A stretch of 64,000 nucleotides of DNA from assembly GCA_964016885.1 (NCBI GenBank), contig OZ024740.1, forward strand, positions 235,786,001 through 235,850,000, written 5' to 3'. Under the pieces are notes generated by a model that was given only the letters and a program-made list of their open reading frames with translations, had not been told where the DNA came from and searched no databases. This document shows, in pieces, positions 1 through 64,000 of the stretch. Source of the DNA: Eledone cirrhosa (taxonomy: Eukaryota). Within the stretch, counting starts at the first letter, position 1, and the number at the start of each line of letters is the position of its first letter. Both the position numbers and the translations under genes were made by a program.

Positions 1-425
1 TAGGTTAATTTTATAGTATGTCTATTAAAAATTGAGTGATATTTATGTGTTCTAGGGAAACGTTTGTCAAGAGCCTTAAAAAATAGTTTAGCAATGTGGG
101 TTTTAATATTTAGTGAGAAGGGGGGGGGGAACCATATTATATTTCTAGTTCTATTTCTTTTCCGGCTTTTGGAATTATTGTAATGTTTTCTATTATAGTT
201 GTTAAAGTTGTTACCGTAATTAAAATTGTTATTATTTTGGTTAGTTTGCCTATTATTATCGATGTACTTAATTTTATCACTATATCCTGCTCTAGCTGAC
301 GCTTCATTGTAATACTGCGCTTTTTCGTCGAAAATGTTTTTATTAGATGAAATTCTTGAGATACGTTCTTGAACAGAGTTCACTATAGTATTTTTAACAG
401 ATCTGGGGTGATTAGAGTTAGAATT

Positions 426-428
<3 letters not shown>
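1..428 (-). mobile_element. Penelope-like element (PLE) fragment, RT thumb/linker region
   Basis: Manual minus-strand translation gives SNSNHPRSVKNTIVNSVQERISRISSNKNIFDEKAQYYNEA..AGY and RKRNRTRNIIWF.PPFSLNIKTHIAKLFFKALDKRFPRTHKYHSIFNRHTIKLTY. These match the PLE motifs SNHP..I, IIWFNPP(F/Y)S and HKIFN.NT.K.SY. Bounded by (TA)n at ~430. Confidence 0.85.
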
Positions 429-460
<32 letters not shown>

Positions 461-504
461 TTGCGAGGTTTTTTATATGAAATCGTGTGTCGAAACAAAT
501 ATTG

Positions 505-550
505 TTATACTGACGATGTTGCAGATATGCAATGAAAGAACTTTGATAAA
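505..550 (+). ncRNA. Degenerate minimal hammerhead-like motif (PLE/retrozyme terminus)
   Basis: CTGACGA(510-516)-T-GTTGCA-GATA-TGCAAT-GAAA-GAACTTT-GATAA, with TTAT upstream able to pair ATAA. Lies between two (TA)n tracts. Confidence 0.5.
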
Positions 551-744
551 CTATATATATGTGTTTGTGTCTATATTGTATCTGTATTATTTTTGACTGT
601 TGGTCAGTCAATGGCAACATTGAGGACCGAATAAATTAGATTACCGATATAAAAGACACAGAAGCGAAAAGCGAAAACCAACCAAACAGTGAGTGTGTTC
701 TGTTATTAATTCTGGCAATATTACACAAATATGACCCTCCCCAA

Positions 745-895
<151 letters not shown>

Positions 896-909
896 TAATA
901 GAATGGCTA

Positions 910-1005
910 TCTGCAGAGTATCCATCTACCAGACTCCATTCACAGGCATTGATTAACCTAAGGTTACAGAAGACACTTGTTTAAAGTGCCACACAGTGAG
1001 ATCAT
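910..1005 (-). mobile_element. Degenerate tRNA/CORE-type SINE fragment (octopus OR-like)
   Basis: GAAGACACTTG..AAAGTGCCACACAGTG.GAT pattern; related copies at ~42290-42410 (+) and ~60855-60990 (-). Confidence 0.5.
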
Positions 1006-1466
1006 ATTTATCTATATGTATGTGTGTATGGTTGATAAATGTGTGAATATATTAGTAAATTGCACATATGTGTGCACAATTAATCTATCTGTTTACCTTG
1101 TACACCACACTTCCTGTTATGTTAGAGTATTTTTGTGTGTTTTAGTATATGTGTAAATATATTTGACCAGACATATTGACAGATTGAGAAATAAATAGAC
1201 ATATAGATGAATTGATGGATGGATGAATAGCTAGATAAGTGGATAAATTGAAAGAGATGGCTAGATAGATAGAAAAACAGACAAACAAAAGGACACAAAG
1301 ACTTCTTTCCATCATGATGATAATGATCATCATCATCTTCATAATTTTACATCCATTTTCCATCTTATTTGAAATAACTGCCTTCCAAGATGAGTCAGGG
1401 ACTTATGTTCTACATTTACATTCCAGTTTTAGAATGGCTTCTATGGCTGGATACTCTTTCTAACAC

Positions 1467-3075
1467 TTTCTAGCCCTGGGTGGCTTGGCTGAGATGGTAG
1501 TTGAGGACCTTCGGTTAATCATTCCAGCTCTAAAACTCATCGGACTTGAGATCAACCCATCCAAATCCGAGGTGATAAATGTTAGCTACAAAGAGCTGAA
1601 TTCCACGATGCTATACTCAGCATCCATCTCGTCTTGTCCAGAGCTTGGCTAATGCCCAAAGACGCCACCTGCATTCTTGGCTATCCAATTCTCTTGAAAG
1701 CCACAAGAGAGTGCTTGGAGACCAAGCACACAGACCTGTCCTGAATGGCAGAGAGGCTGCACCTCATGAACACTCAACTAGCACTCTTCCTCTTGAGTAA
1801 CTGCTTCACCCTCTCCAAATTCTTGTTCACGCTGTGTGGTGCACCTTGTCACCCCCTTCCAGATCCTTTCAGTCAACTTGATGCCACCATCCGACGCTGT
1901 GCAGAAACCATCTGCAATGTCAGTTTCAACAGCGCCGGCTGGCAACAGGTAAAGATCCTAGCATGGTTTGGTGGCTTCACCTTTCGATCTGCTTTGGATT
2001 TGGCACTACTGGTCTACCTTTCCTCAATCTCCTCCAGTCGCACTCTTGTCAGCGAGGTCCTCAGCAAGATGGTTGAACCTGTTGTGGTCTCAGAGCTTGA
2101 GCAGGCTCTGTTTGACTGGACAGGCGAAGGCTTCTCTGTCTCCCAGTATAAAAATGTCCAATGTAACTGGGACATCAAATGCAGGTCTTACTTCAGGCAG
2201 ATCGAGTGTGGCTTGGACCAACACCACCTTGCCAACCTCCAATCCACTTTGCAGCCAAACAATTGTCCATGACTCAATTCGGTGCCCTCCTCATCAACCG
2301 GTACCCATTCTGAGGTTGTCGTTGTTTGGCCTGCACCCACCGCCATGACGCCAAATCACAGGCCGGTTCTCCCGACACCCAGCTCCCTCTCAATGACACA
2401 TTGAGAGGGAGCTGGGATGCAACTGGCTTCCTATCACAACTGGAGCCAGCAGGCCTAGACCGCAGAGATTGGCAAGCGCTCCGATGGAATTACCATCTTC
2501 CCATTTGAAGGAGGTAGATCCCTCATCTGGGACACCACATGTTGCTACATGTTCTCCACCTCCACAAACCTGGTACAGTGGCCTGCAATGCAGAGAAAGG
2601 AATATAAACAAATGCCAGTGCTTGTCCAGCCACTTCCTCTTCACACTGGATGGCGTTGAGACCTCAGGCATCCTCTGACTCCTTAGTGCTGAGCTTGTCT
2701 GCAAGATTGGAACATCACCAGCTCATTTGAGGAAGGAGCCCTGTGAGGTGGGGTGGCTGTTGCAGCGTGTGTCGCTGGCCATTGTCTGCAGAAATGCCTT
2801 TGCAGCTTTGTCTGCTGGGTGCATCCCCAACATCACTGCGCCCTAGGCCCATCACCCTCTCCCCTCCCCTTCTTTTTCTTCTGTGGCCCTAGAGTCCTTG
2901 CTTTTTCCCTCCTTTTTCTCTCATTTATGGCATTTATAGTCCTTCCCTCTACTTTCGCGTACAGCCAGATCTGCCCTTCCCTATCCCTTCCCTTTTACTC
3001 ATTACTTAATTTTGCTTTTATCTTTCTTTTTCATATTTAAATCAACTTTGTGAATAAAAGTCTCCTGTTTGATAC
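1467..3075 (+). mobile_element. 5'-truncated, frameshifted CRE-like non-LTR retrotransposon (RT C-terminus + restriction-like endonuclease)
   Basis: Fragments across frames: ALGG..E.VVEDL..I.P.LKLIGLEINPSKSEVI; GRFSRH; LNDTL; LEPAGLDRRD/GKRSDGITIFPFEGGRSLIWDTTC (RLE PD..D motif); WLLQRVSLAIVCRNA. Pyrimidine-rich 3'UTR with AATAAA at ~3053. Confidence 0.8.
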
Positions 3076-3244
3076 TGTTTACAGAATGTACTGGGTGTAT
3101 TTTGTGAAGGAGAAAGGTTCTTTTCTCCTTCACAAAACTAAAGAGTCTTCTTTACTCTATGTTGATGCTGTTCAATAATTAATCATTTTCAAGGCTAAAG
3201 AGTTTATATTATACAGTCTATATTCTTTCAAGCCAAACAGGACC

Positions 3245-3450
3245 ATTATCACCATCATCATCATCACCATTTAACATCCATTTTTCCACGTTAGCATAGG
3301 TTAGATGACCTTGTGTTGCTCATGCAGGACTGTTTCTGGCTTGGTTTCTACATTTGGATGCCCTTTCTAATGCCAACCACATTTACTTTGTATACTGGGT
3401 ACTTTTCATTGTGATTCCTACACAACCACTTCACAGTGTAGGACTGGGTG
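3245..3450 (-). mobile_element. RTE LINE 3' tail fragment
   Basis: (ATC)n, then TTTTCCACGTTAGCATAGG and GGATGCCCTTTCTAATGCCAACCAC, as in the tails of coding RTE copies in this window. Confidence 0.75.
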
Positions 3451-3599
3451 CTGGGGTGGGGGAGATGTGTGGGAATTGGGGAGGTAGATCTGTGTGTGTG
3501 TGTGTGTGTAAACATGAATGGACCTGTTATTTTTATCTAAAGACATTTTTTCCAATTCCACCCCACCTGTCCCTTCAATCTATCTTATTTCTCATTCTT

Positions 3600-3636
3600 T
3601 CTTCTGATGAAGCACCAGCATCCGAAACGTTAAGAC
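3600..3636 (+). ncRNA. Minimal type I hammerhead-like motif in a PLE-type terminus
   Basis: TCTT-CTGATGA-AGCACCAGCATCC-GAAACGTT-AAGA: stem I TCTT/AAGA and palindromic ACGT stem III; stem II is poorly paired. Confidence 0.55.
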
Positions 3637-3749
3637 TCTTTTCCTGCTATTTCAAGCGTTAACCTAATATATTCTTTCCATATATTGTAGCGATTGTGTT
3701 GTTATTTCTGTTTACCTTTTACATAAATATATATATATATATACACATA

Positions 3750-4001
3750 TATTGGAATTTTGTATTTCTAAAGAAATACGGTATGTTTATAAATAAACAT
3801 TTAGAAATCCGTAGCAGAAACACCAGCTGCTATCGCCACCTGGCAGTGGCCAACAGAAGCAAGGGGGGACAATCGTTGATGCATTTCGAACTGAACTGGT
3901 TCTCAGGTGGCGATAGCTGCTGGTGTTTTTGCATAGCTACGGCTTTCTAAATGTTTATTTATAAATATACCGTATTTCTTTAGAAATACGAAATTCCAAT
4001 A
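3750..4001. repeat. Fold-back inverted repeat (~95-bp arms) between (TA)n tracts
   Basis: TATTGGAATTTTGTATTTCTAAAGAAATACGG...GCTATCGCCACCTG is mirrored by CAGGTGGCGATAGC...CCGTATTTCTTTAGAAATACGAAATTCCAATA. Confidence 0.9.
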
Positions 4002-4067
4002 CACATCTGTATACAGCTATGTTTGTTCAAAGCTATATTCTATTATATATATATATATATATATATA

Positions 4068-4534
4068 TAGTAAGTCCCCAACATACGAACGAGTTACGTT
4101 CCAAGAGGCCGTTTGTTAGTTGATTTGTTCGTAAGTTGATCATCTAACACAGTACGTACCAATAAACCCATATATGTTACATTGATACTGCAGGTTTCCA
4201 TATGAGTGATATATATATATATACAATATATAGAGGTATATATATAACATGTAATAATCAACTTAAATACTCTAAAGCTAATGACAATAAATTGTTAAAG
4301 AAAAACAATATATTTTCAATTCTGTGGAAGCAGAATGGTATCTCATACTGTAGGTATGAGTTTGACTTGTTTTTATGCTGCAGAAGAAGGAACCCTATTT
4401 TTATGCTGCAAAAGAAGGAACCCGGGGGTCGAAAAAAACAAATTTCAAACTCAGACAAAATTTTTTTTTTCTATGTGAGACTGTTCATATCTGCAGAAGT
4501 TCATAAGTAGGATGTTTGTAAGATGGGGACTTAC

Positions 4535-4536
<2 letters not shown>
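4068..4536. mobile_element. Non-autonomous Tc1/mariner-superfamily (Tigger/pogo-like) MITE
   Basis: TIRs AGTAAGTCCCCAACATACGAAC ... GTTTGTAAGATGGGGACTTACTG, inserted in (TA)n. Confidence 0.75.
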
Positions 4537-4584
<48 letters not shown>

Positions 4585-5149
4585 TATAGAGAAAAGATGA
4601 AATTGGAAATAGCACGGAAAATATATTTAAGTGTCTGCTTTTCTTTTCTTTTTTCCTTTCTTTGATTCATCAAAGTGACATTATTGAAAAATGAGAGGGA
4701 CAATTCTTTTAAAAAAGAGGTTTATAATGTATATAAAGTATATAAAGTATAACCGCTTTGGATGTATCAGAAAAATTCATCTTATCAAATGTTGAGTATT
4801 ACAATTAAAAAGAATTAATAAGAATTAAAAACGAAAAATTAAAGATTTAAAATTAAGTGTTGAGGTAAGTTTTTTCCATCTTCCCTGTTGAGGAAGATGG
4901 AAGGAAGATGAAAAAAACTTACCTTAACACTTAATTTTAAATCTTTAATTTTTCGTTTAGATAAGATGAATTTTACTAATACATCGAAACCGGTTATACT
5001 TTATATACTTTATATACATTATAAAACTCTTTTTTAAAAGAACGGTCCCTCTCATTTTTTCAATAATGTCACTTTGACGAATCAAAGAAAGGAAAACAGA
5101 CCCTTAAATATGTTTTCCATGCTATTTCCAATTTCACCTTTTCTCTATA
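4585..5149. repeat. ~560-bp imperfect palindrome (PLE-type inverted terminus)
   Basis: Arms mirror about ~4890 and the left arm has an extra ~45 bp. The right arm contains AAGATG..CATC-GAAACCGGTTA (4963-4996), a hammerhead 3'-half-like motif, and continues as an unpaired tail to (TA)n. Confidence 0.85.
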
Positions 5150-5311
5150 ACCACTGTTTTGTATAGAACCTTACCTCCCTTTTCAAATGTAAACATATAT
5201 ATATTTATTTGGGTGTGTATGTAATATATAATATATATATATCTATTATAAAGTGAAATAACAGGAGGCCAAATATGTTGAATTTCCTTAATTTTTTTTA
5301 TTTTTGCAAAC

Positions 5312-5371
5312 ACTCACCTGCACATTTCAGTGGCCAGGTTGCGTAAGAATCCGGTGACCTCATCAGGTGTA
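5312..5371 (-). ncRNA. Hammerhead-like motif
   Basis: Minus strand: ACAC-CTGATGA-GGTCACCGG..CCTGGCCACT-GAAA-TGTGCA-GGTG, followed by AATAAA. Confidence 0.5.
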
Positions 5372-5502
5372 AATTGCGTAATAGATGTATACCAACAAAA
5401 CAATGGTAAACTTTAAAGAAACAAGCAAAGAAAAAACAGAGAGGAAAAGGTGTGTGTTTATGTTTTTGACTCGGAGATGGATATAGTAGTATGCTGCCAC
5501 AT

Positions 5503-5549
<47 letters not shown>

Positions 5550-5771
5550 AAATGGGGAGAAGAATACTGCAGGTTGCACATGGATAACATGTAATAAAAT
5601 AAGTCCCTCATCAGTGATTTGCTGACGATCATAGATATTTCATTGCATTAAAAATCATATACCTCACGTCGATGCAATAATAACTAAATTAAGTTATTAG
5701 GACAATTAAAACGCGTAAAGCGAGTGAGACAAGATAACAACAAAGAGGAGAGCTATATATATATATATATT

Positions 5772-7063
5772 CAGGGTGCGGATGATATTTGTTTGCAAGA
5801 TTATTGTCTAGGAAAAAAATAACACAGTAGTTTTATTTTTTAAGATATATTTATCAAACTTGGGTCAGTTTGTCTTCATGAATTGTTCTTTCGATCTCAC
5901 TCAATAAACCCACCATTGGCTTTGATGACGACCTCAAGGCGGCCTTGGAACCGGCTACAGGCCTTCGTCACTGTTCCCCGACTTAGGCCCCTAAAGGCAC
6001 CTGTGATCCTGGCCTTCAGATCGTCTTTCGTATTGCAGCTAGATCTGTTGGTGGCTCGTTCCACTGCGCCGCACACAAAGAAGTCGAGGAGGTTGCAGTC
6101 AGGCGAGCTGGGAGGCCAGATTTCAGGTGAAGTGTGGTCGGCAAAGTTCTCTGACAGCCAGGCTTGGGTCTTTCAGCTGGTATGGCAGGGTGCTGAGTCT
6201 TGCTGCTACACGTACGGCCTACCTGCAGCTACCTGGTCGATCCAGGGCTTTACTACCTCACTCAGAACGCGGATATAGCCATCGGTGTTCAGCTTGAGGC
6301 CCTCAGGGAAGAAGTGAGGTGGCATAACGCCACCGTCACTGCTGACGACACCTAAGACCAATGTTGTCACTGGAAATTTGTCTGCATGACTCTGGGCACG
6401 TCTTTGGATGAGACAGTGAGCCACCTGTTGTTCTGGGAGTTGATCTTCTGGTCTTGGCAGAAGTTTTTCTCGTCGGAGAAAAACCACAGCATTTCTGGCT
6501 CCAGTGGGTGTTTCAACTTGTTGATCAGCTTCTTTGCATGCTTCAGTCGCTTTTCTTGCATCACCTTTGACAGAAATTGTCCTTTCCTCATCTTGTATGA
6601 AACGTAGCGAATGTCTTCATGTACCACCAGCCTAATGAGCTTTTCATCCACGCCTTTCTCCCTTGCAATGGCACGCATCGACTTGCTAGGTTCATTGTCG
6701 ATGAGATCCTGAACTTCAGCAATGAACTCGGGCGTTCTGAAGGCGTCAGATCGTCGATCATGTTTTCCTCTCTGATGTTGCTTCGTAGTCGAATCCTGAA
6801 TCTTCCAATTCCTTTCTGACCTTTTCCACCATTCTCCTGCTGACGCTGAGAAAGTGTGAAATTTCCTTATTTGTCCTCCCAGCGCGGATTCCAAGAAGAA
6901 CTGTGTCTCTTCCACAAATTTGGAGGTTCAAAATTATTCATAATCAATTATTCTGAAAATAAATAATGGAAATATAGTAACTGTTTTTATGAAAACAAGA
7001 GTGACAACAGAAGTAAAAAAAAATTGCATAGAATTAGCAGTTGAAAATATCGTCCACACCCTG
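5772..7063 (-). mobile_element. Tc1/mariner DD37D (maT/Bmmar1-like) transposon, full length, pseudogenised transposase
   Basis: TIRs CAGGGTGCGGATGATATTT / AAATATCGTCCACACCCTG in TA context. Motifs WFFSDEKNF, QQDSAPCH and WPPSSPDCNLLD with 37 residues between D2 and D3. Frameshifts and stops present. Confidence 0.92.
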
Positions 7064-7369
7064 TATATGTATATATAGAAATATATATATATATATAGAC
7101 TTCTGTCAAGACCAGAAAAAAACAAAACAAAAAAACAACATAAGATAATTATTTGATTTACCAGTGGTTATCTTATGTTGTTTATTACATAACTAATAAG
7201 CTCTGTAACCTACATAGAGCACTCTTTATTCCTGTACCTTTCCGACGGAATTACTTCACATATATATATATATACAGTAATAATAATAAATGTGAAGACT
7301 AAAATCCAAAGAGGGCTCGATAAGGATAAATATATATCAAATATATAAGAACCCTAGAGCAAATATATA

Positions 7370-7440
7370 TTAAAATAGCAGATCAAAGTTTAAGCAAAGA
7401 ATCACTGCTTTCACCCTTAAACTTTAATCTGTTATTTTAA
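7370..7440. repeat. Short inverted repeat next to (TA)n
   Basis: TTAAAATAGCAGATCAAAGTTTAAG ... CTTAAACTTTAATCTGTTATTTTAA. Confidence 0.75.
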
Positions 7441-7508
7441 CATATATATATATATACACTCATATATGTATATGTGCATTTGCATGCATGCACAGTAGTA
7501 TATGAGTA

Positions 7509-7540
<32 letters not shown>

Positions 7541-7904
7541 TCAACCTTTAACATATTCTTAATTGATGCCCAGTTGCTGTTTCATCCCCCATCATTTGTT
7601 ACCATGACAACAGATACCCCACAGCATATTCAGCATTTATCATACGCAAGGTGGCTTGTACATAACTCTTCACTTCTAGAATGGTTAGATGTTGGAGATG
7701 GTGGATGTTTGTGGGTGTTGGGAGTAGGTTTGAAGGTGTGGGTGTTAGAAATATGCAATGACTATTGCTATTGCCACATCCTCCCCCCTCGATAATCAGT
7801 GATAAACCATGGCATCATTGTTAACAAGCTGACATCCTTCATTAGAGCTCTGTAATTATATTGCCAGCTATTGCTGCTTTAATTAAACTGTATCGTTCTC
7901 TTCA

Positions 7905-10900
7905 GTTTGTTGTTGATATTGTTGTTGTTGTTGCTGTTGTTGGTGTTGTGTTGGTTCTGATGTTGATAGTGTTGGTGTTGTTGCTCTTGTTAGTGGTGTT
8001 AGTAGTAGCGTGGTGGTGGTGGTGGTGGTGGTAGTTGTTATGGTGGTGGTGGTGGTTGTTGTTATGGTGGTGATGGTGGTGGTAGTGGTTGTTATGGCGG
8101 TGGTGGTGATGGTAGTGGTGGTGGTGGTGGTGATGGTAGTGGTGGTGGTGGTGGTGATGGTAGTGGTGGTGGTGGTGGTAGTTGTTATGGTGGTGGTGGT
8201 GGTTGTTATGGCGGTGGTGGTGGTAGTGGTTGTTATGGCGGTGATGGTAGTGGTGCTGGTGGTTGTTATGGTGGTGGTGGTGGTGGTAGTTGTTATGGTG
8301 GTGGTGGTGGTTGTTATGGCGGTGGTGGTGATGGTGGTGGTGGTGGTTGTTATGGTGGTGGTGGTGATGGTAGTGGTGGTGGTGGTGGTGATGGTGGTGG
8401 TGGTGGTGGTGGTGGTTGTTATGGTGGTGGTGGTGATGGTAGTGGTGGTGGTGGTGGTAGTTGTTATGGTGGTGGTGGTGGTTGTTATGGCGGTGGTGGT
8501 GATGGTGGTGGTAGTGGTTGTTATGGTGGTGGTGGTGATGGTGGTGGTGGTGGTGGTTGTTGTGGTGGTGGTGGTGGCGGTTGTTATGGTGGTATTGTTG
8601 CTGTTGTTGTTGATACTGTTGTTGTCGGCGTTGTGTTGGTTCTGATATTGATATTGTTGGTGTTGTTGTTGCCCTTATTAGTGGTGCTAGTAGTAGTGTA
8701 GGTTGTGGTATTGGTGGTGGTGGTAGTGATGGTGATGGTGGTGGTGGTAGTGATGGTGATGGTGGCGGTGATGGTGGTATTGTTGCTGTTGTTGGTGGTG
8801 GTGGTGGCAGTGGTCGTGATGGTGGTGGTGGTGGTGGCAGTGGTCGTGATGGTGGTGGTGGTGGTGGCAGTGGTCATGATGCTGGTGGTGGTGGTGGTGG
8901 CAGTGGTCGTGATGGTGGTGGTGGCAGCAGTGGTCGTGATGGTGGTGGTGGTGGTGGTGGTGGCAGTGGTCGTGATGGTGGTGGTGGCAGTGGTCATGAT
9001 GCTGGTGGTGGTGGTGGTGGTGGCAGTGGTCGTGATGCTGGTGGTGGTGGTGGTGGTGGTGGCAGTGGTCGTGGTGGTGGTGGTGTGGTGGTGGTGGTGG
9101 CAGTGGTCGTGATGGTGGTGGTGGTGGTGGCGGTGGTGGTTATGGTGGTATTGTTGCTGTTGTTGATATTGCTGCTGTTGTTAATGGTAGTGGTGGTGGT
9201 GGTGGTGGCGGTGGTGATGGTAGTAGTACTGTTGTTGTTGTTGTTGTTGCTACTGGTGTTGTTGATGATATTGTTGCAGTTGTTAGTTGTAGTAGTAGTA
9301 TCATTGCTGTAGTTGTTGTTGTAGTTGTTGTAGTTGTTGATATTAGTGTTGTTGTTATTGTTAATGATGATGATGGTATTGTTGGTGTTGCTGTTGTTCG
9401 TCGTTGTGGTGGCGGTCCTGTTGATGGTGGTGGTGGTGGTAAATGGTGATGGTGTTGTTGTTGTTGGTATTGTTGTTGGTGTTGTAGTTAGTGTTGTTGT
9501 TGGTGTTGGTGTTATTGTTGTTGTTTGGTGTTGTTATTGTTGTTGTAGTTAGTGTTGTTGTTTGATGTGGTTGTTGTTGTTGTTGTAGTTAGTGTGGTTG
9601 GTGTCGGTGTTGTTGTTGTAGTTAGTGTTGTTGTTTGATGTGGTTGTTATTGTTGTTGTAGTTAGTGTTGTTGTTTGATGTGGTTGTTGTTGTTGTTGTA
9701 GTTAGTGTGGTTGGTGTTGGTGTTGTTATTGTTGTTGTAGTTAGTGTTGTTGTTTGATGTGGTTGTTATTGTTGTTGTAGTTAGTGTTGTTGTTTGATGT
9801 GGTTGTTATTGTTGTTGTAGTTAGTGTTGTTGTTTGATGTGGTTGTTATTGTTGTTGTAGTTAGTGTGGTTGGTGTTGGTGTTGTTATTGTTGTTGTAGT
9901 TAGTGTTGTTGTTTGATGTGGTTGTTATTGTTGTTGTAGTTAGTGTGGTTGGTGTTGGTGTTGTTATTGTTGTTGTAGTTTGTGTTGTTGTTGTTGGTGT
10001 TGTTATTGTTGTTGTAGTTAGTGTTGTTGTTTGGTGTGGTTGTTATTGTTGTTGTAGTTAGTGTTGTTGTTTGATGTGGTTGTTGTTGTTGTTGTAGTTA
10101 GTGTGGTTGGTGTTGGTGTTGTTATTGTTGTTGTAGTTAGTGTTGTTGTTTGATGTGGTTGTTGTTGTTGTTGTAGTTAGTGTGGTTGGTGTTGGTGTTG
10201 TTATTGTTGTTGTAGTTTGTGTTGTTGTTTGATGTGGTTGTTGTTGTTGTTGTAGTTAGTGTTGTTGTTTGATGTGGTTGTTATTGTTGTTGTAGTTAGT
10301 GTTGTTGTTTGATGTGGTTGTTGTTGTTGTTGTAGTTAGTGTTGTTGGTGTTGTTATTGTTGTTGTAGTTAGTGTTGTTGTTTGATGTGGTTGTTATTGT
10401 TGTTGTAGTTAGTGTGGTTGGTGTTGGTGTTGTTATTGTTGTTGTAGTTTGTGTTGTTGTTTGATGTGGTTGTTATTGTTGTTGTAGTTAGTGTGGTTGG
10501 TGTTGGTGTTGTTATTGTTGTTGTAGTTTGTGTTGTTGTTTGATGTGGTTGTTGTTGTTGTTGTAGTTAGTGTTGTTGTTTGATGTGGTTGTTATTGTTG
10601 TTGTAGTTAGTGTTGTTGTTTGATGTGGTTGTTATTGTTGTTGTAGTTAGTGTGGTTGGTGTTGGTGTTGTTATTGTTGTTGTAGTTAGTGTTGTTGTTT
10701 GATGTGGTTGTTATTGTTGTTGTAGTTAGTGTGGTTGGTGTTGGTGTTGTTATTGTTGTTGTAGTTTGTGTGGTTGTTGTTGGTGTTGTTATTGTTGTTG
10801 TAGTTAGTGTTGTTGTTTGGTGTGGTTGTTATTGTTGTTGTAGTTAGTGTGGTTGGTGTTGGTGTTGTTATTGTTGTTGTAGTTTGTGTTGTTGTTGTTG

Positions 10901-12036
10901 GTGTTGTTATTGTTGTTGTAGTTAGTGTTGTTGTTTGGTGTGGTTGTTATTGTTGTTGTAGTTAGTGTTGTTGTTTGGTGTGGTTGTTATTGTTGTTGTA
11001 GTTAGTGTTGTTGTTTGGTGTGGTTGTCATTGTTGTTGTAGTTAGTGTGGTTGGTGTTGGTGTTGTTATTGTTGTTGTAGTTAGTGTTGTTGTTTGATGT
11101 GGTTGTTATTGTTGTTGTAGTTAGTGTTGTTGTTTGGTGTGGTTGTTATTGTTGTTGTAGTTAGTGTTGTTGTTTGGTGTGGTTGTTATTGTTGTTGTAG
11201 TTAGTGTTGTTGTTTGGTGTGGTTGTCATTGTTGTTGTAGTTAGTGTGGTTGGTGTTGGTGTTGTTATTGTTGTTGTAGTTTGTGTGGTTGTTGTTGGTG
11301 TTGTTATTGTTGTTGTAGTTAGTGTTGTTGTTTGGTGTGGTTGTTATTGTTGTTGTAGTTAGTGTGGTTGGTGTTGGTGCTGTTATTGTTGGTGTTGTTA
11401 TTGTTGTTGTTGTTTGGTGTGGTTGTTGTTGGCGTTGTTATTGTTGTTGTAGTTAGTGTTGTTGTTTGATGTGGTTGTTGTTGTTGTTGTAGTTAGTGTG
11501 GTTGGTGTTGGTGTTGTTATTGTTGTTGTAGTTAGTGTTGTTGTTTGATGTGGTTGTTATTGTTGTTTTAGTTAGTGTTGTTGTTTGGTGTGGTTGTCAT
11601 TGTTGTTGTAGTTAGTGTGGTTGTTGTTGTTATTGTTATTGTTGTTGTAGTTAGTGTTGTTGTTTGGTGTGGTTGTTATTGTTGTAGTTAGTGTTGTTGT
11701 TTGGTGTGGTTGTCATTGTTGTTGTAGTTAGTGTGGTTGTTGTTGTTATTGTTATTGTTGTTGTAGTTAGTGTTGTTGTTTGGTGTGGTTGTTATTGTTG
11801 TAGTTAGTGTTGTTGTTTGGTGTGGTTGTCATTGTTGTTGTAGTTAGTGTGGTTGTTGTTGTTATTGTTATTACTACAGTTGTTATTGTAGTTGTTGTTG
11901 TTGCAGTTGTTATTGTAGTTGTTGTTACTGTAGTTCTTGTTGTTACTACAGTTGTTGTTATTGTAGTTGTTATTACAGTTGTTGTTATTGTAGTTCTTGT
12001 TGTTACTACAGTTGTTGTTACTGTAGTTGTTGTTGC
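7905..12036. repeat. (GTG)n/(GTT)n-derived tandem array; GTG-rich to ~9450, then a minisatellite built on TTGTTGTAGTTAGTG
   Basis: Directly visible; explains the poly-Val/poly-Thr ORFs. Confidence 0.95.
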
Positions 12037-12239
12037 TGTGAGCTGTCTCTATGCACTATTCGATATTTGTGCACTACAAGTTTCATGTATGGAAGCTATA
12101 TATGCAAGACTGCACATATTTACAATCGGTTCTGTGCAGTCAAACACACATTGCTATACAATTACATGGTGTACATGATGCTTCTAGCAACTGGGGAACT
12201 TATTTGCTTTTATTTTATCTTTTTTTATTTATCTGTGTG

Positions 12240-12446
12240 CATATATATATATATATACATATACATAGACATTTGTGTGTGTATGCATATATATATATAT
12301 ATATGTACCTATATATATGAATGTATGTGTATATATGTGTGTTTGTATATATATATATAGAGAGAGAGAGGGAGAATATATATATACATATGTATGTATG
12401 TATGTTTGTATGTATGTTTACAAACACACACACACACAAACACACA

Positions 12447-12535
<89 letters not shown>

Positions 12536-12635
12536 GTACCTATATATATGAATGTATGTGTGTTTGTATGTATATATATAGAGAGAGAGAATATATATAC
12601 ATATGTATGTATGTTTATATGTATGTTTACACACA

Positions 12636-12702
<67 letters not shown>
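12240..12702. repeat. Compound (TA)/(CA)/(GA) microsatellite, duplicated as a ~230-bp unit
   Basis: GTACCTATATATATGAATGTATGTG occurs at ~12305 and ~12536. Confidence 0.85.
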
Positions 12703-12705
<3 letters not shown>

Positions 12706-12824
12706 AAAGGCAAACAGAAATAACAAAGCAAACGACCCAATGAAGAAATATATTTTAGATTTAGGCTTGATATTGTGGGAAAAGAGTCTTAGCGTTTTGG
12801 ATGCTAGTCTTTCATCAGAAAATA

Positions 12825-12864
<40 letters not shown>

Positions 12865-13388
12865 GGTGGTGGTGGTGGCGGTGGTGGCTGCTGTTGTTGT
12901 TGTTGTTATTATTGAGAAATTAAAAAAGAAATAGAAAGATTGAGGAGATGGGCAGTGGCAGAAACAGAAAAATCCTCTTTAGAAAAAATAACAGATCCAT
13001 TCATGTCGCGATCTCTAGGAAAACTGTTGATGCTGGAGCCTTTTTGAAAAGGTGGTGATGGAGCACATCTGTCTGAAAGGAAAAAAAGAACTATTTTGTA
13101 TATAGAGTTGTATGTGTGCACTTGCGTATACGTGTGTGTGTGTGTTTATATATCGGTCGGTATGAAGCTAAGAGGTTATGTGTGTGTATATGTAAGTATA
13201 AGAGAGTGTGTGTGTATGTATTTATATGTACGAAGCTGTGGACAAAAATGTGTGTATGTTAATCCATACAGAGTGGTGAAAGTAAATATAGAGGTGTGAG
13301 CGTGTTTTTTGTTGGTCTGTATAAAGTGTAAGAGTGTATGTTTCTGACCATAACAGAGCCATAGGAACCTAGAGGTGAAAGTATGCAT

Positions 13389-13700
13389 TCATGTGTGACA
13401 ATGGATGAGGTAAGGGTGACCGTGGCAAGGGGTAGAGAAGTAAGCCGAGTGTATGCATGTAAGATTAAATAAAAATTGGAGAGGGGAGTTGAGTCCATCA
13501 GGGAAACTAGACCCAAGGCGGAAAATCAGATTCTGCTCAGTCGTGGTGCATGAGGCCTGTGTTCCGTGATGTAAAAGGATACCAAAGACTGAGACATGTA
13601 AGGAAGAGTGACCTGGGGAATGGAAATGATGACCGATGGGGGTATCCATATTAAGTTGTATGTCCCTCAAATGTTTAGCAAAATGGTCCACTACACAGCA
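13389..13700 (-). mobile_element. PLE GIY-YIG endonuclease C-terminal fragment
   Basis: ORF DHFAKHLRDI..DTPIGHHFHSPGHSSLHVSVFGIL...EQNLIFRLGSSFPDGLN matches the PLE pattern RF.EH...PVA.HF...H...E..LI..L....P.GLN. Confidence 0.85.
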
Positions 13701-13837
13701 GCCTGGATCCGAAAAGGATCCGAAAAGGGAACAGTGGAGAGCCTAAACTACATGAGGGAATGTGCAGACAGTCTTCGATTTTCCCTAACAAAATCTGATC
13801 ACTACTATAATCTCTTTCTCCCCCCCCCCTATCTATC

Positions 13838-13868
<31 letters not shown>

Positions 13869-13926
13869 TTACACACACATAACCATGCCCGCATATTTGT
13901 ATATATATATATATATATATATAAAA

Positions 13927-14830
13927 CGGCGGCAGGAAACAAGCACCACCAAACTCTGGGAGGGCTCTGTAGAAACAGTAGACAGCTTTTGCTACCTAGG
14001 TGACCGAATTAGCAGCAGAGGTGGGTGTTCGGAAAGTACAATAACTAGGGTAAGAATGGGATGGAAGAAATTCAAGGAGCTACTACCACTGCTAGCTGCA
14101 ACAGGCTTTTCCCGCTAAATGAAAGGCAGACTGTATGATGTGTGCATACGAACAGCAATGTTACATGGTAGTGAGACCTGGGCGTTGTGTGTAGAAGACT
14201 TACGTAGATTAGAAAGAAACAAAGTTTGCATGCTCCAATGGATGTGTAATAGTAATATACGCGAATGGCAAAGCATAAACGAACTGAGAGAGAGACTGAG
14301 CATAAGAGGAATCAAATGCTGTGTGCAGGAGAGGAGATTGCATTGGTATGGACATGTGGTGCGTATGAAGGATGACAGCTGCATAAAAAGATGTAGAGCA
14401 CTAGAAGTCGATGGAAGCGATGGAACCCAAGAAGACCTGGGATAAGGTGATAAAAGCCTACCTTACCCAATTGTACCTCTCAAAGGCGATGACACAGGAC
14501 TGTGATCTCTGGCGTCACACAGTAATACAGAAGACCCGACTCCCCACGGGTACAAGCCGAAGCTGAAGCATATAGACACCCTCCCACTGCAAAATGGTCG
14601 TGGAGGTGCCATGGCAAAAAAGCACCCAGCCCACACTGTAAAGTGGACATGTAGGCACCACGGATAAAAAGCACCCAGCACTCACTGTAAATGAGGTTGG
14701 TGTTAAGAAGGGCATCCAGCTGTAGAAATCAAGCCAGAATCAGTTCCTGTATGAGCAAGACAAGGTCAGCCGACCAGACACTTCCCACAACAGGACAACT
14801 CGTCTAACCCATGCTAGCGTGGAAGAATGG
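13927..14830 (+). mobile_element. RTE-clade LINE, 5'-truncated 3' portion
   Basis: VDSFCYLGD, GWKKFKELLPLL, MLHGSETWAL, RRLHWYGHVVRM; 3'UTR with GGAAGGGCATCCAGC-like core and (GAT)n tail. Confidence 0.92.
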
Positions 14831-15441
14831 ACGTAAAACAGTGATGATGGTATCATGCACTTCTGACTGTTATTTTTTTATGTATGAACTTGAGAGCTTT
14901 TTGGCGCTACTTTCAAACTGTTTGAAATTTAACCGCCCAAATATGTGATTGGTTCTATATCTTAGGCCGGTGTCTCCTTCCTCTTTTGGAAGCCATGTTG
15001 TGACAGTGGCAGTTAGAAACTGCTCAGAAAGGATCACTCCCCATTGACGAATCTCTGTGTTGATCCTGGTTGCATTCGTTCCTTTCTGATGGTTCTGGAA
15101 TTAATGTGAGGCTTCTGTGTACTGCTTGTAACAATTGCATCACAGTGCACGGGATACGGAGAAGAAACCAATGATTTCATTTAGTCTGGGCTGAATTGTT
15201 TAACACCCGCACATAATCCCGAACTTACCACTAGTAACTAAATGTGTGCGCGCTGAATCACAGACAGGCACTTCAGAAATGCAAGTCCCGTGAAATCAAC
15301 AAGCAAGTGGGAAATTTCAGCATATTAGCACAAACTCAGTTTGTCTAGTTTGAAAAACTTATATATATATATCCATATGTGGTTGATGGCTGAGAGAAAA
15401 GAGTACTCAATACTGGAGTAGAGTTTTAATATTCATTTTAT

Positions 15442-15572
15442 TAAGGCTAAATAGTAAGTCTTGCTACTCTGGAGTTTTGCCTGTTTATCACAGAGTCATC
15501 AGAGTTCTTGTCTTATAACCCTGTGATAAACAAGCGAAACTTCTGAGTAGCAAGACTCAGCATTTAGCCTTT
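15442..15572. repeat. Fold-back repeat containing hammerhead-like motif
   Basis: AAGGCTAAAT..GTCTTGCTACTC..GTTTATCACAG mirrored by CTGTGATAAAC..GAAACTT..GAGTAGCAAGAC..ATTTAGCCTT. Minus strand of left arm reads CTGATGA-CTCTGT-GATAA-ACAGGC-AAAACTCCAGAGT. Confidence 0.75.
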
Positions 15573-16164
15573 ATATATATATAATATATATATAACGAAG
15601 GAATTGTGGTAAGGAACCAGATGGACCATAACGCACCAGAGTACTCAATACTTAGGGTAGTATATATATATATATATATATTTGAAAAAAGGAAAAGAAT
15701 GACTTCACTTGTAGTTCTAAACAATTTAATTTTATAATATTATAATTTTACAATTTGGTTTTGTAGTAAGTTCTTTGTTAACTTTGGTGGGGAGATTTTT
15801 TAAAGATTCCTGGTTAACTTTCCTGGAGAACTTTCTCACATTCCATTCGTTGGTGGCGATTATCAAACTGATCTCAGGCTGTGTTGTGATGTGTGACTCT
15901 ATATATTTGGTGTGTCTGGAGGTGGTGGGTTGATCAGGGTAGGAGTGAAGGTGTGTTGAAGAAGATTTAAAGGAATTAAAGCATATATATACACAGAAGA
16001 GGTGAAAGAAAATAGTGAATGGTAAAAGCATGATAATTAATTGAGAGTGGAGTTGGGAGGTGTTTAAGGAGTGTTTTTGAAAGGGTTTGTGAAAGTGCCC
16101 TCCTGCTGGTTCCATTTCAATAGATGGACGACCTTTGGTGATTAGAATACTTTCACAAGCCCTC

Positions 16165-16747
16165 CCTGTGACTATTCTCTCCCAAAAGGCTTCACCTTCA
16201 TTGTTCTAGCAGTTGAGTAAGTGTTGACTGATCTTCACAATATTTGTACTTATGTTCTTCAGTAAGCTCTTTTGGCACCCATCTCGCAGACTGTATGGAA
16301 CTGATGCTTGTAATGGATAAATTTGTTTCCAGAACCATGACTAATTTGCAGAGAACATGTCGCTTAATCGATAACCACTTGTCAGTTCACCAGAACCATC
16401 TCTCAAACATCCTGCTCTCTCTTTATGCTTCATGCTTGTCCGGCCATTTTTAAACTTCTCAATCCACTCAAACACACTTTTACGCAATAAAGCACTGTTC
16501 CCATATTGTACTGAAAGCCTGTGATGAATTTATGCCCCTACCACGCCTTCAGACCAGAGAAATCGGATCAATGGTCTTTGTTTTTCCTTGGTGCACACTG
16601 CCAACAAAGTGGCCATGTTTACTCTGTAACACAAGAGTGATCAAGTTCAAAAGTGCCACCTTTTATCATGCAAGCGCTAAAGGCAGAGCGGCCAACCTAA
16701 AGAAAGTTTTGGCAAAATAGCGGATAATGTTTTGCTTCCCCTCACAT
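16165..16747 (-). mobile_element. mariner-family transposon relic (5' TIR + N-terminal HTH half)
   Basis: Manual translation MATLLAVCTKEKQRPLIRFLWSEGVVGA*IHHRLSVQYGNSALLRKSVFEWIEKFKNGRTS; also ARWVPKELTEEHK and EGEAFWERIVTG. TIR-like end at ~16747. Confidence 0.85.
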
Positions 16748-16860
16748 ATATATATAAGTATGATAAAGTTATATTTGTATACATACAGAGAGGGTAACCA
16801 AGACTGCACCATTGTGTATATAAATATGAATTTCCCTGTATATTTAAACAATGATAAACT

Positions 16861-16903
16861 TCTTTAATCAATTTTCCAACCTAATTAGGCTCTCATCAGA
16901 AGA
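16861..16903 (-). ncRNA. Minimal type I hammerhead ribozyme motif (slightly decayed)
   Basis: Minus strand: TCTT-CTGATGA-GAGCCT-AATT-AGGTTG-GAAA-ATTGAT-TA-AAGA. Stem I TCTT/AAGA, stem II 5 of 6 pairs, near-palindromic stem III. Confidence 0.7.
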
Positions 16904-16947
16904 CATATATCATCAAACCAACCACAAGGAAATGAATTTGATGGGCT

Positions 16948-17004
<57 letters not shown>

Positions 17005-17122
17005 TGTTTCTACTTTAGGCACATTTCATTTATTGGCCACAAAATAATAATGAAAATTATTATGTATGTTACTCAGGTGCATTACAACTCATCAAAGGTG
17101 CATGTATAATACATAGAATAAT

Positions 17123-17255
17123 TGTTTCAACTTTTGGCACAAGGCCAGCAATTATCCCAGTGTATTACTGGTGCTTTATTTTATCGACCCCTTAAGGATG
17201 AAAGGCAAAGTTAACTTCAGCGGGATTTGAACTCAGACCATAAAGGGCCGTAACT
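17123..17255 (-). mobile_element. tRNA-derived SINE with Meta-type core (octopus OK-like), partial
   Basis: TTTATCGACCCC.TAAGGATGAAAGGCAAAGTTAAC.TC.GCGGGATTTGAACTCAGA. Confidence 0.85.
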
Positions 17256-17269
17256 CTTTGTTATAATGT

Positions 17270-17595
17270 ACAAAAGTTAGGAAAGTGAATAGTGTATGAG
17301 TCATGATATACATACAGACATGCACACATGTGTGCGTGTGTATGGAGGGGGAATATCAGGTGTAGTGTTGGCGAATTTCAGGAAGCATGGAAGTTTTGAA
17401 GGATACAGTGTGTCAACAGCTAACAACAGATGCAGGTAGTTTGTTCCATGCTTCAGCCACTCTGATCATGAAAAGATGTTTCCAAATGTTATGGGAGCTG
17501 TACTATTTTCTGACATATAAGCATGTCCTCAGGTGTTAGGCATATGGAATTCAAAAGGTGCCGAGGGTTGTTGTTGGAAAGATGGTTAATATACC
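17270..17595 (-). mobile_element. CR1-clade LINE 3' end
   Basis: Degenerate T.GHAY...KHLFMIRVAEAWNKLPASVVSC..TVSFKTSM matches the CR1 C-terminal TRGH..FF..RV...WN.LP..VV motif. Confidence 0.75.
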
Positions 17596-17678
17596 CATCC
17601 CCTGAAATGGATGCACTAATTTGCATATAATTCGCACTCGTGTTGGTAATTAATTATGTATATTTATATATATATATA

Positions 17679-18315
17679 TATAATAGAATAATCGAGTATC
17701 GGAAAATCAGCTCACGAATTTACGATAAACAAAATCCGACATGAGTGGCAGAGGGCTCAATAATTCAGATAAATCAGAGCTATAACTATCGTTAAGATAC
17801 CAACACACAAAGATTATGCCTAAAATCACCCGTACAGCCAAAAAATAACGACCAGGAAGATTCGGGTCACACAGATAAAATATCAATAAATCAATAATTC
17901 ATATGAGTGTAAAAACTTACCCGGACCCACTAGAAAGGTGGTAAATCTAGCTTCTTGGGTTTCTGCTATTCCTTAATCCGCCCCCTATCAGCCCACATAA
18001 AAATATATAAGACTTATAGGGAGAGGAGGGACCGGAATAACTTTATCAACGGGCCATGTCCGGCGAATGAAGAAATTAACTATAGCTAGACGCACATGGA
18101 GTCCAGCAAGGGAGATAACCTCTATATTCACGAAAGATAATCGGTAATGTGAAATACACATATCGAAAAAGAGTGCTCGATAGACATGTTAAAATAAACA
18201 GGAGCTATTCATCATTCAATAGAATCGACAAAAAATGAACAATAAAATTAACTGGTCAATAGCTATGTCTAGAGCTAAATATAATAGAATAATCGAGTAT
18301 CGGAAAATCAGCTCA
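17679..18315. mobile_element. Non-coding ~600-bp element with 36-bp terminal direct repeat, in (TA)n
   Basis: TATAATAGAATAATCGAGTATCGGAAAATCAGCTCA at 17679-17714 and 18280-18315. Confidence 0.75.
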
Positions 18316-18389
18316 TATATATATATATTTACACACACATACACACACATATATGTGTGTGTGTATATATATATATATGTGTGTGTGTA

Positions 18390-18423
<34 letters not shown>

Positions 18424-18424
18424 A

Positions 18425-18752
18425 CATGGCTTATTGGTTAGAGCATTGGCCTTGCAATCGAAAGGTTGTGAGTTCAATTCTCAGACCAGGTGATGTGTTG
18501 TTTCCTTGAGCAAGACACTTTATTTCACGTTACTCCAGTTTACTCAGCTGTATAAATGAGATGATAGGAACTGGGTTCCCTATCATTCCACTGCAAAATG
18601 GTCGTGTAGGTGCCACGGCAAAAAAGCACCCAGCACTCACTGTAAATGAGGTTGGTGTTAGGAAGGGCATCCAGCTGTAGAAATCAAGACAGAATCAGTT
18701 CCCGTCCCACCCTTGCAAGCAAGGAAAAGTGGACATAAAATGATGATGATGA
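18425..18752 (+). mobile_element. tRNA-headed SINE with RTE-derived tail
   Basis: Box A/B-like TGGCTTATTGG..GAGTTCAATTCT; CCTTGAGCAAGACACTT core; tail shared with the RTE 3'UTR; (GAT)n end. Confidence 0.88.
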
Positions 18753-18789
18753 TATATGTACGTATATGGATGGTTTTTTTTTTTGCGTC

Positions 18790-19195
18790 AACTTGTGTCA
18801 CAAAACCATTTTGGACCTAATGTTTAGTGACCAGTCCAACACTATCCATAATATTATAGTAGAAAAAAAAAAACAGGCCACAACATGGTTCTATGTAAAC
18901 TGATATTCCATCTGCCAAAAGTTAAACTTGATGACCTCTACCTAGCCTATCCATTTGATAACATGGATCTTCATATTGCAAACCGAGATGCCATCACCCA
19001 TGATCTTTCACGCACATACTCCCCCTCTATCAACATCGAAACATCTTGGCAGATATTTGTAGACACCATTACCAATATATGTGTGAAACATGCCCCATCA
19101 AGATTTGTGAACAAAATTATGTGCAGTTTCCCTAGAAAAATAAAAAGAATTAAAAAAAAAATAGCAGCCAACTAAAATATTGGCAGCAACAACAC
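18790..19195 (+). mobile_element. CR1/L2-like LINE fragment (end of endonuclease / EN-RT linker)
   Basis: ILDLMFSD...HNMVLCKL...SWQIFVDTITNICVKHAPSRFV. Confidence 0.5.
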
Positions 19196-19592
19196 ACCTG
19201 TTTGACAGGTGTGACAGGTATGACAGGCCTTGACTATTGGGGGTCAACTTGCAAATATACATACATGTATATGTGTGTTATTGTATTCATATATGTAAAG
19301 TTCTTTATAGATAAATGTATGTACATATGTTTGAGTCTAGACATATGTATATATATATATATATATATATATGCATACTTGTATAGATGTGTGTTAATGG
19401 GTGTATTTGTGATTATGTGTGTATACTTGTTTGTGTGTAATAAATGCAAAGAAATATGCATATCTGCAGTCTGCACAGCAGCAAATATGCATGCTTAAGG
19501 CAAGCATTTCAATAAATATCTGCAGGAATGAAAATTATACCATGCATGCAATTGGAACATGTGTATATGCATATAAACATACACATATCCAC

Positions 19593-19620
<28 letters not shown>

Positions 19621-19623
<3 letters not shown>

Positions 19624-20393
19624 TTTTGCCTACCACAATGTTCGATTTGTCAAGCTATTTAAACGTATGTTATTACTCTAAGGACCTACCTTATTGAGTG
19701 CTTTGCTAACTCATCATTTCATATAAGTAGGCCGAATTTGCTTGCAAACCGCCAGAGATTCGATTTTACTAAATTTCCAATTATATTATTCTCCTAGATT
19801 TAATAATTAACTAATTAATTTAATTAGACAATTCTATTGATTGGTTAATTATTTGTTTGTTTTATAACATCTAGTCGAGAGCTTATCATGATGATTAGCG
19901 GAAATTAAAATATTTCCTTTGTCTAACATTTTGAATGACCCGCCAAAAACTGGGGGTTATTTCCCTTGCTGGAATTAACACGTGACAGCTATAGATACGA
20001 TACGCTGCATCTAGCAGCAACATTTAGCCTATCACCCTGTTCTGGGTAGAATGAAAACCTGTTGAAAAACTGAATCCTCTGTTCGATCATGAATACCACG
20101 AGCTTGCCAGTCACGTAAGTCTGATATTTGATTTCGGATTCAAAGAAACACTTTAAACGTATAATCGTTTGATTTGTCCAGGTGTATTTTTCTCAACCTG
20201 TTAGTTCTATCTACTTTGGTATATTATTGTGTGTTAGATTTTGCCTACCACAATGTTCGATTTGTCAAGCTATTTAAACGTATGTTATTACTCTAAGGAC
20301 CTACCTTATCGAGTGCTTTGCTAACTCATCATTTCATATAAGTAGGCCGAATTTGCTTGCAAACTGCCAGAGATTCGATTTTACTAAATTTCC

Positions 20394-20400
<7 letters not shown>
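19621..20400. mobile_element. Non-coding 616-bp element with 164-bp terminal direct repeat, between (GA)n and (TA)n
   Basis: AGATTTTGCCTACCACAATG...TTTCCAATTATA at 19621-19784 and 20237-20400, nearly identical. Confidence 0.85.
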
Positions 20401-20440
<40 letters not shown>

Positions 20441-20483
20441 TAAAAAAATGAATAAAAACAAAGAAACAGTTCCTTATATTAAA

Positions 20484-20546
20484 AAATTCATCATTTTACA
20501 ATCGTTTCTAGGATAATCCTAGAAACGATCGTAAAATGATGAATTT
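20484..20546. repeat. Near-perfect palindrome centred on CTAGGA-TAA-TCCTAG, containing GAAACGATCGTA
   Basis: AAATTCATCATTTTACAATCGTTTCTAGGA / TCCTAGAAACGATCGTAAAATGATGAATTT. Confidence 0.85.
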
Positions 20547-20701
20547 ATCTTGACTCTGTTTTCCTGTGTTTTTCATTGAAAAAATTTTGAATACATCTTC
20601 TCTTTTCATGGTATTTGGATTACATTGAGTTCTTCATACGGATTGGACTCTACCGTATATTTTGGTAGATAAATCTACATATATATATATATATATATAA
20701 T

Positions 20702-20960
20702 CATCCATCATCATCATTTTACATCTTTTCCATATTTGTATGGGTTGGGTGTGTCTTTTCCAATGCAGCCTCCTTCCCCTTCTTGTGTTCCTTTCACTGT
20801 GAGGTTCAGCCTTTTGAAATTAATTTTAACCACCACTGCCCAAGTTTTTCTCAGTTTTCCTCCACCACTGCAGCTTCCTTCCACTGGCATTTCCTGACAC
20901 TTCTTCAACCAGTATTCATCATTACATGTCCATGTCAGCACTATCATACAGATGTAGTGT
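20702..20960 (-). mobile_element. RTE LINE 3' fragment
   Basis: WLKKCQEMPVEGSC..GKLRKTWAVVVK, (GAT)n tail. Confidence 0.75.
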
Positions 20961-20994
20961 GCAAGATAGTGGATATTGTTGGTATGGAGATGTG

Positions 20995-23150
20995 AAAAGC
21001 GACAGCCACCCTGACCACTAAAACAAGTGCCCTCTTCCAGTTATCCTTCTGCAATTTACAAGTGCATACTCAGAACAGGCCCAGTCTCTTGGGCCATGCT
21101 TACCATTCTCATCCACCTTTCAACAAACTGGTTGGAAGGTAGCACTTCACTCTCCACCCATATTTTTCTCAAGTGAAAACTGGAAAAATTAATCAGGGCT
21201 TTGATTGTCTTCAACCTTTTCAACTGTATTCACCACACAACCTCTTTTTCCATGCTCACCAGGAAGATAGAAACTGTCCTCCCTGGGTAAAGGAAGGTGG
21301 CAGGGGGATCTTCATGATGGTCTCTGTTGATAGCTGGATCTGTCCCACACATAACAGCAGGTTTTCAACATAAATCCACAAGTTAGCAATACTCTGACAT
21401 TGGATGAGTGCATGCAGGTTGGTTTCCTTGCCCTGTGTGCATCTCAGACAAGCCCGGCTGATGGCACTTCCATGCCTGTAGAGTTTATCTCAAACTGGCA
21501 ATGCTCCTTGGTAACTATGACATACCAGAGATTTCTGGAAATTATCCATGTGCCCTGGATCGAAAGTCCTCTGAAAAAGTGTGGCTAGTTAATTTTCAAT
21601 AATTGTTTCTACTTTAGGCACAAGGCCAGCAATTACCCAGTGCATTACTGGTACTTTATTTTATCGACCCCGTAAGGATGAAAGGTAAAGTCAACCTCGG
21701 CGGGATTTGAACTCAGATCGTAAAGGGACGTAACTATGTTGGAAAGCATGGCGTCCGACCCTCTACCGATACTGCCAATCCACATGCCCAGTGTCTCCCC
21801 AAGAAATGCATCACTTTTACCTGCCACTAACCCTATATAGAACACCAAAATAGAGTTTCCACCAATCATACTAACTGATTGGTAGAGGGCTGTGAGCACT
21901 TGAAGACATTTCCAAGCAATCCTTCTTGGTCTTCACTTGACCCAGGACTGCAGCTCCATCAAGATGTGTTGGGGAAAAGTGCATCTAGCAAATGGCAACC
22001 ACACCTCTTCACTATCAAGGAAAAGCAAGAAATATCATAGCCGCAGTGCATGTTTGCACATTATCAGCCATGGCATGCTCAGTACTTCACACTGCTGATG
22101 GATATCCTGACCATCGGAACACATCCCTTCCACAAGAAGCAAAAGAGTTCACACTCCAGTGCAGTCAGGTGGGGACCAGGACAAGGCATAATGGTCAGGT
22201 TGTAGTAGATAACAAACACTATGCATACGTTCACCACTTCTGCCTGACCATTTAGGGATAGTTTCCACTTGCCCCAATTCTGGGTGAGAGTGGTCACCCT
22301 ACTCATTAACTCATCCCAGTTTTTGTCCCTTTAGATGTCTTGACCAAACCAGAGCCCAAACAATTTAACCAGTCTCTCCATCTAGTACCTGACAGTGGTG
22401 TTGTATGGCATGGGCCTACACACCAGGTGATGAGCTGCAGGCCTACCAACTTTTCCTTGTTAATTTTTGCTTGTCACCTCTTCATATTTCCTGAGAACAG
22501 TGCCAATCACCTCAATGTGTTTGACACCACGATGGTGACATAAATAACATATGCTAATATGGATCACCCACATCTTTGTGCAGTACTGGCATGAGACTCA
22601 GTACATACAACAGGGACAAAAGGGGACAACTTTGGCAAACTAAGCACATGATACTGATCAGCTCCTTGAAGTGACCTTTCACTCTGACCACAGATCAGAG
22701 GTCACTGTGCAATCCACCCTTTGAAAACAGGTCCAAAGCCAGCAGCCTTGAAGACTGCTGCCAGGTATCGATGGCCAGCAGTATCGGAAGCTTTCAATTT
22801 ATCTAAGATAATCACGACTCCACTTATGCCAGGTTCCTTAGCTACCCTCTCTATGGCATAAGCTGAAGGTTGTTTTGGATGGATCTTTTCAGAATGGCAC
22901 ATGTCTCTCCTACCAGACCTACAATGACCAGCGCTACAGCGCCAACCTCATTGCTAGCACTTCAGCCAAAATTTTAAACTCTTCCTTTAGGCAGGTCGTC
23001 GAGGTATATAGTGAAATATTTCCTGCAATTCAGCTTGCCACTGTTCATGAATAGTTGAGCAAAGTGTTGCTGAAAAGCTGCACACATCTGCTTGGGATTG
23101 AGTAACATGCACTCATTGTGGTCTGCCAGTAACCAGCCTGTGACACCCTA
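20995..23150 (-). mobile_element. Degenerate L1/Tx1-clade LINE (RT and 3' region), interrupted by a SINE
   Basis: IILDKLKASDTAGHRYLAAVFKAAGFGPVFKGWI resembles LDQ.KAFDRV.H.YL..VL...GFG..F..WI; degenerate AYADDVT-like segment at ~22530-22560. Confidence 0.75.
21600..21783 (-). mobile_element. Meta-core tRNA SINE, full length
   Basis: AATTGTTTCTACTTTAGGCACAAGG...GACCCCGTAAGGATGAAAGG...CCGATACTGCCAATCC. Confidence 0.9.
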
Positions 23151-23429
23151 AGCTCTTACAATGCAACTTTCATGCTTTGTGTTGAAGAATTGCTATCCAG
23201 TCTGCACTGTAAAGCAGTAAGACTGGTGTCACGACAAAAAGCACCCAGTCCACCCTGTAAGATGGTAGTGCTGGAATCATAATAAAATGCTCCCAGAACA
23301 TGTTGTAAAGTGTTAGGAAGGGCATCAAGCCATAGGAACCATCAGTGCATGACAGCCCATCTAACCAATGCAAACATAGAAAATAGACAATGAATGATAA
23401 TGATGATGATGAATCAGTTTTCGCAGAAT

Positions 23430-23945
23430 ATGTCTACCAAGAGAAGTCTACTGTTGAGAGACATATTGTATGTAGTACAATAGGACAGTATGGTGCTTGT
23501 GTGTGAGGTATGATGCTGCATGAGAGTGAAATATGGACAGTGACTGCAGAGGACATGCATAGACTGGAGAGAATTGAAGCAGCCATGCTTCATTGGATGT
23601 GTAATGTAAATGTGAGAGAAAGGCAGAGCCTGGATGAACTGAGGGAGAAACTGAGTTTAAGAGAAATCCAAGGTGGTGTGCAGGAGAGAAGATTGTGTTG
23701 GTACAGATATGTGATGTGCATGGAAGATGATCGATGGCTGGAGAAGTGCCAGTGGATGGAAGCCACAGTAGAGGTAGACTGAAATAGAGCTGCGCAGAAG
23801 CGGTGAAAGCTGACCTCAAATTGCTGAAACTCACAGAGGAGATGACAAAGAAACACAGCAAGTGGAGAGATGCTGTTCTGAAAAGGACCTGTCCAACCCA
23901 CGTGAGCGTGGATAAATGGACATAAAAAGGATGGTGAGGAGGAGG

Positions 23946-23987
<42 letters not shown>
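23430..23987 (+). mobile_element. RTE LINE 3' fragment
   Basis: MLHESEIWTVTAEDMHRLERIEAAMLHWMCNV..VQERRLCWY; (GAT)n tail followed by (CAG)n. Confidence 0.88.
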
Positions 23988-24020
<33 letters not shown>

Positions 24021-24242
24021 CCAGTGTTGAAAGACACTGTGTTGGAATTAATGCTGTCCAAGTTATTTGTGAATCACCAAACCTTATAGCATAAACTATG
24101 AACTAGCTTCACTATATGAAACAACAACAACAAAGTAAAATCAATACCCAGCAAATATTGGAAGTTGTTGTTGTTTGTGAACTTATTGCTGTTTATTTCA
24201 GCAAGATTTGTATGGCTGGTGAGAATTTATTGATCAATTTTA

Positions 24243-24244
<2 letters not shown>

Positions 24245-24279
<35 letters not shown>

Positions 24280-24292
24280 ATTTATTTTTTGC

Positions 24293-24328
<36 letters not shown>

Positions 24329-24433
24329 GTTTATATGTATATATATATATGTATATATATATATATGTTTATATGTATATATATATATATATGTTTATAT
24401 GTATATATGTATATATATATATGTATATATATG

Positions 24434-24495
<62 letters not shown>

Positions 24496-24527
24496 TATAT
24501 ACATATATATGTGTATATATATATATA
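24245..24527. repeat. (TA)n/(TG) microsatellite
   Basis: Directly visible. Confidence 0.95.
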
Positions 24528-25169
24528 ATGGGTAATATATACAATATGGCAGAACCATCCAACCCATAGCAACACATACAAGTGGATATTAAATTGATGA
24601 TGCTGGCAAAATCATACACACATATTCTTCATGCATATACAACTCTTTCTCTCTTTCTCTCTCTCTCTCGTACACGCTCTTTCACATACACATATACATA
24701 GGCATATAGGTCTTTGATTAAAACCTTATCTCATTCATGTTATTTAGCCCCTAGCCAATCGTTGCAATATATAGAATTCTTTTGTTTTATCATGTTTCTT
24801 TGTTAGTTAATTTTGTGGTTGGTTTTTATTTGAATGTGAAATGTGTTATTTATAACTCTCAGAATCTTCTTATCGTTCTATAAAAAGTCATGTCTCATCT
24901 TTGATAGAAGAAAGTTTATTATGACTAAACTGTAGAGTATATGTGAGAAAGTGTTCAGTTACAACCTCACTTTCCATAAAGTTTGTCCCTTATCTATGAC
25001 AGAAGTGAATATTATTAAAGAGACACAGCTGTCTCGTATTAATAGGATGGGATCATCTTGAGTCTTACATAAAGTAATTGTCTTATTTAAGATGAAACTA
25101 CAGCAGTATATTTATGAACAAGACTATCCTTGACAGTCATATTTACACAGAGTTAATGTTTTATCTCTG

Positions 25170-27290
25170 ATCATCATCCTCATCACCTGTTTAAAGTCCA
25201 TTTTTCCACGCTAGCATGGGTTAGATAAGTTGTCCCATTGTGAGACAAGTCAGATCAGATGACTTTGTTTTGCTCATACAGAACTGTTTCTGGCTTGTAT
25301 TCTATGGCTGAATTCTCTTCCTAATGCCAAATACATTTACAGTGTGGACTGGGTGCTTTTTATCATGGCACCAAAACTAAAACTCTACAGTGTGGGCTCA
25401 AGTAGGGCTACTGTCCCTACAGATGGGCTAGGTGCCTGCATATTACTTACATATGATGCCACATTCTACCATGCATTTTATTAATACACCCACACTGGGG
25501 AGGATGTCATGTCTTTGTCACAACTTAAGGGTCCAGCCAAACCTTTGTTTGGAAAGCTTTCTATGACTGGATGTCTTTTCTATCACCAACCATTTTACAC
25601 TGTGTACTGGGTGTGTTTATTGTGTAGATTATCAATACTAGAGAGGTTGTTGCACTGTTGACCCAACTGAAGAGTCCTCATGACCCTTTTTGGCATGGTT
25701 TCTACATCAGCAGGGGGTGGATTTTCTCATTACCAGTCACCATACAGGGTGTACTGAGTGCCTTTTCGGAGCACCAGCAGGATAAATGTTGTTGGTTATT
25801 GTCCTAACTGAAGAGTCCTCTCTGTTCTGAAGTGGGGGAGGAGAGAGAGAAGGAAAATAAGTATGATGTTATGTATGTATGGCCAATGGCATGGAGGGTG
25901 GAGGTAGTCACATGTGTCAGGGTTTTTGAGAGGGGATGTAGTGAGAGTGAGAATAGCTAAAGTGTGGTAATGTGGAGGAGAGCTCAGATGAAAAGAATAG
26001 CTACTGTTAAAGTGTGTGTGGGGGAAGTGTAGTGATGGTGAGAATAAGGTGTGGTAGTGAGGGGATGCAGAGATACGGAGAGAGCAGTTACTGAGGACTA
26101 TATGCAGGGTGTCCTGACATTGAGAATAGTTAAGGAGTGATAATGGAATGGAAATGAATGAGGTGGGAGTGTACAGTGCCGGTGAAGGCGGCTACTAGGG
26201 ATTACTTTTGTTGAGGGTAGCTACTAAAGAGTTCTGGTGAAGAGGGATCATGGGCAGTGGGTCAGGTCATATTTTGTGCTAGTAAGCAGGTCTTCTCTAG
26301 TACAGCATGTTACCAATTCTCACAGTCCTTTTTCATCTCCATTGGGTGGTTAAACTTCTTTAGTCTGGTCATCACCACCTTATCCCAAATTTTCATGGGT
26401 CTGCTTCTTCCATGGGTCCCAGCCACTGAGATTTCTCTGCATTTCTTTATACAACAGTTATTTTCCATAGACATCACATGTTCATACCAACACAGTCTTC
26501 TCTCTTGCACACTACATCCAATATCTCTTATACCAAGTTTTTCTCTCAGCTTGCTTGCACTACATCGTTCATATCCACTAACATTACACATTCATCAGAG
26601 CATACTTGCTTCATTTCTTTTTAACATTCACAAGTCTTCTGCAGTCAAAGACCCATATTTCACTACCATGTAGCATTGCAGTATGCACACAAGCATCATA
26701 CAGTCTGTCTTTCTTTCTGAGAGAGAAGCCCTTTGTTGTTAGCAGGGGTACTAGCTCTCTAAACTTTTACCAGCTTGCTTTTACCCTGGCTATCACACTT
26801 CCAGAGTATCCTCCCTCACTGCTGATTTAGTCAGTTAGGTGGCAAAAGCTGTCCACAACTTCCAGTGAGCCTACCTGGTAGCTGAAGGAATCTATTTCAT
26901 GTGTGCATCTACCACATACAAAGTCTATCTTCTCTGTTAACTTGCCTATAAATGCACTATTTCTCTTGTGTGTCCATAGACTACACTGTGTGCACCTTAA
27001 TCCTTTAGCATTTAAACTGGCTGTATCCAGCCATTATTCTCTCACCTCTTTCTGTTCAAACTGGCTGCAACTAGCCACTCATACTGATGTTACAGTATTG
27101 TTCTCAAAATAAATAACTTCAAAATCTCAGAGATTCGATATTATGTGAGATAATTATGTAAGATAATGTCTTTACCACAAAAATATAATAGTATATATAG
27201 AGTAATGTTAATGCTAAAGAGTTAAGGAATTTCTGCCCATCTTTTTCTGTCATATTGAACAAGTCCACATCCCCGATGGTATCTTTACAA
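25170..27290 (-). mobile_element. RTE LINE 3' region (PHD-like finger, C-terminus, 3'UTR), interrupted by a piggyBac MITE
   Basis: KLREKLGIRDIGCSVQERRLCWY; WTCSI..KKMGRNS|LRCTQCSLWTHKR is split at TTAA; RTE tail at ~25170-25370. Continuity of the middle part is uncertain. Confidence 0.75.
27001..27221. mobile_element. piggyBac-type MITE
   Basis: TTAA duplicated at 26997-27000 and 27222-27225; TIR (T/C)CCTTTAGCATT / AATGCTAAAGAG; removal rejoins the RTE frame. Confidence 0.88.
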
Positions 27291-27619
27291 TTTCAAACTG
27301 TGGCTCATATGTTATATATATAAGTGGTTATAGTGAGATTGCATGTGAAATGTTGTCAAAAAATGACTGCCTCTTACATTTTCTACTAATTCATATATCC
27401 CACTCTATCATATGTATATTCATTTTAATGAGAAAAAACAATAGCCTGTGAGCTGTATTGTAGATTAGCATTATAACTGGTGGATATTGCATGTCCCATT
27501 TCATCCTACCATTAGCCTGGTGTGCCTCTTCTCCGGGATGTAATGGCTCTTTTCAGTCCCTGATTTTCAGACCCCTGCGCTAACAACTTTCCTATAGATA
27601 GCTATTGTTTGAAAGGGGA

Positions 27620-27820
27620 CTATCATCATCATTATTGTTTAACGTCTATCTTCCACGCTAGCATGGGTTAGACGAGAATTGTCCCACTTGAGGCAAGATT
27701 GATCAGGTAACCGTGTCTCACTTGTATAGGACTATATCTGGCAGGTTTTCTATGGCTGGATACCCTTCCTAACACCAACCACATTTACAGTGTGGACTGG
27801 GAGCCTTTTTACCGTGTCTC
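27620..27820 (-). mobile_element. RTE LINE 3' tail
   Basis: TTTAACGTCTATCTTCCACGCTAGCATGGG..GGCTGGATACCCTTCCTAACACCAACC. Confidence 0.8.
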
Positions 27821-28964
27821 GTGTCACATTACTACCCCAGATTTATGTGAGCCATACTTTAGTGAAGAAGTGTCTTGCAGACAGTTAGTGCAACTGTTCA
27901 CAGATGGAGAAATTTCTGACCCTTGAAATGGTGTTATAGCTATGTTATTGATGTTTATGTTAGTGAGGAAAAGTGATATATAGATGTTTTTGATGCCTTC
28001 ACACACACGAGTATAGGCATAAAAGGCATACACATGCACACAAATAAGGATACACATGTCTATATATGTGGGTATGGACGCAAACACACACACACATGTA
28101 TATATATATATATATCATCATCATCATCATATATATATATCACTTACAGACTCACACAGACACACATGGACAACCAATAGCAGAGACTAGGTGTTATGGT
28201 ATTTGGGAAGCTATATTGGAAATGCTTGAGCTTGAAAGCTATGAATACAATGTGAATGGTGTCCAAATGAAAGAAGCAGCAGTAACTGTTGATTGATTCC
28301 TTCCTTCACTGTCAGTAATTAAATAATCAATGAACTCAGAATATATCAAAGACTGTCGAAATTCTACCAATTTTTGGTGAACGGCAGAATCAATTTTATC
28401 AATAAGAATTGGTAAGGCGGAGCGGTGGAAAAAAGTAGAAGAAATAATCAAAACTAATAAAATATAGAAATACAGGAATAAGAAGTATGGAAAATTTTTC
28501 AATCTTGGTTGGTGGAGAACAGGAGAAGAATTATATTAAAATAACATTTATAAATAAGTATGTGTCTGAGGTGAGGAGGTAGGTTGTGTGTAGCATCATG
28601 GAGGCGAAAATCAGTGAGTTGATAGTGTTTTCTTAAAGTTTTTGGTTGTTCATAGTAACAGCCTATAACACATGAGCCTCAGTTTGAAATTGAACTCAGA
28701 TAGGTTTACATTTTAACTGGAATCAGTATATGTTTTTATTTTGTTGCAGGTATAAATATTGAAGTTTCTATGTCTTTCTATCTTGTGGTATCAATTTTAT
28801 ACATTACGTGTACTGATTGAGGAAGACTAGGCTGTTTAGAATATGTAGGGTGTGTAACTCTGTATGTACATGACTCTCTCTCTATCTCTCTCTATCTATA
28901 TATATATATATGCATATATATATATGCATATATATATATGCATATAGGTATATATATATACATC

Positions 28965-29336
28965 CAGGCCGAAACAAATGAGATCGTGTAGGTGTCACGA
29001 CAAAAAAACACACAGTTCACGCTGTAAATGAGGCTGTGTAGGCAACACGGTAAAAACCTCCCAGCCCCACACTGTAAATGTGGTTGGTGTTAGGAAGGGC
29101 ATCCAGCTGTAGAAAACCCGCCAGACAGTCCACGCTGTAATGTGGCCGTGTAGGCAACACGGTAAAAACCTCCCAGCCCCACACTGTAAATGTGGTTGGT
29201 GTTAGGAAGGGCATCCAGCTGTAGAAAACCCGCCAGACAGTCCTATGCGAGCAAGACAACCACTCTTGCCTCAAGTGGGAAAACCCCCGTCCAAACCCAT
29301 GCAAGCGTGGAACACGGACGCTAAACCCGATGATGA

Positions 29337-29340
<4 letters not shown>
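28965..29340 (+). mobile_element. RTE 3'UTR with internal 112-bp tandem duplication
   Basis: Near-identical to the reverse complement of 32520-32780; GTGTAGGCAACACGG at 29036 and 29148; (GAT)n tail. Confidence 0.85.
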
Positions 29341-29371
<31 letters not shown>

Positions 29372-29399
29372 TATATATATGCATATATATATGCATATA

Positions 29400-30658
29400 T
29401 AACACAGTAGTTTTATTTTTTAAGATATATTTATCAAACTTGGGTCAGTTTGTCTTCATGACTTGTTCTTTTGATCTCACTTGATAAACCCACCATTGGC
29501 TTTGATGACGGCCTCAAGGTGGCCTCGGAACCAGCTACAGGCCTTCGTCACTGTTCCCCGACTTAGGCCCCTAAAGGCACTTGTGATCCTGGCCTTCAGA
29601 TCGTCTTTGTATTGCAGCTAGATCTGTTGGTGTCTTGTTCCACTGCGCCCCACACAAAGAAGTCGAGGAGGTTGCAGTCAGGCGAGCTGGGAGGCCTGAT
29701 GTCAAGTGAAGTGTGGTCGGCAAAGTTCTCTGACAGCCAGGCTTGGGTCTTTCAGCTGGTATGGCAGGGTGCTGAGTCTTGCTGCTACACGTACGGCCTA
29801 CCTGCAGCTACATAGTCGATCCAGGGCTATACTACCTCGCTCAGAACGCGGATGTAGCCATCGGAGTTCAGCTTGAGGCCCTCAGGGAAGAAGTGAGGTG
29901 GTATGACGTCACCTTGACTGCTGACGACACCTAAGACCAATGTTGTCGCTGGAAACTTTGTCTGCATGACTCTGGGCACGTCTTTGGATGAGACAGCGAG
30001 CCACCTGTTGTTCTGGGAGTTGATCTTCTGGTCTTGGCAGAAGTTTTTCTCGTCGGAGAAAAACCACAGCATGTCTGGCTCCAGTGGGTGTTTCAAGTTT
30101 TGATCAGCTTCTTTGCATGCTTCAGTCGCTTTTCTTGCATCACCTTTGACAGAAATTGTCCTTTCATCATCTTGTATAAAACGTAGCGAATGTCTTCATG
30201 TACCACCAGCCTAATGAGCTTTTCATCCACACCTTTCTCCCTTGTGATGGCACGCATCGACTTGCTAGGTTCATTGTTGATGATATCCTGAACTTCAGCG
30301 ATGAACTCGGGCGTTCTGAAGGCGTCAGATCCTCGATCATGTGTTTTCCTCTTTGATGTTGCTTCGTAGTCGAATCCTGAATCTTCCAATTCCTTTCTGA
30401 CCTTTTCCACCATTCTCCTGCTGACACTGAGAAAGTCTGAAATTTCCTTACTTGTCCTCCCGGCGCGGATTCCAAGAAGAACTCCGTGTCTCTTCCACAA
30501 ATTTGGAGGTTCAAAATTATTCATAATCAATTATTCTGAAAATAAATAATGGAAATATAGTCACTGTTTTTATGGAGACAAGAGTGACAACGGAAGTAAA
30601 AAAAATTTGCATAAAATTAGCAACTTGAAAATTGCGAACAAATATCGTCCACACCCTG
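29400..30658 (-). mobile_element. Second DD37D (maT) transposon copy, one TIR lost
   Basis: Highly similar to 5820-7063; ORFs MIMNNFEPPNLWKRHGVLLGIRAGRT.. and WFFSDEKNF; TIR ..AAATATCGTCCACACCCTG ends at 30658. Confidence 0.92.
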
Positions 30659-30683
30659 TGTATATATATATATATATATATAT

Positions 30684-31030
30684 GGAGGCACATGGCTTAG
30701 TGGTTAGAGCATTGGCCTTGCAATCGAAAGGTTGTGAGTTCAATTCTCAGACCGGGTGATGTGTTGTTTCCTTGAGCAAGACACTTTTTTTCACATTGCT
30801 CCAGTTTACTCAGCTGTAGAAATGAGCTGATAGGGACTGGGATCCTTATCATTCCACTGTAAAGTGGTCGTGGAGGTGCCACGGCAAAAAAGTACTCAGC
30901 ACTCACTGTAAATGAGGTTGGTGTTAGGAAGGGCATCCAGCTGTAGAAATCAAGCCAGAATCAGTTCCCGTCCTACCCTTGCAAGCAGGGAAAAGGCGGA
31001 CGTAAGATGAAATGATGATGATGATGATGA
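30684..31030 (+). mobile_element. tRNA-headed SINE with RTE-derived tail
   Basis: Same family as 18425-18752; GGAGGCACATGGCTTAGTGG head, (GAT)n tail. Confidence 0.9.
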
Positions 31031-31138
31031 TATATATATCCAGGGAGTGTAATGCGAAGTTACTGTAGGTTTACCCAGGTGAGCCCTCGATATTTAGGTT
31101 CACATCAGTATCGAGGTGTAGAGCTAGACAGAGTGTAG

Positions 31139-31421
31139 TATAATAATACAAGGACGATTGGTTAAGCCTTCATTACATTTATCAGTTGGTGACATGTGTT
31201 TCGCTATTGATCAGCTCAAGGTTCGATCTGTATCGATCTGGCCTGACTCTGGAATCAAAAGCTCGTCAGACCTCTGTTGGAGTAATGGCAACAGAGGTCC
31301 GACAAGCTTTTGAGTCAGGCCAGATCGATACAGATCGAACTTTGAGCTGATCAATAGCGAATCGCATGTCACCAACCAATAACGTAATGAAGGCTTAACC
31401 AATCATCCTTGTATTATTATA
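31139..31421. repeat. ~280-bp fold-back element with a hammerhead in each arm
   Basis: TATAATAATACAAGGACGATTGG...GACCTCTGTTG mirrored by CAACAGAGGTC...CCAATCATCCTTGTATTATTATA. Confidence 0.92.
31188..31272 (-). ncRNA. Type I hammerhead ribozyme with intact core and enlarged stem II
   Basis: Minus strand: GGT-CTGACGA-GCTTTTGAT-(~45 nt)-ATCAATAGC-GAAAC-ACAT-GTC-ACC. All core nucleotides are present, with a GUC triplet and stem I GGT/ACC. Confidence 0.8.
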
Positions 31422-31523
31422 TCGAGGTTGACTTTGCCTTTCATCCTTACGGGGTCGATAAAATAAAGTACCAGTAATGAACTGGGTAATTGTTGGCCTT
31501 GTGCCTACAGTAGAAACAATTAT
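31422..31523 (+). mobile_element. Meta-core SINE, 5'-truncated
   Basis: GAGGTTGACTTTGCCTTTCATCCTTACGGGGTCGATAAAATAAAGTACCAG. Confidence 0.85.
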
Positions 31524-31551
31524 TATATATATATATATATATACACACACA

Positions 31552-31652
31552 CAGGATGTACCCCAAAAATGTATACACACTTCAACAACATTCTAATAAA
31601 TATTGCTTATACAGGTAATCAAAGTGTGTATACATCTTTTGGGGACATCCTG
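31552..31652. mobile_element. 101-bp Tc1/mariner-type MITE
   Basis: TIRs CAGGATGTACCCCAAAAATGTATACACACTT / AAGTGTGTATACATCTTTTGGGGACATCCTG followed by TA. Confidence 0.8.
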
Positions 31653-31679
31653 TATATGTATGTGTGTGTGTGTTCATAG

Positions 31680-31927
31680 AGAGTGAAAACAAATCTTGTT
31701 TTTTAATTTTTGGCAAAGCCAGCCATAAAATCGCTCAGTATGCAAATGATGCTAATCAGCCAATGTATACATTTGAGAATACTATTCTCAACAGTTCCAG
31801 TGAGTAGCAGTAACGAGCAGAATACACAATCTTGACAAGGAGCAAGACTCTCCGAAACAATCATCAATTATTTTCTCTCAGCTATATAGGTATCCACCAC
31901 GTTAAGAGTGAAAACAAATTTTGTTTT
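31680..31927 (+). mobile_element. 225-bp terminally redundant monomer with hammerhead-variant core (retrozyme-like)
   Basis: AGAGTGAAAACAAAT(C/T)TTGTTTT at 31680 and 31905; TTGACAA-GGAG-CAAGACT-CTCC-GAAAC at 31832-31858. Confidence 0.6.
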
Positions 31928-31932
31928 ATATA

Positions 31933-32503
31933 TCATCATCATCATCATCATTGTTTAACATCCATCTTCCACGCTAGCATGGGTCTGGATGGGAATTGTC
32001 CCACTTGAGGCAAGATTGGTTGTCTTGCTCGGGACTATCTGGCGGGTTTTCTACGGCTGGATGCCCTTCCTAACACCAACCACGTTTACAGTGTGGACTG
32101 GGAGGTTTTTACCGTGTTGCCTACATGGTCACATTACAGCGTGGACTGTGTGTTTTTTTGTCGTGACACCTACACGACCTCATTTATTTAGGACTGGATG
32201 CTGTGGTACCAACATAGCTTTACATTGAAAGGGGTGGTGTAGATGGTGGTGGGGTAGGGGTAGTGGGATGGGGGTGTATTTTGGTTAAGAAGTGCCTACT
32301 GACTGTAGGTTTCGCTTTGTACTTAGGCAAGGTGGGTCTTCTGTATTACTGCGTAGAGACAAAGATCTCGGTCCAGTGACATTGTCTTGGAGAGGTGTAA
32401 GTGTGTGAAGTCGGAATTTATCAAGTCATCCCAGGTTTTTCTGGGTCTGCCTACTCCGTAACTTCCATCTATTTTGATCGCCCTGCACTTTTTTATACAG
32501 CTA
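31933..32503 (-). mobile_element. RTE LINE short 3' copy in tandem with the longer copy
   Basis: Homologous to 32505-33095 (KCRAIKIDGSYGVGRPRKTWDDLINSD); (GAT)n tail at ~31933-31951. Confidence 0.88.
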
Positions 32504-32504
32504 T

Positions 32505-34380
32505 ATCATCATCATCATCATCATCATCGACGTTTAACGTCCGTGTTCCACGCTTGCATGGGTTTGGACGGGGGTAGTCCCACTTGAGGCAAGAGTGATT
32601 GTCTTGCTCGCATAGGACTGTCTGGCAGGTTTTCTACAGTTGGATGCCCTTCCTAACACCAACCACATTTACAGTGTGGGTCTGGGAGGTTTTTACCGTG
32701 TTGCCTACACGGCCACATTACAGCGTGGACTGTGTGTTTTTTTGTCGTGACACCTACACGATCTCATTTGTTTCGGCCTCGATGGCGCGGCACCAACATA
32801 ACTTTACATAGAACGGGGTGGTGTGGATGGGGTGGGGGTGGTGGTGGTGGGACGGGGTGTATTTTGTTAGAGATGCCTACTGGCTGGAGTAGGTTTTACT
32901 ATATATTTAGGTAAGGCGGGTCTTCTCTGTTACTGAGTACCGCCAAAGCCAAAGGTCTCGGTCCAGTGACATTGTCTTGGAGAGGTGTAAGTGTGTGATG
33001 TCGGAGTTTATCAGCTCGTCCCAGGTTTTTCTAGGTCTGCCTATTCCGTGACTACCGTCTATCTTTATTGCCCTGCACTTTGTTATACAGCTATCGACTT
33101 TCATGCGCATCACGTGTCCATACCAACGTAGCCTTCTCTCGAGTAAACAACATCTGATCCCTCTTATCTCTAATTTTTTCCTTAGTTCGTTTATGCTTTG
33201 CCGTTCACGTATATTACTGTTACACATCCAGCGGAGCATGCAAGCTTCGTTCCTCTCTAGTCTGCGTATATCCTCTGCACACAATGCCCAGGTCTCACTG
33301 CCAAGCAGCATTGCTGTTCGTATGCAGGCATCGTACAACCTGCCTTTCATTTTTAGGGAGAACCCTTTAGCAGCTAATAGTGGTATAAGCTCTCTGAACT
33401 TTTTCCAACCAGTTCTGACTCTAGCTACAGTACTTTCAGAGCACCCTCCCCCACTGCTGATTTTATCGCCCAGGTAACGGAAGCTGTCCACTATTTCTAT
33501 AGAACCCTCTGCGCAATTGAAAGAGCTAGTATTTTGTGGGCACTTGCTGCTACTTATTGCACCAGAACACCGGCCACATGTAAAATCTATGTTCTTAGTT
33601 AGCTTACCTGTGATCCCACTACATCTTTTATGCACCCATACTTTGCATTTAGGACATAAAATGGAGTTTCTACCTACGCCTTTCCTACACACCGAGCACG
33701 ACCATTTCCCAGAAGGGACCGCCGCCTTGTTTTCTTTCCTACAAACTAGTACTTTGGTCTTAGCCAGGTTAATTTTAAGTCCTTTTGACTCTAGGCCGTG
33801 CTTCCATGTTTGGAATTTCTTCTCTAGCTCGGCCATTGATTCCGCTATGAGTGTCAGGTCGTCTGCGTATAGGAGTTCCCATGGGCAGCCTGTCTTGAAC
33901 TCCTCTGTTATAGCCTGAAGGGCAATAATAAATAGTAGGGGGCTGAGAACAGAGCCCTGATGGACGCCAACTTTTACGCTAAACTCTTCACTATATTCGT
34001 TGTTAATTCTAACCTTTCTGACTGTTTCTTTATACATGGCTTGTATAGCCCTCACAAGCCATTCGTCAACGCCTAGTTTTCTAAGAGCCCACCAGATAAT
34101 GGAGCGGGGGACTCTGTCGAAGGCTTTCTCCAAGTCGACAAAAGCTAAGTAGAGGGGTTCACCTTTAGCTAGGTACTTCTCCTGTAGTTGTCGTACTATG
34201 AAAAGAGCGTCTGTGGTACTTTTGCTTGACACAAACCCGAACTGCATTTCATCTAGGTCAATTCTCTCTCTGATTAGTTGCGCTATTACTTTTTCCGTGA
34301 CCTTCATGACCTGGTCGATTAATTTAATGCCTCTATAGTTACTCCTATCTAGGGCGTCTCCTTTACCCTTATAACAGTTA
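32505..34380 (-). mobile_element. RTE-clade LINE, 5'-truncated, young
   Basis: Frame is open from the truncation point (NCYKGKGDALDRSNYRGIKLIDQVM) to the stop at 32907; 3'UTR and (GAT)n tail. Confidence 0.95.
32907..34307 (-). CDS. RTE reverse transcriptase (partial ORF2) with PHD-like zinc finger
   Basis: QFGF, AFVDLEKAFDRVP, GVHQGSVLSPLLF, LLYADD; then CSVC..C.KC..WVHKRC..CGRC; then FRYLG, GSETW, RRLRWYGHV, GRPRKTW. Confidence 0.92.
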   Translation of the reverse strand: MKVTEKVIAQLIRERIDLDEMQFGFVSSKSTTDALFIVRQLQEKYLAKGEPLYLAFVDLEKAFDRVPRSIIWWALRKLGVDEWLVRAIQAMYKETVRKVRINNEYSEEFSVKVGVHQGSVLSPLLFIIALQAITEEFKTGCPWELLYADDLTLIAESMAELEKKFQTWKHGLESKGLKINLAKTKVLVCRKENKAAVPSGKWSCSVCRKGVGRNSILCPKCKVWVHKRCSGITGKLTKNIDFTCGRCSGAISSSKCPQNTSSFNCAEGSIEIVDSFRYLGDKISSGGGCSESTVARVRTGWKKFRELIPLLAAKGFSLKMKGRLYDACIRTAMLLGSETWALCAEDIRRLERNEACMLRWMCNSNIRERQSINELRKKLEIRGIRCCLLERRLRWYGHVMRMKVDSCITKCRAIKIDGSHGIGRPRKTWDELINSDITHLHLSKTMSLDRDLWLWRYSVTEKTRLT

Positions 34381-34593
34381 TATATATATATATATAGGTT
34401 AGTTCATAAAAGATCGTTTTCAAACAAGACAATAGATAAATATAGGTGAAGAAAGATTACAGCTCAATATATGAGACTTATCACAATAAACCATTTAGAA
34501 AGCTAAATACAATTCTGTTTTGAGTTGTATGAAATCCATATTTGAAGATGTTTAAGTAACAATATAAACTCACAAATGCTTTATAATAATATC

Positions 34594-34916
34594 ACCAAAA
34601 CGGTTAATTATATTTCATTTTAATTAATTTAACGAACGTTTCATCCGTATTTTAAGTAGATACATAATTAATTATTACTTAATTAATTAAATAAACAAAA
34701 AGTTGAAATCCTCAGAACTGTTAAATGAAAATATAAATAATTTAACTTCAAAATGTTTGTGAGGTTATAATTATTTACATTTTCACTCAATAGTTCTGAT
34801 TATACTACTTTTTTTGTTCATTTAATTAATTAAGTAATAATTAATTATGTATCTACTTAAAATATGGATGAACATTCATTAATTTATTAATATGAAATAT
34901 AATTAACCATTTTGGT
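34594..34916. repeat. ~320-bp AT-rich fold-back element
   Basis: ACCAAAACGGTTAATTATATTTCAT...AAGTAGATACATAATTAATTATTACTTAATTAATTAAAT is mirrored about ~34755. Minus strand of left arm has CTGAGGA(34715-34709)...GGATGAAACGTTC. Confidence 0.85.
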
Positions 34917-34993
34917 CTTGTGTATTATCATAATATATATATAGACATTAAATGATGCTGATATATATGTATGTGTATATATATATATATATA

Positions 34994-35051
<58 letters not shown>

Positions 35052-35939
35052 CACATATATCAGCATCATTTAATGTACATTTTCCCTGCTAGTAATTGTC
35101 ATAAACCATGTCAGTATACTTAATTGGAGCTACTAACCTCTCAGATAGGCCAGGATAGGGGTTGGGTCTTACATATATTCCCAGACTCTACAGAGTGCAC
35201 AAAGTGCAATTTCTCATGGCATCATTATTACGAAGGTTGTCATGTCTGAGGCACTTAAACCAGAGAAAAACCGAGGGAGAGAAAGGAGACAGAGAATATG
35301 GGGAGAGAGAGAGAGAGAGGGGGGGGGGGCTCAGCCCAGTTTTAGACTTGTTATATTATTTATTGACTCTGAAAAGATGAAAGCAGAGTTGACCTCAGTA
35401 GAATTTGAACTTAGATCACAGATTGCCATAAAAAATACTGCAAAGCATTCTATCCAATACTCTAATGACTCTACCAATTTACCATCATCATCACCATCAC
35501 CATCATTTTACACTCTGGTTAGACTGGTCAGAGAACCATGTCTGGTTCATACTTTCCATATTTGACTTGATTTCTACACCTACCAACCCTTCCTAATGCC
35601 AACCAATTCACAGAGTGTACTGGATGCATCTTATTGTGAAACCACCACTACAACTTTACAGGGTGTATTGGATGCATTTTATCATGGCACCAACACTGTC
35701 CCTTTACAGAGTGGACTAGGTGTATTGTGTCACTAGCACAAAAAAGAAGTCTTTGACAGGAGACCAAAGGGCCTTCTCTACTCTGTGTTGTTTCAGTTTG
35801 TTTGTCCACTACTTACAACAGACAATGAGTAGTTATTTTAAGATATACACTGATATATATTTTACAGATTGCAAACATTATCTTATAACAGCAGCCCTCT
35901 ACACATAAAGTGAAGTAAGATAGTTTATTTCATATTATA

Positions 35940-36290
35940 TTAATGAGTTGCTTTAGGACCATACTTAGGATTTCTTGGTGTGATCACATCACAAATGAGG
36001 AAATCATGAAAAGTATTTGGCTGAGCAATCTATGGATTACCAATGCTGCACAATGGTGGAATATGCTTGGTCATGTGCTAAACATAGCCATGAAGAGACC
36101 AACGGGGGCTTCCCTTGAATTGAATCCAGGAGAGAATAGAAAGCAAGGCAGGCCTGTCAAAACTTGGTTGAGGTCTATGGAAGAAGACCAGGCAAACAGG
36201 GGCCTTTCCTGGCCTGGGAGCAGGCTCATGACAGGGTTTGCAACTGTGTGGAATGCTCCATATGGAGAAAAAGGAACTGAAGAAGAAAAA
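35940..36290 (+). mobile_element. Old RTE-type LINE C-terminal fragment (different family)
   Basis: FRTILRISWCDHITNEEI..WNMLGHVLNI..RKQGRPVKTWLRSMEED. Confidence 0.75.
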
Positions 36291-36539
36291 GAAGAGTGGC
36301 TGTTACTTGCATATTAATTCTGGCAGTTTAATTAGTCACCCAGACACTACCTTGCTCACCACCACCTCCACCATTATCATCACCACTGTGGCTTCAACCT
36401 GATCAGAAGAAGCTCAAGAGTAGGTTGAATAACATAGGTAACACACTATGTTAAGTGTGTCACAACACATTGTGTATGTAGTAGGGCCGTAAACAAGGTG
36501 GCTATATTGCACACCTGGGGTGATGAAGGTCTCTACACA

Positions 36540-37020
36540 GTTGCTTGATCTGCTAAAAATAGAAGCCAAATATCTCACAAAATCCATTCCAAATAAAGGA
36601 AGGACATATTGAATGATATAGTTCCAGATGCACTGTTTAAAAAAAAGTTGGGATGGTCATAGCTGGAACGCCTATGATCATAGGTCTGCTTCTAAGGCTC
36701 AACAACAGCAATAACAACATTCAGCTTTATTTACATACTTCCAGCTTTCCTTGAATGGAGCTAAACAGTAGCTGCACACTAACGACAATCATTTCTACCT
36801 GATAGTGAATGACCTTGAAGCAGTCATGAGACCTGCTAGAAATAGAAGCCAAATTTCCATCAAATTACACTCTACCATCTGAAAAAAGGAAGAACACATT
36901 GGAGAATACAGTCCTAGATTTACAAAAAGACAGGAAGGTCATGGATAGAGCACCTTCAATTATAGCTCTGCTGGACCAGAACTGGTTTGAAGTTAAACAA
37001 CTTCAACAACAATAGCAATA
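36540..37020 (+). mobile_element. Two tandem degenerate copies of an interspersed repeat ending in (CAA)n
   Basis: CTGCTA(A/G)AAATAGAAGCCAAAT..AAAGGAAG..GGTCAT..CATAGG/TATAGC..AACAAC at ~36550 and ~36833. Confidence 0.55.
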
Positions 37021-37039
37021 TCATAAGAAACCCATCATT

Positions 37040-38513
37040 ACCACCACCATTACTTTTAATTGATCAGTAAACAATAACAGCATCATCATCATCAATAAAA
37101 CAACAAAAAACATCATCGACAACATCATTAACAACAACAGCAACATCATCAACAACACCAACAACAGCAACATCATCAACAACACCAACAACAGTAACAT
37201 CATCATCAGCATCATCAACAAAAACATCATTAGCAACAACAAACAGCAACAATGACAACAGTGTCAACAACCACAACAACAAGAACAGTAACAACAACAG
37301 CAAGGACAACAACAACAACAACTATATCATTATCAATAACACACTCAATAACAACCATAATTAAAACATCATCAGCAACTGCAGCAGCAATAATGATATC
37401 CATAACAGCAGCAACAACAACAACAGCAACAACAACAGCAGCAACAACAACAATAGCAACTACGAAAATAGCAACATAAAAAAATAGCAACTGCTACAAC
37501 ATCAACAACAATAGCAACTACCACAACATCAACCACAAAAATAGCAACTACCACAACATCAACAACAATAACAACTACAACAATAGCAACTACTACAACA
37601 ACAACAACAATAGCAACTACCACAACATCAACCACAAAAATAGCAACTACCACAACATCAACAACAATAACAACTATAACAATAGCAACTACTACAACAA
37701 CAACAACAATAGCAACTACCACAACATCAACCACAAAAATAGCAACTACCACAACATCAACAATAACAACTACAACAACAGTAAAAAACAACAATAGCAA
37801 CTACTACATCAACAACAACAATAGCAACTACCACAACATCAACAACAATAACAACTACAACAACAGTAAAAAACAACAACAATAGCAACTACCACATCAA
37901 CCACAAAAATAGCAACTACCACAACATCAACAACAATAACAACTACAACAACAGTAAAAAACAACAACAATAGCAACTACCACATCAACCACAAAAATAG
38001 CAACTACCACAACATCAACAACAATAACAACTACAACAACAGTAAAAAACAACAACAATAGCAACTACCACAACATCAACAACAATAACAACTACAGCAA
38101 CAGTAAAAAACAACAACAATAGCAACTACCACAACATCAACCACAAAAATAGCAACTACCACAACATCAACAACAATAACAACTACAACAACAGTAAAAA
38201 ACAACAACAATAGCAACTACCACATCAACCACAAAAATAGCAACTACCACAACATCAACAACAATAACAACTACAACAACAGTAAAAAACAACAACAATA
38301 GCAACTACCACAACATCAACAACAATAACAACTACAACAACAGTAAAAAACAACAACAATAGCAACTACCACAACATCAACCACAAAAATAGCAACTACC
38401 ACAACATCAACAACAATAACAACTACAACAACAGTAAAAAACAACAACAATAGCAACTACCACATCAACAACAAGAATAGCAACTACTACAACAGTAACA
38501 ACAATAGTAACTA
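37040..38513. repeat. (CAA)n-derived minisatellite (AATAGCAACTACCACAACATCAAC motifs)
   Basis: Directly visible; continues at 39460-40070 after the inserted palindrome. Confidence 0.95.
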
Positions 38514-38514
38514 T

Positions 38515-39298
38515 ATTATATACATTGGACAGATAGGTGTCCTCATCGTGTTTTGTTGTTCACACAACATTTCGGCTGATGTACTCTCCAGCCTTCATCA
38601 GGTGTCTTGGTGATGTTATTATTAAAGTTTGTTGTTAGGGTGGTGGATTGGCAGTATCGGTAGAGGGTCGGACACCATGCTTTGATGCACAGAGTTACAG
38701 CCCTTGCCATTCTGAGTTCAAATCCCGCCGAGGTTAACTTTGCCTTTCATCCTTACGGGGTCGATAAAATAAAGTACCAGTAATGCACTGGGTAATTGCT
38801 GGCCTTGTGCCTAACGTAGAAACAATTATTAACGTTTGTTCAGGTCACTGCCTAGAATTGAATTCGGAATCTGGGGTTAGTAGCCCACTTTTTAACCACC
38901 CCACCAAAAAAGTGGATTAAAAACTGGGCTACTAACCTCAAGATTCCTAGTACAATTCTAGGCAGTGACCTGAACAAACGTTAATAATTGTTTCTACGTT
39001 AGGCACAAGGCCAGCAAATACCCAGTGCATTACTGGTACTTTATTTTATCGACCCCGTAAGGATGAAATGCAAAGTTAACCTCGGCAGGATTTGAACTCA
39101 GAATGGCAAGGGCCGTAACTCTGTGCGTCAAAGCATGGCGTCCGACCCTCTACCGATACTGCCAATCCACCACCCTAACAACAAACTTTAATAATAACAT
39201 CACTAGGACACCTGATGAAGTCTGGAGAGTACATCAGCCGAAATGGTGTGTGAACAACAAAACAAGATGAGGACACCTATCTGTCAAATATATATAAT
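38515..39298. mobile_element. ~780-bp palindromic composite: tRNA-like head + captured Meta-SINE + hammerhead tail in each arm
   Basis: Arms 38515-38899 and 38912-39298. tRNA-like GTGG..GGGCTACTAACC..GATTCC..AATTCTAGGCAGTGACC. SINE at ~38643-38830 and ~38985-39170. ACAC-CTGATGA-A-GGCTGG..TCAGCC-GAAA-TGTT-GTGT at 38605-38561 (-), decayed copy at 39208-39252 (+). Confidence 0.9.
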
Positions 39299-39417
39299 TG
39301 TTTCTACTTTTGGCACAAGGCCAGCAATTACCCCAGTGTATTACTGGTACCTTATTTTATCGACCCCGTAAGGATGAAAGGCAAAGTTAACCTCGGCGGG
39401 ATTTGAACTCAGATCAT
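39299..39417 (-). mobile_element. Meta-core SINE, 5'-truncated, with 12-bp TSD
   Basis: AATATATATAAT at 39287-39298 and 39418-39429. Confidence 0.85.
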
Positions 39418-39459
39418 AATATATATAATGTAAATGATTCCTCATCTCAAAAATATAGA

Positions 39460-40070
39460 ACAGTAATAGTAACTATCACGACAATAACAACAAAAATAGC
39501 AACTACCATAGCAACTACAGCAACAACACTAGCAACTACCACAACAGTAACAACAATAGCAACTACCACAACATCAACAATAATAGCAACTACCACAACA
39601 ACACTAGCACAACAGTAACAACAACAATAGCAACTACCACAACAACACTAGCACAACAGTAACAACAACAATAGCAACTACCACAACAACACTAGCACAA
39701 CAGTAACAACAACAATAGCAACTACAACAACAGTAAAAATAATAGCAACTACCACAACAACACTAGCAACTATCACAACAGTAACAACAACAACAGTAAA
39801 AACAATAGCTACTACCGCAACTACCACAACAGTAACAACAACAATAGCAACTACTACGACAGTAAAAACAATAGCAACTACGACAACAACACTAGCAACT
39901 ATCACAACAGTAACAACAAAAATAGCAACTACAGCAACAACAATAACCACTACCACAACAATAACAACAAAAATAGCAACAACAATAACCACTACCACAA
40001 CAGTAACAAAAAAAAAGATATCAACTAGAAAAACAAAACCCCATCATCAACTACAATAACAACAACAACA
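39460..40070. repeat. (CAA)n-derived minisatellite, continuation
   Basis: Directly visible. Confidence 0.9.
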
Positions 40071-40384
40071 TAAATAACTAGAAAGAAAAAAAACACCATG
40101 CCCAGGAACAAAAGAGAACATAATGTATAATAAAGAAATCATTAAGTAATTTTAGAATCAAAACCTAATCAAAGTATTTCTGTCTATTTAAAGATGTCTT
40201 TCTTTGAGTGGAATTGGTGAGTGTCGGTCAGTGGTGGAAGCTGACAGTAGGGTGGTGGTGGTCAAAATAAAAGATGTGTTGGAATATTAGTCAATATGTT
40301 ACAATCCTACTTTCACCCCCACTACCATTCCACTGCCATTAAAAGATAGTTGCTGATAGTTTGCTGGAACTGTTCAAAACATTT

Positions 40385-42262
40385 CCACTGCCATTCCACT
40401 GATATCCTACTGACATTACAATGCTATCCCCTGCCATTCCACTGATATCCTACTGACATTACAATGCTATCCCCTGCCATTCCACTGATATCCTACTGAC
40501 ATTACAATGCTATCCCCTGCCATTTGACTGATATCCTACTGACATTACAATGTTATCCACTGTCATTACATTGATATCCTACTGACATTACAATGCTATC
40601 AACAGCCATCTCACTGATATCCTACTGACATTACAATGCTATCCCCTGCCATTTGACTGATATCCTACTGACATTACAATGCTATCAACAGCCATCTCAC
40701 TGATATCCTACTGACATTACAATGCTATCCCCTGCCATTTGACTGATATCCTACTGACATTACAATGTTATCCACTGCCATTACATTGATATCCTACTGA
40801 CATTACAATGCTATCCCCTGCCATTTGACTGATATCCTACTGACATTACAATGTTATCCACTGTCATTACATTGATATCCTACTGACATTACAATGCTAT
40901 CCCCTGCCATTTGACTGATATCCTACTGACATTACAATGTTATCCACTGTCATTCCATTGATATCCTACTGACATCACCATGCTATCAACAGCCATCTCA
41001 CTGATATCCTACTGACATTACAATGCTATCCCCTGCCATTTGACTGATATCCTACTGACATTACAATGTTATCCACTGCCATTCCATTGATATCCTACTG
41101 ACATCACCATGCTATCAACAGCCATCTCACTGATATCCTACTGACATTACAATGCTATCCACAACCATTCATCTGCCATTAAAATGCTATCCCCTGCCAC
41201 TTTACTGTTATGCTACTGACATTAGGATGCTATCCATTGCTATTCCACTGATATCCTGCTGCCATTACAATGCAATCCACTGATATCCTTCTGACATTAC
41301 AATGCTATCCACTGCCTTTCCTCTGCCATTACAATGCTATCCACTGCCTTTCCTCTGCTATCCACTGCCATTCCACTGATATCCTTCTGACATTACAATG
41401 TTATCCACTGCCATTCCACTGATATCCTACTGACATAACAATGCTATCCACTGCCATTACATTGATATCCTATTGACATTACAATGCTATCCACTGCCAT
41501 TCCACTGATATCCTACTGACCTTAGGATGATATCCATTGCCATTCCGCTGATATCCTACTGACACTACAATGCTATCCGCTGATATCCTACTGACACTAC
41601 AATGCTATCCGCTGCCATTCTACTGACATTACAATGCTATTCACCACCATTCTATTGATATACTACTGACATTACAATGCTATGCACTGCCATTCCTCTG
41701 ATATCCTACTGACATTACAACGGCATCCACTGTTGTTCCACTGCCATCCTACTGACATTACAATGCTATCCACTGCCAGTCCACTGCCATCCTACTGACA
41801 TTACAATGCTATCCACTGCCAGTCCACTGCCATCCTACTTACATTACAATGCTATCCACTGCCAGTCCACTGTTATCCTACTTACATTACAATGCTATCC
41901 ACTGCCAGTCCACTGCCATCCTACTTACATTACAATGCTATCCACTGCCAGTCCACTGCCATCCTACTTACATTACAATGCTATCCACTGCCAGTCTACT
42001 GATTTCCTACTGACATTACAATGCTATCCACTGCCAGTCCACTGCCATCCTACTTACATTACAATGCTATCCACTGCCAGTCTACTGATATCCTACTGAC
42101 ATTACAATGCTATCCACTGACATTCCACTGATATCCTACTAACATTACAATGCTATCCACTGACATTCCGCTGACATTACAATGATACTCTACTGACATT
42201 ACGATGCTATCCACTGAGGTTCCACTGATACCCTACTGACATTACAATGTTATCCACTGCTA
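40385..42262. repeat. 43-bp minisatellite built from four 10-12-bp subunits
   Basis: Unit CCACTGCCATT-CCACTGATAT-CCTACTGACATT-ACAATGCTAT; period seen between 40409 and 40452. Confidence 0.95.
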
Positions 42263-42713
42263 TTTTGATCCTATAAAAAATGTGTGTTATAAGGTTCCAG
42301 GCTCAATGCTATTGTATGGCATCTCAAGAAAGTGTTCTTAGCATAGCATTTGGTTGATCTAAGGCCTTATGAACGAAATTGGGTATGCAGAAACCATGTA
42401 GAAGACTACCAGATGGATTGTATCTGTAATACAAAGGTCCAGCTTTGTCACATATTGAGTCATGCTGATTCTGCCTATGAATTATGTTAAGGGTACACAT
42501 GTCTGTAGAATACTCTACCCTTTACATGTTAATTCATGAGTCAAACATAAAGTTAATCAAATAACTAAATATTCATTATCAATATTGTTGAACGATCCAT
42601 CGTTATAATGCTGATAGTGTGTTAGAACTATTCAAAGTACTTCCACTGACATTGTATTGTCATCTAATACCATTTTGCTGCCATTAAAACATGTTCATAG
42701 AATGGTAGAGCTA

Positions 42714-42933
42714 TTTAGCATTTACATTACTCTATATTTACTATTGTGTTCTTGTGGTAAAGGCTTTATCTTACATAATCATCTCATATAATATCGAATC
42801 TATGAGATTTTCATGTTATTTATTTTGAGAACAATACCTTAACATCAGTATATGAGAGGCCGGTTATAGTTGGTTTGAACAGAAAGAGGTGAGAGAATTC
42901 TGGCCGGATATGGCCAATTTAAATGCTAAAGGG
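42714..42933. mobile_element. piggyBac-type MITE, second copy (inverted relative to 27001-27221)
   Basis: TTTAGCATT ... AATGCTAAAGGG-TTAA; internal sequence is reverse-complementary to 27001-27221. Confidence 0.85.
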
Positions 42934-43739
42934 TTAAACAATAGTTTCTAATATAAACCCAATGCTACCAATTTTGGAGGGTGAGAAAATCAATTATACT
43001 ACCCAAATTATTGACTGGTACTTTTTTTTTTATCAACCTCAAAAGAATGTAAGGCAAAGTTGACCTCTGTGGGATTTACACTCTAAACGTAAAGGGTCAG
43101 AATACTGTTGAGTATTTGTCTGGGGCTCTAACATCTCTACCAACCTACATTCTGATGTCATTCCACTAGCATTCTATTGCAACCAGCAAAATACATTGTG
43201 AAAACAGTGCAGCACACATCATAACAACTGCAGGCTCTGAAGTGTTGTTCTTGTACACTACATGGCTTGGTGAACTAATGAATAGTTTGCTAGCCTGTGA
43301 TTTGTACTGTTTTTGTATGAGTGGATAGTAGGGAATGGAGTAGAAAGCTTTGCAAATCATCATCATCAATAAACGTCTATTTTCCATGTAAGACTGGGTA
43401 TCACATTCTGAGCCAAGGCCAGTCAGATAATCATATCCTGCTCATATGTTCCAATTTTGGCTTAGTTTCTACAACTAGATGCCCTTCTTAATGTCAACAA
43501 CTTTACAGTGTGCACTGGGAGCATTTTATCATGGCACCAACACTACCACCTTACAGAGTGAACTGGATGTTTTTTTATTGTGGCACCATGACTACCGCTT
43601 TACAAAGTAACTTGGATGTATTTTGTCGTGTCACCAACACAACAATGTTGATGGTAATTACAATGATACATATGGGAGGTGGTTTTGTTGTTGAAGCTCT
43701 CATCTTCTCTGTGATAGGTTTGTGAGCAGTGGTGGTTAA

Positions 43740-45900
43740 ATACAGTGGTTTGAATTTGTTATGTTTTTGGAAGAAGTATATGTAGATTAGTGATGTCCAG
43801 AATTAGCATTTCTAGAATGTTTGAGGGTATGTATAAGGAGGGTGATAAGTTTGTATAGTGGTTTTATTGACTTTTAGAATTGATATAACATTTTGCAGCT
43901 TTCAGATTCTGAGAATTTCTCAATGTTGGTACAAATAGTTTTAGATGTTTGTAAGTGCCTTATCTTAGATTTAGAGGGAGTGGATTGGCAGTATCGGTAG
44001 AGGGTCGGATACTATGCTTTGCAGCATAGAGTTACGCCCCTTTATGATCTGAGTTCAAATCCCACCAAGGTTAACTTGCTTTCATTCTTACAGGGTCGAT
44101 AAAATAAAGCACCAGTAATGCACTGGGGTAATTGCTGGCCTTGTGCCAAAAGTAGAAACAATTATTTTATATTTTCTTATTGTTTTTTTATTTTTAGGTG
44201 TTTGTCTGAGGAAAAGGATCAATATCATAGTCTATCTGAAAAGTATGTTTTCCACTTTGTGTGGTTTTTAGAGACTGATTATCAAGCAATATTTGCTTGG
44301 TGTTACAGCTTAGATATATTTTTTTATGTTGCTATTGTGATGGAAAGTGTAGTGTGACTATTGCTGTTGTTGTTGGTGATGTTTCTAATTACTCTCTGCA
44401 GAGTTTTACTCTTAGTTTGCTGGTTTATGATCAATACTAATAGTTGCCAGTTTTGTTTTGCTTTGTCTTACTTTTGTTATCTTGTTATGTTTTTTGACAC
44501 TAAGTTTTATTTCAGCTGTATATGGTTTTTATGTGGTTGGCTATTTCTGGTGTGTAATTGGGGTTGTGTATATTTTAAATGTTATTTGGTTTTGGATGTG
44601 TCTTTTTGGTGCACCTTTAATTATTTTGTTGAATGTATGTACTGCAGTATCTATGTTGGTGGTTCTGGTGTTAAATTCTGAAAACCTTAATTCAGTTTCT
44701 TGATGGAACTCATTCCTTTGTACTTTTGTGAAGTGTTTGCTTTTTTTCTTTATTGATATGCAAGTGATTTGTGTTGATAAATAGTCTGAAAAGAGGTATA
44801 AAATTGTTTGCCAAGTTGTGGTAGGTGTGTGGAGAAGAAAGTGTTATCTGAGGAAGGGTTTTTATAGTTGGCTTGGTGGGGTATGTGGAGGTGTGTTGGT
44901 GTGGTTTTTTTAAGAAAGTTTAGATACAATGCTGTTGTGTTTCCTCTTTTGTTATCTGTATCATTTGAAAACCAGATGGTATTGAGTACATTAAATTCTT
45001 CCCAAATGATGGTGCTTGTATTAAAATACTGTAGTTTGGATTTGTAACTTTGTGGAGTGGTTAGTGAAGTTAGTGTGTGTTAATGTTTCGTGTTTCTGGT
45101 TTTTACTTTGAAAGCCTACATTTCTTGTGTAATGCTATTTCCCATTAGTTTAATAATATCATATATAATATCTATATATTATATCTATATGTTGAACACA
45201 AGTTTATGTATATGTATTCAGACCAGCTCTTTCAAAAAAAAAGGTTGTGTCTAGTCTGATTTGAGTATAATTTAGAATGCTGAGAGTTCTTTGTTCATGT
45301 AATAAGGACAAATTATCTCTGTGCCAAATTAGTTTCACAGCAGAGTTTTTAATGATCTTAATGGTGTATTGAAATTTTTTTAGATTTTTATATCATATTT
45401 ATAAAGTTTATTTTTGTGTGTAAAGTGTTAGTTTTTAAATGTATTCTCTGAAGGCATGTGGGTGGTATTGGAAAGGGAAAAAGGCAATGGTATTTCCTAT
45501 GTTTTTATTTTTGTCAATGTCATTGTTATTTTTCTGGAGTATTTGTAAATTATGTTGTTTATTAGTGCTTGAGAAAATATTTTGTCAGCTTTGTAAAATA
45601 TTTACTTAGTTCTTAATATTTTTGATTTGTGAAGGACCAGCTGTATGAGTGTTTGTAGATGATGCCTATATTTATGTCTAAAGACATAATCCAAAGGTAT
45701 ACATAGATATATGTTGTTATGTATCTGATACAAAGGACAAATACTCATTGAACTTGTTTTGTGGAATATGTGGTGTGGGATAGACCTAAGAATATGTGGT
45801 GTGTAGGTAACCAAGGATGATAAGATATGTGGTCATTGTGTAATATATGGTGTATTGTGGCCTTGGAAGATGTATTTTATTAATGTTATATATGTTAGGT
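43740..45900 (-). mobile_element. Probable heavily decayed LINE (strong T/G strand bias), interrupted by a SINE
   Basis: Compositional asymmetry typical of an antisense A-rich LINE ORF; only faint RT-like traces seen. Confidence 0.3.
43980..44165 (+). mobile_element. Meta-core tRNA SINE
   Basis: GGATTGGCAGTATCGGTAGAGGGTCGG..GAGTTCAAATCCC..GGGTCGATAAAATAAAG..GTAGAAACAATTATT. Confidence 0.88.
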
Positions 45901-46917
45901 TGATATATAATATATATCAATAAAGTACCAGTAATGCACTGGGTAATTGTGCCTAAAGTAGAAACAATTATTTATTTGAAGGTAAGGGACTGAAATGCAA
46001 TTTAGAAGAGAATATCTATAGCCAACTTTGTATCTATTTGACTGCTATAAGCTCTTTCCTTCAAATCAGTTTCTCTCCATCATATCGTTTCAGATCAGCT
46101 TCACTATTTTATTATTCCTCATCTTTCATAAAGGCTTAATTAGTAAGGTCTTTAACAACATTTAAACATTTCCTTGAGGAGATTCACTTATTTCTGGAAA
46201 TAATGTAATGTTTTTAATTTAAATGTTTAAGAGAAGCATGAAATTCAAAACATGAGATGTTGCAGTTTTCATTATTTCTTTCAATGCTGTATATTTAGAG
46301 CTTGATAATTTTATTATTTGTTAAAGAAAAGCTTACTTTTATATTTTATACCATGTACATACCATACCTCTAGGTAAGATAAGATGCAATGCATTGCATT
46401 AGCAGTTAAATTGTGTGAATTGTTCATGCATGAAAGGAACTTTGTTGATGTTCTTTAATGACAATTTTATCATTCTGTTTTGAAGTAAGCCTCATATTTA
46501 ATATACCTTAAGACCATTCTATAGCTCAAGTAACCCAGAAGAATGATATTAATACGAATATCAAAATCCTGAGAAAACCTTTATACCTATCAGAGCATTT
46601 TCAAAACAATTACCTTGAGAAGTTGCAGAAACTGCTAGAATTTGGTTATTTGGCAATAGCATACTGGCAAACAGATTTTAAGCTGAATAAACAAGTTTTC
46701 CTCCAGTCAAATATTTCTTCTTCAAAGATAAAGGAGAGAAATTACTTGACTTGTGAAAATTTTAAAAAGAAGTTTGGTCATATCATGGAATTTTATGTTT
46801 TTTTCAATAAATTCAATTTAATACAATTCAGTTTATTGTTACTGTGTGTGAAGAGCTAGATATGGCTGAGATGATAGTGGGTTAGAGTAACAGTTGAAAT
46901 GTAGGTGTTTTATAACC

Positions 46918-47407
46918 ACTAGCAGAAAAACTACCCTTCGGGTGGTTTTCTGCTAATATGTGTAGTGTGCATATTGATATTATACGCAAGTATATATGCA
47001 TGTAGATATGATACATCAAATAAAATCGTAATTGACAATATACACAGAAATTGAACGAAAACTGCGTTACACTGTCTTATGTAATCAGTAACGTAATCCA
47101 TGATACATTAAAAAAAGACGATATTATATATAAACTGCATTAGGAGAAAATTAGTGACGGAAATATATGTATGTTTATTTAAGCGATCGCTAACCAGAAG
47201 TGTTGACATTTTAAAATTTTAAAGAAGTGAATCTTAAAATAAGCAACAAAATTATTTATATTTAATCAAGAATAACGAAATTTAGTAGATAAATTATGTA
47301 ATATTCATTCATTATTTATTCAAAATAATCCAACTTATTTTACAAATGGGATAAAAAAATATATTCTCGACACAGTCCTGCACTCCTTACTTTATTATAG
47401 TTTAGAT
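46918..47407 (+). mobile_element. Helentron-associated (HINE/DINE-1-like) non-autonomous element
   Basis: Starts ACTAGC with hairpin TAGCAGAAAAACTACCC-TTC-GGGTGGTTTTCTGCTA; ends CTTTATTATAGTTTAGAT. Confidence 0.55.
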
Positions 47408-47483
47408 TAATTTTGCTAACCTCACTAATCTGAGATGGCCTGCAAACATTGGTACTACATTTTGTTTATGGTCACAATATTTA

Positions 47484-47673
47484 CTGTATATACTTAAATA
47501 TAAGCCGACCCCACTATTTTATGTCTGAGAAATGGGCAAAATTCCAAACCTTATTTACATAAAATTTGAAGTTAGTGAAAATCGTCAAAATATTAACCCC
47601 AAAATAAGCCAACCCACTTCTACCATCGATCTTTTGGTCACATATTTCTTGGTTTATATTTGAGTATATACGG
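47484..47673. mobile_element. Tc2/pogo-type MITE with TA TSD
   Basis: TA-CTGTATATACTTAAATATAAGCCGA ... TTGGTTTATATTTGAGTATATACGG-TA. Confidence 0.8.
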
Positions 47674-48299
47674 TAACTTTCAAATTTCCCAGTCCATGAA
47701 GATACTATATAGTATGTACAAATTACTAAGAAACAGAAGTGCTGGATAATTGACAAACTGTCAGTTTGCAATGCTGGATTCAATTTCTTACAGAAACACG
47801 AGGTCATGCTTTCTCACCGTGTACAGATTTATTAAATTTTATGTAATATATTAAACTGGTGATTGCCCACTGTAGACCACCACAGGTTTCTTTAGACACT
47901 AGTTGTTGTTTAGCTCCATCTTTCCAGGAACTATGTTGATAAATAAACCTCATTTAGTTATTCCATGAGAGTATCTTAGTCAGTGTATGAACTTTTCAGC
48001 CAGCCTGCGTACAGCTCTCCTTCTCTTGGTAACTCTACTATGTTTCAACCCATAAGCTCAACATTAAGTACGCCATCGAACCCTTCAGCTCTAGAATTTC
48101 AGTACATGGCAACTGTCTTTATGCCCAAACTTTCTTTGCAGCCATTAAACCTCAGAAGTTCAAACTAAACATCAACTACATTAACCCCGCTAAGAGTTGG
48201 GGAGGTTTGGAGAGACTATGGTTATGGAATGGGGTGGAAGGTGGGGGCTCCTCACCAGATTAAATAGTTAATATCAATTATTGATGTTCTTATTGCTGT

Positions 48300-48470
48300 C
48301 TATGACCTCTGACTTCAACAGTACCTCCAACACCATCACCACCATTACAATTACTGCCATTAACACTCCCACCACTACCAGAATCTTAATCACCACCATA
48401 AACACTACCATCATCATTGCCATATTTATTGCCATTATCATCATCATAACCATAAATATAATCATGGTTC

Positions 48471-48505
<35 letters not shown>

Positions 48506-48630
48506 TTCCAACAGCACAATCATCATCATCATCACCATTATCACCATTGTCATCACCATCAAATTCAACATCATCATCATCATCATCATTGTAACGATCA
48601 ACATCACCATCATTACTGTCATCCTCATCA
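48300..48630. repeat. (CAT)n/(CAC)n low-complexity tract
   Basis: Directly visible. Confidence 0.9.
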
Positions 48631-49086
48631 AAGAGTACAAAGCTAGCAGTTATCAAAAGTTATCTATATTGGAAAAACAGCAACGTTTGCGGATATTAAA
48701 TATTCACTGAAGTAATATTAGCTTTGTGCTGACGGCGAATATAATTTCAAACGAACCAAGATGGCCGACAGCAGCCATTTTGATTTGCCTTCATGTTATC
48801 AATTCAAACAAGAAATAATAGAAAGCCCATAGTTGTGTGCTTGTATTATGAAAGAATTTTCCAAACACTATTGTTTGCTAAATACTTCAGTTTTATCTCA
48901 AGTGAAACAAAACAACAAAAATATAGACACAAAGAAATAAGTAATAATAAAAATGGTTTAGTTGTTTGCAGCCTCAAGTCTATAGACAGAAAATGGTGTG
49001 TTTAAGTGTGTGTGTAAGTATATGTATATATATCTATATCTATATATATATATATATAGATATATGTGTGTGTGTGTATATTATAA

Positions 49087-49130
<44 letters not shown>

Positions 49131-49248
49131 ATTATAAGCATATATATATATATTATATGCATATATATATATATATATACATAATATAATATATATACAT
49201 AATATATTATATTTATATATGTATGTATATATATATATATCTTATATG

Positions 49249-49294
<46 letters not shown>

Positions 49295-49297
49295 TAC

Positions 49298-49328
<31 letters not shown>

Positions 49329-49641
49329 GAACGAACATATGAGATAAATATATGTTCATTTATATGCGAATCTATAAATATTTATGTATGCATGTATATA
49401 GAATACACACATACATATGTGTGTATATATGTGTGTGTGAAGGTACTTATATGCATTCATATGTAATATACACACACACATACGCATACATGTTTTGGCT
49501 AATATTTTTATGACAGATAAATTATGAACATACATTTTTTTTTCTCTCTGAAAGCAAGTAATTATATGTTTATTTGACATAGAGAGAGGGGGAAAGAGAG
49601 AGACAGAGAGAGAGGGGGGGGGGGAGACTGTGTATATGTGA

Positions 49642-50558
<917 letters not shown>

Positions 50559-50788
50559 TCAATATCCCTACTGTTTTAACATCCGTTTTCCACGCTACTG
50601 CAGGTTGGACAGTTTTATGTATGAAATATTGCTTTATCTTTATCTATCTATCAGTCAATCTATCTATCTAACTATAAATCTCTCTTTCTCTTTCTCTCTA
50701 TCTCTCTCTCTCTCTCTCTCTACATATATATATATATATGTGTGTGTGTGTGTATATATATACATATATGTGTGTATGTCTGTGTGTG

Positions 50789-50836
<48 letters not shown>

Positions 50837-50885
50837 CATATATATGTGTGTGTATGTCTGTGTGTGTGTATATATATATGTGTGG

Positions 50886-50924
<39 letters not shown>

Positions 50925-51151
50925 TTTGTACAGAAACATGCATCAGTGTATATCAGTACACATATACACACAGATCAATGCATGTATATGTGCATACTGA
51001 TATACATGCTGAACAATCAATGTGCATGTACACATGGACACGCTTGCTTACTTGCTTGATTGCTAACATCTTCCTTCACACATATGCACATGTACATACA
51101 CCAGTAAACAAATACATACACATAGATGTCAATGCCAATATGCACATACAT

Positions 51152-51998
<847 letters not shown>

Positions 51999-52329
51999 TG
52001 ACGACATATATAGTTAAGTATATTGAAATAAAATATATCTACATCTTTCATGTATTGTAATAATTATACCATGTGCCATTAACAAGGGCAGTTGTACTCT
52101 ATATACCTACTCCATGGCAATTGCTTGGACATTGTGTAATAACTGATGGGCCATTAATTATCCACTTTATATGTGACTAGGACTCATACAGGTCCTATCA
52201 GACTCTTCACAGTTTCAAACTTATTTATGGCTCTTTGATTGCATGGTGAGTAACAGGTCATTACTAGTCATTAGGAAAATCATGTATAACAGTCTGTTGT
52301 AATGGACAACTTGATGGCTTGTTTCATGT

Positions 52330-55300
52330 GATGTCAACCCAGACTGGTGAGTTGGTCATTTTGGCATGATAATCTATTTGATGTGATGTGATGTGATGGT
52401 TGTATTAGTCATTCTGATGTGATTGTGATGTCCAGACTGGTGTATTGGTCTTTCTTTTGTGATGGTCATTCTGACATGATAATCCGTATGATGTGATGTT
52501 CAATCTGATGTGATGTCCTGATTGATGTGCCTGTTCGGTCTGATGGTCATTCTGCCCTGATAGTCTATATTATGTGATGTTCTGCCTGATGTGATGTCCA
52601 GATCAGTGTAATGGTCATTCTGATATGATAGTCTATATAATGTGATGTTCAGTCTGATGTGATGTCCAGATTGATGTGATGGTCAGTCATTCTGATATGA
52701 TAGTCTATATAATGTGATGTTCAGTCTGATGTGATGGTCAGTCATTCTGATATGATAGTCTATATAATGTGATGTTCAGTCTGATGTGATGTCCAGATTG
52801 ATGTGATGGTCATTCTGGTATGATAGTCTATATAATGTGATGTTCAGTCTGATGTGATGTCCAGATTGATGTGATGGTCATTCTGGTATGAAAGTCTGTA
52901 TAATATGATGTCCAGATTGATGTGATGATAATTCTGGCATGATAGTCTGTATAATGTGATGTCCAGGCTGGTGTGATGGTCATTCTGGTATGATAATCTG
53001 TATGATGTGATGTCCAGTCTGATGTGATGTCCAGATTGATGTGATGGTCATTCTGATATGATAGTCTATATAATGTGATGTTCAGTCTGATGTGATGTCC
53101 AGATTGATGTGATGGTCATTCTGGTATGAAAGTCTGTATAATATGATGTCCAGATTGATGTGATGATAATTCTGGCATGATAGTCTGTATAATGTGATGT
53201 CCAGGCTGGTGTGATGGTCATTCTGGTATGATAATCTGTATGATGTGATGTCCAGTCTGATGTGATGTCCAGATTGATGTGATGGTCATTCTGATATGAT
53301 AGTCTATATAATGTGATGTTCAGTCTGATGTGATGTCCAGATTGATGTGATGGTCATTCTGGTATGAAAGTCTGTATAATATGATGTCCAGATTGATGTG
53401 ATGGTAATTCTGGCATGATAGTCTGTATAATGTGATGTCCAGGCTGGTGTGATGGTCATTCTGGTATGATAATCTGTATGATGTGATGTCCAGTCTGATG
53501 TGATGTCCAGATTGATGTGATGGTCATTCTGATATGATAGTCTATATAATGTGATGTTCAGTCTGATGTGATGTCCAGATTGATGTGATGGTCATTCTGG
53601 CATGATAGTCTGTATAATGTGATGTCAAGGCTGGTATGATGGTCATTCTGGTATGATAATCTGTATGATGTGATGTCCAGCCTAATGTGATATCCAGGCT
53701 GGTGTGATGGTCATTCTGGTATGATGTGATGTCTAGTCTGATGTGATGTCCAGATTGATGTGATGGTCATTCTGGTATGATAGTCTGTATGATGTCCAGA
53801 TCAGTGTGATGGTCCAATACGATGTACACTGTGGTGTGATGATCAAGCTGGTGTGGTGGTCTGTCTGGTTTGAGAGCTAGTCATGTGTGATGGCCAGTTT
53901 GATGTGATGACCAGTTTGGTGTGATGACCTATCTGATGTGATGACCCCTGGGGTGTGATAGCCACTCTGGTGTGATGTGCTGTTTGATGTGATGACCCCT
54001 GAGGTGTGATAGCCAGTCAGGTGTGATGTGTTGTTTGATGTGATGACCCCCTGAGGTGTGATAGCTAGTCTGGTGTGATGACCTGTCTAATGCAATGACC
54101 TATCTGATGTGATGACCTCAGGGGTGTGATAGCCAGTCTGATGCGATGACGTCTCAGGTGTAATAGCCAGTATGACGTGACGACTTCTGGTGTGTGATAG
54201 CAAGTTTGATGTGATGACCAGACTGGTGTGATGACCTCTGGGGTGGGATAGCCAGTCTGATGTGATCACCTCTGAGGTGTGACAGCTAATCTAATGTGAT
54301 GAGCAGCCAGGGGTGATGGCCTCTGGTGTATGATGACCTCTAGGTGTAATAGCCAGTTTGATGTGACAACTTCTGGCGTGTGATAGCCAGTTTGATATGA
54401 AGACCTGTCTGGTGTGATGACCTGAGGAGTGGTGACCTTTGGGGTGGGATAGCCAGTCTGATGTGATGAACTCTGGGATGTGATTACCAGTCTGATGTGA
54501 TGCCTAGTCTAATGAGATGATTAGTGTGATGTGATAGCATGTTGTGATGCCTAGTCTAATGAGATGATTAGTGTGATGTGATAGCATGTTGTGATGCCTA
54601 GTCTAATGAGATGATTAGTGTGATGTGATAGCCTGTTGCGATGGCCACTCTGGTATGATTACTTGTCTGATGTGATGATCAGTCTTATATGATTGCTAGC
54701 CTGTTGGGATGACCACTTTGGTGTGATTACTTGTCTGATGTGATGATCAGTCTTATATGATTGCTAGCCTGTTGGGATGATCACTTTGGTGTGATTACTT
54801 GTCTGATGTGATGATCAGTCTTATATGATTGCTAGCCTGTTGGGATGACCACTTTGGTGTGATTACTTGTCTGATGTGATGATCAGTCTTATATGATTGC
54901 TAGCCTGTTGTGATGACCACTCTGGTGTGATTACTTGTCTGATGTGATGATCAGTCTTATATGATTGCTACCCTGTTGCAATGGCCACTCTGGTGTGATT
55001 ACTTGTCTGATGTGATGATCAGTCTTATATGATTGCTACCCTGTTGCAATGGCCACTCTGGTGTGATTACTTGTCTGATGTGATGATCAATCTTATATGA
55101 TTGCTAGCCTGTTGCGATGGCCACTCTGGTGTGATTACTTGTCTGATGTGATGATCAGTCTTATATGATTGCTACCCTGTTGCAATGGCCACTCTGGTGT
55201 GATTACTTGTCTGATGTGATGATCAGTCTTATATGATTGCTAGCCTGTTGTGATGACCACTCTGGTGTGATTACTTGTCTGATGTGATGATCAGTCTTAT

Positions 55301-58230
55301 ATGATTGCTAGCCTGTTGCGATGGCCACTCTGGTGTGATTACTTGTCTGATGTGATGATCAGTCTTATATGATTGCTAGCCTGTTGCGATAGCCACTCTG
55401 GTGTGATAACTTGTCTGATGTGATGATCAGTCTTATATGATTGCTAGCCTGTTGCGATGACCACTCTGGTGTGATTACTTGTCTGATGTGATAATCAGTC
55501 TTATATGATTGCTAGCCTGTTGCGATGGCCACTCTGGTGTGATTACTTGTCTGATGTGATGATCAGTCTTATATGATTGCTAGCCTGTTGTGATGGCCAC
55601 TCTGGTGTGATTACTTGTCTGATGTGATGATCAGTCTTATATGATTGCTAGCCTGTTGCGATGGCCACTCTGGTGTGATTACTTGTCTGATGTGATGATC
55701 AGTCTTATATGATTGCTAGCCTGTTATGATGGTCACTCTGGTGTGATTACTTGTCTGATGTGATGATCAATCTTATATGATTGCTAGCCTGTTGCGATGG
55801 CCACTCTGGTGTGATTACTTGTCTGATGTGATGATCAGTCTTATATGATTGCCAGCCTGTTGCGATGGCCACTCTGGTATGATTACTTGTCTGATGTGAT
55901 GATCAGTCTTATATGATTGCTACCCTGTTGGGATGACCACTTTGGTGTGATTACTTGTCTGATGTGATGATCAGTCTTATATGATTGCTAGCCTGTTGTG
56001 ATGACCACTCTGGTGTGATTACTTGTCTGATGTGATGATCAATCTTATATGATTGCTAGCCTGTTGCGATGGCCACTCTGGTGTGCTTACTTGTCTGATG
56101 TGATGATCAGTCTTATATGATTGCTACCCTGTTGCAATGGCCACTCTGGTGTGATTACTTGTCTGATGTGATGATCAGTCTTATATGATTGCTAGCCTGT
56201 TGCGATGGCCACTCTGGTGTGATTACTTGTCTAATGCAATGACCTATCTGATGTGATGACCTCAGGGTGTGATAGCCAGTCTAATGCGATGACCTCTCAG
56301 GTGTAATAGCCAGTATGACGTGACGACTTCTGGTGTGTGATAGCAAGTTTGATGTGATGACCAGACTGGTGTGATGACCTCTGGGTGGGATAGCCAGTCT
56401 CATGTGATCACCTCTGGGGTGTGACAGCTAATATAATGTGATGAGCAGCCAGGTGTGATGGCCTCTGGTGTATGATGACCTCTAGATGTAATAGCCAGTT
56501 TGATGTGACGCCTTCTAGTGTGTGATAGCCAGTTTGATATGAAGACCTGTCTGGTGTGATGACCTTTGGGGTGGGATAGCCAGTCTGATGTGATGAACTC
56601 TAGGATGTGATTACCAGTCTGATGTGATGCCTAGTCTAATGAGATGATTAGTGTGATGTGATAGCATGTTGTGATGCCTAGTCTAATGAGATGATTAGTG
56701 TGATGTGATAGCCTGTTGCGATGGCCACTCTGGTATGATTACTTGTCTGATGTGATGATCAGTCTTATATGATTGCTAGCCTGTTGGGATGACCACTTTG
56801 GTGTGATTACTTGTCTGATGTGATGATCAGTCTTATATGATTTCTAGCCTGTTGTGATGACCACTCTGGTGTGATTACTTGTCTGATGTGATGATCAGTC
56901 TTATATGATTGCTACCCTGCTGCAATGACCACTTTGGTGTGATTACTTGTCTGATGTGATGATCAGTCTTATATGATTGCTAGCCTGTTGTGATGGCCAC
57001 TCTTGTGTGATTACTTGTCTGATGTGATGATCAGTCTTATATGATTTCTACCCTGTTGCAATGGCCACTCTGGTGTGATTACTTGTCTGATGTGATGATC
57101 AATCTTATATGATTGCTAGCCTGTTGCGATGGCCACTCTGGTGTGATTACTTGTCTGATGTGATGATCAGTCTTATATGATTGCTACCCTGTTGCAATGG
57201 CCACTCTGGTGTGATTACTTGTCTGATGTGATGATCAGTCTTATATGATTGCTAGCCTGTTGTGATGACCACTCTGGTGTGATTACTTGTCTGATGTGAT
57301 GATCAGTCTTATATGATTGCTAGCCTGTTGTGATGACCACTCTGGTGTGATTACTTGTCTGATGTGATGATCAATCTTATATGATTGCTAGCCTGTTTCG
57401 ATGGCCACTCTGGTGTGATTACTTGTCTGATGTGATGATCAATCTTATATGATTGCTAGCCTGTTTCGATGGCCACTCTGGTGTGATTACTTGTCTGATG
57501 TGATGATCAATCTTATATGATTGCTAGCCTGTTGTGATGGCCACTCTGGTGTGATTACTTGTCTGATGTGATGATCAGTCTTATATGATTGCTAGCCTGT
57601 TGCGATGGCCACTCTGGTGTGATTACTTGTCTGATGTGATGATCAGTCTTATATGATTGCTAGCCTGTTGCGATGGCCACTCTGGTATGATTACTTGTCT
57701 GATGTGATGATCAGTCTTATATGATTGCTCGCCTGTTGCGATGGCCACTCTGGTGTGATTACTTGTCTGATGTGATGATCAGTCTTATATGATTGCTAGC
57801 CTGTTGCGATGGCCACGCTGGTGTGATTACTTGTCTGATGTGATGATCAGTCTTATATGATTACTAGCCTGTTGTGATGGCCACTCTGGTGTGATTACTT
57901 GTCTGATGTGATGATCAGTCTTATATGATTGCTAGCCTGTTGCGATGACCACTCTGGTGTGATTACTTGTCTGATGTGATGATCAGTCTTATATGATTGC
58001 TAGCCTGTTGCGATGACCACTCTGGTGTGATTACTTGTCTGATGTGATGATCAGTCTTATATGATTGCTAGCCTGTTGCGATGGCCACTCTGGTATGATT
58101 ACTTGTCTGATGTGATGACCACTCTGGCGTGATGACTTGTCTGTTGTGATGACCAGTCTGGTGTATTGACCAGTGGGTGTGATTGTCAGTTGGAAGGATG
58201 TGATGACCTGTCTACGTTGAGTGATAACCA
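52330..58230. repeat. TGTGA-rich satellite based on a 17-bp monomer, with 68-bp higher-order arrays (54645-56230, 56725-58115)
   Basis: 68-mer = CCACTCTGGTGTGATTA/CTTGTCTGATGTGATGA/TCAGTCTTATATGATTG/CTAGCCTGTTGCGATGG; period seen between 54645 and 54713. Confidence 0.95.
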
Positions 58231-58514
58231 GTATTTCATGTGACAACTTAGTAACAGTCTGTCATTTGTGACATCTTGTGTAGTATCTATTTCGTGTGAC
58301 AGACAATAAATCATATTTGACAAGCTTGTTATGTGTCATAAACAATCATATTCAAGAGATAATCATGTGTGACAGTCCCACATGTGGGACATAAATATCC
58401 ATAACCAGAAGAAAAAAAGATTGTTATATAAATAAGATATTACTGAATGAGAAGGGAAAAGGGAAAGAGAGGCCCAAAACATTCACTTGCACACTCACAC
58501 AAAGACAGATTCTT

Positions 58515-58516
58515 AT

Positions 58517-58549
<33 letters not shown>

Positions 58550-58616
58550 CACACACATACATATATATACATATATATATATATATACATACACATACAC
58601 ACACATATATATATAT

Positions 58617-58653
<37 letters not shown>

Positions 58654-58724
58654 CACACACATACATATATATACACACATACATATATATACATATATAT
58701 ACATACACACACATATATATATAT

Positions 58725-58755
<31 letters not shown>

Positions 58756-58995
58756 CATGAATATGAACATACACATGTATATACATAGGCAGCTGTTTGA
58801 AAATACAGGCATACATGTTCAAATATATACATGTAAATGCATCCATACACATATACATGCAACAATATATACATTTATATACCTCTTCTTCTTACTCCCG
58901 TGCCTTCTATTTTTATGCACATATATGTATACACATGCACACTAAAAATACCCACACACACACACTCACACACACGCATGTATATTCATACATGC

Positions 58996-59065
<70 letters not shown>

Positions 59066-59235
59066 CGTGTGTGTGTATATATATATGTGTGCGTGTGTGT
59101 ATGTGGGTGTGTATATCGTGTGTGTCTGTGTATGTGTGTGTGTCTGTGTGTATGTGTGTGTGTGTGTACACATAGATAAGTGAACTTAAAACGATGATGA
59201 TTATATATATATACACACATATGTACACACACAAA
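58515..59235. repeat. Compound (TA)/(CA)/(TG) microsatellites
   Basis: Directly visible. Confidence 0.9.
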
Positions 59236-59661
59236 ATTACACAATATCTATAAAGATTCAATAACATTTCATCAAATCTGTGTTAATTGGTTATTGAAGT
59301 TTGATAGAGAAAGAACAGATGTTTGATGGTGTTTGGGCGGTGAGAGCCTTTTCATGCAAACAATATAAAACCACAAACACCCGTCCACACACCATATACT
59401 CCACACACACACACACGCGCGTGCACACACAACAGACATACCATAAACTCACATCCTTGCACCACCCTGGCATGCTTTAACACACCACAGATACACCTCC
59501 ACACCACACACACATACACATACACACATACACACACACACTTCTTACAACACATCCATATAGCCACACAACAGAGATACACACCTCCACCACACAATAC
59601 TGGCATACCTCCCACAGCACAGACATACTTCAACACAATGGATATACACACGAACACAACT

Positions 59662-60240
59662 CAGATACACAGCTCATCATAACACTAGCACATCACAACA
59701 TATACCTCTGATACACCTTAACACACTATATAGACAAATACACCCCCATGATTCTACACAAATACACCCCCATGATTCTACACAACCCAGATACACAGCT
59801 CATCATAACACTAGCACATCACAACATATACCTCTGATACACCTTAACACACTATATAGACAAATACACCCCCATGATTCTACACAACCCAGATACACAG
59901 CTCATCATAACACTAGCACACCACAACATATACCTCTGATACACCTTAACACACTATATAGACAAATACACCCCCATGTTTCTACACAACCCAGATACAC
60001 AGCTCATCATAACACTAGCACACCACAACATATACCTCTCATACACCTTAACACACTATATAGACAAATACACCCCCATGATTCTAAACAACCCAGATAA
60101 ACAGCTCATCATAACACTAGCACATCACAACATATACCTCTGATACACCTTAACACACTATATAGACAAATACAGCCCCATGATTCTACACAAATACACC
60201 CCCATGATTCTACACAACCCAGACACACATCACATCATAA
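59662..60240. repeat. 102-bp minisatellite, ~5 copies, with occasional extra ~23-bp subunit
   Basis: CAGATACACAGCTCATCATAACACTAGCAC... at 59788 and 59890; AATACACCCCCATGATTCTACACA duplicated in some units. Confidence 0.92.
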
Positions 60241-62562
60241 CACGTTTAAGATACATACTTCTTGACACAACTTAAAACACCTCAGCCAATCTTCCACACC
60301 ACTGTTTATTTTGAGAAAATTAAAAACATTCACAGTGTTTGAAATTCTCTGAGTCTGAGAAGCATTTGTTGTTGTTGGAAATATAGTTATTAATCTACAC
60401 ATTAATATCCTTATTTAGTATCTCTCATAGACACTTAACTCTGTAATAATTTAACAGAACTTGTCTAAAAGCTAGTTTGTTCATTCAAACGTTTATGGTA
60501 TCTGTGTATATAAATGGTTAACGCATAATTGTGAAAATTGACTGTATTAGAGTAAAACATTTAATTTTCAATGTAATGTAGTCATAGTGTTGTTTTGTAC
60601 TTTTCAAGAATGCTTCATTAAGGTAGTTTCATGTGGTACCAGATGTTGAGAGTTAAAGTGAAATAGATTTCTCTCTGTTGGTTATGATGATAACTATACA
60701 GTTGTTCAGTCAACTGGACTACCTGCTCATTGAATTGACATGTAGATGATTTAGATATCCACATTTGCCCTTAACATTACTCTCTAGTAGAAATCAGTGT
60801 GACACTGTCTGTGACAAGGCTGAACCTTTGAATTATAGGTACAATCCATTGGATAGGCTTCCACATAGTTTCACTCACAAGACATCAATTGACCTGACTA
60901 TGGTAAAAGACATTTGTCCAAGATGCTATGCACTATGGGTCAAACCCATAGCCCCTTTATTATAAAGTGAATTTCTTAACCATCAGCCAAACAACACACC
61001 CTTGATCTCTTTCCCAATTCCTGACCTCATTTTGACCCAGTCAAGAAAACATGACACTGCCCCTCCCTTTAAATATAAGCAGCAGACAACTAGAGCCTTC
61101 ACAATCGGTTCAGTTACTATGCCTTACTTTCACTGTGGAACTCACATGGTAAATGCACACCCCTAACTTAGCCAGGGCCAAATTGAATCTTTTTGCACCA
61201 GCAACAGGATATGAATCCCTTACATATCTGCAGGTTTTCAGGTACTCTACCCACCTGGCCACTTTACATAACGTGCAGTTGCCAGTAGAAAAGTAAAGAA
61301 AAATGTAATGAACAAAACAATATAAACAATAGAAGGGTATGTTTTAAAAGGCTGTGTATTTAATGAGAATATTTCAGTAAAGTTAATTGCATTACATAAT
61401 CATAATAACAACAATAATGACAATAATTATCATTGTTTCTCTCATATTATGTTTGTCTTAACCACTACAGAACACTACACAAACAAAGTTTTACAATGGT
61501 ATTATCATGATGTTCCACTTAACAAAACAAACTAAATGTTAGATTATGTTTGAAAGCGAGAGTCAGTCGACTCTCCTTAATTACAAAACTAATTTATTTT
61601 ATGATTGTCCAGAGATATGACCAGACATGAACTTGTAAGCCTCCCAATGATGCCTGCTGTCAGTGGTGAAAATCAAATTTTCACTCTTGTGCATATAGAT
61701 AACTACACCAAAGTTGCCACCATCACATGCAAAGCATCGCTCTCACCACTACGACTGCAGCTTTTGCTGCTGCTGCAAAAAGACTTTCAAAATCCCTGGT
61801 TATTGTTGAATAACATGAAGACGTATCATGGGAATATGGAAACAAGCAAATATCAATTTGCTTGTGTGTGATAACATGAAAAGAAGTGTTGGAATGATGT
61901 GACAGAGAGAAACTCTACCATTATCTCCTCAATAATTACAATTCACAATACTGCAATGAGAGTTTATAGATATATCTATCTCAATGGACAATACTGCTTT
62001 TATAATGCTCCTGCTTCTAACCTATTGATAGATAATCTTTTACTCTTTTAGTTGTTTAACTTATCGGACTGTAGTGGCCATGCTAGTCTAACATCTTCAA
62101 GAACGTTAGTCAATCATATCAACTCCAGTACTTATTTCAGTTTGACAGTGATTCTATCGATCTCTGTTTGTTGAACTACTAAGTTATGGAACCTAAAGGC
62201 ACACAGCATAAAATCATCCTGCTTCCCCCCTCCCATACACAAACACAAACACACACAAACAAATACACACACACACATAAATACACACACAACACACACA
62301 CACACACACACATACAAACACAAACACACGCAAGCTATTGTAGAAGTCACTTAATCAATGTCCTCTGATTGAGGATCAAACTAAGAACCACACAGTTCTC
62401 AAAAGAACTTCTTAACCACATGGTACCATTAATACCAACTTCATCTTCCGAATAAAATGCCATATAAAAAACAGTTTGGAGAAGAATTAACTAAAGTTCT
62501 TTTATGGAATGTAGTTCAAGGAAATCCAAATACATTGTCTTCAGCAAGACAACAGTTAATAA

Positions 62563-63205
62563 TAGTTTCTGATTTAGGCACAAGGCCAGCAATTTTGGGG
62601 GATGGGAAAGTCGAATAATTCGACGCCAGTGTATGACTAGTGCTTTCTTTTATTGACCCCGTAAGGATAGAAGGCAAAGCTAACCTCAGTGGTATTTGAA
62701 CTCAGAACATAAAGGGCTGTAACTATATGCTGTGAAGCATGTTGTCTGACATTCTACCGACACAGCCAATCCCCCAACATAATAATGATTTCTAGTATAG
62801 GCACAAGTTATTGGACCTAAAGGCACACAACATAAAATCACCCTGCTTCCCACTCCCACACAAACACACACACATAAATACACACACACAATTAAATCGA
62901 CCGCAATGCATTACTGGTACTTTTATCGAACCCGGAAGGATGGAAGGCAAAGCTAACCTCGGTGGGATTTGAACTCAGAACGTAAAGGGTTGCTGCAAAG
63001 CATGTTGTCCAATGCTCTACTGATACTTGTTTCTACTTTAGGCACAAGGCCAGCAATTACCCAGTGCATTACTGGTACTTTATTTTATCGACCCCGTAAG
63101 GATGAAAGGCAAAGTTAACCTCGGCGGGATTTGAACTCAGATCGTAAAGGGACATAACTATGCTTGAAAGCATGGCGTCCGACCCTCTACCGATACTGCC
63201 AATCC
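62563..63205 (-). mobile_element. Cluster of three Meta-core SINE copies, with the youngest nested at 63027-63205
   Basis: GACCCCGTAAGGAT..AAGGCAAAG.TAACCTC..ATTTGAACTCAGA occurs three times; CTACTGATACT flanks the youngest copy as a probable TSD. Confidence 0.85.
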
Positions 63206-63744
63206 CTACTGATACTGCCAGTTAATAATAAACATATTTTGAATTAAAATATCATAGAAGTCAGTGGTCAAAGACATTTTAGTTTTAGGTTTTTCTAAAC
63301 CAGAGTATTGTATCACTAATGTTCAGAATATGTGTCATTGGAAGGTGGAAATGGCAGGTAGTTTCCAGAGGGATATGTAGTTATGGGGAAGAAGGATTCA
63401 ATAAACAAGTTTTATATGCAGACTAGACAAGGAATGTAGAAGGTGAGGCTGGAAAGGTAGGTAGGTTAATTGCATGGGTTTAGATTGGGGCTGTAGAAAT
63501 TCAGAAAGATTAGAAAAACATAGATAGTTATAGTAGCAGTTTGGAGTTCACTGAATCTCTCACTGTATTCTAATGAGAGCTGATCTTGAATGGTTTATCT
63601 CACAGACAATACATGGAATATTTGTATATAGTAGTAGTAATATTTAGCAAGATATGGTCTTTCACCCATCTATTAGGGCATTTTTGTGTATAAAAAATAA
63701 CAAAATCAACATAAAATTAAAACAAAAGAAAATTCCTCAATATG

Positions 63745-63930
63745 GGGGTGACTTTCAGGGGTGACTTATGGAGATATACCACAAAAGGCCATGGCCATCC
63801 TGACTGGTAGCAAACGTGTTCCTTCTCAGTTGTCCTCCTCCAATCTGCAGGCATATATTCAGAGCAGGCCGGTTCACTCAGACAATAATTGCCACTCTCA
63901 CACACCTTTCAACAAAGTGACTGGAAGGTA
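63745..63930 (-). mobile_element. Tx1-like LINE 3' fragment related to 21060-21145
   Basis: TCAGA.CAGGCC...ACCTTTCAACAAA.TG..TGGAAGGTA shared with ~21070-21141. Confidence 0.5.
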
Positions 63931-64000
63931 ATAATGGTTTCTGATTTAGGTACATGGCCAACAATGTTTTGGGGGAGGCGGAAGTCAATTAAATCGACCC

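What the first reader, a model, noticed from the sequence alone, without database searches (positions are those of the whole stretch)
38515..39460. tRNA-headed hammerhead element that captured a SINE and was then duplicated as a 780-bp palindrome
Seen: each arm, from the centre outward, has a tRNA-like head, then a Meta-core SINE inserted antisense in an AAT linker, then a hammerhead (stem I ACAC/GTGT, stem II GGCTGG/TCAGCC), then a tail. Both SINE copies share private variants (CCTAACGTAG, TTGCCATTCTGAG) absent from the other SINE copies here, so one insertion was copied into both arms. Established: tRNA-promoter plus hammerhead units are known (schistosome Sm-alpha). Inference: a Pol III-driven, PLE-mobilised SINE/retrozyme hybrid in a cephalopod that can carry passenger sequence, with inversion arising during integration into a (CAA)n array.
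Basis: partly seen in the sequence, partly recalled or inferred. Interest (0 to 1): 0.75.

Follow-up and report, generated by a model that had tools for sequence, protein, structure and literature searches.

The report
Penelope palindrome with twice-copied SINE
This mirror-image sequence is the usual back-to-back stump left by a Penelope-type jumping gene, and its one oddity, the same short repeat sitting in both halves, was likely inserted once and later copied to the other half at the DNA level, so it is not a new self-copying RNA hybrid.

Summary
The palindrome is real (358-nt arms, 96%), but the unit is the pseudo-LTR (pLTR) of a Penelope-like element (PLE), not a tRNA-headed SINE/retrozyme. 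Upstream of the 'head' lies the end of the RT/endonuclease ORF, and the 'tail' is the ORF's start; a full-length copy exists. Head-to-head pairs occur at 38 of 58 other sites. The insert has a 12-bp target duplication and a one-sided tail, as published for PLEs.

The SINE-free junction has 120 matches; the SINE-filled one has 3: both arms here plus one independent one-arm insertion. The 'private' SINE variants are subfamily markers, yet a shared 16-bp duplication, a shared change in it and 3 extra bases show one insertion. The arms differ at 2 of 210 non-CpG positions in the insert but 13-16 of about 170 in the PLE part (p 1e-4 to 8e-4). The SINE was therefore likely copied arm to arm after integration.

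Both B-box-like motifs are broken and the right hammerhead has lost its cleavage triplet. The scan noted similar Penelope palindromes on other DNA before.

The parts
38503..38514 (+). Left copy of the 12-bp target-site duplication (AATAGTAACTAT) of the whole PLE insert, inside a degenerate (AAC)n array
   Evidence: Sequence; printed; array
38515..38899 (-). Left arm: 5'-truncated PLE pLTR, short 3' end without tail, interrupted by the SINE
38562..38605 (-). Left minimal type I hammerhead; core and GUU triplet present, C>T change in the short palindromic helix III; activity untested
38618..38633 (+). Copy of the SINE's 16-bp target duplication with a change shared by both arms (0 of 93 other arms have it), followed by 3 extra bases (38634-38636)
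38637..38824 (+). Full-length SINE (Meta-domain label recalled, not tested), antisense to the pLTR
38825..38840 (+). Other copy of the 16-bp SINE target duplication (the pLTR linker)
38841..38899 (-). Left 'head': PLE UTR with A/B-box-like stub, variant GAATTCAATTC (first B-box G lost)
38900..38905 (.). Junction between the two 5'-truncated arms
38906..38972 (+). Right 'head': PLE UTR, variant GAGTACAATTC (B-box TTC broken)
38973..38988 (+). 16-bp SINE target duplication, first copy (right arm)
38989..39176 (-). Second copy of the same SINE insertion; 6 differences from the left copy, 4 of CpG type
39177..39195 (+). 3 extra bases plus the changed copy of the 16-bp duplication, identical to the left arm
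39208..39251 (+). Right minimal hammerhead, likely dead (triplet GGU, stem II mismatch); the PLE ORF's ATG lies in the core
39299..39417 (-). Independent 5'-truncated SINE in the right arm only, with 12-bp duplication at 39287-39298 / 39418-39429
39430..39464 (+). About 35-nt one-sided PLE tail
39465..39476 (+). Right copy of the 12-bp target-site duplication

Best explanation
This is one head-to-head insertion of two 5'-truncated ends (pLTRs) of a Penelope-like retrotransposon, flanked by a 12-bp target duplication; a SINE inserted once into one arm and was likely copied later into the other arm by DNA-level gene conversion or fold-back template switching. Step 1 (shown as anatomy; enzymology inferred from PMC11167929): the PLE protein cut an AT-rich site in the (AAC)n array, and both DNA ends would have primed reverse transcription at the two start sites about 85-90 and 120 nt into the ORF. 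That gives one short and one tailed arm, both truncated at the A-run before the head. Step 2 (shown): the arms diverged. Step 3 (shown as anatomy): a SINE inserted at the TAATAAT linker with a 16-bp duplication and 3 extra bases; this site is a recurrent target. Step 4 (inferred): the roughly 210-bp insert was copied to the other arm using flanking inverted homology, leaving centre-proximal and outer differences in place. A third SINE landed at the right arm's end, where no mirror homology lies beyond it, and was not copied. The locus is likely inert.
For: Full-length element with pLTR-ORF-pLTR plus inverted partial copy in L106; RVT_1 hits at E 1e-6 and 5e-6, below the Pfam cut-off; best PDB sequence hits are telomerase RTs at weak E 0.012. 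The ORF opens at the ATG in the hammerhead core. 38 of 58 other sites hold inverted pairs. 3' ends of 101 arms cluster at pLTR positions 184-200 and 220-225. Empty junction 120 matches, filled 3 and 2. L063 has an independent SINE at the same site in one arm only, with another 5' junction. Non-CpG arm differences: insert 2 of 210 columns, PLE part 16 of 170 (Fisher p 1.2e-4); 13 with junction-edge columns and the indel dropped (p 8e-4); outer PLE part alone 7 of 100 (p 0.007); against the family median of 4.5%, p 0.01. The arms disagree at a two-site subfamily marker on which 4 of 4 other palindromes carrying it in full agree, so they are not simple copies of one SINE-bearing template.
Against: With CpG sites included the contrast is weaker (p 0.008 to 0.03). 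Shared derived changes also lie outside the insert (pLTR position 143, unique; 23, 135, 173 at CpG), interleaved with arm-specific ones, so a single clean tract is not seen; inheritance from the donor or several tracts is needed. The only other palindrome with a SINE at this site (L063) was not converted. Arms of other palindromes share more derived variants than chance (44 against a mean of 5.6 in 2000 derangements), but this fits a common donor as well as conversion. No intermediate (one-arm) allele was seen; contigs were too short. The endonuclease is read by eye; Pfam and NCBIfam gave no hit.
Confidence: 0.72

Rival explanations
1. Composite retrotransposition: a donor pLTR already held the SINE, and its RNA templated both arms in one PLE insertion; the donor is lost or unassembled. 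Same PLE, no conversion needed.
For: Arms of one palindrome usually share donor variants (23 of 38 pairs). Here 5 derived pLTR changes are shared, 2 of them unique. PLEs can move passenger DNA in trans (PMC3846280, passages).
Against: No donor or sister copy. SINE and PLE parts should then have diverged equally, but they differ 8- to 10-fold at non-CpG sites. The arms disagree at a subfamily marker.
Confidence: 0.14
2. Two independent SINE insertions at the same hotspot, one in each arm.
For: The site is a recurrent target (L063). A second pLTR site was also hit twice (right arm here and L030). The shared SINE variants are subfamily-wide.
Against: Both arms share duplication length, a change in one duplication copy seen in 0 of 93 other arms, 3 extra bases and the same subfamily. 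L063 differs in all of these.
Confidence: 0.03
3. One reading: a Pol III-driven tRNA-headed SINE/retrozyme unit, mobilised in trans by a PLE, that carries passenger sequence.
For: Head and hammerhead are linked in nearly all copies. The head has A-box-like and B-box-like words at tRNA-like spacing and beats 300 shuffles against a genomic tRNA-like locus (p 0.003). 17 of 93 arms begin 94-112 nt upstream of the core, near the head. Contigs of other organisms show a B-box-like loose end upstream of a related hammerhead.
Against: The head is continuous with the ORF's 3' end; 52 of 93 arms extend 120 nt or more upstream of the core, beyond the head, with 5' ends spread out to 1550 nt. The cluster at the head coincides with an A-run where alignments also stop. 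An intact B-box form has 1 match in the genome; neither arm here has it. The p 0.003 test used that single best copy, and the SINE head as positive control did not pass it (p 0.47).
Confidence: 0.07
4. Assembly artefact: one arm's SINE was written into the other arm during assembly or polishing.
For: Palindromes are hard to assemble; no laid contig bridged the locus.
Against: The two SINE copies differ at 6 positions, 4 of them CpG-type decay, and the arms differ throughout; a collapse would give identity.
Confidence: 0.04

Closest known systems
Insertion unit of endonuclease-positive Penelope-like elements (Arkhipova et al. 2013, PMC3846280, passages; Craig et al. 2021, PMC8557442, passages and Fig. 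2 legend)
   Same: pLTRs, adjacent inverted 5'-truncated copy, head-to-head arrangement, 30-40-bp tail at one end only, target duplication of about 10 bp, microsatellite target.
   Different: Here only pLTR stubs remain, and a later SINE sits in both arms.
PAc, Poseidon of Anolis (Frangieh et al. 2024, PMC11167929, parts 1-2 of 4 read)
   Same: ORF starts within the hammerhead; ends of insertions lie about 110-120 nt into the ORF; tail between two RT start sites; both strands cut and extended at AT-rich DNA.
   Different: Not tested biochemically here; this family has an A/B-box-like stub in its UTR.
[quoted passage not shown]
   Same: 4-bp helix I, longer helix II with an unpaired base before it, minimal palindromic helix III; pairs on opposite strands 100-700 bp apart are described there.
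   Different: Both copies here carry changes; the right one lacks the NUH triplet.
Arm homogenisation of inverted repeats by template switching (Abraham and Hazkani-Covo 2021, PMC8604942, abstract only)
   Same: One arm is rewritten from the other.
   Different: Described for short repeats and multinucleotide changes; here about 210 bp would have been copied.
Schistosome Sm-alpha tRNA-promoter plus hammerhead repeat (recalled; cited as Ferbeyre 1998 in PMC4209133) and non-LTR retrozymes (Li et al. 2026, 10.64898/2026.07.22.740005, part 1 of 5 read)
   Same: Type I hammerhead in a short repeat.
   Different: No tandem array, no intact internal promoter, and the unit is continuous with an autonomous PLE ORF.

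Membership tests
EN+ Penelope-like element | Telomerase-related RT in one ORF | tested here: met
   RVT_1 at E 1e-6 and 5e-6, below cut-off; telomerase RT top PDB hits, weak; in family copies L106 and L110, not in the window itself
EN+ Penelope-like element | C-terminal GIY-YIG endonuclease with CCHH motif | tested here: inconclusive
   Motif read by eye at the ORF end; no Pfam or NCBIfam hit
EN+ Penelope-like element | pLTRs on both sides of the ORF, with hammerhead | tested here: met
   L106
EN+ Penelope-like element | Inverted 5'-truncated copy and one-sided 30-40-bp tail | tested here: met
   38 of 58 sites; two clusters of 3' ends; window right arm only
Penelope/Poseidon clade | RT phylogeny; no Zn-finger linker between RT and EN | tested here: inconclusive
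   No such linker seen by eye; no tree built
Minimal type I hammerhead | CUGAUGA and GAAA core, helices I and II, NUH triplet | tested here: met
   Met in the family and in the left arm; triplet and helix II not met in the right arm. No Rfam hit
Minimal type I hammerhead | Self-cleavage as a dimer | not testable with these tools
   Needs an in vitro assay
tRNA-derived Pol III SINE or Sm-alpha-like unit (the 'head') | Intact A and B boxes, tRNA fold | tested here: not met
   0 of 67 heads by ARAGORN; no Rfam hit; intact B-box form 1 match; weak likeness only
tRNA-derived Pol III SINE or Sm-alpha-like unit (the 'head') | Fixed 5' end, independent of a coding element | tested here: not met
   5' ends of 93 arms spread from 9 to 1550 nt upstream of the core
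Non-LTR retrozyme | Tandem units each with a hammerhead; circular RNA | tested here: not met
   No tandem array here; circles not testable
MetaSINE (the passenger) | 66-bp Meta-domain after a tRNA-derived head | tested here: inconclusive
   Label recalled; the paper's consensus was not found in 2 supplement files and file 1 could not be searched. SINE behaviour (high copy, target duplications) shown

The most novel reading that the evidence does not exclude
The two arms were reverse transcribed from two different source RNAs held by one Penelope dimer (they carry different subfamily markers), and the resulting short palindrome then copied a whole 210-bp SINE insertion from one arm to the other. 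Penelope stumps would thus be self-converting hairpins that double passenger insertions, in a family whose pLTR carries a captured tRNA-derived promoter stub.
Probability: 0.25. Interest if true: 0.5.

Novelty: new member of a known kind. Interest (0 to 1): 0.22.

Why it matters
As a system it is ordinary: the inverted stump, tail and minimal hammerhead are published PLE features. Two side points have modest value. First, this is a datable case where a 210-bp insertion seems to have moved between the arms of a sub-kilobase palindrome. Searches listed no report of this for PLE palindromes, though only listings were seen. It also warns that shared insertions in both arms do not prove RNA-level cargo capture. 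Second, the tRNA-like stub is here tied to the UTR of an autonomous PLE, which offers a simpler reading of 'tRNA-headed hammerhead' repeats noted elsewhere. One search listed no paper on a tRNA-derived pLTR.

Tried and rejected
Rfam at gathering and E-value thresholds gave no hammerhead or tRNA hit. ARAGORN found nothing in the window or, relaxed, in 67 heads. Sixteen loci of more distant PLE-like protein matches showed no related head. A related family carrying the left arm's CCAAGACACC variant was sought and not found in this genome (only the arm itself and one one-mismatch copy). Public runs: none held half of the words. Laying contigs was swamped by the SINE or gave pieces of under 80 nt, so no ortholog state, polymorphism or expression could be read. 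No usable RNA run. The protein atlas gave no result. Single-strand folding of a family hammerhead copy gives helix II (z -2.7), the left arm z -1.6, the right arm z -0.5; it does not recover the dimeric hammerhead fold. The shuffle control kept self-pairs and was replaced by derangements. Rejected: DNA-level inverted duplication of the locus (flanks are not mirrored; one target duplication surrounds the whole insert) and the private-variant argument.

Full report
Observation. The window holds an inverted repeat with arms 38515-38872 and 38941-39298, 358 nt, 96% complementary, inside a degenerate (AAC)n array. Each arm has, from the centre outward, a head, an antisense SINE, a hammerhead core and a tail. 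Rfam and ARAGORN report nothing. The whole insert is flanked by a direct repeat AATAGTAACTAT at 38503-38514 and 39465-39476, so it came in as one event.

What the unit is. Searches of the own genome with the hammerhead part and with the head gave 56 and 45 matches from 40 scored candidates each. In these loci head and hammerhead are directly adjacent, without the SINE. Upstream of the head in L004, L012 and L020 lies the end of a reading frame with an endonuclease-like motif, read by eye; Pfam did not name it. That frame has 81 matches in the genome. L106 holds pLTR, ORF, pLTR and an adjacent inverted partial copy. Its frames and a 355-aa frame in L110 match RVT_1 below the curated cut-off, with telomerase RTs as weak best PDB hits. 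The unit is therefore the pLTR of a Penelope-like element.

The palindrome is the family norm. Among 101 other arms at 58 sites, 38 sites hold a head-to-head pair (loci were chosen by similarity to this copy, and 100 of the 120 pattern matches were listed but only part fetched). 3' ends cluster at pLTR positions 184-200 and 220-225; here the left arm is short and the right arm tailed. Inverted 5'-truncated copies, one-sided tails and short target duplications are described in PMC3846280 and PMC8557442 (passages). PMC11167929 (parts 1-2 of 4) shows both strands cut and extended, and two internal RT start sites. PMC4209133 (part 1 of 4) describes the minimal hammerhead and opposite-strand pairs.

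The passenger SINE. The empty linker has 120 matches at up to 2 mismatches. The SINE's 3' junction has 3 matches and its 5' junction 2 (up to 3 mismatches). The third match, L063, is another palindrome with a different SINE at the same site in one arm only, with a different 5' junction. A second pLTR site was also hit twice, in the right arm here and in L030 (64 SINE pieces examined). So these AT-rich linkers are ordinary SINE targets. One insertion is still shown by the common 16-bp duplication, a change in one of its copies found in 0 of 93 other arms, and 3 extra bases.

Order of events. If both arms had been made from one SINE-bearing template, SINE and PLE parts would be equally diverged. 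They are not. The insert differs at 6 of 210 columns, 4 of CpG type; the PLE part at 16 of 170, none CpG (non-CpG Fisher p 1.2e-4; all sites p 0.008). Dropping 3 differences at the junction edge and the indel gives p 8e-4 and 0.03. The outer PLE part alone gives p 0.007, and the family median arm divergence of 4.5% (30 pairs) gives p 0.01. The arms also disagree at a two-site subfamily marker on which 4 of 4 other palindromes carrying it agree; one further pair differs at one of the two sites. The simplest reading is later copying of the insert from one arm to the other by gene conversion or fold-back template switching, a process known for short inverted repeats (PMC8604942, abstract). Against it: shared derived changes at pLTR positions 23, 135, 143 and 173 lie outside the insert and are interleaved with arm-specific changes, L063 was not converted, and no intermediate allele could be seen. 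Arms of other palindromes share 44 derived substitutions against 5.6 expected, which fits either common donors or conversion.

Is the head tRNA-like? No detector calls it. The two common variants, GAGTACAATTC and GAATTCAATTC, are each one change from a B-box-like GAGTTCAATTC (box consensus recalled), which occurs once in the genome. That copy aligns to a genomic tRNA-like locus better than 300 shuffles (p 0.003), but the same test failed on the SINE head (only 16 tRNA loci were available). The first half of the A box is replaced by an A-run. 5' ends of 93 arms spread from 9 to 1550 nt upstream of the core, 17 of them near the head's A-run. A decayed tRNA-derived stub in the PLE's UTR is possible; a working Pol III promoter in this locus is unlikely.

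Hammerheads. Family copies read GAAACGTT then GTGT, a minimal type I motif with palindromic helix III. The left arm keeps the core and triplet with a C>T change; the right arm has GGT for GTT and a helix II mismatch, so it is likely dead. Activity is untested.

Verdict. A new member of a known kind: a Penelope-type inverted stump, with a minor curiosity in the doubled SINE. Earlier notes of this scan describe similar palindromes on other DNA and call such genomes octopus; I did not test the organism. Searches (listings only) showed no paper on arm-to-arm copying in PLE palindromes or on a tRNA-derived pLTR. Interest 0.22.

Noticed in passing
L063:1290-1835 (G000:C1:216608085-216608620): Palindrome of the same family with an independent SINE at the same linker site in one arm; the other arm has a deletion that removes that linker.
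   Followed up: partly
L106:3296-6426 (G000:C2, about 119924296-119927426): Near full-length copy of this PLE family (about 2.7 kb, with frameshifts and stops) with both pLTRs and an inverted partial copy; the sequence past its tail recurs in L026.
   Followed up: partly
window 38607 and 38609: The left arm's CCAAGACACC variant is unique in this genome but matches a short contig of another organism (X4), so it may be an ancestral state; unexplained.
   Followed up: partly
L015:1600-1672 (G000:C4:180637502-180637524): The only family copy with an intact B-box-like word; the two common variants are each one change away from it.
   Followed up: partly
runs X6 and X4, loose ends at window 38605 and 38617: Other organisms hold a related hammerhead at high summed depth, preceded by a GGTTCGA B-box-like word instead of this family's linker.
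   Followed up: no
L129-L157: The SINE often occurs in head-to-tail tandems, new copies landing at the AT-rich 3' ends of older ones.
   Followed up: no
window 3604 (+) and 5366 (-): Two further CTGATGA...GAAA cores with hammerhead-like context from other families.
   Followed up: no
window 32907-34403 (-): 498-aa open frame of a LINE-type reverse transcriptase, by eye.
   Followed up: no
window 6367-6927 (-): 186-aa fragment resembling a Tc1/mariner transposase, by eye.
   Followed up: no
window 40384-42000: 43-bp minisatellite, at least 38 copies.
   Followed up: no
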